Origin: a virus
Taxonomy: Duplodnaviria; Heunggongvirae; Uroviricota; Caudoviricetes
Length of the DNA stretch: 64,000 bases
IMG/VR virus record: IMGVR_UViG_644736364_000008
Reading direction: 5' to 3' (one strand)
Numbering within the stretch: the stretch's first letter is position 1; each line of letters starts with the position of its first letter. The notes beneath the pieces were generated by a model that worked only from the letters and a program-made list of their open reading frames with translations, ran no database searches and was not told the DNA's origin. The position numbers and the translations under genes are program-made. Below, one piece after another: positions 1 through 64,000 of the stretch.

Positions 1-398
1 ACAAACTCACTGGTTTTCAGGGTGATATTGTCGGCAGCCTCAATAACCATGGATTTGATGCCCCTGACATACCAGCGCCCGGTGGCGGGTTCGTATTCAA
101 ACCAGCCACCGTCAGGATGTTCTGTCACGCAGGCGTCCGCCGACGTCGACGGTGGTGCGAACTGATTCGAATAGACAGCGGGCAGCGCAAAGGCGGTCTC
201 CAGATTGCCGCCCAGACTCAGCAGCACCACCTGCTCACCTTCCGATGGTCGCCACCATGTCCGGGCATTCCCGGCACGCAGGGTCAGCCAGCTGATCCAG
301 TTGGTTTCTAAGTCGCCTGTTTTCACCCGACAAAGCCAGTTTTCCCGGTCCACTTCGGTGACTACCCCAGTGCGGATCAGGTTGGTGATAAGGCGCAT
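1..398 (-). CDS. V: Baseplate assembly/spike protein V (3' end truncated by window edge)
   Basis: Minus-strand ATG at 398; translation MRLITNLIRTGVVTEVDRENWLCRVKTGD...TWWRPSEGEQVVLLSLGG resembles P2 gpV; lies downstream of S as in P2. Confidence 0.8.
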   Translation of the reverse strand, partial: MRLITNLIRTGVVTEVDRENWLCRVKTGDLETNWISWLTLRAGNARTWWRPSEGEQVVLLSLGGNLETAFALPAVYSNQFAPPSTSADACVTEHPDGGWFEYEPATGRWYVRGIKSMVIEAADNITLKTSEF

Positions 399-468
399 GA
401 TTTCGGTTAGTTGTGTGTTCATGAAAATAGACTGCTATATCTCAAAATTGAGAAGTAGCTTTGATAGT

Positions 469-486
469 TGTATCACGGCTGTCACA
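469..486 (-). promoter_or_regulatory. Late-promoter activator (Ogr/B-type) site TGT-N12-ACA upstream of V
   Basis: tgtatcacggctgtcaca is an exact TGT-N12-ACA dyad, placed as expected for a P2-type late promoter of V. Confidence 0.45.
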
Positions 487-560
487 AACAACTGGCAAAA
501 AACGACTACTATCTATAAATTATTGAGAGTTATCTCATTAACAAAAAAGAAGCTTGGTAA

Positions 561-2261
561 ATGGAACACTTAAGACAACTGCAAAATAAAACTTCCCTGT
601 TAGAAAAGTACGGGACTAGTAACGCACATCTTTTATGGTCATTAGGTCTTTACTTAGATGAATCCGATTTTGATAAGCTAGCATCTGATGGACTTACTGA
701 TGGTGGAAACGATAAGAAAATAGACTTCATTACCGTAATTAATTCAACGTTATTTATTGCTCAGGGTTACTACTGCAATCAGCAAGCACTTAAAATAGTT
801 GCGCCTGCAAATAAAGCTTCTGACTTAAACACTGCTTTAGCGTGGATTATGGCAGGCTCAGGAGAGTCTCCAAATGCAAAATTAAGAGCAAAAATTTCTG
901 AGGTTAGAAAATTAATTGATGATAACGAAATTGAAGCTGTTGAATTATTATATATCCATAATTGTGCCGAATCTGAGCAGGTTAAAACTGAGCTTGAAAC
1001 TTGTCGTGACTATCTAGCAGGTAGATTTGCAGACAAAGAAATTGAGGTAACTTACAGAGAACTTGGTGTTAATAGTCTTGAAAAATTGTATATTGCGCTA
1101 TCACAACAAATTGTTGTGACTGACAATATAAAGTTCAATGGCGAACTTATAAATTCTGTACAAGGTGATGGCTGGACTTCACATGTTGGCTTTGCAAACG
1201 GCACTTGGCTAAATTATTTATACAAAAATTATGGAGCAGAATTATTTTCTGCTAATTATAGGGGGTTCATGGGATTAAATAAGAGAAGAAAAATAAACTC
1301 ATCAATTAAGAATACCGCAGAAACATCCCCAAAAGACTTCTTTGTCTTTAACAATGGTGTATCAATCCTAACAACAAAATTCAACAAAGAAAAAGGGTTG
1401 TTGGAAGGAGTTTCAATCATAAATGGAGCTCAAACCACTGGTTCTATTGGTTCAGTTCAAGATATACAAAAATTAGATGGCCTAAAAGTCCTTTGTAAGG
1501 TTATTGAATGTAATGATGCGGACAAAGTAAAAAAAATAGTCCAGTATAATAATACTCAGAATCATATTACAACCTGGGATCACTACTCTAACAGCACAGA
1601 ACAAAAACAGGTGGCAGAAGAATTTTCCACTCTTGGTTATACATATTCACTGAAACGCGGCTTCGAAAATACTGGTTCTTTATTTGGCATTGAGTCTGTT
1701 GCTCAACCGCTGATAGCGTTACATGGGGATTATGTTAGCGCCAATAGAGGTAAAAACTACGTTTTCGATACAAAATCAGCCTATGACAATGCCTTTCATG
1801 ATTCGAAAGCCCAGCATATTTTATGTGCTTACACTATTTCAAAAGCTATAGAAAAAGTAAAATCTCAAATCCGTGCAAAAGAGAATAAAATTAAAGTAGA
1901 TGAGGATAACTTATTATTCCTCCAAAATTTAAAGTCTCGATTCTTTTTAATATCCGTCATCGGAGAAATACTTGAAGAATTAACAGATAAACCTTTGAAC
2001 AAGAAGAAAATAAAATATAAATATGATACAGCATTATCTAAAAATAACTCTCTGGATGATTTAATCGACCTTTGGACACCAGTTATAACTGCGATATTAC
2101 CACATGTTATCCGTGTTTCAGGTCAAGATTTAACCACCTACTTATCTGTAACAGACAACCCGTTATCTATCGTATCAAAGGAAGTTAAAAACATATTAAC
2201 ATCCTTAAAAGCGTTCCAACCGATTGAGCCATTAATTACTCTTTCAAATCACCTTGAATAA
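561..2261 (+). CDS. AT-rich cargo gene between V and S; possible AIPR/Abi-like abortive-infection protein (566 aa)
   Basis: Long ORF opposite to the tail operon, markedly AT-rich, own -35/-10-like region and terminator; N-terminal DGLTDGGNDKKIDF motif; sits at the P2 orf30 position. Confidence 0.55.
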   Translation: MEHLRQLQNKTSLLEKYGTSNAHLLWSLGLYLDESDFDKLASDGLTDGGNDKKIDFITVINSTLFIAQGYYCNQQALKIVAPANKASDLNTALAWIMAGSGESPNAKLRAKISEVRKLIDDNEIEAVELLYIHNCAESEQVKTELETCRDYLAGRFADKEIEVTYRELGVNSLEKLYIALSQQIVVTDNIKFNGELINSVQGDGWTSHVGFANGTWLNYLYKNYGAELFSANYRGFMGLNKRRKINSSIKNTAETSPKDFFVFNNGVSILTTKFNKEKGLLEGVSIINGAQTTGSIGSVQDIQKLDGLKVLCKVIECNDADKVKKIVQYNNTQNHITTWDHYSNSTEQKQVAEEFSTLGYTYSLKRGFENTGSLFGIESVAQPLIALHGDYVSANRGKNYVFDTKSAYDNAFHDSKAQHILCAYTISKAIEKVKSQIRAKENKIKVDEDNLLFLQNLKSRFFLISVIGEILEELTDKPLNKKKIKYKYDTALSKNNSLDDLIDLWTPVITAILPHVIRVSGQDLTTYLSVTDNPLSIVSKEVKNILTSLKAFQPIEPLITLSNHLE

Positions 2262-2263
2262 AT

Positions 2264-2290
2264 AACGGGTGGCCTCCTAGGCCACCCGTT
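2264..2290. terminator. Bidirectional hairpin terminator between the cargo gene and S
   Basis: Perfect inverted repeat aacgggtggcc-tccta-ggccacccgtt, followed by a T-rich run. Confidence 0.6.
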
Positions 2291-2316
2291 CATAACTTAT
2301 TTTTAATCTAAAATTT

Positions 2317-2775
2317 TTACGGCTTATTGTTATTAATTAACCATTGATAAAAAACATTCTTAACGTTGTTCTCAATATCATTGTTAATACCCAACAAACG
2401 CCGCTCTGCATACCGTACGTCCGGTCCTTTGCGACTGACGCGATCACGCAGACCGTAATGGTGAACACGGGCAATGCGCTGTACCTTACCTTCAAACTGC
2501 ACGCTGGCAGAGTCGGCGCTGGCGGCAGTTTTCAGGTATTTTGTGGTGCGCAGCTTTGCAAACATCTGACGTTTGATACGGCCTTTTTTACTGCGTGCTG
2601 TTACCCGTCGCGGTTCATAGCTGCTGCCGTCAGGGTTGCGCTGCATCCTGATATTCTGCTGCTGTGTCCGGCGAAGTTCCTGCGCCAGCTGGCGCATCAT
2701 GCGGCTTCTCGAGGCTGGTTCCAGATTCGCCAGCAAGGCACTCAGCCAGTCGTCCACCTTCTGCAGTTCAGCCAC
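2317..2775 (-). CDS. S: Tail completion / virion morphogenesis protein S
   Basis: 152-aa ORF; position and size match P2 gpS; overlaps R stop. Confidence 0.75.
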   Translation of the reverse strand: MAELQKVDDWLSALLANLEPASRSRMMRQLAQELRRTQQQNIRMQRNPDGSSYEPRRVTARSKKGRIKRQMFAKLRTTKYLKTAASADSASVQFEGKVQRIARVHHYGLRDRVSRKGPDVRYAERRLLGINNDIENNVKNVFYQWLINNNKP

Positions 2776-3220
2776 ATTTCACCGTCCACATTTCTTCAGG
2801 TGCATCAGGTTCCGCTATAGCTTCAACGCTCGACACACTGCCGTCAGTGCTGACCAGCACACGTTCCGTCAGTTGCAGGTTCAGGCTGATATCACAGACA
2901 TCGTTGCGCAGAATATCCACCTCAAAGGTGAATAGCTTTTCCCGTAACGCCGGGTTATTGATGGCATCGGGCTGGTTATCCCTCAGCCACAGCAAAACCG
3001 GGGCCATCAGCAGATTCTGGTCGCCGCTGAAATCCTCAATCACCGCGTTCAGTGTGTAACGGTACTCCCACGACATGGAGCTGGCCCCCGTGGCAACCAG
3101 CGAACCGTTATCCACAAACAGATGCAGTTTGTCCGGGTTATTGCGGACATAAGGCACCGCTTTATTGAGGGCGTGGCGCAGGGATTGTGGTTTGTTCACT
3201 GTTTCGCTCCTGACACGCAA
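2768..3220 (-). CDS. R: Tail completion protein R
   Basis: 150-aa ORF; KPQSLRHAL...LHLFVDNGS resembles the P2 gpR N-terminus; synteny. Confidence 0.75.
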   Translation of the reverse strand: MRVRSETVNKPQSLRHALNKAVPYVRNNPDKLHLFVDNGSLVATGASSMSWEYRYTLNAVIEDFSGDQNLLMAPVLLWLRDNQPDAINNPALREKLFTFEVDILRNDVCDISLNLQLTERVLVSTDGSVSSVEAIAEPDAPEEMWTVKCG

Positions 3221-3452
3221 TAATCATGTCCACTTTGTCTGCACAGACCGCCCAGGCGGCCTCCGTTTCATCCAGCAACGCGTTCAGATCACCGTTAGTG
3301 CGCGGCGTTGCCTGATCCAGCCGACACGGCGTCACTCGCGGACAACCACTGACGGTAAGCCATACCTCCGGTGAGTGCCGGACGTTTCCGCAGCCGGATA
3401 ATGTCAGCAGGCAAAGGAGTATCAGCCCAGCGGCGTAAATCCTCGTTCTCAC
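3162..3452 (-). CDS. lysC: LysC-like o-spanin (lipoprotein) overlapping lysB out of frame
   Basis: Signal peptide plus lipobox LTLSGC; embedded in and extending past lysB as in P2. Confidence 0.45.
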   Translation of the reverse strand: MRTRIYAAGLILLCLLTLSGCGNVRHSPEVWLTVSGCPRVTPCRLDQATPRTNGDLNALLDETEAAWAVCADKVDMIIACQERNSEQTTIPAPRPQ

Positions 3453-3723
3453 GTTTCAGTTCCTCGATCCGGTGTTGTCGTTGTCTCAGCAGCGTGCTGG
3501 TCTGTTCTGCTTCGGCATAGAGCCGCGCCTGCTCCCGGTTATTGGTTTCAGTCAGAATGGACAGGCTGATAAGCTGGCTATTGCTCTTTGCCAGTGCCTG
3601 GCTTTTGCTCTGCAGCTCGTCTGCCTGCGTGCTGATGGTCTGGCTGGCATCAGCCAGCCGCCACGTCTGCCAGCCCAGCGCCGCCAGTAATAACGTCAGC
3701 ACAACCAGCAGCAACCGGTTCAT
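3295..3723 (-). CDS. lysB: LysB-like i-spanin
   Basis: N-terminal TM segment then coiled-coil-rich sequence; follows lysA. Confidence 0.65.
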   Translation of the reverse strand: MNRLLLVVLTLLLAALGWQTWRLADASQTISTQADELQSKSQALAKSNSQLISLSILTETNNREQARLYAEAEQTSTLLRQRQHRIEELKRENEDLRRWADTPLPADIIRLRKRPALTGGMAYRQWLSASDAVSAGSGNAAH

Positions 3724-4097
3724 GCTGCTACCTGTTGCGCCATCTGATTACGGGTGATCCAGAAGGCAATAACGGTCAGTAGATAAAAGACCAGGGTAAT
3801 AGCCCACCCCGTCCAGGCGAGACTTACAACAATCAGCAATCGCATCACCCAACTGGTAAATACGTTTTCTTTTCGAGTAATTGTCTTCAGCAAAGATGCC
3901 CTTAACTCCTGCCAGAGCGGGCCATTCTTAATTAACGCAGCCAGTGCTACCGGAATTACCGCCCATGTCAGCAAACAGGCTACCCAAACGCCGGACGCTG
4001 CCAGTACCGGAAAAATCCCCTGCGGATACACCATTGCTGCGATTAACAGCGCCATCCATAACATCAGAAACAGTCCGCTGATTAATTTCTTTTTCAT
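3720..4097 (-). CDS. lysA: LysA-like lysis membrane protein (start chosen at MKKKLISG; ORF extends to 4169)
   Basis: Several hydrophobic helices; SD gggag upstream of ATG at 4097; position after endolysin. Confidence 0.55.
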   Translation of the reverse strand: MKKKLISGLFLMLWMALLIAAMVYPQGIFPVLAASGVWVACLLTWAVIPVALAALIKNGPLWQELRASLLKTITRKENVFTSWVMRLLIVVSLAWTGWAITLVFYLLTVIAFWITRNQMAQQVAA

Positions 4098-4098
4098 T

Positions 4099-4611
4099 TC
4101 AGTTTGCTCCCTGTAAACACCAGGCCATCTCCCGCGCACGGCGGTTATCCAGCCCCTGATTAAAAACACCTTTCACATAAACCCAGCGCGGCAACTGTCG
4201 GCATGCATCCGCCCAGCGCCGCTGATTGAGCAATTTCACCAGCGTGGAACTACAGGCATTGCCCGTCCCCACGTTGAAGGCAAACGACACCGTAGCGTCA
4301 TACACCTTCTGCGGCGGCTGTTGCTTCACACACCTTTCCAACGCCCGCTCCACTCGTAGCACGTTGGAGATCAGCCCTTCAGCTGCCTGTCGTTCCGTAA
4401 TAATTTTGCCGGGAATGACGCCCGACGTATTACCAATGCCGTCGGTCCAGACACCCGCGCTGCACTGATACGGCTGCAGACGACAGCCTTCATAATCAGC
4501 GATCAGTTTCAGTCCCTCCTCGGAGGTGTGAAGCTGCTGAAACCCCGGCAGCGTGGCAGCAATAGCCAGCACGGCCCCGACAAGGCAGCGTTTAACGATT
4601 GATGGATTCAT
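4099..4611 (-). CDS. K: Endolysin (P2 K-like lysozyme, signal-anchor type)
   Basis: 170 aa; N-terminal hydrophobic anchor; EGxxLxAYxCxAGVWT lysozyme-like motif; P2 gene order. Confidence 0.85.
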   Translation of the reverse strand: MNPSIVKRCLVGAVLAIAATLPGFQQLHTSEEGLKLIADYEGCRLQPYQCSAGVWTDGIGNTSGVIPGKIITERQAAEGLISNVLRVERALERCVKQQPPQKVYDATVSFAFNVGTGNACSSTLVKLLNQRRWADACRQLPRWVYVKGVFNQGLDNRRAREMAWCLQGAN

Positions 4612-4807
4612 AGTCCTCCCGCGAGATCTGCCCGTCGCGCAGAAGCTGGTAGGCTTTGTGTTTGTAGTACCAGTTGATAGCCAGCATCAGCACACCGATC
4701 ATCAGGCCGCCCAGCGTTGAGGCATCCTTGATGGACAAATCGCCCAGCCAGGCCAGCACGACGGCGATGCAATACGTGATAAAGGCGCTGATTCGCTCAA
4801 GCGTCAT
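4592..4807 (-). CDS. Y: Holin (P2 Y-like)
   Basis: 71 aa, two TM helices, charged C-terminus; immediately upstream of endolysin. Confidence 0.7.
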   Translation of the reverse strand: MTLERISAFITYCIAVVLAWLGDLSIKDASTLGGLMIGVLMLAINWYYKHKAYQLLRDGQISREDYESINR

Positions 4808-4810
4808 AAT

Positions 4811-5014
4811 TCAGTCCCATAGCTGGACGGTCTGCACGGTGGTGGTGGTCGGAATGTCCGGCAGCTCCACCTGCAGCCCGTGAGGTAAAAAGGGGCCGTA
4901 TTCGGCAAGCCCCGGATTTGCCTTCAGTACCTGCTCCGTGACACCCTGCGTGCGCCCGTAATGACGCCAGCAAAGTGCGTCCACCGTGTCATACTGATGC
5001 GCACGCACTTTCAT
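4811..5014 (-). CDS. X: Tail protein X
   Basis: 67 aa; position between L and Y as in P2. Confidence 0.65.
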   Translation of the reverse strand: MKVRAHQYDTVDALCWRHYGRTQGVTEQVLKANPGLAEYGPFLPHGLQVELPDIPTTTTVQTVQLWD

Positions 5015-5478
5015 CAGATAAGCTCCACTGTGCAGTGCGGCGCATCCTGCACCCGGCTGATGGCCCAGCGGGCGTCACGCCATAAATCACCGCTTGCTTC
5101 CGCCAGTTCCTCGCCTCGCTTCGCACCGGATGCCGTGGCGTCATAGTCCTGGTAACGTTCGTTGAGCATGGCGCGTGCCCAGCAGTAAACCGCGTTGAAA
5201 TAGTGCTGAATGCGCTCGCTTTTGCCGTCCAGTTGTTCCGCCGGGACTTCTGCCAGCGAGGCATACCCCAGCATCTGCTGGCGTCTGCGAAACTCATACA
5301 GCTCTGCGTTGACCTCCGAAATTGCCGACAGGGCAACCTGTTTTAAACGCGGCTGCGTCACCGTGCCGTCAGTGCGCATCACACTGCGAAACTCCGACAG
5401 GTCCACATCAGGCCAGAACGGCGTATTCCTGATGATTTCCGCCTGTTCCGGTGCCTGTTCTGGCGCAACAAACTTCAT
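5014..5478 (-). CDS. L: Head completion/stabilisation protein L (start at MKFVAPEQ; ORF extends to 5541)
   Basis: SD aggag upstream of ATG at 5478; synteny with P2 L. Confidence 0.75.
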   Translation of the reverse strand: MKFVAPEQAPEQAEIIRNTPFWPDVDLSEFRSVMRTDGTVTQPRLKQVALSAISEVNAELYEFRRRQQMLGYASLAEVPAEQLDGKSERIQHYFNAVYCWARAMLNERYQDYDATASGAKRGEELAEASGDLWRDARWAISRVQDAPHCTVELI

Positions 5479-5573
5479 GCTGCTTTCTCCTGAAATAGAG
5501 GGCGGTGGACGGGGTTTTGATGTGGCAGTGCCTTTCGCCACCCCGTGCCGCCCGTGCGCGGGGGCACGTTCTG

Positions 5574-6224
5574 TCAGCGGCTGTCATTGCGCAGTCTGCG
5601 CTCTAGCTGCTGTTTGTCTTTTTTCACGCCACAGCGGGGATCGAGCTGTAACGCATGGTTGAGATGATTAAGGGCAGACGCCGGATTTCTTTCACTCAGG
5701 ACAGCGCCAATCGCTTTATGCAGACGCGCCCGTGACTGGTCCGGCATATCCATACCGTCTGTCAGCTCCAGGGTCTTCAGCAACAGATCGGTATCAAAGC
5801 CGGTGGCGGCAAGCATTGCGCTCTGGGCTGCATCTGCCATTTCCTCTGCCAGCACGGTCTGCACGTTGCGGTTACCTAACGGCATCACCCAGCCATGACG
5901 CAGGGCGTGACGCCCGATCTCCAGCGCCCCGGCATAATCTCCGGCATCAATGCGCCACAGCATCACGTACATCAGCACGTCATCCTGTTGAGCGCCTCCG
6001 GCAGCCAGGACACCCTCCGCCCAGGCGGCGTACTTCGGCAGCAGCTCCACCTTGATTTCCGCTTTTTTGACCGTGGACTGAACGCCCTTGAGACGGCGGC
6101 GGTCTTCCGCCAGTTGCAGCAGCATCAGGTCATAGCCCGACGCGTGGCGAACGCTGCCGCCCTCGCGGGCGGCCTGTTCAGCCTGAACGCGCAGGCGATG
6201 CTGCCGTGCGGGACTCAGGCTCAT
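5574..6224 (-). CDS. M: Terminase endonuclease (small) subunit M
   Basis: 216 aa; position between N and L; P2 gpM-like. Confidence 0.8.
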   Translation of the reverse strand: MSLSPARQHRLRVQAEQAAREGGSVRHASGYDLMLLQLAEDRRRLKGVQSTVKKAEIKVELLPKYAAWAEGVLAAGGAQQDDVLMYVMLWRIDAGDYAGALEIGRHALRHGWVMPLGNRNVQTVLAEEMADAAQSAMLAATGFDTDLLLKTLELTDGMDMPDQSRARLHKAIGAVLSERNPASALNHLNHALQLDPRCGVKKDKQQLERRLRNDSR

Positions 6225-6227
6225 GAA

Positions 6228-7286
6228 TTACGCTCCGGTTTCTGCTGCTGCGGCGCTGAAGTCGCCAATCTGGATGTTTTCCACCAGTGCGGCGCAGCGG
6301 TAGTCCTCAACCACATAGGCTTCGTTAACGGATTCAAAGTTTTCAATCCGGTCACGTTTCGGGTTGTCGATAACTGAGCGGCGGCGGGTGTCTTCCTGCC
6401 AGTAGATGGACAGGTTATCCAGACGGGTGATCAGCAGTGCATTCGGCGGGAAGAACGGCGCACGCACGGCCTGCAGGCCACCCATGCGTTTCTGACTGAT
6501 GATCATATCAGCAGCCAGTTTTTCACTGTTTTCCTGCTCTTTGTTGACCAGCGGGAAATACTTGTCAGACAGCAGTTCACGACCGCAAATCACCACCAGA
6601 TCGTCATCGTCCTGGTAGACCACATCGATAAGCTCATTGACGGCATCCATCACCACGGCGTCCAGGTTGGCATATTCGCCACCTTTCCCGACTTTCACCG
6701 CACCCGGTGTGGTTTCACCGCCCGTGGTGGTGCTGCCCATGACGTGATCCGGTGCATCTTCACGGATTTTCTGCAGCCAGCCTTTGTTCACATCCTGCAG
6801 CAGCGGGTTTTCGCTACGGTTGGAGGTTTTCGCACGCTTCACGCCGTTAAAGCCGATCATGATGCGGTCCAGAGCCTGACGTTTCACGATGGCGTCACGG
6901 ATGCGCACCTGGAAATCCTGAAACTTCGCCCACAGGTCCAGCTTCGCGTAGGTCAGCACCGTGTCAAAGTTGGTCTGCTCGCATTTATATTCCACATCGA
7001 CCATCAGCGTCGGATCGACAGGTTCACGCTCTTTCGCGGTGGTGTCAGTGGTTCCGGCAATGGTGCTGCCAACTCCCAGCCCCAGCAGCTGACCGGACTG
7101 CTCAGTCACTGGCGTGACGTTAATCAGCGTCAGGAAAGCGGCGGACTGCTGGATCTGGTCTTCCAGCGTCTGCTGCACAGACGGCTCCACGGTGAACTTG
7201 CTGGACAGTTCTTCAACTGCCACACCGTTCAGACGCGCCAGCTGCTGCAGGTAAGCGTTAAAAGCAAAGCGGGTATTCTTCTTCAT
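6228..7286 (-). CDS. N: Major capsid protein N
   Basis: 352 aa; P2 gpN-like sequence and position. Confidence 0.9.
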   Translation of the reverse strand: MKKNTRFAFNAYLQQLARLNGVAVEELSSKFTVEPSVQQTLEDQIQQSAAFLTLINVTPVTEQSGQLLGLGVGSTIAGTTDTTAKEREPVDPTLMVDVEYKCEQTNFDTVLTYAKLDLWAKFQDFQVRIRDAIVKRQALDRIMIGFNGVKRAKTSNRSENPLLQDVNKGWLQKIREDAPDHVMGSTTTGGETTPGAVKVGKGGEYANLDAVVMDAVNELIDVVYQDDDDLVVICGRELLSDKYFPLVNKEQENSEKLAADMIISQKRMGGLQAVRAPFFPPNALLITRLDNLSIYWQEDTRRRSVIDNPKRDRIENFESVNEAYVVEDYRCAALVENIQIGDFSAAAAETGA

Positions 7287-7302
7287 CGGGTTTTGTGCTC
7301 CA

Positions 7303-8136
7303 TCAGCAATTGGTCAGAGTGTCAGCGGGGGCGTTACCGCCTGTTGCACGCTGGCGGTAGTCCTGGCGACTGTCTTCATGACTCAGCTTGTCCACCAGTT
7401 CGTTAAAGGCGGTTTGCTGTGCCTGCAGGGCAGTCTCCAGCTCAGACAGGCGTTCTTCCTGCTCAGACAGGGATTTTTCGGTGCGTGCGCTCAGGTTCTG
7501 CTGCTCAGTGGCGACCAGCTCCACGGCCTTATGCACATCAGAGAACCGGGCGTCATCGGACTGCTCTTTTTTGGTAAACAGCGCCGTGACGCGGGCAAAC
7601 AGGGACGGTTTGTCGTCCTGGATTTCTTCCAGTTCGATCACCGTTTCCTCTGCAGCGGTAAAGAGATTGGCAGGATTCTGCTTGCGGTTTGCCAGCAGGT
7701 TATGGGCTGCACTGGCGCTGAATGTCAGCATTTCCGTACCCAGACTGGCAGGGTCATCAGTGGCAGCCAGGCCGACCAGATAGGCTTTGCCCGTATCAGC
7801 GAACTTCGGGCTGACTTCCATAGAGGTGAATAATTTCTGGCCTTTTTTCACCAGTTCCACCAGGGACTCCGTTGGCTCAACGTCGGCATACAGCGCCATC
7901 TTGCCTGCCAGCGGACCTTCCGTGATTTCTTCAGCAAACAGCGCCGTCACCTTGCCGTAGCGGTTAAAGGTGCTGTCCGGCAGATAAGACTTGATGTGCT
8001 CAAGGTTAATCAGCGCGGTATACACCGCCGGGTTGTAGCTGGCTGCCATCTGTTCCAGCCATTCACGCTGGATTTCGCGTCCGTCGGTGGTGGCACCTTC
8101 CACCCCGATGCGAAAACGCTTTGCTTTCACTGTCAT
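7303..8136 (-). CDS. O: Capsid scaffolding protein O
   Basis: 277 aa; coiled-coil/acidic C-terminal half; divergent from P as in P2. Confidence 0.85.
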   Translation of the reverse strand: MTVKAKRFRIGVEGATTDGREIQREWLEQMAASYNPAVYTALINLEHIKSYLPDSTFNRYGKVTALFAEEITEGPLAGKMALYADVEPTESLVELVKKGQKLFTSMEVSPKFADTGKAYLVGLAATDDPASLGTEMLTFSASAAHNLLANRKQNPANLFTAAEETVIELEEIQDDKPSLFARVTALFTKKEQSDDARFSDVHKAVELVATEQQNLSARTEKSLSEQEERLSELETALQAQQTAFNELVDKLSHEDSRQDYRQRATGGNAPADTLTNC

Positions 8137-8214
8137 GAGCCGTGCTCCGTTAGAAAAAACTTACTGGAGCCTTATGGTTGCGGTGATGGGGGCAGTGAAA
8201 CAATGCGCGGTATT

Positions 8215-8232
8215 TGTACCGACAACCACACA
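8215..8232. promoter_or_regulatory. Late-promoter activator site TGT-N12-ACA in the O/P divergent region
   Basis: tgtaccgacaaccacaca, a TGT-N12-ACA dyad in the 142-bp O-P intergenic region. Confidence 0.4.
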
Positions 8233-8278
8233 AACCGCAGGCGGGGAAAGCCTTCATTCAAGGCTGTAGGTTTGTGCC

Positions 8279-18567: not shown

Positions 18568-18810
18568 TTACTTACCAACAATGACGCGGAAGTTGGAATG
18601 ACCGAGGGATTCACGGACCTGATCAGTTTTGTACATCAGATAACGAAGGCTTACGCGGCCTTTATTTTTTTCTTTCTTGACCATGTACTTAGCAAGTTGA
18701 CCATGGTGAATTTTTTGGTAAACAGAGCCACGGGAAATGCCCTCCCACTCTGCGAACTCTGCAGGCGTAGCCATCTCTTTTGGTACACGAATTGAAATAT
18801 CAGTACTCAT
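18568..18810 (-). CDS. apl: Apl/Cox-like excisionase and switch regulator
   Basis: 80-aa HTH protein (WEGISRGSVYQKIHHGQ) as first gene divergent from cI. Confidence 0.65.
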   Translation of the reverse strand: MSTDISIRVPKEMATPAEFAEWEGISRGSVYQKIHHGQLAKYMVKKEKNKGRVSLRYLMYKTDQVRESLGHSNFRVIVGK

Positions 18811-18931
18811 AGTGCAGTATCTCTTACTTTGTGTGCGTGTTAGTTCGTTTTAGCTCGTCTCTTTAACTCTCACATCAAGAGACACGAAGACATTACGATC
18901 TTGATTCAAGATTGTCAAATGGAGATTACCA
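18811..18931. promoter_or_regulatory. Lysis/lysogeny switch region (divergent pR/pL-type promoters and operators)
   Basis: 121-bp AT-rich intergenic region between divergent apl and cI. Confidence 0.5.
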
Positions 18932-19564
18932 ATGTTAAACATCAGAATGGGTTCCGATACGGGAGGTAAGGCAGCTATTGAGAGGCTGCTTGAGGCTTAT
19001 GGATTCACAACTAAGCAGGCATTAAGCGAGCACCTGAATGTCTCAAAAAGTACTATGGCAAACAGAGTGTTACGTGACAGTTTTCCTGCTGACTGGATAA
19101 TTCAGTGTGCACTAGAAACCGGTGTTTCGTTACTTTGGTTAGCCACTGGACAGGGAAGCATGAAAGAAGGATACGAGTCTGAGAAAAGATCTCATAACGA
19201 GAACAAACAAGCAATTAAACCGTTATCCAAACTCATAACTCCATCTATTCCTAAAGGAACCTTGGAAAATGGACAACTCAGTATTGATGAAGAGATTTTC
19301 CTAGACCACAGCATATTACCTGCAGATTATGAAGAATCGATGTTCTTAGAAACCCCTACTGATTGTTATCTCATCGATAAATCAGTTAAACAAGTCAGCA
19401 ATGGATTCTGGCTTATCAATATTGATGGAATGATTATTATTGCAAAAATCATGCGGATTCCCGGCAATAAGATTGTAGTAAATCAAGATGAAGCGTCTTT
19501 CGAGTGCTCTGCCGATGATGTGGAAGTTATTGGGCGTGCAGTCAAAGTAATAAAGAGTATCTAA
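18932..19564 (+). CDS. cI: CI immunity repressor
   Basis: 210 aa with N-terminal HTH; divergent from apl and upstream of int as in 186. Confidence 0.8.
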   Translation: MLNIRMGSDTGGKAAIERLLEAYGFTTKQALSEHLNVSKSTMANRVLRDSFPADWIIQCALETGVSLLWLATGQGSMKEGYESEKRSHNENKQAIKPLSKLITPSIPKGTLENGQLSIDEEIFLDHSILPADYEESMFLETPTDCYLIDKSVKQVSNGFWLINIDGMIIIAKIMRIPGNKIVVNQDEASFECSADDVEVIGRAVKVIKSI

Positions 19565-19566
19565 AC

Positions 19567-20586
19567 ATGACTGTCAGAAAACAGCCAAACGGTAAATGGT
19601 TGTGCGAGTGCTATCCCAATGGACGCAATGGCAAGCGCGTGCGTAAGCAATTTGCTACGAAAGGCGAAGCCATTGCTTTTGAAAGCTTCACAATGGAAGA
19701 AGTGAACAAAAAACCATGGCTGGGGGAAAAGGAAGATCGGCGACACCTATCAGAATTAATTGAGCAGTGGTATTCCCTGTATGGTCAAACACTCGCAGAC
19801 CCCAAGCGCCTCATAGCGAAACTTAGAATTATCTGTAATGGTCTAGGCGATCCCATCGCTTCAGAACTGACAGCCGGTGACTTTACGAAATACCGCGAAG
19901 CACGGTTAAAAGGTGAAGTACGAAATGAAGATGGCACGTTTATGTCGCCCGTTAAGCCCCGCACGGTAAACCTTGAACAGCGCAATCTATCATCTGTTTT
20001 TGGTACACTGAAAAAGCTGGGCCACTGGTCAGCCCCCAACCCGCTTGCTGGGCTGCCAACATTTAAAATTGCTGAGAGTGAATTGGCGTTCCTGACCCCG
20101 GAAGAAATTAAACGTCTGCTGGATGCCTGCGCCGATTCTCAAAGCTCCAGCCTGCTTTTGATTGCAAAAATATGCCTGGCCACCGGCGCACGCTGGAGCG
20201 AAGCCGAAAACCTGCAGAGTCATCAGGTATCAAAATACCGTATCACTTATACCAAGACCAAAGGCAAGAAAAACCGAACTGTGCCTATTTCTAAGGATTT
20301 ATATGAAGAACTGCCTAAGAATAGGGGGAAGTTATTCACCCCATGCAGAAAAGCCTTTGAGCGTGCAGTAAAGCGAGCCGGTTTAGAACTACCAGAAGGC
20401 CAATGTACCCATGTTCTGCGCCATACATTTGCCAGTCATTTTATGATGAACGGTGGAAATATACTGGTACTGCGCGATATTCTTGGACATGCCGATATAA
20501 AAATGACGATGATTTACGCTCATTTTTCCCCAGATCATCTTGAAGATGCAGTAACTAAAAACCCATTAGCAACCTTGATGGATTAA
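19567..20586 (+). CDS. int: Tyrosine integrase (P2/186 type)
   Basis: 339 aa; C-terminal RHTFASH...GH...Y catalytic motifs. Confidence 0.9.
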   Translation: MTVRKQPNGKWLCECYPNGRNGKRVRKQFATKGEAIAFESFTMEEVNKKPWLGEKEDRRHLSELIEQWYSLYGQTLADPKRLIAKLRIICNGLGDPIASELTAGDFTKYREARLKGEVRNEDGTFMSPVKPRTVNLEQRNLSSVFGTLKKLGHWSAPNPLAGLPTFKIAESELAFLTPEEIKRLLDACADSQSSSLLLIAKICLATGARWSEAENLQSHQVSKYRITYTKTKGKKNRTVPISKDLYEELPKNRGKLFTPCRKAFERAVKRAGLELPEGQCTHVLRHTFASHFMMNGGNILVLRDILGHADIKMTMIYAHFSPDHLEDAVTKNPLATLMD

Positions 20587-20590
20587 GCAC

Positions 20591-21814
20591 ATGCGCAACA
20601 TTATCGAATTAGAACAGATATCGGAAGAACTAAAAAAACATGAACTATTGCAACCCCCATTCATTGCCGAGGGAAAACTAATTTCTGACTTTTCTAAGAG
20701 AGTCGAGTGCTATTTAGAATTAATTGACTCCATTAGAAATAAATATCCTGACAACGAGATAATTAAACAAGTAAAGATTCGCACAAAATCAATAATATAT
20801 TTATCTGATAAAATAATAGAAACTCTTAAGCTATTTTTAATAGGAAATGTTAAAGAAGCTTATAAAAAATTCGATTTGGCAATTACCAAGTCATCAATGC
20901 ATACTCATCTTTATAAGATGACTGTTCCTCTAACTAAATTATGCAACCCACACACCCCTTTATTTCGCGTAAGGAAAAGTGAGTGCATCCTAAAACAAAG
21001 AGAAGAATTATTTCATATACCATTTAAAAATAGACATTTAGTTAGCGCACAAAGATTTTCTGTATCCGGTCTTCCATGTTTATATCTTGGAACATCAATA
21101 TTTGTATGTTGGCAAGAAATGGGAAAACCTGACTTTGATAAACTTTACATATCTTCCTTCATATCCGATAAAGAAAATTCAAATATAAGAATTTTAGATC
21201 TTGGGTACAATTTAACATCTGCACTTCGTACAAAACCGGGAGATCTTTGGTATTCATTCGAACAAGGTTCAGATGATGATTACGATCTAAATAATGATAA
21301 TTTCATGGATCAAATTAATGATAAAATTTCAAAGTTGATTGCATGGCCTTTAGTCCTTGCATGTAACTATACAAAAGATAATGAAAACGCAAGTTTTAAT
21401 AAAGAATACATAATACCAAACCTATTAATGCAATGGATTAGTAGTGACAGAAACAAAAATATATCAGGGATATCGTATCGATCAACAAAGATATTAAACC
21501 AAAAAGATAGCGATATTGGGATTAATGTAATTATCCCCCCAAAAATAGAAAACATAGTTGAAACCAATGATACCCACTGTCCTGTTTTAAAAAAAATATT
21601 TAGAGTTACAAACCCTGTTTCCTGGACTGTGTTTAGTACACTAGAAGCCACCCCCTATCTATACAAAAATAATTTTAATTTTTCGACCTATAATCCCGCA
21701 AAAGGATGGATTGAAGACTTTGATGAATCCCTTGTTGAACATTATGAAAATACCACTTTTAGAAAAGTTGAACTCCTTATTCATCAAATGATGAAGTATG
21801 AATATTTAAAATAA
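20591..21814 (+). CDS. AT-rich cargo protein (407 aa) with central RES-like domain
   Basis: Strongly AT-rich ORF between int and att; LFRVRKSE...QRFSVSGLPCLYLGTSIFVCWQE resembles the RES (Arg-Glu-Ser) toxin signature. Confidence 0.75.
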   Translation: MRNIIELEQISEELKKHELLQPPFIAEGKLISDFSKRVECYLELIDSIRNKYPDNEIIKQVKIRTKSIIYLSDKIIETLKLFLIGNVKEAYKKFDLAITKSSMHTHLYKMTVPLTKLCNPHTPLFRVRKSECILKQREELFHIPFKNRHLVSAQRFSVSGLPCLYLGTSIFVCWQEMGKPDFDKLYISSFISDKENSNIRILDLGYNLTSALRTKPGDLWYSFEQGSDDDYDLNNDNFMDQINDKISKLIAWPLVLACNYTKDNENASFNKEYIIPNLLMQWISSDRNKNISGISYRSTKILNQKDSDIGINVIIPPKIENIVETNDTHCPVLKKIFRVTNPVSWTVFSTLEATPYLYKNNFNFSTYNPAKGWIEDFDESLVEHYENTTFRKVELLIHQMMKYEYLK

Positions 21815-21930
21815 GAGTGGCGGCATAATGGCGGCAAAGAGTTAAAAACACATAAAACAAGGTAATACATCGTAAACTTAAGTGATTGAAAATTAACATA
21901 AATAGTTGTTTTGCAACATGTTATAATGGT

Positions 21931-21975
21931 ATGTAGGAATTTCGGACGCGGGTTCAACTCCCGCCAGCTCCACCA
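21931..21975 (+). ncRNA. ssrA: 3'-terminal 45 nt of tmRNA gene ssrA (attachment-site remnant)
   Basis: atgtaggaatttcggacgcgggttcaactcccgccagctccacca matches the enterobacterial ssrA 3' end; upstream sequence is not ssrA. Confidence 0.7.
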
Positions 21976-22103
21976 ATCATGATTGGACGGTGTAAGGACA
22001 ACACCAACAAAAACAGGAAGTTAGAAGTCTCAGCAGGACACCGACCAGACGGTGAGGAGACATAAAAGGATACGCAAAGGAGCCGCGGCTCCGAAGTGAA
22101 ATG

Positions 22104-22129
22104 AAAGCCCGCTGATGCGGGCTTTTTTG
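22104..22129 (+). terminator. Rho-independent terminator
   Basis: aagcccgc-tgat-gcgggctt followed by TTTTTT. Confidence 0.5.
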
Positions 22130-22360
22130 CTTCTTCTCTTTAGCCTGATTCGACACTCTCAATGCGGCCATAAACAACAACCCACTTTTCTTATACCGTA
22201 GCCTGTCCCCCTCTTCCTGCTTTCTAACCATAACAGATGTGAGCGTTTGCTATGAGCGATATATAGTCATTCGTACCCTCCGATACTAATCATCACAGAA
22301 ATTAATATATTCATTCCTTACTGAAAAGCTATGAAGTAGATATATAGGATTGGGGCGCGT

Positions 22361-22558
22361 ATGGCACTGGACAGTTATGCATCTCCGAATATTATTCCGG
22401 AGCTAAGACAACCGAATGCCGCAGCAGGTAAGATCACGCTAGGGGGGCTGGACAGAATGGCTGTTACGCCCAGTGTGAAGAAAAGAAGGCTAAGTATGGT
22501 AGAATTTCCATACGCACAGACCTTGTTATCCGACTATACAGCCTGGAAGGCACTATGA
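22361..22558 (+). CDS. Small ORF (65 aa) coupled to the downstream nuclease-like gene
   Basis: Stop overlaps next ATG (ATGA). Confidence 0.3.
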   Translation: MALDSYASPNIIPELRQPNAAAGKITLGGLDRMAVTPSVKKRRLSMVEFPYAQTLLSDYTAWKAL

Positions 22559-23343
22559 CAAATCTACAACTGGAAGAAAGATTTAGGGCGCTTGAGAAAG
22601 ATTACGATGCGCTCATTTCCACAAAATATACTGCGCAGAACGTTCTCACTCACACTATGGAAACCTATGTTGATTCTGGTAAATATAAAAACTGGATCGC
22701 CAGAGTGAAAAAGTTAATAGAGGACAGCTACGGAAAAGAGTCTGATTATTACAATGACTTCAATACTGTAAACAGCAGGTGGTCTTCTAATTACAATACA
22801 CTGATCAAAAGTTATAAACCGTTGTTTGATGCGGCGAGAGATGATCTTGCGCACTCTGCTGTCAGTACTAATACTCCTCAAGAAGGTTCGCCGCTGAGCC
22901 TCGTACTTAATATTCTTAACAGGTTTCCGACCTTTGTTCGCCAGTTAAAGAGGCGGTACAACGGCCGTGCGCCGCTTGAAGTTAATGATGAGTATGACGT
23001 ACAGGATTTGATTTATGCACTGCTGACGCTTCATTTTAATGATATTAGGGCGGAAGAGTATACCCCCAGCTTTGCGGGCGCGGCCTCAAGACAGGACTTT
23101 CTTTTGAAAAAAGAGAAAATTGTGATAGAGGTGAAGAAAACCCGTGAATCTCTGGGAGCGGGTAAAGTTGGTGGAGAGTTGCTTATTGATATGGCGCGCT
23201 ACCGCGCTCACCAAGACTGCGATACGTTGATCTTGTTTGTATATGACCCGGATTGCTACATAAATAATCCTTTGGGCGTGAAAACCGATCTGGAATCTAA
23301 AGACGCGGAAGGAAAAGTGAAGGTTGTTATTGCGCAGTTCTGA
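22555..23343 (+). CDS. PD-(D/E)xK nuclease-like protein (262 aa) with N-terminal coiled-coil region
   Basis: C-terminal EVNDEYDVQDL ... KIVIEVKK pattern fits a D...(D/E)xK restriction-endonuclease-like core. Confidence 0.65.
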   Translation: MTNLQLEERFRALEKDYDALISTKYTAQNVLTHTMETYVDSGKYKNWIARVKKLIEDSYGKESDYYNDFNTVNSRWSSNYNTLIKSYKPLFDAARDDLAHSAVSTNTPQEGSPLSLVLNILNRFPTFVRQLKRRYNGRAPLEVNDEYDVQDLIYALLTLHFNDIRAEEYTPSFAGAASRQDFLLKKEKIVIEVKKTRESLGAGKVGGELLIDMARYRAHQDCDTLILFVYDPDCYINNPLGVKTDLESKDAEGKVKVVIAQF

Positions 23344-23430
23344 CACGCTTAAGTGTCACCTTACAGGATTAGGTTTGCGGCCGTGCCAGCAGGACGAGCA
23401 TGAAAAAGGCCGCTGGCACGGCCGGATTTG

Positions 23431-23724
23431 TCATCTTTGCCAGGTCAAATCAAAATCTACGTGAAAATCCGCAGGCTTAAGCTCGCAACTGCCACCACGC
23501 CCAATTAACGACGTTATGTTTACAACGTTTGAACCTGTTGAGATGGCAAGTTGAGTGTCATCTGTAAACGTGATGATTAGCATTTCAGTCTGATGAACCT
23601 GTACTCCAGTTTTCTGAAAACCAATCTGGACAGATTTCACCGTTTTCCCAACCATTTCACGGGCTTGATTGATAGAGTAATTAGCTTCAACTTGTAGGTC
23701 ATTCCTGAACTTGGGTAGTGTCAT
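23431..23724 (-). CDS. Hypothetical protein (97 aa)
   Basis: ORF downstream of the GIY-YIG gene on the same strand. Confidence 0.45.
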   Translation of the reverse strand: MTLPKFRNDLQVEANYSINQAREMVGKTVKSVQIGFQKTGVQVHQTEMLIITFTDDTQLAISTGSNVVNITSLIGRGGSCELKPADFHVDFDLTWQR

Positions 23725-23934
23725 TTTACATCCTCTTTAGTGAAGTTTTCGCTATTTAAATCAGCAGCATTCCTTTTAAATCACTGGCATGTCAGCAGTG
23801 GATAGTCTGAGTGTAACGTCCAGTGAGGGGAATAAATATTGGTCAGACTTTGCACAAAAGAGCCAACTATCGCGGGCTCTCTCTCATCATGTGCGAAAAT
23901 TGACCACAATATGAAATCCAGTTCCATTCCGAAA

Positions 23935-24759
<825 letters not shown>

Positions 24760-24857
24760 TCAATTGACAACTTATAATCCCTACTAGTTAGCATTATGAT
24801 TTCCAGAGTGAGGAATATAAAAATCTCTGTTTCTGGCACATAACAGCCCTTAAGATC

Positions 24858-24915
24858 GTAGCTCGCCATCATGGGGTGTCGGGGGGCGGAGGTTCAAATC
24901 CTCTCGTGCCGACCA
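24858..24915 (+). tRNA. 3' fragment (about 58 nt) of a tRNA-Pro(GGG)-like gene; 5' acceptor/D-arm absent
   Basis: ggaggttcaaatcctctcgtgccgacca (T-arm, 3' acceptor, CCA) with anticodon-loop-like tcatggggtg; no complementary 5' acceptor strand. Confidence 0.6.
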
Positions 24916-24928
24916 AAAATCCCTTAAG

Positions 24929-24956
24929 AACCAGCCTATTATGGCTGGTTTTTTTA
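24929..24956 (+). terminator. Rho-independent terminator after the tRNA fragment
   Basis: aaccagcc-tatta-tggctggtt followed by TTTTTTT. Confidence 0.6.
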
Positions 24957-25097
24957 TGATTGTTTTTTATGCGGAGAAATACCGGGGAATAATTGGGGTA
25001 AAACACCTTTAGGCTATTCACTTAGCCTACCACCATCAAAATCTTTCCGAATGTATCCATCTCTTTTTTCTTATGCAGCTAAAACGAAGTCTTGATA

Positions 25098-25141
25098 CTG
25101 TTTATTTACACAGATAAGAATAATACTGTCTACAAACGCAG
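25098..25141 (+). promoter_or_regulatory. Two LexA boxes (one exact, one with one mismatch) upstream of a DinI-like remnant
   Basis: ctgtttatttacacag (CTGT-N8-ACAG) and ctgtctacaaacgcag. Confidence 0.5.
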
Positions 25142-25156
25142 TACAAAAGAAGTGTT

Positions 25157-25335
25157 ATGCGTATTGAGATCTCCATAGCCAAAGACAAAATGACCAAATG
25201 CCAAACGGCGCTGTGGACGCGTTAAAGGAAGAATTAACCCAACACATTGGCAAGCGTTATGACGATGTGGAGATGATCGTAAAAGCCACCAGCAACGATA
25301 GTTTTTCAGTTAGACATACTGCAGATAAAGATTGA
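25157..25335 (+). pseudogene. DinI-family gene disrupted by a frameshift
   Basis: Frame 1 gives [14 protein letters not shown] then stops; a second frame starting at 25198 gives [38 protein letters not shown] (DinI-like core). Confidence 0.45.
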
Positions 25336-25759
25336 GCTAAAACTTTCGTTCAGGAAACTCTGAATGATACCTGAGAGTCTACTGAAGAGTTGTTTGTTCA
25401 CTAGTTAGCACGTAGGAAATCATTCAATACTCGCACTATCGGAAGTTCACCAGCCAGTCGTAGCACGTCCTTGCAAACGACGTGCCTACGGTTTCAATCA
25501 CCTCTCACCATCAATTCTATCAATAATAATTAAACAGCGCCTAGACAAAATAAATAACAACAAGTCAACAACCTCGACAGGATGCCGATGGGATGATGAA
25601 GAGATAAGAAAGAATAACCAGTAAAGCCCTAAAACGTCAGCGTTCAGACGCGTTTTTTACTTAATCGGTAACAAATACGTTGTATCATAGCAAAATAAAA
25701 TGATTGTTCTAAATCAGATTAACTCCTCACTTTTGTACAATGTCGCTTACAGGTATACC

Positions 25760-27649
25760 ATGAAATCCGAGACGCTAACTGTCCAACAACTTTTTCAAGA
25801 CCGCCGACAATACTGTGTTCCATTCTATCAACGTGCCTATGTATGGACTCAGCAAGACCAGTGGTCAGCTCTACTGGAGGATATCCTAGAGAAAGTACAA
25901 TCCCGGCTCTCGGGTACAAAACCAACTCCCCATTTCCTTGGTGCGGTTGTACTGGAACCTCAATCAAAAAAAGGATTATTAGGTGTAGATTCCATACATA
26001 TTATTGATGGTCAGCAACGATTGACCACTCTTCAATATGTTCTGGCATCCATCCGATTAGCATTACGTGCTACGGATCTTTCCAGCTTAGAGGCTCTCAT
26101 TTCGCCTTGCCTGAAAAACTCAAACGAAGACACAATGCGAAATAAAGAAGTAGAACGCTTCAAACTGTGGCCAACTTTTCGGGATCAAACTCATTTTATT
26201 CAAAGTTTTAATGTTGAAAATATTGACGATCTCCGGGACGTATTCTCTGATAGTTTCACGCAGCATGGTACGTTGCGTAAGCATTTTAATCACCCGCCAT
26301 CACTAGAAGCATTATGTTTTTTTACTGAAGCCTTTATAAAATGGATTAAAATAGAAAACCACTCACCACAAGAAAATGCTGTAGCTCTAATTGAGGCTGT
26401 CTTAACAGATCTGAAACTGGTAAGCATATTTCTCGAAGCTGAAGATGATGCCCAAATAATTTTTGAAACATTAAATGGGCGAGGGGCGGAACTTCATGCT
26501 ACGGATCTTATTCGCAACTATATCTTTATGTGCGCTGAGCATGAAAATATTAATGCTATTGAATTATATGAAAATGAGTGGAAGAGCTTTGAAGATAAAT
26601 ACTGGTCGGAAAAACAACGCCGTGGACGTATTAATAAACCACGCATGGAGTGGCTAGTACATGCGACATTGCAATCAGAAAGGCAACGTGAAATTGATCT
26701 GTCTCGCCTTTACAATGAGTATCGTGATTATGTAAGTAAGGACTTGTCTTCACAACGAGCAGATCTGCAAGTAAAGCGCCTCAAACAATATGCATCACAA
26801 TATAAAGAATTGGTTGATGGTTTTGGCACAACCCCCATCTCACACTTTGGATATCGCATCGCAGACTATGATGTGACGACACTTTATCCGCTTGCTTTGT
26901 TCATTTCGATAGCTAACATCGCTGATGATGAGAAAGCAGCCATGTATAATGATCTTGTCTCCTACGTAGTACGAAGAGCCGTATGTGGCCTGACGCCAAA
27001 GAATTACAACAATGTATTTATGAATGTATTGCGGCACTTGGCTAAAACGGAAATTTCCAGTGTTGAGTTACGTAATATCCTCAATAACTTAAATGGCGAA
27101 GCCTCACGTTGGCCTGGTGACTCAGAATTTCTCAACGCTTGCATCAATGCTCCACTTTATCCTGGCAGGCTCGACGCACCGAAAATGCGCTCAATGTTAA
27201 CGGAACTTGAAAGAGAACTTTGTCGCCAAGTAAAGACAGAAAAGCCTGATGTTCCAAATCTTTCTAATCTCGATATCGATCATCTTATGCCTCAAAGTTG
27301 GTATTCCTGTTGGCCTCTCGAAAATGGTCGTATGGTGACAAATTCAGATGCTACGGTATTGAACCAAATTGTTCTGTCTGGAACCGATCTTACCCCTGAA
27401 CAGCTACTGGTAAGGAAACGGCAACAAGCGATATCTACTTTGGGAAATCTAACTTTGCTTAACCTTAGCGTAAACCGTTCTGTTCAGAATGCTGTATTTC
27501 TGAAAAAACGTGATGCTCTCATCGTCCACACCAATCTACGACTGAACATTCCACTTATAGTTAAGGATAAATGGGATGAGGATGAAATCCTGGAGCGGGG
27601 TAAAAAGTTGGGGGAAATTGCATTGAAAGTATGGCCAAAACACGATTAA
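25760..27649 (+). CDS. GmrSD-family type IV (modification-dependent) restriction endonuclease-like protein (DUF262 + DUF1524/HNH)
   Basis: N-terminal IIDGQQRLTT motif and C-terminal DIDHLMPQSW...GNLTLLNLSVNRSVQN His-Me finger; alternative ATG at 25700. Confidence 0.8.
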   Translation: MKSETLTVQQLFQDRRQYCVPFYQRAYVWTQQDQWSALLEDILEKVQSRLSGTKPTPHFLGAVVLEPQSKKGLLGVDSIHIIDGQQRLTTLQYVLASIRLALRATDLSSLEALISPCLKNSNEDTMRNKEVERFKLWPTFRDQTHFIQSFNVENIDDLRDVFSDSFTQHGTLRKHFNHPPSLEALCFFTEAFIKWIKIENHSPQENAVALIEAVLTDLKLVSIFLEAEDDAQIIFETLNGRGAELHATDLIRNYIFMCAEHENINAIELYENEWKSFEDKYWSEKQRRGRINKPRMEWLVHATLQSERQREIDLSRLYNEYRDYVSKDLSSQRADLQVKRLKQYASQYKELVDGFGTTPISHFGYRIADYDVTTLYPLALFISIANIADDEKAAMYNDLVSYVVRRAVCGLTPKNYNNVFMNVLRHLAKTEISSVELRNILNNLNGEASRWPGDSEFLNACINAPLYPGRLDAPKMRSMLTELERELCRQVKTEKPDVPNLSNLDIDHLMPQSWYSCWPLENGRMVTNSDATVLNQIVLSGTDLTPEQLLVRKRQQAISTLGNLTLLNLSVNRSVQNAVFLKKRDALIVHTNLRLNIPLIVKDKWDEDEILERGKKLGEIALKVWPKHD

Positions 27650-27672
27650 TGCAATTAATAAAATGATTATAG

Positions 27673-27692
27673 TGGCCTTACATTAGTAAGGC
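27673..27692. terminator. Hairpin between the convergent GmrSD-like gene and the invertase remnant
   Basis: ggccttac-atta-gtaaggcc stem-loop. Confidence 0.35.
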
Positions 27693-27744
27693 CGCTACTC
27701 ACTATTAAATACTTTAATTTGCATCAAGAACAGCAGTGTCAGCC

Positions 27745-27873
27745 CTAGGTCTCGGACTTTGTACCGCTTATCTTGTCTTCAAAAATCAGCTCGCATCCTG
27801 CACAGTTCAGCGCATTACGTTGTAGATCTGTGTTCTGGTCATTTGTTGACACACGTACATAGCCAATAAGCAT
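27745..27873 (-). pseudogene. Truncated Gin/Pin/Hin-family DNA invertase (N-terminal 42 codons only)
   Basis: Minus-strand translation MLIGYVRVSTNDQNTDLQRNALNCAGCELIFEDKISGTKSET then stop; nearly identical to the Gin/Pin N-terminus including the catalytic Ser; rest of gene absent. Confidence 0.75.
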
Positions 27874-27899
27874 GGTAGATCTCCCTGACAAAAGCAGGA

Positions 27900-28394
27900 A
27901 TGATGCCATTTGCTCGTTATTTCTGCATTTTCATAAACGTTGGTTTGGGAGAAGCGGCAAAACGGAATGTGGGCAACGGGGAAAACCAAATCCCTGATAT
28001 GTCTTTCTGGACGGTTACTGGTGGCAATGGAAATTTTGTGATTCGTCAACCTGACGGGCTAATCATTCAGATGGTTACTGTAAGTATAAGCGGCCCAGTG
28101 GCGATGAATGGAATGACTGATAATGCTTATGCCATCACAGGTTCTAATAAGTCTTATATTGCCACAGCCACATTGCCCTTTGTATTTCCTAATAAGGTGC
28201 TGGGCGTTATCCCTCTGGTATCAACAACAGCTTATGGTGGTGTATCCAGTAATATTACAGGTTCATACGCGACGGCGGTTTGTTCTTTTGCCGCTGTCAG
28301 GGGGAATAATACGATTGTGTTCAAAGTCGACAAACCACTGAATGCAGCCTTTCCTTCAGATACCAGCGTCTCAGCGTTAATCATTGGACGGTAA
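27900..28394 (+). CDS. Alternative tail-fibre variable C-terminal domain (Sv'-like), lacking its own constant N-terminus
   Basis: ORF begins inside the crossover site (encodes NVGLGEAA, paralleling NLGLGEG in the expressed fibre); followed by its own tfa. Confidence 0.55.
   Translation: MMPFARYFCIFINVGLGEAAKRNVGNGENQIPDMSFWTVTGGNGNFVIRQPDGLIIQMVTVSISGPVAMNGMTDNAYAITGSNKSYIATATLPFVFPNKVLGVIPLVSTTAYGGVSSNITGSYATAVCSFAAVRGNNTIVFKVDKPLNAAFPSDTSVSALIIGR
27930..27957. repeat. Inversion crossover site (gix/hix-like), invertase-proximal copy
   Basis: aaacgttggtttgggagaag is the inverted copy of cttctcccaaaccaaggttt at 29855-29874. Confidence 0.6.
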
Positions 28395-28396
28395 TA

Positions 28397-28840
28397 ATGA
28401 ACTCAGTATTCTTTTCACCCGGAAGTAAAAGTTTTTATCTGCAAGAATTGTTTCCAGAATATGAGGATGCGGGAACGCTTCCTGATGATGTTATTGAAAT
28501 TACCAGAGAAACATATGAGCAATTTCTTGGTCTGCATCCAGAAGGGAAAGAAATTGGCGCTGACAGTTCAGGACGGCCAGTATGGATTAATTCCCCACCC
28601 CCTTCAAAAGAGGATGAGGTGTTGACGGCTGAAATGAAAAAAATATCTTTGGTTTCAGAAGTCAATACCTACATCAATACCCATCAGTGGCCTGGCAAAG
28701 CTGCTATTGGTCGTCTGAAAGGCGAGGAACTGGCGCAATATAATTCGTGGCTGGATTATCTGGACGCACTGGAACTGGTCGATACTTCCTGTGCGCCAGA
28801 TATTGAATGGCCTACGCCTCCGGCAGTTCAGGCCAGATGA
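28397..28840 (+). CDS. Tail fibre assembly protein (alternative, U'-like)
   Basis: 147 aa; tail-fibre-assembly-like C-terminus; inverted orientation. Confidence 0.7.
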   Translation: MNSVFFSPGSKSFYLQELFPEYEDAGTLPDDVIEITRETYEQFLGLHPEGKEIGADSSGRPVWINSPPPSKEDEVLTAEMKKISLVSEVNTYINTHQWPGKAAIGRLKGEELAQYNSWLDYLDALELVDTSCAPDIEWPTPPAVQAR

Positions 28841-29414
28841 CATCCGGCGCTGTGCTGGTATTTGTTGCCGTCACCGCGTCAATGTAATCCAGCACAGCGT
28901 TAAGCCGGGTTGTTTCTGCCTGCATCAGCTTCCGTCCGGCCTGTAATTTCAGCTGAATCAGACCGATGGAAGCCATTGCAGCATCAATCAGTGACTGACG
29001 CTGTGCTTCTGCCGCGTCTACTGCGGCGCTATGCTGTGCCTCAGTATCGGTCACCCATTTCTCACCATCCCATTTATCGTATGGCGTTAATGGGGCAATA
29101 GTGGTTGTATTTTCGGGGTAATCACCCGGTGCTGTGATTTGTTTTGATTCTCCCGTTTCGGTGTTATAGACGATTTCACCGCGATGGTCTGGCACATATT
29201 CCCATGAATTTAAATTCACAGAACGACAGATAGCATAACCCGCCTTATGTATACCTGGTGCATCCAGACAGGAATATGCCGGGATACCAACACCAACGGC
29301 AAGATATTCACTTGAAGTGGAAATATATTCCCGAGTTTCACCATCATAGTTATAAACGGTAATATCCCCTGCCTTTGTAGCAACAAGTCCACTATTTAAT
29401 ATTGCTTTATCCAT
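28812..29414 (-). CDS. Tail fibre assembly protein (U-like)
   Basis: 200 aa immediately downstream of the tail fibre gene. Confidence 0.7.
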   Translation of the reverse strand: MDKAILNSGLVATKAGDITVYNYDGETREYISTSSEYLAVGVGIPAYSCLDAPGIHKAGYAICRSVNLNSWEYVPDHRGEIVYNTETGESKQITAPGDYPENTTTIAPLTPYDKWDGEKWVTDTEAQHSAAVDAAEAQRQSLIDAAMASIGLIQLKLQAGRKLMQAETTRLNAVLDYIDAVTATNTSTAPDVIWPELPEA

Positions 29415-30157
29415 TATGCTGCTCTCACGATATAGTTAAATGCAATGTTGCGTGGACGGGTATCGACGGGGTTAACGGCCACTGTACCCGACACGGACTG
29501 GTCATTACCGTTGCTAACGGTAATGTTACTACTGGTTGATCCAATCCCTACTGAATCGGTAAATTTAGCACCTGAGCCGCTCAAAGTTCCCGAGATGATA
29601 GCTAGCTCCACATAAAAAGTACCTACAGTTGGCTCTTGTGTTGACAGCACCGCACGCCTTGAATCAACGCCGCGCCCATCATCCCAGCCACGAATAAACT
29701 CACCACGTAAATCAGGCAATTTATTTGTCGGATAAGCCTTTGCCAGTTCCGGGTATTCTTCAGCAGAAAAAGCCGCACCGTTGCATTTCAGCCAGCCTGT
29801 TGGCGGTGTGGCTGAAGGCCATGGAACAGGCACACCAACAGGTAATGCAGAGCCTTCTCCCAAACCAAGGTTTTCGAGAGCCGTTTTCACCGTGCCGTCC
29901 GATTTGATATCGCTAAACGGATTCTTGCGGCTTAACAGCAGCGCACGAAGCGCGGTAAGCAGCTGGTCGTGCCGCGCCTTCTCCAGACTGGCACCGGATG
30001 CCTCCACCACGCTGCAGAGTTCTTCCTGCAACATGTCAAAGTAGTCATCATCCAGATCGGTGGCAGGCGTGCCTGTCTGGGGGTTACCACGGGTAAAACC
30101 GTTCTTACCCGCGCCGAACTTATCCTTCTGCGCGGTTTTCGTGTCTATACGATGCAT
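29414..30157 (-). CDS. Tail fibre protein (constant N-terminus plus currently expressed variable domain with tail-collar motif)
   Basis: 247 aa; [22 protein letters not shown]...[17 protein letters not shown] tail-collar signature; crossover site inside the gene. Confidence 0.8.
29853..29880. repeat. Inversion crossover site (gix/hix-like) inside the tail fibre gene
   Basis: ccttctcccaaaccaaggttttcgagag; core aaaccaaggtttt matches the hix/gix core and is inverted relative to 27930-27957. Confidence 0.6.
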
Positions 30158-30160
30158 GGA

Positions 30161-30745
30161 TTACTCCGGATATTTAAAAATTACGTAGGTATGCGAAGGG
30201 CAGAGTTTGTTAAGCACACATTCGACGACGGTGTCGCCCCAGATACGCAGCGCGGAATCACAGGGATCGCCACATGTCATCCAGGTGCTGTTGGTGGCGG
30301 CTGGCATGTTGACCTGCCAGTAATACCGCCATTCCGGCGCATTCACCGCGTCAGTACAGGCCGATGAGCAGGTGAACGTGCTTTTGTCGTATCGCGTGAT
30401 GGTGGCGTCTGGTCTGCCCAGGGCAGCAAGCTGTGCAAGGTAAAAATCCTCATTGATGCCGCCCGCCAGGTTAACCTTCGCATCCAGTCGTTGCTGACGC
30501 TGGCGAAGGGTCTGTGTTCCTGCGGGAATACATTCATCCGGCAGGCCGCACAGACGCTCCCAGCGATTTATCAGTTCGGTGGTGGTGCGCGGATCCAGCT
30601 CCCGCATCAGGGCATCCGCACGCTGATGAACGCGGGTTAATGACTGTGCCGCACCGGCAATCGCCGGATCGCTGGCTGACCACGCCGGACCGGGCGGCAG
30701 CAGTGCCGACAACAGACGGATGTAATCATCGTTTGTCACGCCCAT
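30161..30745 (-). CDS. Mu gp48-like baseplate / tail-fibre attachment protein
   Basis: 194 aa between baseplate J-like gene and tail fibre; Mu-like order. Confidence 0.55.
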
Positions 30746-31794
30746 GAAATCGTCCCCAGAACCGCCAGTTCATTTTTTGCAATGGAGATATTTTCCGCCG
30801 GTGCAAGCAATTGATGGCTGTATTCCCCGTTCGCACCGGAAATCGCTTCACTGATACGCGACACCTTCAGTTCTCCCTGCGGATAACCATCACGCAGCAG
30901 GAACGAACGCAACTCCGCGGTGATGGCAGCCCGTATTTCCGGTGTATCCGGCGTCACACGGATATGAAAATCCACCGTATGCGCCACCGGCCTGAACACA
31001 TACAAATCAGAGCCTGCCACCGGGGCCAGTGGCCCGATATGTTGTCTTGCCGCCGTTTCCGTTGATTCTTCCGGAATGGGATTAATCAGGTCACTGCTGG
31101 CAATCATCACACCGACAGTCCCCGTTCCCATCCAGTGACGGTATGCCCATGCGCGGGTAATGCCGGGCAATTCTTTAGCCCAGACAACATAGTCCCCGTC
31201 AGCCCCGCCCTGAGGCGTCCAGTAATACCGCTCAATGACGCGGGCGCGCCACGTTTCCAGCTCTTCAGTATCAAATCCACCTGTCAGAGTGTCTGCCACG
31301 CCGGAAGACGGCAGACCATTAACCGGCGTGACCAGGATTAATGACGTACCGTCGTCAGCGTTACCGACCGCGCCTGCACTTGAGCAGGCGATCGGCACGC
31401 GCAGGACACCACCGGCGCTGGTTGCATCGGCAGTTGCCGTGTACTGAATCAGGTCATCGCGCTGAATAACACTCCCGGCGGTCACCTTCAGGCCATCGCT
31501 GACGCCTTCCCAGCGCATATACCCGCTGGCAGTCGTGGCCCCCTTGCGCGGACACCGTTTCATCGCAGCATGTCGCGCCAGCCAGGACTCATCGCACAGG
31601 TCAGGCAGCATGTTCATTGCCAGATAATCGATGTACCCGTAAACCGTATGCAGCGCCGCCGCATACACCTTTGCCCGCACGTCTTCATCCATGCGCCGGA
31701 GCGTGTCGCTGACGTCCAGCCTGGCGAATAAATCGTTACGGAGCATACTGATATTTTCTGCCAGCGTCGGGCGCTGAAATTCACTGTCCGCCAT
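30736..31794 (-). CDS. Baseplate J-like protein (Mu gp47-like)
   Basis: 352 aa; position and size in a Mu-type baseplate operon. Confidence 0.75.
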
Positions 31795-32209
31795 GCGTTA
31801 TCGCACTCCACAGATCATCTAAAGAAATCATTACCGGTCCGTCACGACGCCAGAGAGTGATACTGTTACCCAGTTCATTAATCCCGGTGCGGAGGATATC
31901 CAGATCAATACGGGACACCACGCCGTCATCAATCATCCATTGCAGGCATTCGCGGATATACCCCCTTACCGTCTGCACCAGCTGATTGGTCAGTTTGCTG
32001 CGCTGAAGCAGCCACAGTCGGGAGCCGTAACGGTCATTCTGTACCGCAGGCCAGGTATCCCCCCACCATCCCATCGGGACGTCGGCGTTGTCATCAGGCT
32101 CCGCCCGCCGCCAGGTAAACAGGGAAATCACCACGGCGCGGGTCAGCGGATCCAGCGGTGCGCTGGCGCAGGTGCGTTTACCGTTCACCGTCAGCCACAG
32201 TTCCATCAT
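31781..32209 (-). CDS. Baseplate wedge protein (Mu gp46 / GPW-gp25-like)
   Basis: 142 aa; synteny. Confidence 0.6.
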   Translation of the reverse strand: MMELWLTVNGKRTCASAPLDPLTRAVVISLFTWRRAEPDDNADVPMGWWGDTWPAVQNDRYGSRLWLLQRSKLTNQLVQTVRGYIRECLQWMIDDGVVSRIDLDILRTGINELGNSITLWRRDGPVMISLDDLWSAITHGGQ

Positions 32210-32754
32210 GCCTCCATCGCTTTATCAGGTTTGTCGGTGTTACTGCCCTGACCGTTCTCTCTGTGACGATGCCCGTTATAGGCAAGCCGCATCGCTGACA
32301 TGGTGGTGCCGCTGGAGTCGCACAGGTCTTTCACCTGTCCTGTCACTTCCAGGTCCATTTCAAAACGTGCTTCAGGTGCATTGCGAAACGTGATCGTTTT
32401 ACCTGCACCGTCCACCACGATCCCCTCCCGGGTCAGCGTCACAGACTGCCCCTGATCGTCATAGACCGCCACCTCACCCGTCTGCAGCCCTTTCAGGCGG
32501 TAGCGCCGGTCCGACACCGTAACAACCACCGCATGAGAACGGTCACCATCCGGAAACAACACCACCGCTTCCGCACCGCTGTTTGCCCTTGCGGTAAAAC
32601 CGTAGGGTTCAAGATGTTCAACCCCGGCTTTGGGTTCACCGGCAATCAGGGACACATCCACGGTCTGACATTTCGTGGCGGCACTGATGCTTTTCACCAC
32701 TGCCCGCCCAATCAGGCCGAGGAGTTGTCGCTGCATGGCTTCAATCGTACTCAT
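32206..32754 (-). CDS. Baseplate spike/assembly protein (Mu gp45-like)
   Basis: 182 aa; synteny. Confidence 0.6.
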   Translation of the reverse strand: MSTIEAMQRQLLGLIGRAVVKSISAATKCQTVDVSLIAGEPKAGVEHLEPYGFTARANSGAEAVVLFPDGDRSHAVVVTVSDRRYRLKGLQTGEVAVYDDQGQSVTLTREGIVVDGAGKTITFRNAPEARFEMDLEVTGQVKDLCDSSGTTMSAMRLAYNGHRHRENGQGSNTDKPDKAMEA

Positions 32755-33833
32755 CAGAACGGGTCCTCCTGTACTCTGGCTTTTTTCTTTTTCCGCGCGC
32801 CGGGGGCTTCGGGTTCAGGCAGATAAGCATCAGGTGGGCCGACACGGATTTCCGTCAGGGTGCCGTTCTGGTCCTGAGTAAACGTGACTTCCGAGACAAG
32901 CAGTTCGGTATTGTCGAAACCACAGACCGGATCGAAGACAATCACCCGCTGGTTGGGCTGCCACAGCGTACCGTTACCCTGTCGCCAGCCCTGCACCACA
33001 TAGGTGGTTTCATCCGTCCGCGCCGCCCGTTGTCGGGCTTCAAAGTCAGCACGCGCAATACAGCCTGCCCCCGTAGCCTGCCCTGTCTGCCTGATATACA
33101 TCGGACGGTAACGGGCAATAAATGCGTCCTCTGTGCGGGCCCGCAGCGCGCTGGTGGTGGCCTCACCGAAATCATCGTCGTTTCCAGCACGCTGCCCCGC
33201 CACCTGGTAAACAGAAAACCGCTCCCGGATACTCTTCTCCGTATCGCAGGAAAGGATGTTTTCCCCGAGTACCAGCGCAGTATGTGCCCGCGTTGAGCCA
33301 ATACCGCCAATCACCAGCCTGCCGTGTGGGTCGTCGTAAGCCAGTGCCTGCTGCTGACCGAGTATTTTGTTGATTACCTCAATCACCGTTTCACCGTGAT
33401 CGGGCTGGACGTCAGGAATAACACCCGACGGCGCACCGTTGTTCACCACCTCAATGCCGAAAGGCGCAGCAAGCGCCTGCGCAATCTGTACCAGCGATCG
33501 TCCGTTAAACTGTGTCGGTTCGGCTGCACAGTCAATCAGGTCAGCGGTCAGACTGCGTCCGGCAATACCGGTGCTGACCGAACGGGCATCGTAACGAACG
33601 GGCGTCGCCTCCACCCAGCCGGTGATCACCAGCTCATCACCAATCAGCACCTCCACTTTTGAACCGTTTTTAATGCGCGGCTGAAGCGTGGTGATACCCT
33701 CATCACCCGGCCACTGGCGGGTGATCTCCACACTGAAATCCCGCGCCAGCCGTTCAATACCGGCACCGATGCGCACCGATGTCCAGCCATTCCACTCCCG
33801 GCCATTTACCCGTAGCGTGACGTTATCGTTCAT
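32754..33833 (-). CDS. Baseplate hub protein (Mu gp44-like)
   Basis: 359 aa; synteny. Confidence 0.65.
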   Translation of the reverse strand: MNDNVTLRVNGREWNGWTSVRIGAGIERLARDFSVEITRQWPGDEGITTLQPRIKNGSKVEVLIGDELVITGWVEATPVRYDARSVSTGIAGRSLTADLIDCAAEPTQFNGRSLVQIAQALAAPFGIEVVNNGAPSGVIPDVQPDHGETVIEVINKILGQQQALAYDDPHGRLVIGGIGSTRAHTALVLGENILSCDTEKSIRERFSVYQVAGQRAGNDDDFGEATTSALRARTEDAFIARYRPMYIRQTGQATGAGCIARADFEARQRAARTDETTYVVQGWRQGNGTLWQPNQRVIVFDPVCGFDNTELLVSEVTFTQDQNGTLTEIRVGPPDAYLPEPEAPGARKKKKARVQEDPF

Positions 33834-35200
33834 TGCACTGGCACCTTCAGAGGGATCACCGGCACAAAGCCGGGATGCGTAATGGCATTACGCCGGATAA
33901 TGTCCGCGTCACGCGCCGCGTTATCAAACCAGGTCGCCGCCAGCACCAGCGCGGGTAAAACCTCATCCGGTGTGCGCTGAATGATCCGTGCAGACTGTTC
34001 AAGGCGCGTGTTGATATCCGCATTCAGATCTGCTTTCACCCGGCGCAGCGCCAGAAACAGCACATCACTGGTTGTACGGGACAACTCCTTATCAATTGCC
34101 GTATTCAGTGTGTCGCGAATGTCGGTCAGTTCTTCCCACGTTGGCAGGTCAACCGTGTTTTTCACCGCCGGTGCATTGTTCAGTGCCGGATGCGTGACAG
34201 AAGGCCAGCCGGTGCTCTGCGCGGGTGTTGTTGACTGCCCCACTGTGGCATTCTGCATCACCGCGGAAGTTGTGGGCGCAGGCAATCGTGTGACGGCATA
34301 CGCCGCTTCGCTGATTGCGGTCGTACGAAGGGTGCTGGCAACCACGTTACGCTGCTGCGTCGCCGTGGCGGTGGTTTTACTGTCCGTTTTCCAGACGCCG
34401 CGCGGTTGCAGATCGCTGCCGAGGCTGACACCGGAAAGCGTTTTGATCATGGTGACCAGGTCGCTGGCGTTACCATAAAGGCGTTTCCCGGTACGCCACA
34501 TTTTCTGCACCTGCTCAACGAAATTTTTGCCTGACGATGGCGGCGGCAGAAGTACCGAGATATCCCCCTGCAACAGCCTGGCGGCATCCGATACGGCAGA
34601 ATCCACCACTTTCATCGCATCAGAAACATACCCAAGCATTGTGCTGGCATTACCGACGACGTCGTTCTGCACAAAATCTGCCACGCCATCGATACTGAAA
34701 CCACTGAAGCTGTCACTGATGCAGTCATCCAGTGCAGAACAGGATGACATCAGCGTCTGCGCCGTCGCCGCACCTGAAGTGGGGTAAGAGAGTTCTCCCG
34801 CTTCGACAAACTTCAGGTCAAAGCGGACAATACGCCCTTCACTCTTCGATGTGCTGACCCGAACTTCCCCGTCAACACAGACTTTCAGCTCACCGTAAGT
34901 CGGATGGACAAGCGTGCCGGGACCGGGTTTATTCAGCGCGTCAATCAGGCGATCGCGCTGGTCAAAGCAGTCATCTCCCACCACATAAGCTGTGATGGAC
35001 GGGCGGAAAGTGATTTTCCCCAGGTCTTCGGTATAGGGTTTGTCGCGGTTCGGGTATTCGTGCGTTTCCACACGACGACCGGTTCCCGCACTTTCTTCTT
35101 CAACCTTAAACGGCACACCGCGAAATGACGCGTCCTGAAGTCTGTCTTTCCACGTCATATAAACTCCGTACATAAAAAATCCCACCGGAGTGGGACTCAT
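33830..35200 (-). CDS. Mu gp43-like tail protein (DNA circularisation protein N family)
   Basis: 456 aa directly downstream of tape measure. Confidence 0.65.
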   Translation of the reverse strand: MSPTPVGFFMYGVYMTWKDRLQDASFRGVPFKVEEESAGTGRRVETHEYPNRDKPYTEDLGKITFRPSITAYVVGDDCFDQRDRLIDALNKPGPGTLVHPTYGELKVCVDGEVRVSTSKSEGRIVRFDLKFVEAGELSYPTSGAATAQTLMSSCSALDDCISDSFSGFSIDGVADFVQNDVVGNASTMLGYVSDAMKVVDSAVSDAARLLQGDISVLLPPPSSGKNFVEQVQKMWRTGKRLYGNASDLVTMIKTLSGVSLGSDLQPRGVWKTDSKTTATATQQRNVVASTLRTTAISEAAYAVTRLPAPTTSAVMQNATVGQSTTPAQSTGWPSVTHPALNNAPAVKNTVDLPTWEELTDIRDTLNTAIDKELSRTTSDVLFLALRRVKADLNADINTRLEQSARIIQRTPDEVLPALVLAATWFDNAARDADIIRRNAITHPGFVPVIPLKVPVQ

Positions 35201-35218
35201 TAACAGATTAATTTTTCA

Positions 35219-37054
35219 TTACCTGCCAAAGCGCGTATAGCCAACATCATGGCTGACATCAAAACCGCTGGATCGCGTTTCCATAACCCGCATACCCGGA
35301 GGTGAATTCACAAAAGAGACCTTGATCTCACCATCAACTTTTGGCGCAGAAGCTTTGTTAATCATGAAGGGATTCGGGCCTGTGGCACCGGAGGCGTTGT
35401 TTGACTGAGCCGGATCCACCGCCTGATAAGGTGTGTATCCCCGTGCCGGTATTCCCGTCCCATAAGCATCATAAGCACCCGCGCCCCACTGCGCAGAGTT
35501 AATGGCATCGACCGTGTCACCGGAACTGTCGGTAAACCACTCAATAATTGGCTTCAGCTTGTCCCACATATCCTGAAACCACTTAACAACCGGTCCCCAG
35601 TTATTGATTACCATCCCCAGCGGCGACCAGGCAAAAACCTTCTTCAGAAGTTCCCGGCCAGCCTCAAAATAAGGACCAATGGTTTCCCAGAGCTTCTTGA
35701 AATAAGGTCCGACAACATCCCAGTTAGTGATAATTAATCCCGCAGCCAGGGCTATCGCCGTCGCAATCATGCCAATCGGCGTCATCGACATGATCCTGCT
35801 GACAATACTGATGGCACCGCCAACGCCCATCAATCCCAGTTTCAGAATCGCAAGACCGGCAGCAAGCCCGACGACGCCGCGAATAACCCGGGGATTTTCA
35901 TCCGCAAACTTCGTGAATTTCTCCCCCAACTCCCCCAGCCATTGCGTGATATTTTTAGCGTCACCAGAAAATGCGCCGCCAATAGCCGCAAGGCCGTTAG
36001 TTGCGGTCCCTGTCATTGCCTCCCACAGGTTGGACAGCGTACCAAGCTGTGCCTGAACACGTTTATTCAGACTGGCCTGTTTATTCATCTTCTGCTGGAT
36101 CTGGTCGTAGCCATCCTTTCCTTTATCGATTAGTGCATTGACCACCTGAAGGGTTTCGGCATCATCACCAAATATTGCCTTAAGTACACCAGTTCGCTTA
36201 ACGTCGGTCAGTTTTCGCAGCTTTGCCAGTTGCCTGAACATGTTATCAAGACCGCCAAAACTCCCTTTGCCGTCAGTAAAATCGAGCTGTACCCCGAGTT
36301 TCTGGCGGGCCATGACTTTATTGACGTCCCTGATTTTCTTAACGCTTAATCCGGACTGGATAACTTTTCGCAGGGCGTTACCTGCCGACTCCCCGTTCAT
36401 CCCCATCTGATCCATCATGACGCTGATGGGGGCAAGGCTCTGTGCAGCCTGAAGACCGTCCTTGTTCACCATCTTCAGAACAGAGCTGGTTTTAGTGAAG
36501 AAGGACAACATGTTGGTATCGTCAACGCCCAGATAAAACGCCTTCTGGATAGTGTCGAACAGCCCCATCATGTCTTCTGACGCCGTTCCGGTAGCATCCT
36601 GCATCTTTGCGGCAAACTCGGCAGCCGCTTCCGGTGTTTTTTTCAGTTGTACCGCAAGATAAGCTGTCGCTTTACCCACACCGCCAAGAATGTTTTCTGC
36701 CGGGATCCCCTGACGCACCAGCATCTGCATCATGTTCTGGAAATCAGCCGTTGTACCGGGTAGCTGGTTACCCAGACCAATAGCCAGTTTATTGATGTCC
36801 TGAAAGCGCTTTCCGACCTCACCGTTCGCATCCATCATGGCAACTTTCAGCCCGGTGGCGGCGTTTTCCTGATCGGCATAAGATTTCAGGGAAAGCGTCA
36901 GACCCGCAGCCAGTCCGCCACCAAGCGCCAGCCCACCCTGTGACGCTTCTTCCGCCTGGCGTTTAAATCCCCGGATTTTCTTTTGCATTTTCGACAGCGC
37001 GGGAGAAAGCCTGTCGACACCGGTGATCAACGCCTTAAGCTCAAATTCAGCCAT
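35219..37054 (-). CDS. Tail tape measure protein
   Basis: 611 aa, Ala/Gly-rich with hydrophobic segments; follows the chaperone pair. Confidence 0.85.
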   Translation of the reverse strand: MAEFELKALITGVDRLSPALSKMQKKIRGFKRQAEEASQGGLALGGGLAAGLTLSLKSYADQENAATGLKVAMMDANGEVGKRFQDINKLAIGLGNQLPGTTADFQNMMQMLVRQGIPAENILGGVGKATAYLAVQLKKTPEAAAEFAAKMQDATGTASEDMMGLFDTIQKAFYLGVDDTNMLSFFTKTSSVLKMVNKDGLQAAQSLAPISVMMDQMGMNGESAGNALRKVIQSGLSVKKIRDVNKVMARQKLGVQLDFTDGKGSFGGLDNMFRQLAKLRKLTDVKRTGVLKAIFGDDAETLQVVNALIDKGKDGYDQIQQKMNKQASLNKRVQAQLGTLSNLWEAMTGTATNGLAAIGGAFSGDAKNITQWLGELGEKFTKFADENPRVIRGVVGLAAGLAILKLGLMGVGGAISIVSRIMSMTPIGMIATAIALAAGLIITNWDVVGPYFKKLWETIGPYFEAGRELLKKVFAWSPLGMVINNWGPVVKWFQDMWDKLKPIIEWFTDSSGDTVDAINSAQWGAGAYDAYGTGIPARGYTPYQAVDPAQSNNASGATGPNPFMINKASAPKVDGEIKVSFVNSPPGMRVMETRSSGFDVSHDVGYTRFGR

Positions 37055-37465
37055 GTGTGCGTTTCTCCTGCTCTATCCTGTTTGCCTGACTGACCAGCAA
37101 GGGAATTTCACTGATCGGCATATTCAGCAATTCGAAGGGATTAATGCGCCAGTAGCTGGCGCAGTCAAAGAAGCGATCAGTGAGGTATTCAGCCGTCAGG
37201 CCTGGAGGAAAAAACCAGCCACAAGCCACGCCGCAGCATTCAGGTCTGCCGGAGACATCTGGTCGACAGAGTTTTGCGGCACTTTCGCCAGCCGCACAAT
37301 GTATTTCGATACCACATGCGCCAGAAGTCTGACGGACTCATCCTGATTCATCTGGTAGGGATACCCCAGCTCGCGGACATCTTTCCCGGTGGGCTCATCA
37401 AACTCCAGTACGGAGAGTGTCTCGCCATGAGCGGTAATCGGTTTCTTTAACTCAAGCTCTTTCAT
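37047..37465 (-). CDS. Tail assembly chaperone, predicted -1 frameshift extended form
   Basis: -1 frame ORF (…WFFPPGLTAEYL…) overlaps the chaperone 3' end and runs to the tape measure start. Confidence 0.5.
37196..37465 (-). CDS. Tail assembly chaperone (short form)
   Basis: 89 aa between tube and tape measure; ends just after a slippery heptamer. Confidence 0.7.
   Translation of the reverse strand: MKELELKKPITAHGETLSVLEFDEPTGKDVRELGYPYQMNQDESVRLLAHVVSKYIVRLAKVPQNSVDQMSPADLNAAAWLVAGFFLQA
37208..37214 (-). promoter_or_regulatory. Slippery heptamer T TTT TTC for programmed -1 frameshift
   Basis: Minus-strand ggt ttt ttc ctc at the end of the chaperone ORF; -1 frame continues for 60 codons. 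Confidence 0.55.
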
Positions 37466-37821
37466 TACTGGTAATCCCCTTCTTCACCGTGGAACTCAAG
37501 ATCAACCGTCCCTTCTTCGGCATTATGGTTCGCTTCGCCGTGCAGCCAGGCAGACGACAGTACATAGACCTGACCGTTCGCCAGCTCGGCAGTGATGGTC
37601 ATCTCATCAGACGAGGTGATTTTGCTCACCGGAAAATTCTTCGGCACCTTGAAGGTCCCTTTAACATAAGGCGCACGGTGAGTTTCCTTGCGGTCCACTG
37701 AACCGTCCAGGCCGATGATGTCATCATTGACCGTCCTGTTCATGGGCACCTCAATGCCGCCGGTCAGCGATAGCTGCTGACCGTCAATTTTGAAATAACA
37801 GGTTCCCCCGATACGGGCCAT
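37465..37821 (-). CDS. Tail tube protein (Mu M-like)
   Basis: 118 aa immediately after sheath. Confidence 0.8.
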   Translation of the reverse strand: MARIGGTCYFKIDGQQLSLTGGIEVPMNRTVNDDIIGLDGSVDRKETHRAPYVKGTFKVPKNFPVSKITSSDEMTITAELANGQVYVLSSAWLHGEANHNAEEGTVDLEFHGEEGDYQ

Positions 37822-39317
37822 TATGCGGACTCCTCTGAATACTGAAGACGGAACTGGTTAACCACGGCAAAGACACGCAACTGGTTAACATAGTCAGGCG
37901 GGAACAGCGTGTTCAGGCGGTTCGGATCGCTGGCATCACGCTCCACAACCAGGTACTGCTTAAAAAGTTCGTAGTTTTCCACGATCCCCGCACGCTCAAG
38001 CTGACGGTAGGTTGCCAGCAGTTCCCCTTTGATCACCGCCGGGGTGACAATCGCCTGACCGGGACCAAAGCGGGTACCGTCGCTGGCAAGCTTGTGACGC
38101 CCGTACTTACTGGTAATGACGGATTTCAGTTTGCGCAGTACATACGCACTGGTATGCAGCGTCTCGCTGTCGAGGTAGCTGTTATCCGCAACCCCGTAAG
38201 CGTTTTTCCTGTACGTGGTGACATCACGCTGAATGCGCAGTACCCCGCTTTCGACATACGCCGTTGCCACGCCATGAGACAGCAGGGTCTTTTGTTCGGT
38301 CATCGTGAACCGTTTCCCCTTCGGCGCAGGCAGCATACCCACCAGCTCACCGGTCTGCGTGGGACGTGCCGGATCGTTGCGGATAAACACCGCTGCGCGG
38401 GCGGTACGGCTTGCCGCCAGCTCGTCGGCAGGCGTCTGGGTGTCTTTTTCGTACCCCGCCAGGGTAATGTGCTGCTGGTTAAACTGGTCACCTGCGGTCA
38501 CCAGTTCTGACAGCGTGCCGGTCTTTGCCGTATACACATGACCATACAGCTGACGCGCATAGCTCCAGCGACCGCTGGTATCGTTCATCTCGGTCACCAG
38601 CGTGTTAACGGAGGCCGTGTCGTTGAACGGCAGGCCGATATAATCAAACGGCTCATCCGCCATTGCAGCCACAGCGCCGGTGAGAACCGGAGCACCCGTT
38701 CCGGCGGTACCCGTCACCACGGCAATCTGTACGCCCGCTGGCAGCACTTCGCCCCCACCAAAGCCGTAGTAATTGAGGCTGACAGGAATTTCATTCCCGC
38801 AAAGCCCCTTATGACGCGCGGTCAGTGTGACCACGCCTGCCGAAGATGAAGCCGTAAACGGCAGGGTCGGAACGGCATTGATGGCATCCTGGATACTGCT
38901 GGCAATCATCGTAACGTTATCGCCGTTAGTCACCGGTACCTGCACGCGGGTACGTCCCACATACACATTCACCGTGCCGGTTTCGGTTGCCGCCCCGGTC
39001 ACCGTCAGCGTAACCGTTGCCGCCGCGCCTGTGGATTCAGGAACGGCAATCACATACAGCTCGCCAAACGGGTCAGTCTGGCGATAAGCCTCGACCATAC
39101 GCGCCAGCTGACTTCCCGCACCACAAATCTGGCGTGCATAGTCTGCCGACGGCATCAGTACCAGACTGTTGGCAACAATCTCTGCACCGTTATTGGCATG
39201 ACCAATCAGCAGCGATGCTCCGCTGTCCTGTGCAGTATTCGCAGCCTGGTTATCCATTTCCGCATAAAACAGCGGAACCAGCGTATTCGACGGAATGGTG
39301 TTAAAGCTTATCGTCAT
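37821..39317 (-). CDS. Contractile tail sheath protein (Mu L-like)
   Basis: 498 aa; position and size. Confidence 0.85.
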   Translation of the reverse strand: MTISFNTIPSNTLVPLFYAEMDNQAANTAQDSGASLLIGHANNGAEIVANSLVLMPSADYARQICGAGSQLARMVEAYRQTDPFGELYVIAVPESTGAAATVTLTVTGAATETGTVNVYVGRTRVQVPVTNGDNVTMIASSIQDAINAVPTLPFTASSSAGVVTLTARHKGLCGNEIPVSLNYYGFGGGEVLPAGVQIAVVTGTAGTGAPVLTGAVAAMADEPFDYIGLPFNDTASVNTLVTEMNDTSGRWSYARQLYGHVYTAKTGTLSELVTAGDQFNQQHITLAGYEKDTQTPADELAASRTARAAVFIRNDPARPTQTGELVGMLPAPKGKRFTMTEQKTLLSHGVATAYVESGVLRIQRDVTTYRKNAYGVADNSYLDSETLHTSAYVLRKLKSVITSKYGRHKLASDGTRFGPGQAIVTPAVIKGELLATYRQLERAGIVENYELFKQYLVVERDASDPNRLNTLFPPDYVNQLRVFAVVNQFRLQYSEESA

Positions 39318-39479
39318 CGGTGTTCACCTTTTTATTCACGCGCCGGATATCACCCGCTGCTTCACGGCGCAGCCAGTAGTTGTTCTCATCAACATTTCGC
39401 CCTTCGGCGGGCAAAAGGTCGCCGCGGGCAGGGTCAGGCACTGACCGCCCTTTAACAGGTTTCACAAACATGATGATCC

Positions 39480-40040
39480 TCAGGAAGGAAGGGGTATTTC
39501 GGTGTGATGTTCGATATCGCCGTCAGACCCGTTACCGGGATCGAGATAATCAACATCAATCGCCAGCGTTCGCAGTTCATCCAGACTGTTCAGGTCATCC
39601 TGCTGGCGGGTATCGTCTTCGGTCAGCTCTCTGATGACCGAAAAATCGAACTGATAAATCAGCTCATGACGATTCAGATCCAGCAGCGTGCCGCCGTCAT
39701 AGGTAATCGGGTTACCGCACGCTTCCGGGTTCCAGCCCAGCAGGGCCTTAAAGAGCATCTGCCGGACATCGTCCACCACATCATACGAGGCAAACTGACC
39801 GCGCTCATCACGTCCGTTACTCAGTATGACAACCACGGAGAAGCCCTCTTTCAGCTCCTGCCAGTAGTCGGTCTGGCTTTTGTTTTCTCCCGGAGAGTCA
39901 TCACCCGGTACCACATATGCCGCCGGGAGTCTCAGCTTTCCGACCTCCGGCAGATTTTTGAACTGTGCCGCGCCTGCCACCCGGTTTTCAAAATACGGGC
40001 AGCGGGCACGCAGCGCAGCAATAACAGGCGTCAGTTTCAT
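39480..40040 (-). CDS. Head-tail joining / tail terminator-like protein (Mu gp37/38-like)
   Basis: 186 aa between head and tail modules. Confidence 0.45.
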   Translation of the reverse strand: MKLTPVIAALRARCPYFENRVAGAAQFKNLPEVGKLRLPAAYVVPGDDSPGENKSQTDYWQELKEGFSVVVILSNGRDERGQFASYDVVDDVRQMLFKALLGWNPEACGNPITYDGGTLLDLNRHELIYQFDFSVIRELTEDDTRQQDDLNSLDELRTLAIDVDYLDPGNGSDGDIEHHTEIPLPS

Positions 40041-40543
40041 CTGCGTCGTCGCTCCGGCTTCAGTGATTTACGTAATTCCCGCGCCAGAAAATAGCGTGTC
40101 CAGCTGCGGTTCTTTTCAAGCGTTTCCACCATAAAGTTATTACGTGGAGCCAGTCGCCAGCCGCTGCCACCGGATGCACCACGATGATGGCTGCGACGAC
40201 GCTTTGCCCCTCGCCTCACGCCATAGAACAAAAAAGCCGGATAAAAATCACCGGTGATACGGCGGTTTCCCTCTCCATTACGCTGGTTAGGGGCTATACG
40301 TGCCATAAAACCAGGGCGATGTTTACTGGCTCTGGGTACCATGTAACCAATCGAACGAGCCAGGCGTCCGGTCTGATAACCGGGGTTTTCACCCGGTGCC
40401 GACCGCGCACGGCGCATCACCAGCCGACGGGCATCACGCATATGACGCTGACCAATCGTGACAAACGCCCGCCGGACACGGGCGCGGTTAAAGCGCATCT
40501 CCGCGGGCTGCTGAAAATCAACGTGCAAAAAGGAAGTCGTCAT
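40037..40543 (-). CDS. Virion morphogenesis / neck protein (very basic)
   Basis: 168 aa, Arg-rich; synteny. Confidence 0.45.
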   Translation of the reverse strand: MTTSFLHVDFQQPAEMRFNRARVRRAFVTIGQRHMRDARRLVMRRARSAPGENPGYQTGRLARSIGYMVPRASKHRPGFMARIAPNQRNGEGNRRITGDFYPAFLFYGVRRGAKRRRSHHRGASGGSGWRLAPRNNFMVETLEKNRSWTRYFLARELRKSLKPERRRR

Positions 40544-40928
40544 TGTTGCCTCCGTGACTCTGCCTACATTCGCCCAGCTCCGTACACTCCAGCAGCAGAA
40601 AGCGCCGCGCCCCGTTCAGATCGCGCTGACGTTTCACCCGGTACACACTGTCACCGCAGACCACCTCATAATCAGCGGTAATCCCCCGGCGGTAACGAAT
40701 GGTGATGTAATGGGTGATGGCGTCCCCGGTCTGCGCGGTTTCCTGCCAGGTGGTGGCACTGGTCTGGATAACCTTCGCCCATGTCCGGAACGTAATCAGG
40801 TATTGAGGCTCCACGCCAAAGTTATCCGCGGGCATATCCACCCGCAGGCGGATCAGGACGCGTTTATTCAGTTCACCGGGGTCCGGCAGAATGTAGGTTG
40901 CGCTGGTCTGCGCCTGACGAATTTTCAT
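40518..40928 (-). CDS. Head closure / head-tail adaptor protein
   Basis: 136 aa; synteny. Confidence 0.45.
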   Translation of the reverse strand: MKIRQAQTSATYILPDPGELNKRVLIRLRVDMPADNFGVEPQYLITFRTWAKVIQTSATTWQETAQTGDAITHYITIRYRRGITADYEVVCGDSVYRVKRQRDLNGARRFLLLECTELGECRQSHGGNNDDFLFAR

Positions 40929-41248
40929 TGCGGAAAGTACCTGTACGGGCCGACAAGCCAGCCAAAACTCTGCGGCATGTCGAGTTTCTCCACTTCCGTA
41001 ACCGACGAGCGGTTTTCGTAAAAATGGCTGATAAGCATCAGCATCCCCAGACGAATATCATCCGGCAGGTGCAGCCCGTCCGGATCGCTGTCCGGAATGG
41101 TTTCATCCGGTGCATAGAGCTTCCGGTTCAGATACGTTTCCGTCCGCTTTTGTGCCGCACAGGCCAGCAGTTGCAGATGGCGGTCATCAGCATCGAAATC
41201 CTCATCCAGCCGGAGTTGGGCTTTAATCTCTTCCATTGTCAGAAGCAT
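40925..41248 (-). CDS. Head-tail connector (gp6-like) protein
   Basis: 107 aa immediately downstream of the capsid region. Confidence 0.5.
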   Translation of the reverse strand: MLLTMEEIKAQLRLDEDFDADDRHLQLLACAAQKRTETYLNRKLYAPDETIPDSDPDGLHLPDDIRLGMLMLISHFYENRSSVTEVEKLDMPQSFGWLVGPYRYFPQ

Positions 41249-41250
41249 AC

Positions 41251-41451
41251 TCAGCCCTCTTTACTGGTCGTGGCTTTTTTCTCTTTTGCCGCTTTACTGC
41301 TTTTTGCACTGATTCCGCGCTCTGCTAACCCGGCCTGAAGTGCAATCTCCTGCACCCGGGCAGGAAGCGCCCCATCGTCATACTCACCGGCCCGAATGAC
41401 CTCAACACGCATACCGTCCGGTGACCATTTCAGATCTTGTTTCAGGATCAT
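41251..41451 (-). CDS. Small head-associated protein (66 aa)
   Basis: ORF between capsid and connector genes. Confidence 0.4.
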   Translation of the reverse strand: MILKQDLKWSPDGMRVEVIRAGEYDDGALPARVQEIALQAGLAERGISAKSSKAAKEKKATTSKEG

Positions 41452-41500
41452 GATTCTTCACCCGTCAGAACAGGGGGCGCGGTTCCGCGCCCCTGAGTGA

Positions 41501-42706
41501 TTACGCCGCTGCAATCTTCAGCAGTTTGATGGCCTGCGAATCGACCAGCATCCCGCCGGTGCGCTTGGTGGTATAAAAACCGACAAACGGTTTATTGGTG
41601 TACGGGTCACGCAGAATGCGGGTGCCGATACGGTCAACGATGGTGTAACCCCGTTTGAAGTTACCAAATGCAATGGCTTTCGCATCAGCGGCGATATCCG
41701 GCATCTGTTCGTTTTCAGCGATACCGTAACCCGCCAGAGAGGACGGCTGCCCCAGTTCCAGCCCCGGACGCCACAGATAGTTACCCTCGCTGTCTTTAAG
41801 CAGACGGATGGCAAACAGGCTGTTGTTGTTCATCATGAACTTCGCGCCAGTGCGGTGTGCCTTACGCAGCGTGTAAATCAGTTTGATAATGGCGTCTGCG
41901 GTCACCGCCGTCGCTTCGCCGGATACAATATGCTGAAGTTTGCCGAACGCCCGGACCTTATCGGTTTCATCAGTGGATTCATACGCCAGGAACCCTTTCG
42001 GCTTCTTGGTACCATCGCCGGTGGTAAAGGCAATTTCTTCCTGTTCGGCAAATTCGGTTGCCAGCTCGCTGTTGATCCATGCTTCCACGTTGAAAAAGGC
42101 ATCATCCAGCATTTTCTGGGTGGCCTGCGGGTTACCGTAGATTTCCCCCATGAAAGGTTCAATCAGGCCCAGTTTTGAGGTGGCAGTCTGGGAGCGCGCG
42201 TCAGTCTCGCCAACCCATCCGGAAGCCGTGCCGCCCAGATTCACCAGTTTTTTGTAGTCGGAACCACCAACGGTGATCACCGTGGCTTCCTGGCGCATCA
42301 CCACTTCATCTTTCAGCAGGGTGAGAATGTTGCGATCCAGTGCTTCCGGCACGGCATAGCCGCCGTCTTCATCGGTGCCCACCTGCAATGCCTTGCGCTC
42401 CAGATCGCGCAGACCATCTTCACGGCCTTTACGCAGGAAGCCCACAAACGCTTCTTTATGCTCGGTGGCCAGTTTATTTTGCGCACCACCTGCCGGACGT
42501 TTCAGCTCAAGCAGCTCTTTTTCAAGATCGCTTTTGAGGTTTTCCAGCTCGCTGAGTTTCCCGTTCAGGGTTTCCACCTGCCCGGCAAGTTTGCCTTTTT
42601 CCTGCTCAATCGCATCCACGCGCTTGTCGTTCTTTGCTTTGAAGTCGTCAAACTTCTGCTGCAGCTCCTGCGCGACCTGTTCGACATCTTTAATATCAAC
42701 CGCCAT
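41501..42706 (-). CDS. Major capsid protein, HK97 family
   Basis: 401 aa; N-terminal coiled-coil delta-like region then capsid fold; follows prohead protease. Confidence 0.85.
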   Translation of the reverse strand: MAVDIKDVEQVAQELQQKFDDFKAKNDKRVDAIEQEKGKLAGQVETLNGKLSELENLKSDLEKELLELKRPAGGAQNKLATEHKEAFVGFLRKGREDGLRDLERKALQVGTDEDGGYAVPEALDRNILTLLKDEVVMRQEATVITVGGSDYKKLVNLGGTASGWVGETDARSQTATSKLGLIEPFMGEIYGNPQATQKMLDDAFFNVEAWINSELATEFAEQEEIAFTTGDGTKKPKGFLAYESTDETDKVRAFGKLQHIVSGEATAVTADAIIKLIYTLRKAHRTGAKFMMNNNSLFAIRLLKDSEGNYLWRPGLELGQPSSLAGYGIAENEQMPDIAADAKAIAFGNFKRGYTIVDRIGTRILRDPYTNKPFVGFYTTKRTGGMLVDSQAIKLLKIAAA

Positions 42707-42720
42707 CGTATTTCTCCTGA

Positions 42721-43407
42721 TTAGAAGTTCAGATTTTTCAGTGCATTCAGTGCAGAGCCCACATCCTCAGCGTCGCGCAGGGACAGTGCGCCATAGCCCC
42801 CGGCCATGAATGCTTTGGCCTGGGTACGGGAGAGTCCGACATCACGCAGGACTCTTTCGATTTTTTTCTGTTCGGGGATTTCCCCGCGGGCCAGTGCGTT
42901 CTTGACGTCGCTGATCCGCGCCTCGTCGTTAGACGGGAACGTCACCAGGCTGACTTCCCAGAGGTCGATTTCTTTCAGCAGAAAGGCTTCTTTGCTCCGG
43001 TCGTATTCCCAGTCTTTCAGGACGTACCCAATAGAAAGGCCGGTTAACGAACCGGCCTTCATGTGTGCATGTGCGCGTTTTGCGAGGGGATCATCATCAA
43101 TAAGCAACCGTCCCCTGACGTAAAGCCCGACATCGTCTTCCTTCATTTCGGTGTAAACACCGATGGGTTCATCCATGCGGTGCTGCCAGAGCAGCGCAGG
43201 TAACGCTTTTCTGTCACTCCACGCCCGCAGGGAAGCAGCAAATGCCCCGGACATCACCACATCATCGTGGCTGTCCTTTACACCAAAGACGGAGCCATAC
43301 CCTTCAAACTCACCGGAGTCACTGACAGATTTCAGACTCAGCGGTACATCAAGACGTTGTTTCGTCTGCATTGGCGTTATCCTTCTGCTTACCGGCTTTA
43401 CTGCCAT
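42721..43407 (-). CDS. Prohead maturation protease, HK97 family
   Basis: 228 aa between portal and capsid. Confidence 0.85.
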   Translation of the reverse strand: MAVKPVSRRITPMQTKQRLDVPLSLKSVSDSGEFEGYGSVFGVKDSHDDVVMSGAFAASLRAWSDRKALPALLWQHRMDEPIGVYTEMKEDDVGLYVRGRLLIDDDPLAKRAHAHMKAGSLTGLSIGYVLKDWEYDRSKEAFLLKEIDLWEVSLVTFPSNDEARISDVKNALARGEIPEQKKIERVLRDVGLSRTQAKAFMAGGYGALSLRDAEDVGSALNALKNLNF

Positions 43408-44590
43408 CGGAGGGTTTCGTGGTCATGTTCATCGGTGTGAGATAGACATCCCCACCGGGACGGGGATTCATATCTTCCAGGTCGCGGCAGTCATTGGGAG
43501 AGTAAATTCCCCAGTTAATCCCGGTGGCGTAGGCTTCAAAACGGGACTTCATATCCCCGCGCAGTAACGCCCCGGCGTTAAATTTGGCGTAATAAACGCC
43601 CTGCTTACTTTTTCGAACCAGTCCGGTGTTGATCCGCTGCTCGATGCGGGTCAGATACGGCACCAGTGAATAGTTGATAAATCCCAGCCCCAGCTCTTCA
43701 ATATTGTTGAAGGTGGCGCGATCGGTGTTCTGCACCATGTGCAACGGCACCCGGAACAGACGACAGATTTCTTCAAGCTGAAACTTGCGGGTTTCCAGGA
43801 ACTGGCTGTCCTCGGCGTTCAGCGCCATCGACTTCCAGTCCAGCCCCATCTCAAGGATCATCGGGCGGTGAGCATTACCAAGCCCGGTGTGACGCTCCTC
43901 AAAATCTTTCTTCAGGCGCTCGTAAGCCTGATCTGACAGCGTCTGCTCTGTACGCAACACACCCGACGTCACCGCACCATTGCTGAACAGTCTGGCCCCG
44001 TGCTCTTCGGTCGCAGCTGCCAGCGATATTGCCTCGCGGGCATAGGCGATGGGATTCAGCCCCACCAGACCGTCCAGCGTCAGCGTGCGCACATGCCAGA
44101 TATCTTCCTGGCTCAGCACATCCGTGGAGCCGTCCGAGAATGTGACCTGATAGACCGGCTCCCAGCTACTGTTAAGCTTCGGTACCACACAGCCAGGATC
44201 GACGGGCAGCAGTTCAGCCACTTCGCCAAATGCTTTCACTTTGTAGGCGTAAAAGTTTCCCCGCAGGCACAGACAGGTGACCACCAGCTCCCAGAACTCC
44301 TGCGGCGTCATATAGCCATTGGGATGCGTGGAGATCAGCTTATGCAGACGTTCGCCGGTGGCCCTCTGTTTCAGGCTGCCGTTCAGGTGATACAGATTGC
44401 AGGGCAACATCCCGACCGACTCTGCCAGCACCCTGACGCAGGAAAAAACCGCCGTCAGTCGCATGGCCCGCTGGCTGCTGATCTGCTTTCCGGTATAGGT
44501 GTCGTATGACAGCCCGATAGCCTCCGCCAGCTCTGCTGGCGTGGTCACCGGCGCGTCACTTTTTCGTTGAAATAATCCCGAAAAGAACAC
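43349..44590 (-). CDS. Portal protein, HK97 family
   Basis: 413 aa downstream of terminase. Confidence 0.85.
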   Translation of the reverse strand: MFFSGLFQRKSDAPVTTPAELAEAIGLSYDTYTGKQISSQRAMRLTAVFSCVRVLAESVGMLPCNLYHLNGSLKQRATGERLHKLISTHPNGYMTPQEFWELVVTCLCLRGNFYAYKVKAFGEVAELLPVDPGCVVPKLNSSWEPVYQVTFSDGSTDVLSQEDIWHVRTLTLDGLVGLNPIAYAREAISLAAATEEHGARLFSNGAVTSGVLRTEQTLSDQAYERLKKDFEERHTGLGNAHRPMILEMGLDWKSMALNAEDSQFLETRKFQLEEICRLFRVPLHMVQNTDRATFNNIEELGLGFINYSLVPYLTRIEQRINTGLVRKSKQGVYYAKFNAGALLRGDMKSRFEAYATGINWGIYSPNDCRDLEDMNPRPGGDVYLTPMNMTTKPSDGSKAGKQKDNANADETTS

Positions 44591-44772
44591 TATTTACCTC
44601 CGCCGACAGACAGCTGTGTACGATCGAGATATCGCGCCACCAGCCACGACCAGAACAGGCACAGCGCCCCGGCAACAACAAAACCCGCCGGGGGATAAAT
44701 CAGCCAGGCACCATATGCCAGCAAAAGCGCACCCAGCACGCCCACCAGAGGCGCGAGAATCAGCATGATCAT
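44590..44772 (-). CDS. Small membrane protein (60 aa)
   Basis: Two hydrophobic helices; ATGA-coupled to portal. Confidence 0.35.
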
Positions 44773-44783
44773 AATTACCTCAG

Positions 44784-46517
44784 TTAAAGCGAGCGGATCC
44801 CGTAGGACTCAATGTGGTCAGACAGCGTGTCTTCTTTCTCGTACAACATGGCTCTGCCAACCGCCATAATCAGCGCAACTGCACCATCGATTTTGTTTTC
44901 CGCCTGCTCTTTGACGGGTTTCACCACATCATCGTTACCCGGAATGGTTTTGCCGACCACGTTGCCGATACACCAGGTCATGATGGGATTGCCATCATGA
45001 TGAAAGCGCCCCGATTCAATTGCCGCTTCCAGCTCTTTCATCGGGTCGGACATGTTGGTGTAGTTCTGAATGATAGTGATGGGGTTCAGGTCTTCATCAG
45101 CAAGGTCATGTGACAACCCGGTCGCCCCGAAGGGGTCGATGGGTGACTCACTGACCGGGCTGATTTTGTTCGCCGCTTTGGCCTCCTCGAGGATGTAGCG
45201 ATAATCCACCTCCGCACCATCGGTAACGGTCAGAACGCCCATTTCCACCCATTTCTGAAAGCGTTCGGCTGTCCGTCGATCTTCATTTTTCTCGACGCTG
45301 TACACCGTGTCATACGGTACCCAGAAACGCGGGGCCACACTGTAGTAATGCGTTTTACCGTCAATCTCGCGGGTATAAAGTCGCGCCATGCTGTTCATAT
45401 CCAGCTTACGCGCCAGGTCAAAGGCCAGAATGCACGGCTGCCCCTCGAACTGCTCAAGGGTCAGTGATTTATCCTCGCAGCTCTGCCAGCTCACCAGGTT
45501 GAAATACGCCGAACGCGCCGACACCCAGATATTGAGGTGTTTTGTTTTAAAGACGTTTGCCAGACGGGCGTTATTTTTCGCACGCTGCTGCTGACTTAAC
45601 AAAAATTCGCGATAAACCGACACGCCAATATTTGGATTGGCTTTTTCCAGCACCTGCGGGTCGGTCCAGTCGTCACCTTCATCAACGGTATAGATGATCC
45701 CGAACAGTTCATCGTTAGGCACCGAGCCATTGAGCATCTCGATGACTTCCCGCCGCTTGTCGTAGCACGGCCCCTCAATGTTGTACCCGGCGGTGGTGAT
45801 AGCCCACATCAGTGGCTGACGTCGCGCCCCCATCCCGGTAAGCATCGTGGTGTAAAGCGCATCGGTGGCGTGCTCGTGATATTCATCCACCACCGCACAG
45901 TGGGGTGATGAACCATCACCGGGGTTACCGATCAGCGGTTCAAACCGCGCGCCATCCTCCGGACGGTTCATGTTTGAGGCGTTAACCTCAATCCCGAACG
46001 CTTCCGTCAGCATGGGTGTGCGTTTACACATCAGTCGAGCCGGGCGAAAGACTTCCCACGCCTGTTTCTCTGTCGTGGCACCGGAATACACTTCCGCGCC
46101 AAACTCGTTATCACAGGCAAAACAATACAGGGCAACACCGGCAGAGATTGCCGATTTGCCGTTCTTACGGGGGATTTCGGTATACACCTCCCGGAAGCGG
46201 CGCAGCCGGGAGCCTTTATTGACCCAGCCAAACGCGCAGCAGATCACAAAGAGCTGCCACGGCTCCAGCGTGATGGGCATCCTCTTAAATGCCCACTCAC
46301 CCTTGGTGTGCGGCAACAGCTGAATAAATTTGGCGGCCCGTTCAGCCAGGTCCTTGTCGAAGCGGTAACGAAACGACTTACTTTTTTCCGCCATCAGGTC
46401 ATCAAGATGGCGCTGGCAGGCCTGAATCACAAACTGGCAGGCCACAATCTTTCCGCGCACGACATCCCGGGCATACTGATTGGCAGCATTTACGTTGGGG
46501 TAAGATTTCCGGCTCAT
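44784..46517 (-). CDS. Terminase large subunit
   Basis: 577 aa; coupled to small subunit. Confidence 0.9.
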
Positions 46518-47017
46518 GATTCGATGATTTTCAGAAACGGGTTAGTGGCTTTCTTCTGCCCCGCCAGGCCAATCAGACGCTGACGGCTGCTGGGGTCGAG
46601 TCCGAGCATTGCCCCCGTGCTGCTCATCTCGGACTCCTGTTCTTTTTTGGCTGTCAGCTCCGGATTTTTGACCCTGCCGCCCATTGCGCCGGTGATGGTA
46701 TTGCCCTGTATGGCAATATTTTTCACAGCACGTCGCCAGAACTCATAGGCCACGCACCACCGCTCAAGCACCGCGAGGTCAGTCACGCACAGCAGGCCCT
46801 GACCGCAGAGTTCTTTGGTTGTCAGTTGCCACATGATCGTGGCGAGAGGGAGATCTTCTTCAGCGAACCACTCCGGTGGCTCAACACCTTTGATGGGCGT
46901 AAAAACAGGTTCATCTTTGTTCAGGGCTCGCTTGCCGGGGTTTCCGGCCAGCGCCTTGCGCGCCGTTGGCTTGGGGCGACGCCCGGAACGCCCCGCCGTT
47001 CCAGCCATATGCGGCAC
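46514..47017 (-). CDS. Terminase small subunit
   Basis: 167 aa immediately upstream of the large subunit. Confidence 0.7.
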
Positions 47018-47133
47018 TCCTGGTTAAATTTCATTTTTCGCGGGTATAAAAAAACGATGGGGCGGGCAGTCCGGAAGACGTCAGGTCACAGGGATTTGAC
47101 CCGCCCCTCCCCTCAGAAAGTTGAGAATTATTA

Positions 47134-47484
47134 TCACTTCAGTCGTTCACGGGCCGTCTTCGCCTTATGACACGGCCAGCACAGGCTCTGCAGATTGCAG
47201 TCTGCATCAGTGCCGCCATGCGCTTTAGGGATGATGTGGTCAACGGTTTTCGCCTCACGCACCACACCGACATGCAGGCACAACTGACACAGGCCTTTGT
47301 CACGCTTCAGCACGCGCGCGCGGATAACATCCCACTTCGAACCGTAGCCGCGCTGGTGACGGGATTGTCCTGGCTTGTATTGTTTCCAGCCTTCGCTTTT
47401 GTGGCTTTCACAATAGCCTGACGGATCAGTGGTGGTTTGGCGGCAGCCGCGAACGCGGCAGGCTTTTGGGGTTCGTGGGGGCAT
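47134..47484 (-). CDS. HNH endonuclease (packaging-associated)
   Basis: 116 aa with CxxC...HIIPKAHGG...CxxCH His-Me finger; adjacent to terminase. Confidence 0.8.
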   Translation of the reverse strand: MPPRTPKACRVRGCRQTTTDPSGYCESHKSEGWKQYKPGQSRHQRGYGSKWDVIRARVLKRDKGLCQLCLHVGVVREAKTVDHIIPKAHGGTDADCNLQSLCWPCHKAKTARERLK

Positions 47485-47586
47485 TTAAAGTGGGATCTAA
47501 CTCTAATAATTTAAAAAATTTAATTGGGTCTTGATATTAATCACATAGACTCAATGCTCTTTAGTTCTTACATAGGTGGTTGTATT

Positions 47587-48027
47587 ATGAGTATCCCCAG
47601 TTTAGATGTTCATAAAGTTGTTAAGTGCGCAGAGCATAAAAAGGCTTTAGATGCAATATCTCTCAAACTTAAGAATAACATTATTGACTCAAGCTCTGAA
47701 TACGATTTTCTTGGCGACACAATAATTTTCAATAAAGATAAAAAAAATAGGTTAACCCTCAAACTTTCAACATATGAACTAGAACTTATTTTCAAAGAAA
47801 CACTGCTAGTCATTGATGAAGCTCCTGTATTGAAGTTTGCTGCCATTGACCCAACCGATGAAAATAACAACGAGCTGATTGATTTATTTTTATCCAAAGG
47901 TGGATTTATTTATATTAGAGAATACAAATCCGAGCCACATTATGAGTATGGCGACACTTCTCTATTTTTACATATACTTGACGCTACTCTTAAAGAGCTT
48001 AAATCTGCAAACAAAATATCCTATTAA
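47587..48027 (+). CDS. AT-rich cargo protein of unknown function (146 aa)
   Basis: Opposite strand to surrounding phage genes, strongly AT-rich, SD aggtgg upstream of ATG at 47587. Confidence 0.6.
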   Translation: MSIPSLDVHKVVKCAEHKKALDAISLKLKNNIIDSSSEYDFLGDTIIFNKDKKNRLTLKLSTYELELIFKETLLVIDEAPVLKFAAIDPTDENNNELIDLFLSKGGFIYIREYKSEPHYEYGDTSLFLHILDATLKELKSANKISY

Positions 48028-48133
48028 ATAAATTTTTGCTAACATAGCCCCGCGCCATGACAAGATTTTCTGTTCTAGATGCAAGGGCTATGTGTGAATA
48101 TCTATAAACAAAAACCCCATCCGGTGATTTTTG

Positions 48134-48385
48134 TCATTTTTTAGCCATCTCAATTGCGGCATCAAAAAGTCGTTCAAGAATAAAATCAGGGTACTGTAAT
48201 TTTTCTTGCTCGATATGAAGCTCATAAATTTTCCCTTCCCACTCCCATTTAAAATTAAATCCAGAAGCAGAAGGTGCGAAATGTGTTTTAGCTTTAGGGT
48301 TAGCGTAACCAGCAACAGTCAACACATCAAACTTAAAATCTTGAGGTTTAATACGCATAATCATATCCTTTGCCAAGTTCATCAT
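48134..48385 (-). CDS. Hypothetical protein (83 aa)
   Basis: AT-rich ORF between the lysis cassette and packaging genes. Confidence 0.45.
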   Translation of the reverse strand: MMNLAKDMIMRIKPQDFKFDVLTVAGYANPKAKTHFAPSASGFNFKWEWEGKIYELHIEQEKLQYPDFILERLFDAAIEMAKK

Positions 48386-48455
48386 TATTCTTCTCGATTA
48401 TAAAACAATGAATAAAATCATTAAAGCATAGACGTTAAATATCCTCAAAATGTGA

Positions 48456-48893
48456 TTAGTTGGGACATTGCGTCCTGATATACTCCTGCAAGTAATTGAC
48501 CTGTGAGGTTATCTTGTCGATTCCACTTCGGAGACGGTAATAATGGAGTTCAGCATCTGCTGTAAGTCTAGGGCTTTCTCCATCGCCCATGCCGCTGGCT
48601 CCGGTCGTTGACTTTGTACAGGTGGCGGCGACTTGCAGGCGCTTATGCCCAGCAGAAACATCAGCACGAAGACTTTCGATAGTCGCATTAGCATCAGCAA
48701 GCTCCTTTGTATATCTGGCATCGAGTTCAGCTACATTACGTTGACGCTTCTGCATATCAGCGATGATGGATGTGGCTTTATCGCGCTGTACTTTGTAGAC
48801 GATGGCGTCATCACGGTAATTATCAACAGCCCATGACAAGCAGACGATGATGCAGATAACCAGAGCGGATATAATCACCGTTACTCTGCTCAT
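48456..48893 (-). CDS. Rz-like i-spanin
   Basis: N-terminal TM anchor then coiled-coil; downstream of endolysin. Confidence 0.7.
48509..48721 (-). CDS. Rz1-like o-spanin lipoprotein embedded in Rz
   Basis: Out-of-frame embedded ORF with lipobox LLGISAC and Pro-rich mature part. Confidence 0.55.
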
Positions 48894-49366
48894 ACCTGAA
48901 TCTCTTTGACCGTTCCGCCGGCTTCTTTGAATTTTGCAATCAGGCTGTCAGCCTTATGCTCAAACTGACCATAACCAGCTCCCGGCAGTGAAGCCCAGAT
49001 ATTGCTGCAACGGTCGATAGCCTGACGAATATCACCGCGATCAATCATCGGTAAAGCACCACGCTCTTTAATCTGCTGCAGTGCAACAGCATCCTGGCTT
49101 TTTGGAGAGAAGTCTTTCAGTCCAAGCTGTTTACGGTATGCATCCCACCAGCGGGAAAGAAGCTGGTAGCGCCCGGCAGCCGTTGATTTGAGTTTTGGGT
49201 TTAGCGTGACAAGTCTGCGAGGGTGATCGGAGTAATCAGTGAATATTTCTCCGCCCACAATGACGTCATAACCATGATTACGTGTCGGTTGTAGCCCATT
49301 ATCCGTTCCTTCTGACCAGGCCACCATATCGAGGAAAGCTTTACGCTGAGGATTAAGATTTTGCAT
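48890..49366 (-). CDS. Endolysin (lambda R-like transglycosylase/lysozyme)
   Basis: 158 aa; AWSEGTD catalytic-Glu motif. Confidence 0.8.
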
Positions 49367-49658
49367 TTTTCACCCCTGTCAGTCGTTCCCAGAAGTACGT
49401 CAGTGCAACCGAACCCATCGCACCACTAATCCCCGCAGTTGCGAGAATCATGTAAATACTGAATCCACTTTCGATACTGATTAGGCCACCAATAACACCG
49501 GTGAATCCTGATACAACTATCTGAGCGAGGGCATTTATCCAGCTCCACGTTGCTTTACTCTGCTTCACATCAATCAGGTAACGGACAAGCCCCCCCCAAC
49601 CTGCGATGATCAGCAAAACAAGCCAGAACGCTCCGGCAAGATTCTCTTTTTCGTGCAT
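49353..49658 (-). CDS. Holin (start at MHEKENLAG; ORF extends to 49757)
   Basis: Three hydrophobic helices, charged C-terminus; overlaps endolysin start. Confidence 0.6.
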   Translation of the reverse strand: MHEKENLAGAFWLVLLIIAGWGGLVRYLIDVKQSKATWSWINALAQIVVSGFTGVIGGLISIESGFSIYMILATAGISGAMGSVALTYFWERLTGVKNAKS

Positions 49659-49809
49659 ATGAATAGCCGCAGTTTCGCCTCCGACAGAAAATCGGAGCGT
49701 GAAATGATATGTTGATTTATTATTAATTCGAAAATTACATTCTAATTCATCAGGCATTGATGATTTTATAATAATAAAGGCCGTTCGTTACGGCCTTTAT
49801 TATTGATAT

Positions 49810-50145
49810 TTATTTTACATCCCAAGGTAGTTCCTCAAGAGAGAAGACTAATTCATTATCAATAATTTCGTATTCTGCATAACCTTCAACCTCTCCTGAG
49901 AAGTTATTGTCAACGCATCCTTCATAATAGCTATATGGTGCTATAAAGTGAAACCCATATTCATCTATCTCTGTGATTTCAAAATTGTAGTAATCGTAAG
50001 AATATCGAATATCATCATCAGAAATAGAACTAAGTACATAGTTATTAAATTTATCGGAATGCTTAACGATAAGTTCTGACAACGCGTCAAGATTCTCTGG
50101 AGAGATATTTCCTAACGGTAATCTGTACTCAACGGCATTAATCAT
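49810..50145 (-). CDS. Highly acidic AT-rich cargo protein (111 aa) between Q/tR' and the holin
   Basis: Low-GC ORF rich in D/E/Y in the late-operon leader position. Confidence 0.6.
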   Translation of the reverse strand: MINAVEYRLPLGNISPENLDALSELIVKHSDKFNNYVLSSISDDDIRYSYDYYNFEITEIDEYGFHFIAPYSYYEGCVDNNFSGEVEGYAEYEIIDNELVFSLEELPWDVK

Positions 50146-50197
50146 ACAACCTCCTTTTTAACTGATATGAGGTTATATAATGTGTTTCAGTACAAGT

Positions 50198-50224
50198 AAA
50201 TAAAAACCCGCTCAACAGCGGGTT
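50198..50224 (-). terminator. tR'-like terminator downstream of the late promoter
   Basis: Minus-strand aacccgc-tgttga-gcgggtt followed by TTTTTAT. Confidence 0.5.
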
Positions 50225-50330
50225 CGTGAAAATTATCAACGGCAGACATACAAAGCCCATCGTTGAGAAAATCTTATCCATATTTTTTGAAAAATGCAAG
50301 CTTCATGTCACTATCTTCGGCGAAAATCAC

Positions 50331-51083
50331 TTATCTCGTCACCTTTCTCAATTGTGTTTCAGCATATGCTTCTTCCTGCCAGCACTTTGTTACTAGTTTA
50401 TCAATTACGTCTGCATATCCTTTGTACCACTGATAATCAGTCAGGTCTGGAACCAGCTTCTGGACATGACGTCGTGCCAGTGTAGTCGGTAAACGGCTAA
50501 ACCGGTTTCCATTGCAACGCCCACAAGTCTTATAAACAGGCGTGCCATGAAGCCGGGTTCTTTTTTCATCCAGGACAATACCTTTACCCTTACACCCTCT
50601 GCACGCCGTGCTGACTTCTCCCTTGCCATGACAATGCTGACACAGTTCCTTCACCCACTCTTCTTTGATAACGGATTCCCCGCTTCTGGAATGTTTCACC
50701 ACTTCGCGCAATACATTATGAAATCCAGTACCAGTACAATGCTCACAGCGAGCCTTACTTGCCGCAGACCTGGAATAATCAGCAAAGGCAAAATTCACAA
50801 GGTAAGGGATGATCTGTAACCGGGTTTCTTCACTCAATTTGTTCAATGTCGGGTTATCCAGTGCCATCGCGTAATTGAGCAGGCCTTCAATCGCAAACTG
50901 AGGATCCTGAACACCAACTTTTGCCAGGAATAAGGCAAACCCAAGCGGTGCTTTCGACTGCACCATCCCCTGCGCAGCCATTACATCCGTAATTGTTAAA
51001 CCACCCGAGCCTGTCGCCGATGCGTCATCGCTCAATTTTGGAGATTTTGGGGAGTAATATTTCGGTAAGGCTTCAAGGTTCAT
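50331..51083 (-). CDS. Late antiterminator Q-like protein (start at MNLEALP)
   Basis: CxxC/HC...CxxC zinc-binding pattern; SD ggaga upstream; directly upstream of late region. Confidence 0.65.
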   Translation of the reverse strand: MNLEALPKYYSPKSPKLSDDASATGSGGLTITDVMAAQGMVQSKAPLGFALFLAKVGVQDPQFAIEGLLNYAMALDNPTLNKLSEETRLQIIPYLVNFAFADYSRSAASKARCEHCTGTGFHNVLREVVKHSRSGESVIKEEWVKELCQHCHGKGEVSTACRGCKGKGIVLDEKRTRLHGTPVYKTCGRCNGNRFSRLPTTLARRHVQKLVPDLTDYQWYKGYADVIDKLVTKCWQEEAYAETQLRKVTR

Positions 51084-51096
51084 GCTCGTTCTCCAC

Positions 51097-52092
51097 TTAC
51101 ACCAGTACGCCAATTGCCAGCGCACGATCGATAAAACGAAATATCAGCTCCAGCTGGGAGCCATACATCTCTTCAAATGCCACGGTATCCGCATGCAGCT
51201 CGTCGTGATGCTTTCTGCACAAAGGCAACACAAAAAGGTCATGCGCTTTTGTACCCATTCCACCCTGTCCGTGGCCTATCAGGTGGTGGGGATCATCAGC
51301 GGGCTTTCCACAACATGCACACGACTGTGTCTTAACCCAGCGCGTGTACTTTTCATTAACCCAGCGGCGACGTTTTGGGCGTAACATAAAAGACTCCGGC
51401 GACTCCGGATCCACTTTCAGCGCCAGCACCTTTTTCGCCTTATCCTGGATGATGCTGGTGGCAGGAACCGAAGGCACAAGGTCACTTTCCCGGGTGACAG
51501 ACGGCACAACAGGCTTCGGTAATCTCAGTGCCTTACGGGCTGCACTTTCCGGTAAGGCATCCGCCAGATCATTACGAACCAGCCACCAGCACAGTTCCGG
51601 CATTGTCACAACGTGACTGTCATCAAAACCGAGATCCCGACGCACGACAGACAACACCCAGCGGGCACAGTTATCCGTTGCCATTGATTCCAGCCGTTCC
51701 GTGAACTGATCGCGAAGCAGGTTATCGCAGTGCCAGCACAGACGGATTGCGCCCGGCGCGTGTCGCATTGTGGTCATGTTCTCGCTGTGCCATCCGGAAT
51801 GAGGCCACTGACAGCCCTTTTCACGAAGTAACCAGCTTTCAAGACATTCCACACCCCCCGCACGACGAATAACTGCCTCATTGCGGAACACGGCCCGAAT
51901 GGCAGGATCATCCGCCAGCGGTTGTGATGCCGCCGGAACGGCACCACTGGCAAAAGATGAATAACGTTCCGGCTCAGGCTCCAGCAGGACACGCCCCTGC
52001 ATAAACAGGGGCATCAGCTCTGAACCGGGCCTGAACAATACGATCCCCATACGCGGGGCAATTTCAGGGGTCAGTAGTGCTCTCACGGTCAC
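51097..52092 (-). CDS. DUF968-like lambdoid prophage protein
   Basis: 331 aa with C-terminal Cys/His-rich region; typical lambdoid nin-region position. Confidence 0.5.
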   Translation of the reverse strand: MTVRALLTPEIAPRMGIVLFRPGSELMPLFMQGRVLLEPEPERYSSFASGAVPAASQPLADDPAIRAVFRNEAVIRRAGGVECLESWLLREKGCQWPHSGWHSENMTTMRHAPGAIRLCWHCDNLLRDQFTERLESMATDNCARWVLSVVRRDLGFDDSHVVTMPELCWWLVRNDLADALPESAARKALRLPKPVVPSVTRESDLVPSVPATSIIQDKAKKVLALKVDPESPESFMLRPKRRRWVNEKYTRWVKTQSCACCGKPADDPHHLIGHGQGGMGTKAHDLFVLPLCRKHHDELHADTVAFEEMYGSQLELIFRFIDRALAIGVLV

Positions 52093-52093
52093 C

Positions 52094-52891
52094 TCAATGA
52101 ACGGTATCGAGCAGCTTTAACAGCTCAGGGAATCGGGATTCGAAGAAATGCGGCTGCGTCTCGCGCGGATTTGCAGGACTGGTGATGTTCTTGCCGAACA
52201 TGCAGCCTTTCGCCGTCAGCGACCAGAATTTTTTGATGTTGTTAATCGCTGTACGGCTGTATCGTTCGCGCTGTTCGACGATCCCCAGCTTCGCCATCTG
52301 GTGATATGCCTGATTAGCCGTAAGGCGGATACCATACTGTTTCAGCAGTGCACTCAGCGACAGTGTCGGGCGACTTGAGCCATCAGGCGCGTCAGCAGGA
52401 GCATCAATGGCATAGCGCGGTGCCAGATTCGGTAAGCCAACAGCCTCCTGAAGCTTCTGACAGGCTCCAAGCACTGATGAGTTAGACAGGTTTAATTCCC
52501 GGCGCATAAAGTCCAGCAGGATCACGCCAGCCTGCATCTTGTCAGCAGCCTGCCCGGATAATTTTTCCGGTGTGCTGGTTACCATATCGAAAGTACGGAT
52601 CACCTTCAGATGGAATGACGGGCTTATCCACATTGCATAGGCATACACCAGTTCTTTGCAGACATACGTCCCCTGGTTATTTCCGCCACGAATAACGTTA
52701 ACTGGCTCTATATTGACCGAGTTGCAAATCTGCAACTCGCTTATTAAACGTTCAGTTTGCTCATTGCGGAGCCAGAATGCAGGCTTATGCTTATCCAGAG
52801 AACCGGCAGCCCTGTGCAGATCGTTCAGGCTGTAACGCCCATAAGCATCACGACGAACTTCAATACCATCAATAACCATCAGATTATTCAT
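52094..52891 (-). CDS. KilA-N domain protein
   Basis: N-terminal MVIDGIEVRRDAYGRYSLNDL pattern typical of KilA-N. Confidence 0.55.
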   Translation of the reverse strand: MNNLMVIDGIEVRRDAYGRYSLNDLHRAAGSLDKHKPAFWLRNEQTERLISELQICNSVNIEPVNVIRGGNNQGTYVCKELVYAYAMWISPSFHLKVIRTFDMVTSTPEKLSGQAADKMQAGVILLDFMRRELNLSNSSVLGACQKLQEAVGLPNLAPRYAIDAPADAPDGSSRPTLSLSALLKQYGIRLTANQAYHQMAKLGIVEQRERYSRTAINNIKKFWSLTAKGCMFGKNITSPANPRETQPHFFESRFPELLKLLDTVH

Positions 52892-52910
52892 ACTTCGTTT
52901 CTCCTCTTAA

Positions 52911-53300
52911 TCAGGCAGCTGCACCCGCCGTTTTCTCGTACTTACTGATAGTGATCTCGACCTTCCCTTCCGGGATAACCGGTCCCCACTCCACCAGCAT
53001 TCTTTTCACCTGACTGTCGTCTTCCCACACACCCGCGTGGGTCAGGGCGTCAAACAGCGCCTTGTTATAGTTGTCCAGATCGCGGATCCGGTTATCCGGA
53101 GGAAACAACACGATCTCCACTGAAGCAGGTGCCGACGTTGGTTTTGGCAGACGACGTAACTGCTCAACTATTGCTGCACACGCCGCGCTCTGGAATTTGC
53201 GCCCCGCCGCGCTTATCAGGCTCTTACCAGCAAACGCCCCTTTGTTGGGGTGTCGCCAGTACGTGTTCACGCTGGGCGGAAACGGCAGAATCAGCTTCAT
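52911..53300 (-). CDS. rusA: RusA Holliday-junction resolvase
   Basis: 129 aa, MKLILPFPPSVN N-terminus characteristic of RusA. Confidence 0.8.
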   Translation of the reverse strand: MKLILPFPPSVNTYWRHPNKGAFAGKSLISAAGRKFQSAACAAIVEQLRRLPKPTSAPASVEIVLFPPDNRIRDLDNYNKALFDALTHAGVWEDDSQVKRMLVEWGPVIPEGKVEITISKYEKTAGAAA

Positions 53301-53623
53301 ACTTTCAGGCCCCTCTCATGTAACCAGTGGGCTGCACGCAGCCTGGCGTTTTCCTTACCGGCAAGCAGTGAGCGGATAATCCCGACCGCCTCGCTGTCGT
53401 CGTCCTTCACCGCGGTATGAAGAGTGATACCCCGGGCCACGCCACGCTTTATCGTGATGACGCCTTTTTTCTCCAGTGCTCGAAGATGCTCCACCGCTGC
53501 ATTCACTGAACGGTATCCCAGCATGGTTGCCACCTCCTGATTGGTTGGCGGGAAGCCACGTTCTTTCTGATAAGAAATCAGCATATCCAGCACCTGCTGC
53601 TGGCATTGAGTTAACGTCGTCAT
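53297..53623 (-). CDS. LexA N-terminal DNA-binding-domain homologue (no protease domain)
   Basis: QQQVLDMLISYQKERGFPPTNQEVATMLGYRSVNAAVEHLRALEKKGVI closely parallels the LexA winged helix. Confidence 0.55.
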   Translation of the reverse strand: MTTLTQCQQQVLDMLISYQKERGFPPTNQEVATMLGYRSVNAAVEHLRALEKKGVITIKRGVARGITLHTAVKDDDSEAVGIIRSLLAGKENARLRAAHWLHERGLKV

Positions 53624-54273
53624 GCCGCCATCTCCCTGAGCAGTTTTTCCGCCTGCTGGCGAACCTGCGCCAGAAACGCCTCACCACATGCCTCAAGTTC
53701 ATCGCGCCCGATGTAGCTGATTGCCGGTCCCTTCCAGGTCTTGTCAAAAACAGCAATAGCACCAGCGAAGAAAGCTCCTGTCGGCACCTGCTTCTCGTCT
53801 TTCGGGATAAACCAGACAGGCAGTTCAAAACCAATACGCCCGCGAATAAAAGCAATATGATCTGCATCTTCCGGCCACCACACTTCGCTGGTGGCAGCTT
53901 TGATCAGGAAAACATAGCGCCCGCCTTTATCACGCATGGCACTGGCATGCTTCATGATGTAACGCATGCCGGTGATGTATTGCCCCTCATGCTGACTGGC
54001 GCGGCTGTATGGGGGATTACCAAAGGCAGCACCTTTAAGCTCCGCAAGACGTTCTGACCAGTCATGCGCCAGCGCATTGTCTTCCGCCGTGTAATACGCG
54101 GCACATTTGGCGTTACCACCGTCGGTGAACAGATCCAGAACAAACGGGCCAAACAGGGTGTTAATTCCCCAGAAAATGTTGTCCGGCGTGCGCCACTGAT
54201 CGCCCACTTCCTTCAGTTCATGGGCTGGTTTGTTCCGCAGCTCCACCAGCGCCTGGCAATATTTATTACTCAT
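53620..54273 (-). CDS. Phage N6-adenine DNA methyltransferase
   Basis: NPPY motif (GNPPYS); start at MSNKYCQ overlaps upstream stop. Confidence 0.75.
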   Translation of the reverse strand: MSNKYCQALVELRNKPAHELKEVGDQWRTPDNIFWGINTLFGPFVLDLFTDGGNAKCAAYYTAEDNALAHDWSERLAELKGAAFGNPPYSRASQHEGQYITGMRYIMKHASAMRDKGGRYVFLIKAATSEVWWPEDADHIAFIRGRIGFELPVWFIPKDEKQVPTGAFFAGAIAVFDKTWKGPAISYIGRDELEACGEAFLAQVRQQAEKLLREMAA

Positions 54274-54767
54274 TAAGCCCCCACGTAATTCCCTGACAGA
54301 TACCACTCTTCACCCGATGCAGCGCGCTTGCTGCTTTTCCGTAAGCACCGCTCACGACGCGCCAGAAAATTGTTTCGTTCTGGCTGGGAGTGGCTTTCAC
54401 GGAATGCCGCCATCCACACGGTTGCAGCACGACGGTATAAACCCCTGGACTCCAGTTCTTCAGCCTGGCGGGTCAGGCACAAAATCACCCGTGGATCGTT
54501 AGTGCCGACATAGAAATTGCGCACAGGTCTGGTTTCTCGAACTGGTTGTGGTTCCGGTTCCTGCGCTCTCTCAGTCAGGCGCGGGAAATGTCTGCGTGTA
54601 TCTCCTTCACAACGGTGAGCCACACGCCCACTCTGACGTAACTTGCTTGCTGACTGCAGAACGCGCTGTCGTGAGTAACCTGCAAAAGCATCCGCAATGT
54701 CACCGGAAGTACACCCCGGATGGGCTTCAATGAATTTCTGAACGTCATTTAACAGACTCATGATCAC
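54273..54767 (-). CDS. Hypothetical winged-helix protein (164 aa), replication-region
   Basis: ORF coupled between the O-like gene and the methyltransferase. Confidence 0.45.
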   Translation of the reverse strand: MIMSLLNDVQKFIEAHPGCTSGDIADAFAGYSRQRVLQSASKLRQSGRVAHRCEGDTRRHFPRLTERAQEPEPQPVRETRPVRNFYVGTNDPRVILCLTRQAEELESRGLYRRAATVWMAAFRESHSQPERNNFLARRERCLRKSSKRAASGEEWYLSGNYVGA

Positions 54768-55705
54768 CCCCTGAATCCTGCCGGGATCTGGCTGTAGTCC
54801 ACGTTGTCGTAACTGGCTTTGAAGTACGGGTCCTCGCGTTTTTCGGTGTACGTACTTACGGACGGCGATAAGCGCAGGGAAAGCTCATCCCATTTTTCCC
54901 GCAGCTTCGACGGGCTGAGCACGTTACGGCACCAGAACGGATCGCGGCTGACGCGGCTGTACATCTCGCAGATTTGTTTGTGAGTACGACCATCCTGCAC
55001 ACACATCAGGCGAATTTCGTTTGCCCAGGCTGTCCAGTTCGGTTCTTTGGGACGAACCACCTCGCCGTCACATTCGGCAGCCTGCTCGTACAGGGCGATG
55101 ATTTTTTTCCAGAGCCACTGTGCGCAGGTCAAATCATCCTGCGTTCCCCACTGGCGCTTTTTAGGGCTGAATACAACAGCATCAGGATGGCGAGTTAAAA
55201 ACTCCTGTTCAGCCGTCTGCGTGTCCGGTTGCGAAGCGTCCGGACGAGAAGTTTTTTTATCTGACGGATCATGTTTTGATTTTACTGACGGATCCCCGCC
55301 AGATTCTGACGGGTGAAAACCCGCTTTTTTGCCAGATTTCGACGCATCAAATTTTGACGGGGCAGATTTTGATGCGTCAGATTTTGACGGGTCAGAATCT
55401 GACAGTTGAGAAAATGCCGCTGCCTGAAGCTTCGCAACGTTAAGCTGATAAACATTCGACGCATTGCGGTTACCCTGGCGACGCGCCTTACGCGTTAACC
55501 AGCCTTCTGCTTCCAGCCGTGCGATAGCCGTTCTGACGGTACTCATCCCCGCGCCAATCTGGCGGGCAATGGTTTCAATTGATGGCCAGCACACACCTTC
55601 GTCATTACTGAAATCAGCCAGGCGGGCCATAATTGCCACGCTGGATAACTTCATGCCTGACGCAGCGCAACCATCCCATACATAGCCGGTTAATTTAGTG
55701 CTCAT
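54764..55705 (-). CDS. Replication initiator O-like protein
   Basis: 313 aa; N-terminal wHTH; iteron array inside the coding sequence. Confidence 0.65.
   Translation of the reverse strand: MSTKLTGYVWDGCAASGMKLSSVAIMARLADFSNDEGVCWPSIETIARQIGAGMSTVRTAIARLEAEGWLTRKARRQGNRNASNVYQLNVAKLQAAAFSQLSDSDPSKSDASKSAPSKFDASKSGKKAGFHPSESGGDPSVKSKHDPSDKKTSRPDASQPDTQTAEQEFLTRHPDAVVFSPKKRQWGTQDDLTCAQWLWKKIIALYEQAAECDGEVVRPKEPNWTAWANEIRLMCVQDGRTHKQICEMYSRVSRDPFWCRNVLSPSKLREKWDELSLRLSPSVSTYTEKREDPYFKASYDNVDYSQIPAGFRG
55262..55410. repeat. Iteron array (about seven degenerate direct repeats), putative origin
   Basis: Repeated (a/g)attttgacgg / agattctgacgg units within the O-like gene. Confidence 0.6.
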
Positions 55706-55714
55706 GACCGACCT

Positions 55715-56053
55715 CTATTTCCCTGAATTTACGACGAAACTGTTCGAGCGGACTGAAGCATTCATGCTCATAGCCTTCGCGGAGGTAGATAACCCGTTGT
55801 GTTTCCGGTTCCCAACGAATGACTCTGACGGGCACTCCGTAGTGATCTTTGAACCAGCGGTTAACTTGTCGCAAAGGACTGTCTCCTTCTGCCGGTTGAA
55901 ATCACCCACAGCCCACTCAGCAAAGCTGTGGGTTACAATTTCCCTGTCACCTGGTACATTTACTGCATAGCAATACTCCACCTTCGCTTTTCCACCCGGT
56001 ACAGGAAGCGCAATCAGTTGCGAGCGACGGTAGTGTGTTGTTAAACTGTTCAT
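55715..56053 (-). CDS. Hypothetical early protein (112 aa; e14 YmfM-like by size and position)
   Basis: ORF between the CII-position gene and O-like gene. Confidence 0.4.
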
Positions 56054-56613
56054 GCGTTAGTTTCTCCACAGTCACGACACGCCACGGCGCCCGGAGCTGC
56101 ACACTCGCGGGCGTCACTACTTTCTGAAACGCAAAAGATTTTGTAGACCAGTGCTGCATGCTCCTGCAGCTTCGAAATTGAGAGGTACAGCTCATCGTTA
56201 ATTGCTGTCTTCTCATGCGGTTCCACTACACCGTCTTCAATTGCTGAACGAATCTGTTTTGAATAACTGCCGATCTGTTCAATGACCTCCAGCAGGCGTT
56301 GGTTGATATCGGCGTTGTCCACATCCTCGACGTCAGGAAGAGACACAAAGACGCCATTTGCAGACTGCGCCACAGCATCAGCAATGAAGTGAGTGCCACC
56401 AGCACGCTGTAAAACCATTGCCCATCCCAGCGGGAAAATCTGATCGCCATCTGCACGAAGGCGGTTGAATAAAGCGTTTTCTGTTACATCGAGCCAGTCA
56501 GCCGCTTCAGCGTAACCACCCGGCAACGCCGCGATCGTTTTTCTGACAGCTTTCACGTACCACTCAGGCTGTTTTTCTATTTTCCAGTGATGCTTACCCA
56601 CGATTAGCCTCAT
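56050..56613 (-). CDS. CII-position regulatory protein (187 aa; e14 YmfL-like)
   Basis: First large gene after cro in the rightward early operon. Confidence 0.45.
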
Positions 56614-56644
56614 CGTTCTGTGGTTAAAAATTGAAAGTGTTCTG

Positions 56645-56845
56645 CTAATCTTTCGGATAGATATCCGGTCTTAAGTCAGATTTCGTAATTGCACCTGACG
56701 TGCATTGCTCAAGTTTTTTAGCCAGCACAAAACTGGCTTTTTTATAGCCATTGAAAACCAGCCGTAAGTAGCCAGGTGTTGAGCCAACTTTTCCGGCCAA
56801 CTCGCCCTGCTGTTCTTTGGTTAAAGAGTCCCAATACGCTTTCAT
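56645..56845 (-). CDS. cro: Cro-like repressor (66 aa; start at MKAYWDS)
   Basis: SD ggagg upstream of ATG at 56845; divergent from the repressor. Confidence 0.6.
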   Translation of the reverse strand: MKAYWDSLTKEQQGELAGKVGSTPGYLRLVFNGYKKASFVLAKKLEQCTSGAITKSDLRPDIYPKD

Positions 56846-56935
56846 ACAATGTGTACCTCCGGTGTACATATTACATGATTGAAATGAACCTTCAAGATAC
56901 TTGTACCTTAACGGTACAAGGGTTTTAATTTCGTT
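56846..56935. promoter_or_regulatory. Immunity operator/promoter region
   Basis: Perfect palindrome cttgtacc-ttaac-ggtacaag and related tgtacc/ggtaca half-sites between cro and repressor. Confidence 0.55.
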
Positions 56936-57610
56936 ATGAAAACAATCCATGACATCCGGCGGTCTAACGCCAGAAAACTGAGAGATGGTGTTGGCGGGAA
57001 TTCTTCCTTTGCCACTATGATTGATCGCGAGCCAACCCAGACCAGCAGGTTTATGGGAGATGGTGCTACTAAAAATATCGGTGACAGCATGGCACGACAC
57101 ATCGAAAAATGTTTCGACCTGCCTGTCGGATGGCTCGATCAAGAACACCAGACAACGAACATCACAAAAAAACCTGATGTTTCAATCACTAATAAACAAA
57201 TCACATTAGTCCCTGTCATATCATGGGTACAGGCCGGAGCATGGAAAGAAGTTGGATATTCTGAGGTTGATTTGAGCACAGCAGAAACGTATCCCTGCCC
57301 TGTACCCTGTGGGGAAATGACTTATATCTTGCGGGTGATAGGTGATTCAATGATTGATGAGTACCGCCCGGGAGACATGATTTTTGTCGATCCTGAAGTA
57401 CCTGCCTGCCACGGTGACGACGTTATTGCATTGATGCACGATACAGGTGAAACCACCTTCAAAAGGTTGATAGAAGATGGGACACAGCGTTATCTCAAAG
57501 CGTTAAACCCAAACTGGCCTGAGCCTTACATTAAGATCAACGGTAATTGCTCTATAATTGGTACTGTGATTTTCTCAGGAAAACCAAGAAGATACAAAAT
57601 CAAAGCCTAA
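56936..57610 (+). CDS. cI: CI-like immunity repressor with S24 (LexA-like) autopeptidase domain
   Basis: 224 aa; N-terminal HTH; C-terminal GDSM (Ser) and FKRL (Lys) motifs. Confidence 0.8.
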   Translation: MKTIHDIRRSNARKLRDGVGGNSSFATMIDREPTQTSRFMGDGATKNIGDSMARHIEKCFDLPVGWLDQEHQTTNITKKPDVSITNKQITLVPVISWVQAGAWKEVGYSEVDLSTAETYPCPVPCGEMTYILRVIGDSMIDEYRPGDMIFVDPEVPACHGDDVIALMHDTGETTFKRLIEDGTQRYLKALNPNWPEPYIKINGNCSIIGTVIFSGKPRRYKIKA

Positions 57611-57622
57611 TCAATGTTTATG

Positions 57623-57646
57623 AACCTGCTTCGGCAGGTTTTTTTA
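57623..57646 (+). terminator. Rho-independent terminator after the repressor gene
   Basis: aacctgc-ttcg-gcaggtt followed by TTTTTTT. Confidence 0.6.
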
Positions 57647-57812
57647 TACTTGACAATGTACCTTTGGGATACATAATGTACCCAAGAGAAACAACAAACA
57701 GGCAGGACGCCCACGAAGTAGCCGCCTGGGGCATATGAAGTCCAGGATGATTCGTTAGCAACAAAAAAGCGCCCTATAGGACGCTTCGCTCTTTAACAAT
57801 CTGGATGACTTA

Positions 57813-58325
57813 TTACTCAGATTTGAACTTTGGTTCTGGCAAAAGAGGAGGAGTTGAGTCCTCGAATCGTAGCCAGTGCTCCCAGATATCGTGGGATTGT
57901 AATTCCAGAAGACCAATTTGACGTGATGCAACTGCAGTGCCAGCTATAGTTCCTCCTGCATAATCAACCTGGACGGACTTTGACGCTTTCTCAATTAATT
58001 CTGTCCAAGCTTCACTTTCCGCGTTAAAAGAAGCAGTTAATTCCTGCAGACGCTGTGGATCATCCTTGTTGTCTTGTTTCAAACGATTCAGGGCGGCCAC
58101 CGAATACTTATTCTTAACCCAACTAACCTGAGCTAACTGAACTCTCTGACAAGCGTCCATATCAGTAGTTGTTTCCTGAGGCATATCAAAGCAGGAAATA
58201 AAAAAAGTCTCAACACCATCATTTAGACTACTGCTCGGCTGGTTCAAAGCATCAGAAGCATTGGATGCTATCGGTATTATCAGTGCTACCGACAGAATCA
58301 AACGTTTAACATAAATCGCTCCCAT
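57813..58325 (-). CDS. Secreted protein of unknown function (170 aa)
   Basis: N-terminal signal peptide; moderately AT-rich. Confidence 0.55.
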   Translation of the reverse strand: MGAIYVKRLILSVALIIPIASNASDALNQPSSSLNDGVETFFISCFDMPQETTTDMDACQRVQLAQVSWVKNKYSVAALNRLKQDNKDDPQRLQELTASFNAESEAWTELIEKASKSVQVDYAGGTIAGTAVASRQIGLLELQSHDIWEHWLRFEDSTPPLLPEPKFKSE

Positions 58326-58793
58326 TTAATTATCCCCTCTAAGAACAGAGTCATCCAGATTAGCCGAATCCTTGTTGTTGGGGAATAACCAGGCCCACCT
58401 CGCCTGATGTGGCTAAAAGCAGGCACATAACAGCTAAGTATTTTCAACCAGAGAGAATCCTTAGCGTTGTGGTGAATGCGGCTCAGCGCACGCGGGTTAA
58501 GGTTGAGGCTGACAGTCGACCTTCTGTGGATACCCACCCGCCTGGTGTGCAACCTTCGCCAGGCACCGGGAGGCACCCGGCACCACAACTTTATGCTGTG
58601 TGTAGTCCTGGCGGTACCAGCTTGTACCCTTGCTTCCGGCTGGTACCGCTCTTTTTACAAAACAGAGAAGAGCATCACCGGACGACGGGCTCATAACCCA
58701 ATCCACCCGGGCGGCTGCCACCGCAGGTGTTCTTCTCTGTTTTGTGGAGAAACCAACCGACCTTGCAGGGTCGATATGATGAGGAGCAGCAAA

Positions 58794-59156
58794 ATGGCTA
58801 GCGAACGCAGTACCAACGTGCAGGAATTTATCGGGGAGCTGGACGGCGGCGTATTTGAAACCAAAATCGGCGCAGTTCTCAGTGAAGTCGCTTCCGGTGT
58901 GATGAACACGAAAACCAAAGGTAAGGTCTCGCTCAACCTGGAAATCGAACCGTTTGATGAGAACCGTGTGAAAATAAAACACAAACTCTCATATGTTCGT
59001 CCGACTAACCGCGGGAAAATTTCCGAAGAAGACACCACCGAAACGCCGATGTATGTCAATCGCGGTGGTCGCCTGACTATTCTGCAGGAAGACCAGGGAC
59101 AATTACTGACTCTTGCCGGTGAACCTGACGGAAAACTCCGCGCAGCAGGTCATTAA
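58794..59156 (+). CDS. YfdP-like protein (120 aa)
   Basis: SD gaggag upstream of ATG at 58794; the long upstream ORF extension looks non-coding. Confidence 0.5.
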   Translation: MASERSTNVQEFIGELDGGVFETKIGAVLSEVASGVMNTKTKGKVSLNLEIEPFDENRVKIKHKLSYVRPTNRGKISEEDTTETPMYVNRGGRLTILQEDQGQLLTLAGEPDGKLRAAGH

Positions 59157-59221
59157 TATCGTTCTTAATTAACTGATTATTTATCTCATCACTGAATATC
59201 TTTATATAGTGAGGACTTATT

Positions 59222-60046
59222 ATGTCTCAGAACTTAGACGCAACCGCAATTAATCAAATCCATGCCCTTATTTCTGCTCAGGGTGTTAATGAAATTATCA
59301 GTAAGATTGGTGCCGACGCAGTGGCATTACCTGAAAATTTCCGCATTCATGATCTGGAAAAATTTAATTTAAATCGCTTCCGTTTCCGTGGTGCGCTTTC
59401 CACTGCCAGCATCGATGACTTTACCCGTTATTCTAAAGATCTTGCGGATGAAGGCACCCGCTGCTTTATCGATGCCGATAATATGCGTGCCGTCAGTGTG
59501 CTTAACCTGGGTACTATTGATGAGCCTGGTCACGCAGATAACACCGCCACTCTCAAACTGAAAAAGACAGCACCGTTCTCTGCTCTGTTGTCTGTTAACG
59601 GCGAGCGTAACTCCCAGAAGTCACTGGCAGAATGGATTGAAGACTGGGCCGACTACCTTGTGGGCTTTGATGCTAATGGTGATGCCATTCAGGCAACAAA
59701 AGCGGCTGCGGCAGTCCGTAAAATCACGATTGAAGCAAACCAGACCGCTGATTTTGAAGACAATGACTTCAGCGGCAAACGCTCCCTGATGGAGTCTGTC
59801 GAAGCGAAGACCAAAGATATTATGCCAGTGGCATTTGAATTTAAATGCGTTCCGTTTGAAGGCCTGAAAGAACGTCCGTTTAAATTACGCCTCAGCATTA
59901 TCACTGGCGATCGTCCTGTACTGGTTCTGCGCATTATTCAGCTGGAAGCAGTGCAGGAAGAAATGGCTAACGAATTTCGTGATCTGCTTGTTGAGAAATT
60001 CAAGGACAGCAAAGTAGAAACCTTTATTGGTACTTTTACCGCCTGA
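59222..60046 (+). CDS. YfdQ-like protein (DUF2303-like, 274 aa)
   Basis: Size and order match the yfdP-yfdQ-yfdR module of E. coli CPS-53 as I recall it. Confidence 0.55.
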
Positions 60047-60173
60047 TTTCATTACTGCAAATGCCCCTGCGGGGGCATTTATGGAAACGTAATTGACTCA
60101 ATAATCGCCGGATGGTGAGGGCTTTCTTTTACCAGAATTCAGCGCGGTGCAGCGCATATACGTGGAGAACAAA

Positions 60174-60698
60174 ATGTCATTTATTAAAACTTTTTCCGGG
60201 AAGCATTTTTATTATGACAGGATAAATAAAGACGACATCGTTATTAACGATATCGCGGTTTCTCTTTCAAATATCTGTCGCTTTGCAGGACATCTTTCAC
60301 ATTTCTACAGCGTCGCCCAACATGCGGTGCTTTGCAGCCAACTGGTACCGCAGGAATTTGCTTTTGAAGCGTTAATGCATGATGCAACAGAAGCGTATTG
60401 CCAGGACATCCCGGCGCCACTGAAACGCCTTCTTCCTGACTATAAACGGATGGAAGAAAAAATAGACGCCGTAATCCGTGAGAAATACGGGTTACCCCCG
60501 GTTATGAGTACGCCCGTGAAATATGCCGATCTCATCATGCTGGCAACCGAACGCCGCGATCTCGGGCTTGATGATGGCTCTTTCTGGCCCGTACTGGAAG
60601 GTATCCCGGCAACAGAGATGTTCAAAGTTATTCCACTGTCGCCAGGCCATACCTATGGGATGTTTATGGAACGCTTTAAAGAGTTAACTGAGTCGTAA
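60174..60698 (+). CDS. HD-domain phosphohydrolase (YfdR-like 5'-deoxynucleotidase)
   Basis: H...HD...D pattern (AQHAVL...LMHDATEAY...D); SD ggaga. Confidence 0.6.
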   Translation: MSFIKTFSGKHFYYDRINKDDIVINDIAVSLSNICRFAGHLSHFYSVAQHAVLCSQLVPQEFAFEALMHDATEAYCQDIPAPLKRLLPDYKRMEEKIDAVIREKYGLPPVMSTPVKYADLIMLATERRDLGLDDGSFWPVLEGIPATEMFKVIPLSPGHTYGMFMERFKELTES

Positions 60699-60806
60699 AA
60701 ATCAGCACGTACGAATTCAAACTCTGCCATAAAAGAACATATAAGTAATTTATTAACATATAGATATAGGTTATATTACAAATTGAAAAATTATTGGAGA
60801 GCAACA

Positions 60807-61673
60807 ATGAATCAAAATCCATTCTCATTCTATGACTTTCTTGGATATTTAATACCAGGTGGTTTTTTTATCCTATTAATGTATTTCTGTGGTTTGACAT
60901 TCGATCTAGATATTGTTATTGACTTAAGTGAATTGCTCAGAGGTCAAAGTCAAATCTTTGGCATTTTGAACTACGCTTCAATAGTTATTATATCTTATAT
61001 AGCTGGACATTTTATTTCTATCACGTCAGCATTTTTTATCGAAAAATACATGAATAAAGAATTAGGATATCCTTCCAAATATCTATTTAAAAAATTGATA
61101 GATACCTCAGAAAGCATTTGTAGCCCATCATGCGATGAGAGAAGCGCTGATAAAAAAACAAAAATAAAGAATCGCATAATCAAATGCGTATTATGTCCAA
61201 TAATACTATGGGATTTTATAACACAAAAACTATGTTATTCTCAATCTCTACCATTTCATTTAGCTAATACAACATGGTTAATGATCAAAGAAGGTTATGA
61301 GAAAAAGTTCATAACAAATCGCCAATTATTACAAGATAAAAACGGACTTGATGATGATCTCTTCAGATTGGCATATCATTATGTTTATGAGTTTTCAAAA
61401 CAACATCAAACAAAAATTCAAAACTATGTTGCATTATATGGTTTTTGCAGAAACATATGTTTAATCTTTATAATTTCATTTTGGGTATCAGTTCCAACCT
61501 TTATTTATCGATTATGTACTCATAGTGATTATCTTTATAGTTTACTTTCAATAATGCTTAGCTTTTTCTTCGTCTATGTTTTCTATGTTGGTTTTGTTAA
61601 ATTTTATAGAAGATATACTTTAGAAGTATTAATGGCATTTGCTGTACTTCAAAGTAACGACACTATTCGTTAA
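60807..61673 (+). CDS. AT-rich polytopic membrane protein (288 aa) of unknown function
   Basis: Very AT-rich ORF with several hydrophobic helices; SD ggaga. Confidence 0.6.
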   Translation: MNQNPFSFYDFLGYLIPGGFFILLMYFCGLTFDLDIVIDLSELLRGQSQIFGILNYASIVIISYIAGHFISITSAFFIEKYMNKELGYPSKYLFKKLIDTSESICSPSCDERSADKKTKIKNRIIKCVLCPIILWDFITQKLCYSQSLPFHLANTTWLMIKEGYEKKFITNRQLLQDKNGLDDDLFRLAYHYVYEFSKQHQTKIQNYVALYGFCRNICLIFIISFWVSVPTFIYRLCTHSDYLYSLLSIMLSFFFVYVFYVGFVKFYRRYTLEVLMAFAVLQSNDTIR

Positions 61674-61714
61674 TAATGTTGCTCCCGTGTGCAGACGGGA
61701 TAATGGAGAAACGT

Positions 61715-61921
61715 ATGCTGAACCTCGATTGTGTTCCTATCTCAACTTATTGCAAAGAAACTGGCGAAACTCCTGAAGCAATAAACAAACGTGTACAGCG
61801 CGGTGTTTGGCGTGAAGGTGTTCAGGTTTTAAAGGTTGAAGGCGTTAAGGAGAGGTGGATTGATCTTAGTGAGGTTGCAAAATGGGCCAGACAAAACTGC
61901 TCAAACTACCGCGCGGCGTAA
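61715..61921 (+). CDS. xis: Excisionase (Xis)
   Basis: Small basic protein (VQRGVWREGVQVLKVEGVKERWIDLSEVAKWARQ) overlapping the int start. Confidence 0.6.
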   Translation: MLNLDCVPISTYCKETGETPEAINKRVQRGVWREGVQVLKVEGVKERWIDLSEVAKWARQNCSNYRAA

Positions 61922-63054
61922 CAATCAGGAAACACCACCAGGGAGAAACGATCAATATAACTTTCACCTACAAAGGAGTTAGATGTCGTGAGCCGCTTTC
62001 CAATCTGGAAGTAACACCAAAGAACATTAAATACGCCGAGCGTACACTCGGCGAAATCCATAATAAGATCGAAAGGGGAACATTCATTTATGCAGAATAT
62101 TTTCCCCGTTCTGCTCGTTTGAAAATTTTTGGTAATGCTGCTGCAAGCAAAACGGTAAAGATGTACCTGGACGAATATCTTGAAATCTGCGAAACAAGAA
62201 AACTTTCACCCTCTACGATTGGTGGCTATAAAAAATGCCGTAGTGCGTTAGCCTCACTTCACATTTGCCCTGCAAGTGAATTAACACCAGCAACCCTGAA
62301 AGCGTGGATTCAAAGCCAGAAAACAACCTTAAAAACCATTCGCAACCAGTTATCTTTCCTACGGTCAGCACTTGATGAAGCCGTGACCGATGGGGTACTT
62401 CAAATTAACCCCGTATCGTTAGTAACAGCTTCGCGCTACCAAAGTGATAAGTCAGAAGCAGAAAGCAGCTATGTGGTTGATCCGCTATCACCAGCAGAAG
62501 TTGATGCATTACTAGCAGCAGCCGGAAACAAACAATGGGAAAATCTGTTCCGGTTCGCCATACATACAGGCCTGCGTAGTTCTGAATTATGTGCCCTACG
62601 ATGGCATGATATCGACTTTGTTGGAAAAACAGCCCATGTTCAGAGCGCAAGTGTTGTCGGAGTTATCAAAGGAACAAAGACAAAAGCCGGTACCCGTAAA
62701 GTTGAACTGACTGAAGAAGCAATGTTGGCGTTGATAAACCAGAAGCCATTTACATTCATGAAGGATGCTACTGTCTTTGAAGATCCAAAGACCAATAAAC
62801 CCTGGGCAAGTGCTGATGCAATTAGGAAAAAAGCATGGGTGCCAACATTGCGAAAAGCAGGTATTCGTTACAGAAACCCATATCAAACCAGGCATACATT
62901 CGCCACCAGCCATATCAGCCGGGGAGCAAACCTGTTTTGGCTTGCGGCTCAAATGGGCCATAAAGGGCCTGAAATGTTATTCAGGCACTATGGACAATAC
63001 TTGAAAGAGTATGATGGGAGGGCAAGTATCAAGGATAAAAAGGCTTTATTTTAA
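61882..63054 (+). CDS. int: Tyrosine integrase (lambda Int family)
   Basis: 390 aa; C-terminal TRHTFATSHI...GH...LFRHY catalytic motifs. Confidence 0.9.
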   Translation: MGQTKLLKLPRGVTIRKHHQGETINITFTYKGVRCREPLSNLEVTPKNIKYAERTLGEIHNKIERGTFIYAEYFPRSARLKIFGNAAASKTVKMYLDEYLEICETRKLSPSTIGGYKKCRSALASLHICPASELTPATLKAWIQSQKTTLKTIRNQLSFLRSALDEAVTDGVLQINPVSLVTASRYQSDKSEAESSYVVDPLSPAEVDALLAAAGNKQWENLFRFAIHTGLRSSELCALRWHDIDFVGKTAHVQSASVVGVIKGTKTKAGTRKVELTEEAMLALINQKPFTFMKDATVFEDPKTNKPWASADAIRKKAWVPTLRKAGIRYRNPYQTRHTFATSHISRGANLFWLAAQMGHKGPEMLFRHYGQYLKEYDGRASIKDKKALF

Positions 63055-63663
63055 GTCATTATGCCAATCGTCTACTGTTTGAAACCAAATTTTTAACCTT
63101 TGCATAAAGGTACGATCCTTTTTGGGAGGGTGGTACCTTTGAAAAGAAGTATGTAACGCTTCGATAACTCCCATACAAGCATCAATTACTTCTTGTGCTT
63201 TAACCGGGCGATCGGCATCTGAAAGCTTGTGAGCGACCTCACAATCCAGAGTTGCTTTCTCTAGTACAGATGAGAACACCTCGTCAGGTATATACAGTCC
63301 TCTGCTTTCCAAAATGCAAATCAGTTTGGAAACTTGTTGAGCTTTAGCCAAGATAGTTAACAAGTATGAAACAGAAGCCTTTGTTCTATCCTTTTGCAAC
63401 CTTAACAATCGATGCTTTGATGCTCTAATTTTAGGTTGAGTTGTCTGACTGAGCCAATAGTTAGAAGAAATATCAGAAATTTCAATAACTAACTTTGAAA
63501 TAGCATCAATAATTGATTTCGATTCAGAACGTGTCGCCAGTTTTACAGAATTATTGTACGCAACTCGCCATCCAATGAAAACTAAGCAGACGCTAACTAC
63601 TGTGATACACCACGAATACTGTCCTATTTGTGCTACTAATGACATTGGTTCCGTACTGATCAA
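63046..63663 (-). CDS. Membrane-anchored protein of unknown function (205 aa)
   Basis: N-terminal TM helix; convergent with and overlapping the int 3' end; AT-rich. Confidence 0.55.
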   Translation of the reverse strand: MISTEPMSLVAQIGQYSWCITVVSVCLVFIGWRVAYNNSVKLATRSESKSIIDAISKLVIEISDISSNYWLSQTTQPKIRASKHRLLRLQKDRTKASVSYLLTILAKAQQVSKLICILESRGLYIPDEVFSSVLEKATLDCEVAHKLSDADRPVKAQEVIDACMGVIEALHTSFQRYHPPKKDRTFMQRLKIWFQTVDDWHNDLK

Positions 63664-63673
63664 CTATCGCCTC

Positions 63674-64000
63674 TTATACTCTTTCTGGTTGTGCTAAATC
63701 AATAAATTTATCAATCTGTTCTTTGTAGAACGGAACATCACTTTTTATAATCAAACGTGCTTTAACGTTGGCTTTAGGTATCCCTTCCTTACGGATGAGA
63801 CCTCCAAACGCCTCTTCTAAGAAAGAGGAACCAACACCCAGTGCTATACCGCGAAAATCAACCACAATCTCCTGTTCAGTACCCTTCAGCGCAGGCACCA
63901 AAAACTCTCTACGAAATCTTTCCGCACTGTGTGGGCTATCCGTTGTGTAACGTCCGAAAGGTGTTCTGGAGAACTCCTTCGCTATGACGATATTTCTCAT
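63674..64000 (-). CDS. STAS-like (DUF4325-like) small protein; start at or beyond the window edge
   Basis: EIVVDFRGIALGVGSSFLEEAFGGL resembles the STAS-like fold signature; ATG at 64000 is the last codon in the window. Confidence 0.45.
   Translation of the reverse strand: MRNIVIAKEFSRTPFGRYTTDSPHSAERFRREFLVPALKGTEQEIVVDFRGIALGVGSSFLEEAFGGLIRKEGIPKANVKARLIIKSDVPFYKEQIDKFIDLAQPERV

What the first reader, a model, noticed from the sequence alone, without database searches (positions are those of the whole stretch)
60807..61673. Very AT-rich polytopic membrane protein beside xis-int
This 288-aa protein has multiple hydrophobic helices and unusually low GC, and lies immediately upstream of xis. 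Integrase-proximal membrane proteins frequently mediate superinfection exclusion or abortive infection.
Basis: partly seen in the sequence, partly recalled or inferred. Interest (0 to 1): 0.5.

Follow-up and report, generated by a model that had tools for sequence, protein, structure and literature searches.

The report
Solo Csx27-like prophage membrane protein
The gene is real and encodes a four-helix inner-membrane protein that E. coli prophages carry as an optional extra next to their integrase; it is a distant relative of the CRISPR accessory protein Csx27, and it probably protects the host against other phages, though nobody has tested this.

Summary
Window 60807-61673 (+) is a 288-aa ORF with 28% GC against 49% for the window. 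It has four transmembrane helices and sits directly upstream of xis-int in an E. coli B2 prophage (UTI89, CFT073).

It is not a transporter and matches no known Sie or Abi family. It belongs to a large family with no Pfam model: 942 clusters at 50% identity, across many phyla, all about 280 aa. Profile searches in both directions link this family to Csx27, the 4-TM accessory protein of type VI-B1 CRISPR-Cas (hhalign probability 96.6%). It fails the tests for Csx27 proper.

The family has no conserved partner gene. It travels as a single-gene module in several settings:
- upstream of six unrelated integrases in prophages;
- in the P2 old/tin defence hotspot;
- as an attC-flanked integron cassette;
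- inside type I restriction-modification operons and defence islands.

All conserved residues lie on the cytoplasmic face of the membrane.

The best reading is a stand-alone anti-phage or anti-mobile-element membrane protein (about 50%). The mechanism is inferred, not shown. I rate it a new variant of a known kind, of moderate interest.

The parts
60807..61673 (+). Gene for the 288-aa four-TM inner-membrane protein (WP_001075212.1). It is a solo member of a large Csx27-related family. Predicted topology is N-in/C-in: TM1 about aa 11-32, TM2 50-78, cytoplasmic helical domain 79-206, TM3 207-234, TM4 243-266.
   Evidence: ORF and translation. Hydropathy, loop charge and GC. RefSeq annotation. 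PHROG 12528, unknown function, E=8e-174. AF2 model with pLDDT 89.7, all-helical. Csx27 homology. dN/dS 0.16-0.18.
60699..60806 (+). AT-rich 108-bp spacer between yfdR and the gene, containing the GGAGAG ribosome-binding site at 60796-60801. No convincing sigma-70 promoter was found here.
   Evidence: Sequence. The promoter scan found nothing in this spacer. Homologues in other prophages also have 100-400 bp AT-rich upstream spacers, and some carry a TATAAT.
60174..60698 (+). yfdR-like HD-domain 5'-deoxynucleotidase. It is the conserved left flank of the variable slot.
   Evidence: RefSeq annotation. Weak Pfam YfbR-like/HD_3 hits. This flank is shared by 2968 of 5426 E. coli genomes, while the 288-aa gene is full-length in only 204.
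61676..61921 (+). Excisionase (TorI-like xis). It is the conserved right flank of the slot and starts 3-42 nt after the membrane-protein stop, depending on the start codon used (61676, 61703 or 61715).
   Evidence: PHROG 2917 excisionase, E=8e-45. RefSeq CDS 61715-61921. Sequence.
61882..63054 (+). Tyrosine integrase of 390 aa.
   Evidence: Pfam Arm-DNA-bind_2 E=7.5e-24 and Phage_integrase E=2.3e-16.

Best explanation
The gene encodes a stand-alone inner-membrane protein of the Csx27 superfamily, carried by the prophage as an optional accessory gene (a moron) in the slot between the early-left genes and xis-int.

What is shown:
- It has four TM helices, with both termini and a roughly 130-aa helical domain in the cytoplasm.
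- It is under purifying selection.
- It belongs to a large, patchily distributed, horizontally mobile single-gene family with no obligatory partner.
- All of the family's conserved residues cluster at the cytoplasmic face of the membrane. These are the N-terminal NPFSxYDFLGYxxPG motif; GHxxSxxSSxTIE...GYPS after TM2; YHYxxE..H..K.QNYVALYGFxR before TM3; and KFYRRxxLE after TM4.

What is inferred: the protein benefits the lysogen by excluding other phages or mobile DNA. Its conserved cytoplasmic-face site would bind or process a universal molecule, such as incoming nucleic acid, a nucleotide or a lipid head group. The four-helix membrane core, probably as an oligomer, would then either collapse membrane integrity (abortive infection) or block productive entry of foreign DNA.
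For: Family and homology:
- 593 close hits and 942 clusters at 50% identity, all about 280 aa.
- The PADLOC Csx27 HMM hits 99 of 137 members, best E=2.2e-10.
- None of 5 reversed sequences hits that HMM, against 3 of 5 forward sequences in the same register.
- An HMM of this family finds the small 4-TM ORFs lying beside Cas13b-sized ORFs and type VI-B arrays, with E from 2.9e-10 to 5.5e-4.
- hhalign gives probability 96.6%, E=5.6e-10.

Mobility and solo nature:
- There is no conserved neighbour in 78 genome loci.
- The gene has lower GC than its flanks in 71 of 72 loci.
- In Luteimonas it is a single-gene cassette bounded by attC repeats.

Prophage accessory status:
- A related E. coli prophage with the same flanks carries two small genes in the slot instead.
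- In 45 of 72 viral contigs the gene is followed within two genes by a co-directional integrase. These integrases fall into six clusters below 60% identity.
- A homologue of 50% identity sits in the same place in an Enterobacter prophage.

Defence association:
- A paralogue (WP_000193205) lies between portal gpQ and replication gpA of P2-like prophages. That is the old/tin defence hotspot defined in PMC9122126, whose Table S5 lists this protein.
- Relatives lie inside hsdM-hsdS-[gene]-hsdR operons.
- One lies in an island with MmeI, a DEAD helicase, T5orf172 and HEPN_AbiU2.
- Others lie next to an nSTAND NTPase, PIN and a CapV-like patatin.

Topology and conservation.
Against: - There is no experimental evidence for any function. 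No paper or supplement that I could search mentions WP_001075212.
- No validated Sie, Abi or other defence family matches it.
- Among 135 immediate neighbours in genomes, only about a tenth are recognisable defence or mobile-element genes. Some loci look like ordinary chromosome.
- Csx27 itself is reported to lower Cas13b interference rather than raise it (bioRxiv 10.1101/092577; PMC8209922), so homology to it does not prove a protective role.
- No promoter was found that would show expression in the lysogen.
- Conserved residues are confined to the cytoplasmic half of the helices rather than lining their full length. This fits an interfacial enzyme or ligand site at least as well as a pore.
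Confidence: 0.5

Rival explanations
1. It is a lysogenic-conversion membrane enzyme. The conserved Asp, Glu, His, Ser, Tyr, Arg and Lys residues at the cytoplasmic membrane interface would form an active site that modifies a lipid or a lipid-linked envelope precursor, changing the cell surface of the lysogen.
For: - All invariant polar residues (D10, Y14, H68, S74, E79, H191, H200, K203, R215, K265, E273) sit at the cytoplasmic leaflet or interface, while the outer helix halves and periplasmic loops are unconserved.
- Several Bacteroidales homologues lie at the edge of capsular-polysaccharide loci among glycosyltransferases.
- Very AT-rich integrase-proximal genes in enterobacterial prophages often encode O-antigen modifiers (established knowledge of gtrABC and oac).
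Against: - No Pfam or NCBIfam enzyme family matches, and no fold match was found in PDB.
- In the Bacteroides loci the gene is contiguous with defence-type genes (nSTAND NTPase, PIN, patatin) rather than embedded among the glycosyltransferases.
- A family that is equally at home in Proteobacteria, Bacteroidota, Firmicutes and Chloroflexi would need a universal envelope substrate.
- No partner enzymes co-occur.
Confidence: 0.15
2. It is an immune modulator or counter-defence factor. Like Csx27, which dampens Cas13b interference, it would restrain or neutralise a host membrane-linked defence or toxin, to the benefit of the mobile element that carries it.
For: - It is homologous to Csx27.
- Csx27 is reported to repress Cas13b-mediated interference (bioRxiv 10.1101/092577; PMC8209922; PMC11662929).
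- It is carried by phages, integrons and other mobile elements.
Against: - E. coli has no type VI CRISPR system.
- There is no conserved partner for it to regulate.
- Embedding within host type I RM operons and defence islands and placement in the P2 old/tin slot are typical of defence cargo, not anti-defence cargo. Anti-defence genes are usually early lytic genes.
Confidence: 0.12
3. It serves the phage's own life cycle, for example in lysis timing, DNA entry or exit, or excision control, rather than acting as a host-benefit gene.
For: - It is co-directional and nearly contiguous with xis-int, so it is probably part of the early-left transcript.
- The position upstream of xis-int is conserved across divergent prophages.
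Against: - It is absent from most otherwise similar prophages.
- It is present in non-phage contexts: integron cassettes, RM operons and plain chromosome.
- In a Serratia prophage it sits in the nin-like region instead, and in P2-like phages in the old/tin slot.
Confidence: 0.07
4. It is a spurious or decaying ORF with no function.
For: It has aberrant GC, no annotated function and no detected promoter.
Against: - 288 open codons in 28%-GC DNA have a chance probability near 1e-11 (my arithmetic).
- dN/dS is 0.16-0.18.
- Motifs are near-invariant across phyla.
- AlphaFold gives a confident model, pLDDT 89.7.
Confidence: 0.01

Closest known systems
Csx27, the accessory membrane protein of type VI-B1 CRISPR-Cas, and the wider Csx27 family described computationally by Makarova et al. 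2019 (FEMS Microbiol Lett 366:fnz088). I could not read that paper; I know it only as summarised in PMC8209922 and PMC7642515.
   Same: - Both have four TM helices in two hairpins separated by a cytoplasmic helical region.
- Both share an N-terminal motif: FSLYDF(L/M)(G/S)(Y/F)xxPG.
- Both share a pre-TM3 motif: AY(H/Y)YxE...K...(Y)(G/F)FxRN.
- Both share a post-TM4 (F/W)YR(R/K) motif.
- hhalign probability is 96.6%. The PADLOC and NCBIfam Csx27 HMMs hit many family members in the same register.
   Different: - It scores 14.9 bits against the 65-bit NCBIfam cutoff.
- It is 288 aa against about 206-244 aa, owing to a longer cytoplasmic domain of about 126 aa.
- It has an extra conserved block, GHxxSxxSSxTIE...GYPS, and conserved histidines.
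- It is not next to cas13b or a CRISPR array.
- It lacks the competence, ubiquitin-like or WYL partners said to accompany the Csx27 family.
- It is solo and carried by mobile elements.
Prophage superinfection-exclusion and abortive-infection membrane proteins: P22 SieA and SieB, HK97 gp15, T4 Imm and Sp, and lambda RexB
   Same: These are also small polytopic inner-membrane proteins encoded as non-essential accessory genes of temperate phages. RexB likewise has four TM helices (established knowledge).
   Different: - There is no sequence match to any of them in Pfam, PHROGs or PADLOC.
- RexB needs RexA, whereas this gene has no partner.
- Sie proteins are narrow in host range and fast-evolving. 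This family spans many phyla with near-invariant cytoplasmic motifs.
Cargo of the P2 old/tin (gpA-gpQ) hotspot and other phage or satellite defence hotspots (Rousset et al. 2022, PMC9122126)
   Same: A paralogue of about 42% identity (WP_000193205) is one of the catalogued occupants of that hotspot in E. coli ST131 P2-like prophages. The window gene occupies an analogous variable slot between conserved flanks.
   Different: The arrangement containing the paralogue is not among the systems tested in that paper: neither accession term occurs in its Table S2. The window gene lies in a lambdoid xis-int-proximal slot, not in a P2 hotspot.
Csx28, the type VI-B2 accessory protein, an octameric membrane pore (VanderWal et al. 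2023, as cited in PMC12669027)
   Same: It is a membrane protein attached to a defence system. It offers a precedent for membrane depolarisation as the effector step.
   Different: It is unrelated in sequence. It depends on Cas13b activation, and it has a divergent HEPN domain and fewer TM helices.
MotA/ExbB/TolQ/ZorA-type 4-TM stator proteins
   Same: The gross topology is the same: two N-terminal TM helices, a large cytoplasmic domain, then two further TM helices. These proteins are the recurring weak Foldseek hits.
   Different: The Foldseek E-values are about 1 and TM-scores are below 0.3. There is no Pfam MotA_ExbB hit. No MotB/ExbD/ZorB-like partner gene is present.

Membership tests
Csx27 proper (type VI-B1 CRISPR accessory protein; NCBIfam NF040557 equivalog) | Reaches the curated NCBIfam score cutoff of 65 bits | tested here: not met
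   The window protein scores 14.9 bits, E=0.02, over residues 5-43 only. Of 137 family members, 25 match at E<=0.01 (best E=2e-6).
Csx27 proper (type VI-B1 CRISPR accessory protein; NCBIfam NF040557 equivalog) | Encoded next to cas13b and a type VI-B CRISPR array | tested here: not met
   The neighbours are yfdR, xis and int in a prophage. No conserved neighbour appears in 78 genome loci. In contrast, real VI-B loci show the small 4-TM ORF beside a roughly 1100-aa ORF and the array.
Csx27 superfamily (4-TM membrane proteins; Makarova et al. 2019) | Significant profile-level sequence similarity to Csx27 in both directions | tested here: met
   The PADLOC Csx27 HMM hits 99 of 137 members, best E=2.2e-10. 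The reversed-sequence control gives 0 of 5 hits. The family HMM finds Cas13b-adjacent 4-TM ORFs at E from 2.9e-10 to 5.5e-4. hhalign gives probability 96.6%, E=5.6e-10.
Csx27 superfamily (4-TM membrane proteins; Makarova et al. 2019) | Four predicted transmembrane helices | tested here: met
   Hydropathy segments lie at 11-32, 50-78, 207-234 and 243-266. The AF2 model has long helices at these positions. Loop charges follow the positive-inside rule across the family.
Csx27 superfamily (4-TM membrane proteins; Makarova et al. 2019) | Operon association with natural-competence, ubiquitin-like or WYL-HTH genes. This feature is taken from secondary summaries in PMC8209922 and PMC7642515. | tested here: not met
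   None of these is among the 25 Pfam families shown, of 101 matched in all, for 135 immediate neighbours. There is no recurrent neighbour cluster.
Known superinfection-exclusion families (SieA, SieB, Imm, Sp, Cor, gp15) | Sequence membership in the corresponding Pfam or PHROG families | tested here: not met
   Pfam gives no hit. The only PHROG is 12528, of unknown function.
Known superinfection-exclusion families (SieA, SieB, Imm, Sp, Cor, gp15) | Blocks DNA entry of superinfecting phage without killing the cell | not testable with these tools
   This needs phage challenge and DNA-entry assays.
Known abortive-infection or defence systems (PADLOC-DB v2.0.0) | HMM match to a validated defence protein other than Csx27 | tested here: not met
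   Only Csx27 and tm_4 hit the window protein. A few relatives weakly hit the candidate family PDC-M48A, with E from 2e-4 to 1e-3.
Prophage moron (accessory cargo in a variable slot) | Variable presence between conserved flanks, deviant composition, dispensable for the phage | tested here: met
   The yfdR flank occurs in 2968 of 5426 E. coli genomes, but the gene is full-length in only 204. The same flanks hold two other small genes in strain AVS0753. GC is 28% against 49% for the window.
   Pfam and NCBIfam give no hit for the protein. Across 137 members there are only scattered single sub-threshold hits. PDB sequence and fold searches give nothing significant.
MotA/ExbB/TolQ/ZorA stator-like proteins | MotA_ExbB domain and a MotB/ExbD-type partner gene | tested here: not met
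   There is no Pfam hit. Foldseek gives E about 1 and TM-score below 0.3. No partner gene is present.

The most novel reading that the evidence does not exclude
The protein is a self-contained, single-gene membrane immunity module. It would be the free-living form of the Csx27 fold, in which a conserved cytoplasmic-face site senses or processes incoming foreign nucleic acid, or an infection signal, and the four-helix core executes exclusion. If so, it would define a new, widespread one-gene defence system present in uropathogenic E. coli prophages, P2 hotspots and integron cassettes. It would also give the first functional handle on what Csx27 contributes to type VI-B CRISPR systems.
Probability: 0.35. 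Interest if true: 0.65.

Novelty: new variant of a known kind. Interest (0 to 1): 0.5.

Why it matters
Csx27 has been an unexplained CRISPR accessory protein since 2017. The only proposal for its role, a channel for ssDNA, is computational.

This work finds a much larger, solo, mobile-element-borne branch of the same fold. It is present in well-studied, genetically tractable E. coli strains: UTI89, CFT073, and ST131 through a paralogue. It occupies positions where phages keep anti-phage cargo.

That makes the function of the whole superfamily directly testable with simple plaque, conjugation and membrane-potential assays. If it protects, it adds a compact, roughly 0.9-kb single-gene defence system that current tools do not flag as defence: Pfam has no model, PHROGs calls it unknown function, and PADLOC gives only a weak Csx27-accessory hit. 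If it does not protect, the interfacial conserved site points to an unknown membrane enzyme or regulator spread by phages and integrons.

Tried and rejected
- Pfam, NCBIfam, PHROGs and PADLOC scans of the protein and of 137 relatives gave no transporter, Sie, Abi, holin or enzyme family.
- The longer family members (335-401 aa) have no fused Pfam domain.
- PDB sequence searches with both profiles gave only noise: growth hormone and the IP3 receptor.
- The first AF2 run, with 11 close sequences, was poor at pLDDT 65. It was replaced by the 137-sequence run.
- The search for a conserved partner gene found none. The best neighbour cluster appears in 9 of 78 loci; the member I read is an IntI-like tyrosine recombinase.
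- A strict RYYYAAC...GTTRRRY attC regex found almost nothing. Repeat detection then revealed the Luteimonas attC array.
- The promoter scan of the upstream spacer found nothing convincing.
- Literature: Makarova 2019 and Smargon 2017 (journal version) are not held. No paper mentions WP_001075212. The held, truncated DefensePredictor supplements list neither WP_001075212 nor WP_000193205.
- An exact search for the B. zoohelcum repeat, recalled from memory, found nothing in metagenomes. A degenerate VI-B repeat pattern did work.
- The DUF4760 neighbour of the ST131 paralogue does not match PADLOC's PD-Lambda-6 model or any other PADLOC model. I therefore do not count it as defence evidence.
Full report
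**Observation**

The ORF exists exactly where stated. It runs from ATG 60807 to TAA 61673 on the + strand and encodes 288 aa. A GGAGAG ribosome-binding site lies 5 nt upstream, and a second in-frame TAA follows the stop. RefSeq annotates the identical CDS as the hypothetical protein WP_001075212.1 in E. coli UTI89 and many other B2 strains.

GC is 28.4% against 49.1% for the window, and GC3 is 21%. Hydropathy gives four transmembrane segments at about residues 11-32, 50-78, 207-234 and 243-266. These flank a roughly 130-aa K/R-rich loop. The genes immediately downstream are an excisionase (PHROG 2917, E=8e-45) and a 390-aa tyrosine integrase.

A 288-codon open frame in DNA this AT-rich has a chance probability of about 1e-11 (my arithmetic). 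dN/dS against alleles of 85% and 78% identity is 0.18 and 0.16. The gene is therefore real and under purifying selection.

**What it is not**

Pfam and NCBIfam give no transporter or enzyme family. PHROGs places it in phrog_12528, of unknown function. PADLOC gives no hit to any validated Abi, Sie or other defence protein.

**The family**

A word-indexed search found 593 relatives, all annotated as hypothetical. An exhaustive profile search found 942 clusters at 50% identity, almost all 260-320 aa with full-length matches.

An alignment of 137 diverse members (A2) shows a striking pattern:
- The extreme N-terminus is nearly invariant: (M)xQNPFSxYDFLGYxxPG.
- So is a block at the cytoplasmic end of TM2: GHxxSxxSSxTIExYxxWxxGYPSxYLL.
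- So is a block just before TM3: DxFRxxYHYxxE....H..K.QNYVALYGFxR.
- So is a block just after TM4: FxKFYRRxxLExxMA.
- The periplasmic loops and the outer halves of the helices are not conserved.

Loop charges across the family follow the positive-inside rule for an N-in/C-in topology. Every conserved block therefore sits at the cytoplasmic face of the membrane.

**Relationship to Csx27**

The only recurrent library hit is to Csx27, the small membrane accessory protein of type VI-B1 CRISPR-Cas.
- The window protein hits the PADLOC Csx27 model at E=1.4e-5 over nearly its full length.
- 99 of 137 family members hit it, best E=2.2e-10. In addition, 25 of 137 hit the independent NCBIfam model; the window protein's 14.9 bits is far below that model's 65-bit cutoff.
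- As a composition control I scanned five members and their reversed sequences. Three forward sequences hit Csx27 in the same register (protein residues 6-10 aligned to profile position 4). No reversed sequence did.

For a reciprocal test I retrieved type VI-B arrays from metagenomes with a degenerate repeat pattern. I then searched all ORFs in those loci with an HMM of the present family. The only hits, with E from 2.9e-10 to 5.5e-4, were 206-259-aa four-TM ORFs. In most of these loci the ORF lies directly beside a 1094-1147-aa Cas13b-sized ORF and the array, which is the Csx27 position.

These proteins share the N-terminal FSLYDF(M/L)SFFLPG motif, the AYYYLE..DKI...K.FQSMYFFLRN motif and the FYRxKMV motif. 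Profile-profile comparison gives probability 96.6%, E=5.6e-10.

The family is therefore a genuine, distant relative of Csx27, but it is not Csx27. It is about 60-80 aa longer in the cytoplasmic domain. It has extra conserved histidines and the GH...TIE...GYPS block. It is never next to cas13b in the loci I examined.

According to secondary sources (PMC8209922, PMC7642515), Makarova et al. 2019 described an expansive Csx27 family. They predicted it forms ssDNA channels and linked it to competence, ubiquitin-like and WYL genes. I could not read that paper. None of those partners appears around the present family.

**Genomic behaviour**

The family has no conserved partner. In 78 genome loci from many phyla, the commonest neighbour cluster occurs in only 9 loci; the member I read is an IntI-like tyrosine recombinase. 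The 135 immediate neighbours fall into 101 different Pfam families. The gene is more AT-rich than its flanks in 71 of 72 loci, by 10 points on average. The upstream gene is co-directional in 66 of 71 loci.

It travels as a one-gene module in several kinds of mobile or variable DNA:
- **Prophages.** In 45 of 72 IMG/VR contigs the gene is followed within two genes by a co-directional integrase, in most cases with an excisionase between them. These integrases fall into six clusters below 60% identity, while the membrane protein itself ranges from 100% down to 48% identity. An Enterobacter hormaechei prophage with a different xis-int module shows the same arrangement. A Klebsiella phage, P7641, shows the same gene order. 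In a Serratia prophage the gene sits instead in the nin-like region between DnaB and the Q antiterminator.
- **The slot is variable.** The yfdR flank occurs in 2968 of 5426 complete E. coli genomes, but the gene is full-length in only 204. A related prophage in strain AVS0753, with the same yfdR and xis-int flanks, carries two small unrelated genes in the slot.
- **P2-like prophages.** A paralogue of about 42% identity (WP_000193205, 280 aa; Csx27 HMM E=1.1e-5) lies between portal gpQ and replication gpA in ST131 prophages and in phage vB_EcoM-705R2. Rousset et al. 2022 define exactly this interval as the old/tin defence hotspot. Their Table S5 lists this protein at least 161 times, but it is absent from their table of tested systems.
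- **Integrons.** In Luteimonas colneyensis the gene is a single cassette bounded by two copies of a 16-copy attC repeat. In Psychromonas it is the first gene after a divergent IntI-like integrase.
- **Defence islands.** Relatives lie between hsdS and hsdR of type I RM operons in three phyla. One lies in an island with MmeI, a DEAD helicase, T5orf172, NucS and HEPN_AbiU2. In Bacteroides they lie beside an nSTAND NTPase, PIN, DUF4747 and a CapV-like patatin phospholipase.
- **Ordinary chromosome.** Some loci show no such context. Only about a tenth of immediate neighbours are recognisable defence or mobile-element genes. The association is suggestive, not overwhelming.

**Mechanism**

Shown:
- a four-TM, N-in/C-in inner-membrane protein with a cytoplasmic helical domain;
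- a solo, mobile gene under purifying selection;
- a conserved site at the cytoplasmic membrane interface;
- homology to a CRISPR-associated membrane protein.

Inferred: the protein is kept by prophages, integrons and defence islands because it excludes competing phages or mobile DNA.

The conserved site is nearly identical from Enterobacteria to Bacteroidota, Firmicutes and Chloroflexi. It must therefore recognise something universal, such as nucleic acid entering the cell, a nucleotide, or a lipid head group, rather than a lineage-specific phage or host protein. That, together with the unconserved periplasmic face, argues against a classical receptor- or injection-blocking Sie protein. It favours either an abortive, membrane-compromising effector with a built-in sensor, or interference with DNA at the inner face of the membrane. 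I put about 50% on an anti-phage or anti-mobile-element role overall, and much less on any specific step.

**Rivals**

- An interfacial membrane enzyme for lysogenic conversion, about 15%. The many conserved His, Asp, Glu, Ser, Arg and Lys residues at the interface and the Bacteroides capsule-locus neighbours favour this. The lack of any enzyme-family match and of partner enzymes counts against it.
- An immune modulator or anti-defence factor by analogy with Csx27's reported repression of Cas13b, about 12%.
- A phage life-cycle function, about 7%. This is contradicted by the gene's dispensability and its non-phage contexts.
- A non-functional ORF, about 1%. This is refuted by the conservation data.

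**Novelty and verdict**

The gene is an uncharacterised member of a large family with no Pfam model. The family is a distinct, solo, mobile branch of the computationally described Csx27 superfamily. I found no experimental work on it. I rate it a new variant of a known kind.

Interest is moderate at 0.5. Nothing here overturns expectations about prophage accessory genes. However, the family is widespread and sits in established defence hotspots of tractable pathogenic E. coli. It also offers a direct experimental route to the unexplained function of Csx27.

Noticed in passing
window 63046-64000 (- strand), continuing beyond the window end; UTI89 locus L001 11447-13317: Just past the integrase, on the opposite strand, lies a second cargo block. 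It holds a 199-205-aa protein with one N-terminal TM helix (PHROG 30059, unknown function), a DUF4325 STAS-like protein (Pfam E=6e-14) and, in UTI89, a 303-aa hypothetical protein, before the chromosomal glaH. None hits PADLOC. Related prophages carry quite different genes here, for example one 259-aa protein in strain AVS0753 and other ORF sets in IMG/VR contigs. The int-to-glaH interval therefore looks like a second variable hotspot.
   Followed up: partly
L177 3942-5321 (E. coli ST131 chromosome NZ_OX637964.1); L175 5001-5843 (phage vB_EcoM-705R2): In the P2 old/tin hotspot, the 280-aa paralogue WP_000193205 is preceded 39 bp upstream by a co-directional 165-aa DUF4760 protein. In ST131 an IS421 lies nearby. 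The DUF4760 protein does not hit any PADLOC model, although DUF4760 proteins are labelled PD-Lambda-6-like in the DefensePredictor supplements. These two genes may form a two-gene cassette.
   Followed up: partly
L090 7170-9885 and L089 9001-11875 (Bacteroides metagenome contigs): In two different Bacteroides contexts the family gene is tightly linked to a patatin-like phospholipase. In L090 a CapV-like patatin (PADLOC phospholipase effector, E=1.5e-72) and a 101-aa ORF precede the gene, with a 7-nt overlap. In L089 a 635-aa patatin starts 2 bp after it. This may be a multi-gene variant of the system, at the edge of capsule loci.
   Followed up: partly
L039 1-16804 (Luteimonas colneyensis NZ_JACSQJ010000002.1): This is a sedentary chromosomal integron array with at least 16 copies of a roughly 58-nt attC-type repeat (CCTAACAAnTCATTCAAGCCGAnGCCGCTTCGCGGCnCGGCTTAATTCTGGTGTTAGG). 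The repeats separate small co-directional ORFs, and larger 146-300-nt repeats show that some cassettes are duplicated.
   Followed up: no
window 57813-58325 (- strand): A 170-aa ORF with a signal-peptide-like N-terminus (MGAIYVKRLILSVALIIPIASNA) sits alone on the minus strand, between the LexA-family repressor gene and the yfdP-yfdQ-yfdR genes. It may be another accessory gene.
   Followed up: no
window 58400-58800: This is a local GC-rich patch (up to 55% GC) with long overlapping ORFs on both strands. RefSeq annotates a frameshifted pseudogene here (L001 6870-7180, equal to window 58469-58779).
   Followed up: no
Only ten contigs, representing six distinct proteins, contain a Csx27-like 4-TM ORF detectable with the family HMM. 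This is consistent with the reported inconsistent presence of csx27 in VI-B1 loci.
   Followed up: partly

Follow-up and report, generated by a model that had tools for sequence, protein, structure and literature searches.

A conserved prophage-borne cassette of a STAS-GHKL kinase, a small STAS protein and a membrane protein as a candidate defence module

Introduction

The stretch of DNA analysed here, called the window, comprises 64,000 nucleotides of a Caudoviricetes virus record (IMGVR_UViG_644736364_000008). At its right-hand end, minus-strand genes converge on an integrase gene. What do these genes encode, and could they form a defence or toxin module, as the original prediction proposed for a membrane-anchored protein paired with a STAS-like small protein?

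Two related systems, CapK/CapS and vapKSC, were described by Chambers, Rani, Min, Villa & Corbett (EMBO J 2026; PMC13373217). [quoted passage not shown] VapS, a small STAS antitoxin, is phosphorylated at S48; its C-terminal tail is needed for inhibition and its C-terminal helix reaches the active site of the toxin. The vapKSC operon confers about 2-log protection against phage Bas42 (PMC13373217). CapK consists of HTH, STAS and GHKL domains, and its partner CapS is a STAS-wHTH repressor that is phosphorylated at Ser54 by ssDNA-activated CapK. CapK-CapS pairs are located upstream of the operons under their control (CBASS, Bub and Thoeris). The aromatic residue that binds single-stranded DNA is F54 in VapK and W68 in CapK, and both kinases respond to DNA damage (PMC13373217).

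Results

Two genes at the edge of the window

Reading out the ORFs showed that the final 955 bases of the window contain two co-oriented minus-strand ORFs, 63046-63663(-) and 63674-64000(-), located as originally described. These genes, named E and S here, are listed together with the neighbouring integrase gene.

61882..63054, plus strand: tyrosine integrase of the prophage (Pfam Arm-DNA-bind_2 and Phage_integrase), convergent with E
63046..63663, minus strand: E gene, 205 aa, N-terminal TM helix (about residues 17-35) followed by a helical bundle; proposed membrane effector
63670..63673, minus strand: GAGG Shine-Dalgarno sequence of E, 6 nt 5′ of the TTG start and abutting the TAA stop of S
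63674..64000, minus strand: S gene, complete 108-aa DUF4325 STAS-like protein; proposed phospho-switch/antitoxin

The stop codon of S is the TAA at 63674-63676. E starts with TTG in its 205-aa form, and with the ATG at 63645 in RefSeq, which yields 199 aa. The longer form is favoured by homologues carrying ATG at the position of the TTG. With the TTG start, the gap between S and E is 10 bp, as had been claimed, and this tight spacing suggests that translation of the two genes may be coupled. At its other end, the stop of E overlaps that of the convergent int gene by 9 bp (63046-63054). The possibility had also been raised that S continues beyond the window. This is not the case: S is complete at 108 aa, its ATG starts at base 64000, the very edge of the window, and in identical genomes it is preceded, at a distance of 4 nt, by the TGA that ends the neighbouring gene.

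A kinase gene lies just beyond the edge

The same region is found with 100% identity in 124 complete E. coli chromosomes, among them those of UTI89, APEC O1, IHE3034 and ATCC 11775. Coordinates beyond the edge are extrapolated from the UTI89 locus L001 (window position = L001 position + 50999). Extension to the right, which had been proposed as a check, located the true start of S at base 64000 and the attR copy of the prophage at about 65069-65134. It also corrected the view of a two-gene module. The pair itself is genuine, but a third co-oriented gene, encoding a protein of 303 aa (K), is found just past the edge and ends 4 nt upstream of the S ATG in UTI89.

64005-64916 (extrapolated), minus strand: K gene, 303 aa, STAS domain plus GHKL Ser kinase, read from identical genomes (UTI89 locus L001)
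about 64949-64977, minus strand: promoter-like site beyond the edge, upstream of K

In the promoter and terminator scan, signals were no higher than expected from shuffled sequence.

Judged from its sequence, K joins a STAS domain to a GHKL serine kinase domain resembling SpoIIAB/RsbW. Its match to Pfam HATPase_c_2 is below threshold (E 9e-5), and the assignment is made because the Bergerat-fold motifs are invariant in 54 K homologues: N-box E155/N159/H163-A164, G1 D201-x-G-x-G and G2 R242-G243-x-G245. The model of K begins with the STAS domain at residue 2 and contains no HTH. SpoIIAB and RsbW are its closest structural relatives. PDB searches with S and K returned only marginal matches, to RsbS (E 1.5) and RsbW (E 0.31), and did not recover the VapS/CapS entries 9Z7O and 9Z71-73. 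In distant K homologues, Lys/Arg-rich N-terminal extensions are present.

The three genes occur together

K homologues form 163 clusters and were traced into Salmonella, Rheinheimera, Photobacterium, 15 GTDB genomes and 40 IMG/VR viral contigs; in the latter the cassette often lies at the contig end. The order K→S→E was constant across the Enterobacterales, Vibrionales, Alteromonadales and IMG/VR contigs examined, as well as in phage AS1.

Co-occurrence was counted with family HMMs for K, S and E in the 64 loci with sufficient sequence. S directly follows K in all of them (64/64). E was recognised after S in 59/64 loci with the first HMM and in 62/64 with a broadened E model, which was trained without the outliers and gained three loci with 0 false positives among 4163 ORFs. 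In the remaining two loci, the E slot is occupied by a protein of 153-160 aa with an N-terminal TM helix. Searching in the reverse direction, from distant E homologues, recovered K and S again. The pair is thus conserved together, and the objection that it might not be conserved elsewhere fails.

Among 5426 complete E. coli genomes, 139 carry the cassette, always on the chromosome and in a single copy; 128 of these copies show ≥99% identity and 11 correspond to a variant of about 68% identity. The cassette is therefore an accessory element. Its position next to int as conserved mobile cargo, part of the original prediction, was borne out by loci from other genomes and by viral contigs: the int-E-S-K arrangement is repeated in Salmonella and E. 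coli loci (L003-L006), and the Salmonella cassette occupies the same slot between int and attR.

Annotation resources were consulted with the three proteins. In PADLOC-DB v2.0.0, neither K, S nor E had a match at E ≤ 1-10. NCBIfam gave nothing useful for the cassette proteins and PHROGs returned families of unknown function only. Literature searches (DUF4325, STAS with defence, RefSeq accessions) yielded nothing beyond the CapKS/VapKSC paper and incidental mentions, one of them of PIN.4 coupled to DUF4325. The cassette is a real, conserved and unannotated three-gene unit; it is a defence candidate and not a categorically new principle.

K and S resemble the VapK-VapS switch

That the small protein is STAS-like was confirmed by its match to Pfam PF14213 (DUF4325, 'STAS-like'; E 6.2e-14, 51.9 bits for a cutoff of 23). 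The domain spans residues 25-87, and the motif quoted in the original prediction covers the invariant GSSFLEE..GG core of the family. Among 21 diverse homologues, the invariant columns are P14, R17, F29, R30, S58, S59, F60, E63, G66 and G67. No DNA-binding domain was found in the Pfam domain content of the 108 aa, so S must probably work through protein-protein contacts.

Sequences of VapS, VapK and CapK/CapS for alignment were taken from the supplementary files of the paper describing them (PMC13373217). VapS belongs to the same Pfam family as S (PF14213, E 2.7e-17). Using hhalign, the 21-sequence S profile aligned with VapS at E 2.7e-4, with Ser58 facing VapS S48. The K profile aligned with VapK at E 9.6e-5, the 236 aligned columns taking in both domains, whereas the alignment with CapK was weaker (E 1e-3). 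S59 is aligned with CapS S54 and with the phospho-serine of RsbS, neither of these alignments being significant.

The likeness to VapKSC extends to overall design. In both systems the kinase gene comes first, the STAS gene second and another gene last, all three co-oriented and separated here by gaps of 4 and 10 nt; both kinases are made of STAS and GHKL domains without an HTH and are of nearly equal size (303 aa for K, 302 aa for VapK); both middle proteins are DUF4325 STAS proteins of about 110 aa in which an invariant serine opens helix 2; and both systems occur in mobile or defence settings. Several differences are however observed. K and S are distant in sequence from VapK and VapS (hhalign E of about 1e-4). 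VapK F54, which contacts single-stranded DNA, has no clear counterpart in K, since it stands opposite a gap in the hhalign alignment; a nearly invariant residue, K Y13, is located nearby. The C-terminal tail of S is shorter, with about 21 residues after the domain compared with about 39 in VapS. Finally, where vapKSC encodes the PIN nuclease VapC, the third gene here encodes a helical protein with a single membrane pass. Strictly speaking, the cassette therefore falls outside vapKSC. The main text of the CapKS/VapKSC paper contains no mention of a membrane-effector variant (PMC13373217).

The comparison bears on the role of S. The original prediction took the STAS protein for the sensor. S is indeed STAS-like; by analogy with VapKSC, it would rather be the phospho-switch/antitoxin, the likely sensor being the STAS-GHKL kinase.

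Could K and S instead be CapK/CapS-type transcriptional regulators that merely control the downstream E gene? CapK-CapS pairs do precede the operons that they regulate, and K has a weak similarity to CapK at the hhalign E-value given above. As in K, a STAS domain is built into the GHKL Ser kinase CapK, whose STAS partner is phosphorylated at the conserved Ser of a (D/G)SSF motif; S and CapS also have in common a PFG motif, located close to the N-terminus in S. However, CapS requires a C-terminal wHTH and CapK an N-terminal HTH, whereas the 108 aa of S are all STAS and K starts with its STAS domain, so that no DNA binding is expected of S. The S profile had no significant hhalign match to CapS (E 0.18), the 10-nt gap between S and E leaves no space for a regulated promoter, and no multi-gene immune operon lies downstream. 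Control of E by transcription is thus very improbable, and a CapS-type repressor is ruled out, or at least largely excluded, by the domain content of S and K.

E defines a family of small membrane proteins

The single N-terminal TM helix attributed to the larger protein was found again: a lone hydrophobic helix spans about residues 17-35 of E, the remainder of which is helical in the AF2 model (pLDDT 79). Because R33, K41, R45 and K49 follow this helix, the positive-inside rule would place the C-terminal domain in the cytoplasm. Across the family, the conserved parts of E are the TM helix, the juxtamembrane G-W…K-x-A-x-R-x-E segment and a subsequent (Y)W. TLDCE and HPP motifs are seen in close homologues and are absent from distant ones; this loss argues for a structural or membrane role over that of an enzyme. 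The family comprises 151 representatives among 1.84 billion proteins, all of 65-290 aa and without fused domains.

No match to E was found in Pfam, PADLOC, NCBIfam or PDB sequences, and PDB sequence/profile searches gave only a marginal match to Utp20. SLATT was not detected at E ≤ 1 in E and its homologues (29 members), nor was any other Pfam domain above threshold. The earlier suggestion of a SLATT protein is not supported, as the SLATT domain has two TM helices and E has one. Sub-threshold matches to DUF2247 occurred in 10/29 homologues (best E 0.002) and were taken as noise. The possibility that E is a PIN nuclease was rejected too, E being all-helical with an N-terminal TM helix and matching neither PIN nor any other Pfam family. 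A Foldseek search of BFVD produced one weak match (E 5e-3), to an unnamed phage protein of 159 aa, the length of AS1_39. On the basis of its sequence, E is best classed as a candidate novel, unannotated membrane effector family, attached to a K-S switch of a type already known from VapKSC.

A model for the cassette

Our preferred reading, held tentatively, is that K-S-E may be a prophage-borne, phosphorylation-gated module of toxin-antitoxin type (abortive infection or defence) built on the VapKSC sensor-switch pair. The toxin- or defence-like character originally proposed finds support in this homology of design with VapKSC. Since VapK and VapS are distant matches to K and S (E of about 1e-4), the mechanism below is carried over by analogy. 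In an unperturbed lysogen, S would be bound to the cytoplasmic helical domain of membrane-anchored E and would keep E inert. A cue produced by infection or damage, which by analogy with CapK and VapK could be single-stranded DNA, would switch on K. K would then phosphorylate S at the invariant Ser58/Ser59, and phosphorylated S would release E. Free E would self-associate in the inner membrane, compromise it and arrest the cell before the invading phage finishes its cycle, thereby protecting against phage.

A different wiring of the same three proteins has to be weighed. E might be a membrane sensor or anchor, responding for instance to phage DNA entry or envelope stress, with K held and released in a partner switch; or K might itself be the effector, phosphorylating host or phage proteins, with S as a pseudo-substrate regulator. 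RsbW and SpoIIAB sequester their partner and are displaced by an unphosphorylated STAS antagonist. These being the closest structural relatives of K, a partner switch is conceivable. In addition, no toxic domain or fold was recognised in E by Pfam and structure/profile searches, and its most conserved part, the TM helix with the juxtamembrane segment, suits an anchor or sensor. However, in VapKSC, the only characterised relative, the third gene encodes the toxin and the S-type protein is its inhibitor. K has its own STAS domain, fused to the kinase, and no extra output domain, and genes for a sigma factor, a PP2C phosphatase or another target were absent from the cassette and its neighbours in the contexts examined. 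The cassette further differs from SpoIIAB-SpoIIAA and RsbW-RsbV, with their sigma factor target and PP2C phosphatase, in being prophage-borne and in including a membrane protein. Overall, we consider the rewired scheme quite unlikely.

If the preferred reading is confirmed, the kinase-STAS switch reported in 2026 would extend from the PIN nuclease to a second, unrelated family of membrane effectors, in support of K-S as a modular sensor of infection or damage. The cassette is small (1.9 kb) and present in a well-studied strain, which makes the model directly testable.

The cassette as prophage cargo

The prophage is about 43 kb long, and the cassette lies inside it with int on one side and attR on the other. 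The opposite end carries three genes identified by PADLOC and Pfam.

about 65069-65134 (L001 14070-14135): attR copy of the ssrA 3′ end, about 150 bp past K, matching 21931-22010
21931..22010, plus strand: attL side, a 46-nt 3′ fragment of ssrA with shared downstream bases, repeated at attR
22555-23343, plus strand: protein with a DpnII/MboI REase domain
23935-24741, minus strand: PD-T4-3
25700-27649, plus strand: GmrSD type IV REase

ARAGORN and Rfam detected no intact tmRNA in the window, because only the 46-nt 3′ fragment of ssrA is contained in it. From the att positions, the DpnII-like REase, PD-T4-3 and GmrSD would be contiguous with K-S-E in the excised circular phage, about 0.8-4 kb from K across attP.

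This location raises the question of whether the cassette primarily benefits the prophage and not the host under phage attack, either as an addiction or stabilisation toxin-antitoxin system or as a membrane factor timed by DNA damage that acts when the prophage itself is induced (a holin-like or lysis-timing function, or superinfection exclusion at the membrane). Three observations are in line with this. The cassette is nearly always prophage-borne. The CapK/VapK relatives answer DNA damage, which is also a prophage inducer. Lastly, two copies are placed among genes of the phage cycle: one lies between the lysis cassette, which it directly follows, and the terminase genes (locus L069), and that of the isolated temperate Marinobacter phage AS1 (AS1_41/40/39) lies in the immunity operon, immediately downstream of the cI-like HTH repressor gene and divergent from cro. 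A trigger by DNA damage would also fire the prophage copy during its own SOS induction, which is awkward for a pure defence role. However, morons and defence genes classically occupy these very positions, and carrier prophages possess lysis genes of their own. The cassette also occurs outside prophages, in Rheinheimera, where it adjoins NERD genes, and in Photobacterium, and here three known defence genes adjoin it across attP. A role mainly in the prophage's own interest is therefore unlikely, though we give it some weight.

The fuller claim, that of an undescribed abortive-infection system spread by prophages in which a VapKSC-like phospho-switch frees a new family of single-pass membrane toxins, is possible, and we put it forward with more reserve. 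On this view, the K-S pair would be a portable trigger mounted on unrelated effectors, nuclease or membrane protein, and its cue may differ from single-stranded DNA, so that the cassette would not fire when its own prophage is induced. Carriers include prophages of ExPEC and APEC E. coli (the four strains named above, ATCC 11775 being the type strain), Salmonella, Klebsiella and marine Gammaproteobacteria. If confirmed, such a system could shape phage susceptibility in clinically relevant lineages.

A functional analogy, and no more than that, can be drawn with lambda RexAB, which is likewise prophage-encoded and expressed in the lysogen, as the place of the AS1 triad downstream of the cI-like gene recalls. 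In RexAB, too, a sensor in the cytoplasm is paired with a membrane protein, which is believed to collapse the membrane potential. In contrast, the proteins share no likeness in sequence or fold, RexB has four TM helices, and RexAB has no kinase/STAS switch.

Among GenBank phages, tblastn with K and megablast with the region gave no match, and tblastn with S found phage AS1. In the literature, a trio formed by a 293-aa protein, a DUF4325 protein and a TM protein is present near the integrase of Francisella phage KIRK (PMC7924643).

Prophages at ssrA

Collinearity of the window with E. coli UTI89 is broken on the left side (1-21930, with the boundary at 21931-22010). This left side matches E. 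coli MS7163, in which a P2/186-like prophage is found in tandem at ssrA, the tmRNA gene used as attachment site. The following elements were located:

18932-19564, CI of the P2/186-like prophage
19567-20586, int of the P2/186-like prophage
21931-22010 in the window, attL
14070-14135 in L001 (the UTI89 locus), attR

Only a 46-nucleotide-long 3′ fragment of ssrA is left in the window (21931-21976), explaining why neither ARAGORN nor Rfam reported a tmRNA there. The attL and attR sites form a direct repeat of about 70-80 bp that extends beyond the CCA end of ssrA. As compared to attL, the attR copy lacks 5 nucleotides (CTCCA), and two positions are mismatched. The length of the repeat exceeds that of a simple core, which would fit integration events at ssrA that were serial or in tandem.

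Defence and cargo genes of the two prophages

The prophage carrying the K-S-E cassette (STAS-GHKL kinase K, DUF4325 protein S and single-TM protein E) has a defence cluster at its left end, 22555-27649. In the excised phage, this cluster and K-S-E would become contiguous. The cluster contains:

DpnII/MboI-REase-domain protein (PADLOC Aga_Helical-REase-like)
PD-T4-3, GIY-YIG (E 9e-137)
GmrSD type IV restriction enzyme

In the variable region of the P2-like prophage, a 469-aa protein (11127-12536, minus strand) is matched by PADLOC to PD-T7-1 (E 1e-196); the P2 hotspot is thus occupied by a defence gene that is already known. A further int-att cargo slot, flanked by the P2-like integrase and the att fragment, is occupied by a 407-aa ORF (20591-21814, plus strand). 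Because Pfam and PADLOC searches returned no match for this ORF, it is counted as a second unexplained cargo gene.

A very AT-rich ORF (27-30% GC; 60783-61673, plus strand) lies between yfdR and xis/int and encodes a 296-aa multi-TM protein. No match was found in Pfam, and PADLOC detected a weak similarity to Csx27, a CRISPR type VI-B accessory membrane protein (E 1.4e-5). This ORF may be another moron.

Variants of the cassette proteins

S aligns to positions 341-439 of the 441-position PHROG profile phrog_5816. This match suggests that phage proteins with DUF4325 fused to a large N-terminal region exist; such an architecture might correspond to a K-S fusion. Distant K homologues (loci L021-L026 and AS1_41 of the isolated Marinobacter phage AS1) carry a Lys/Arg-rich N-terminal extension of 60-80 aa that could be a nucleic-acid-binding appendage; the E. 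coli K protein is without it.

In L073 (E. coli FDAARGOS_1303, NZ_CP070045.1), S and E are separated by the insertion of an IS3-family element, which disconnects E from the operon. In L023, E carries a frameshift, and in L028 it is truncated at the N-terminus. These anecdotal cases may reflect occasional inactivations of a costly gene.
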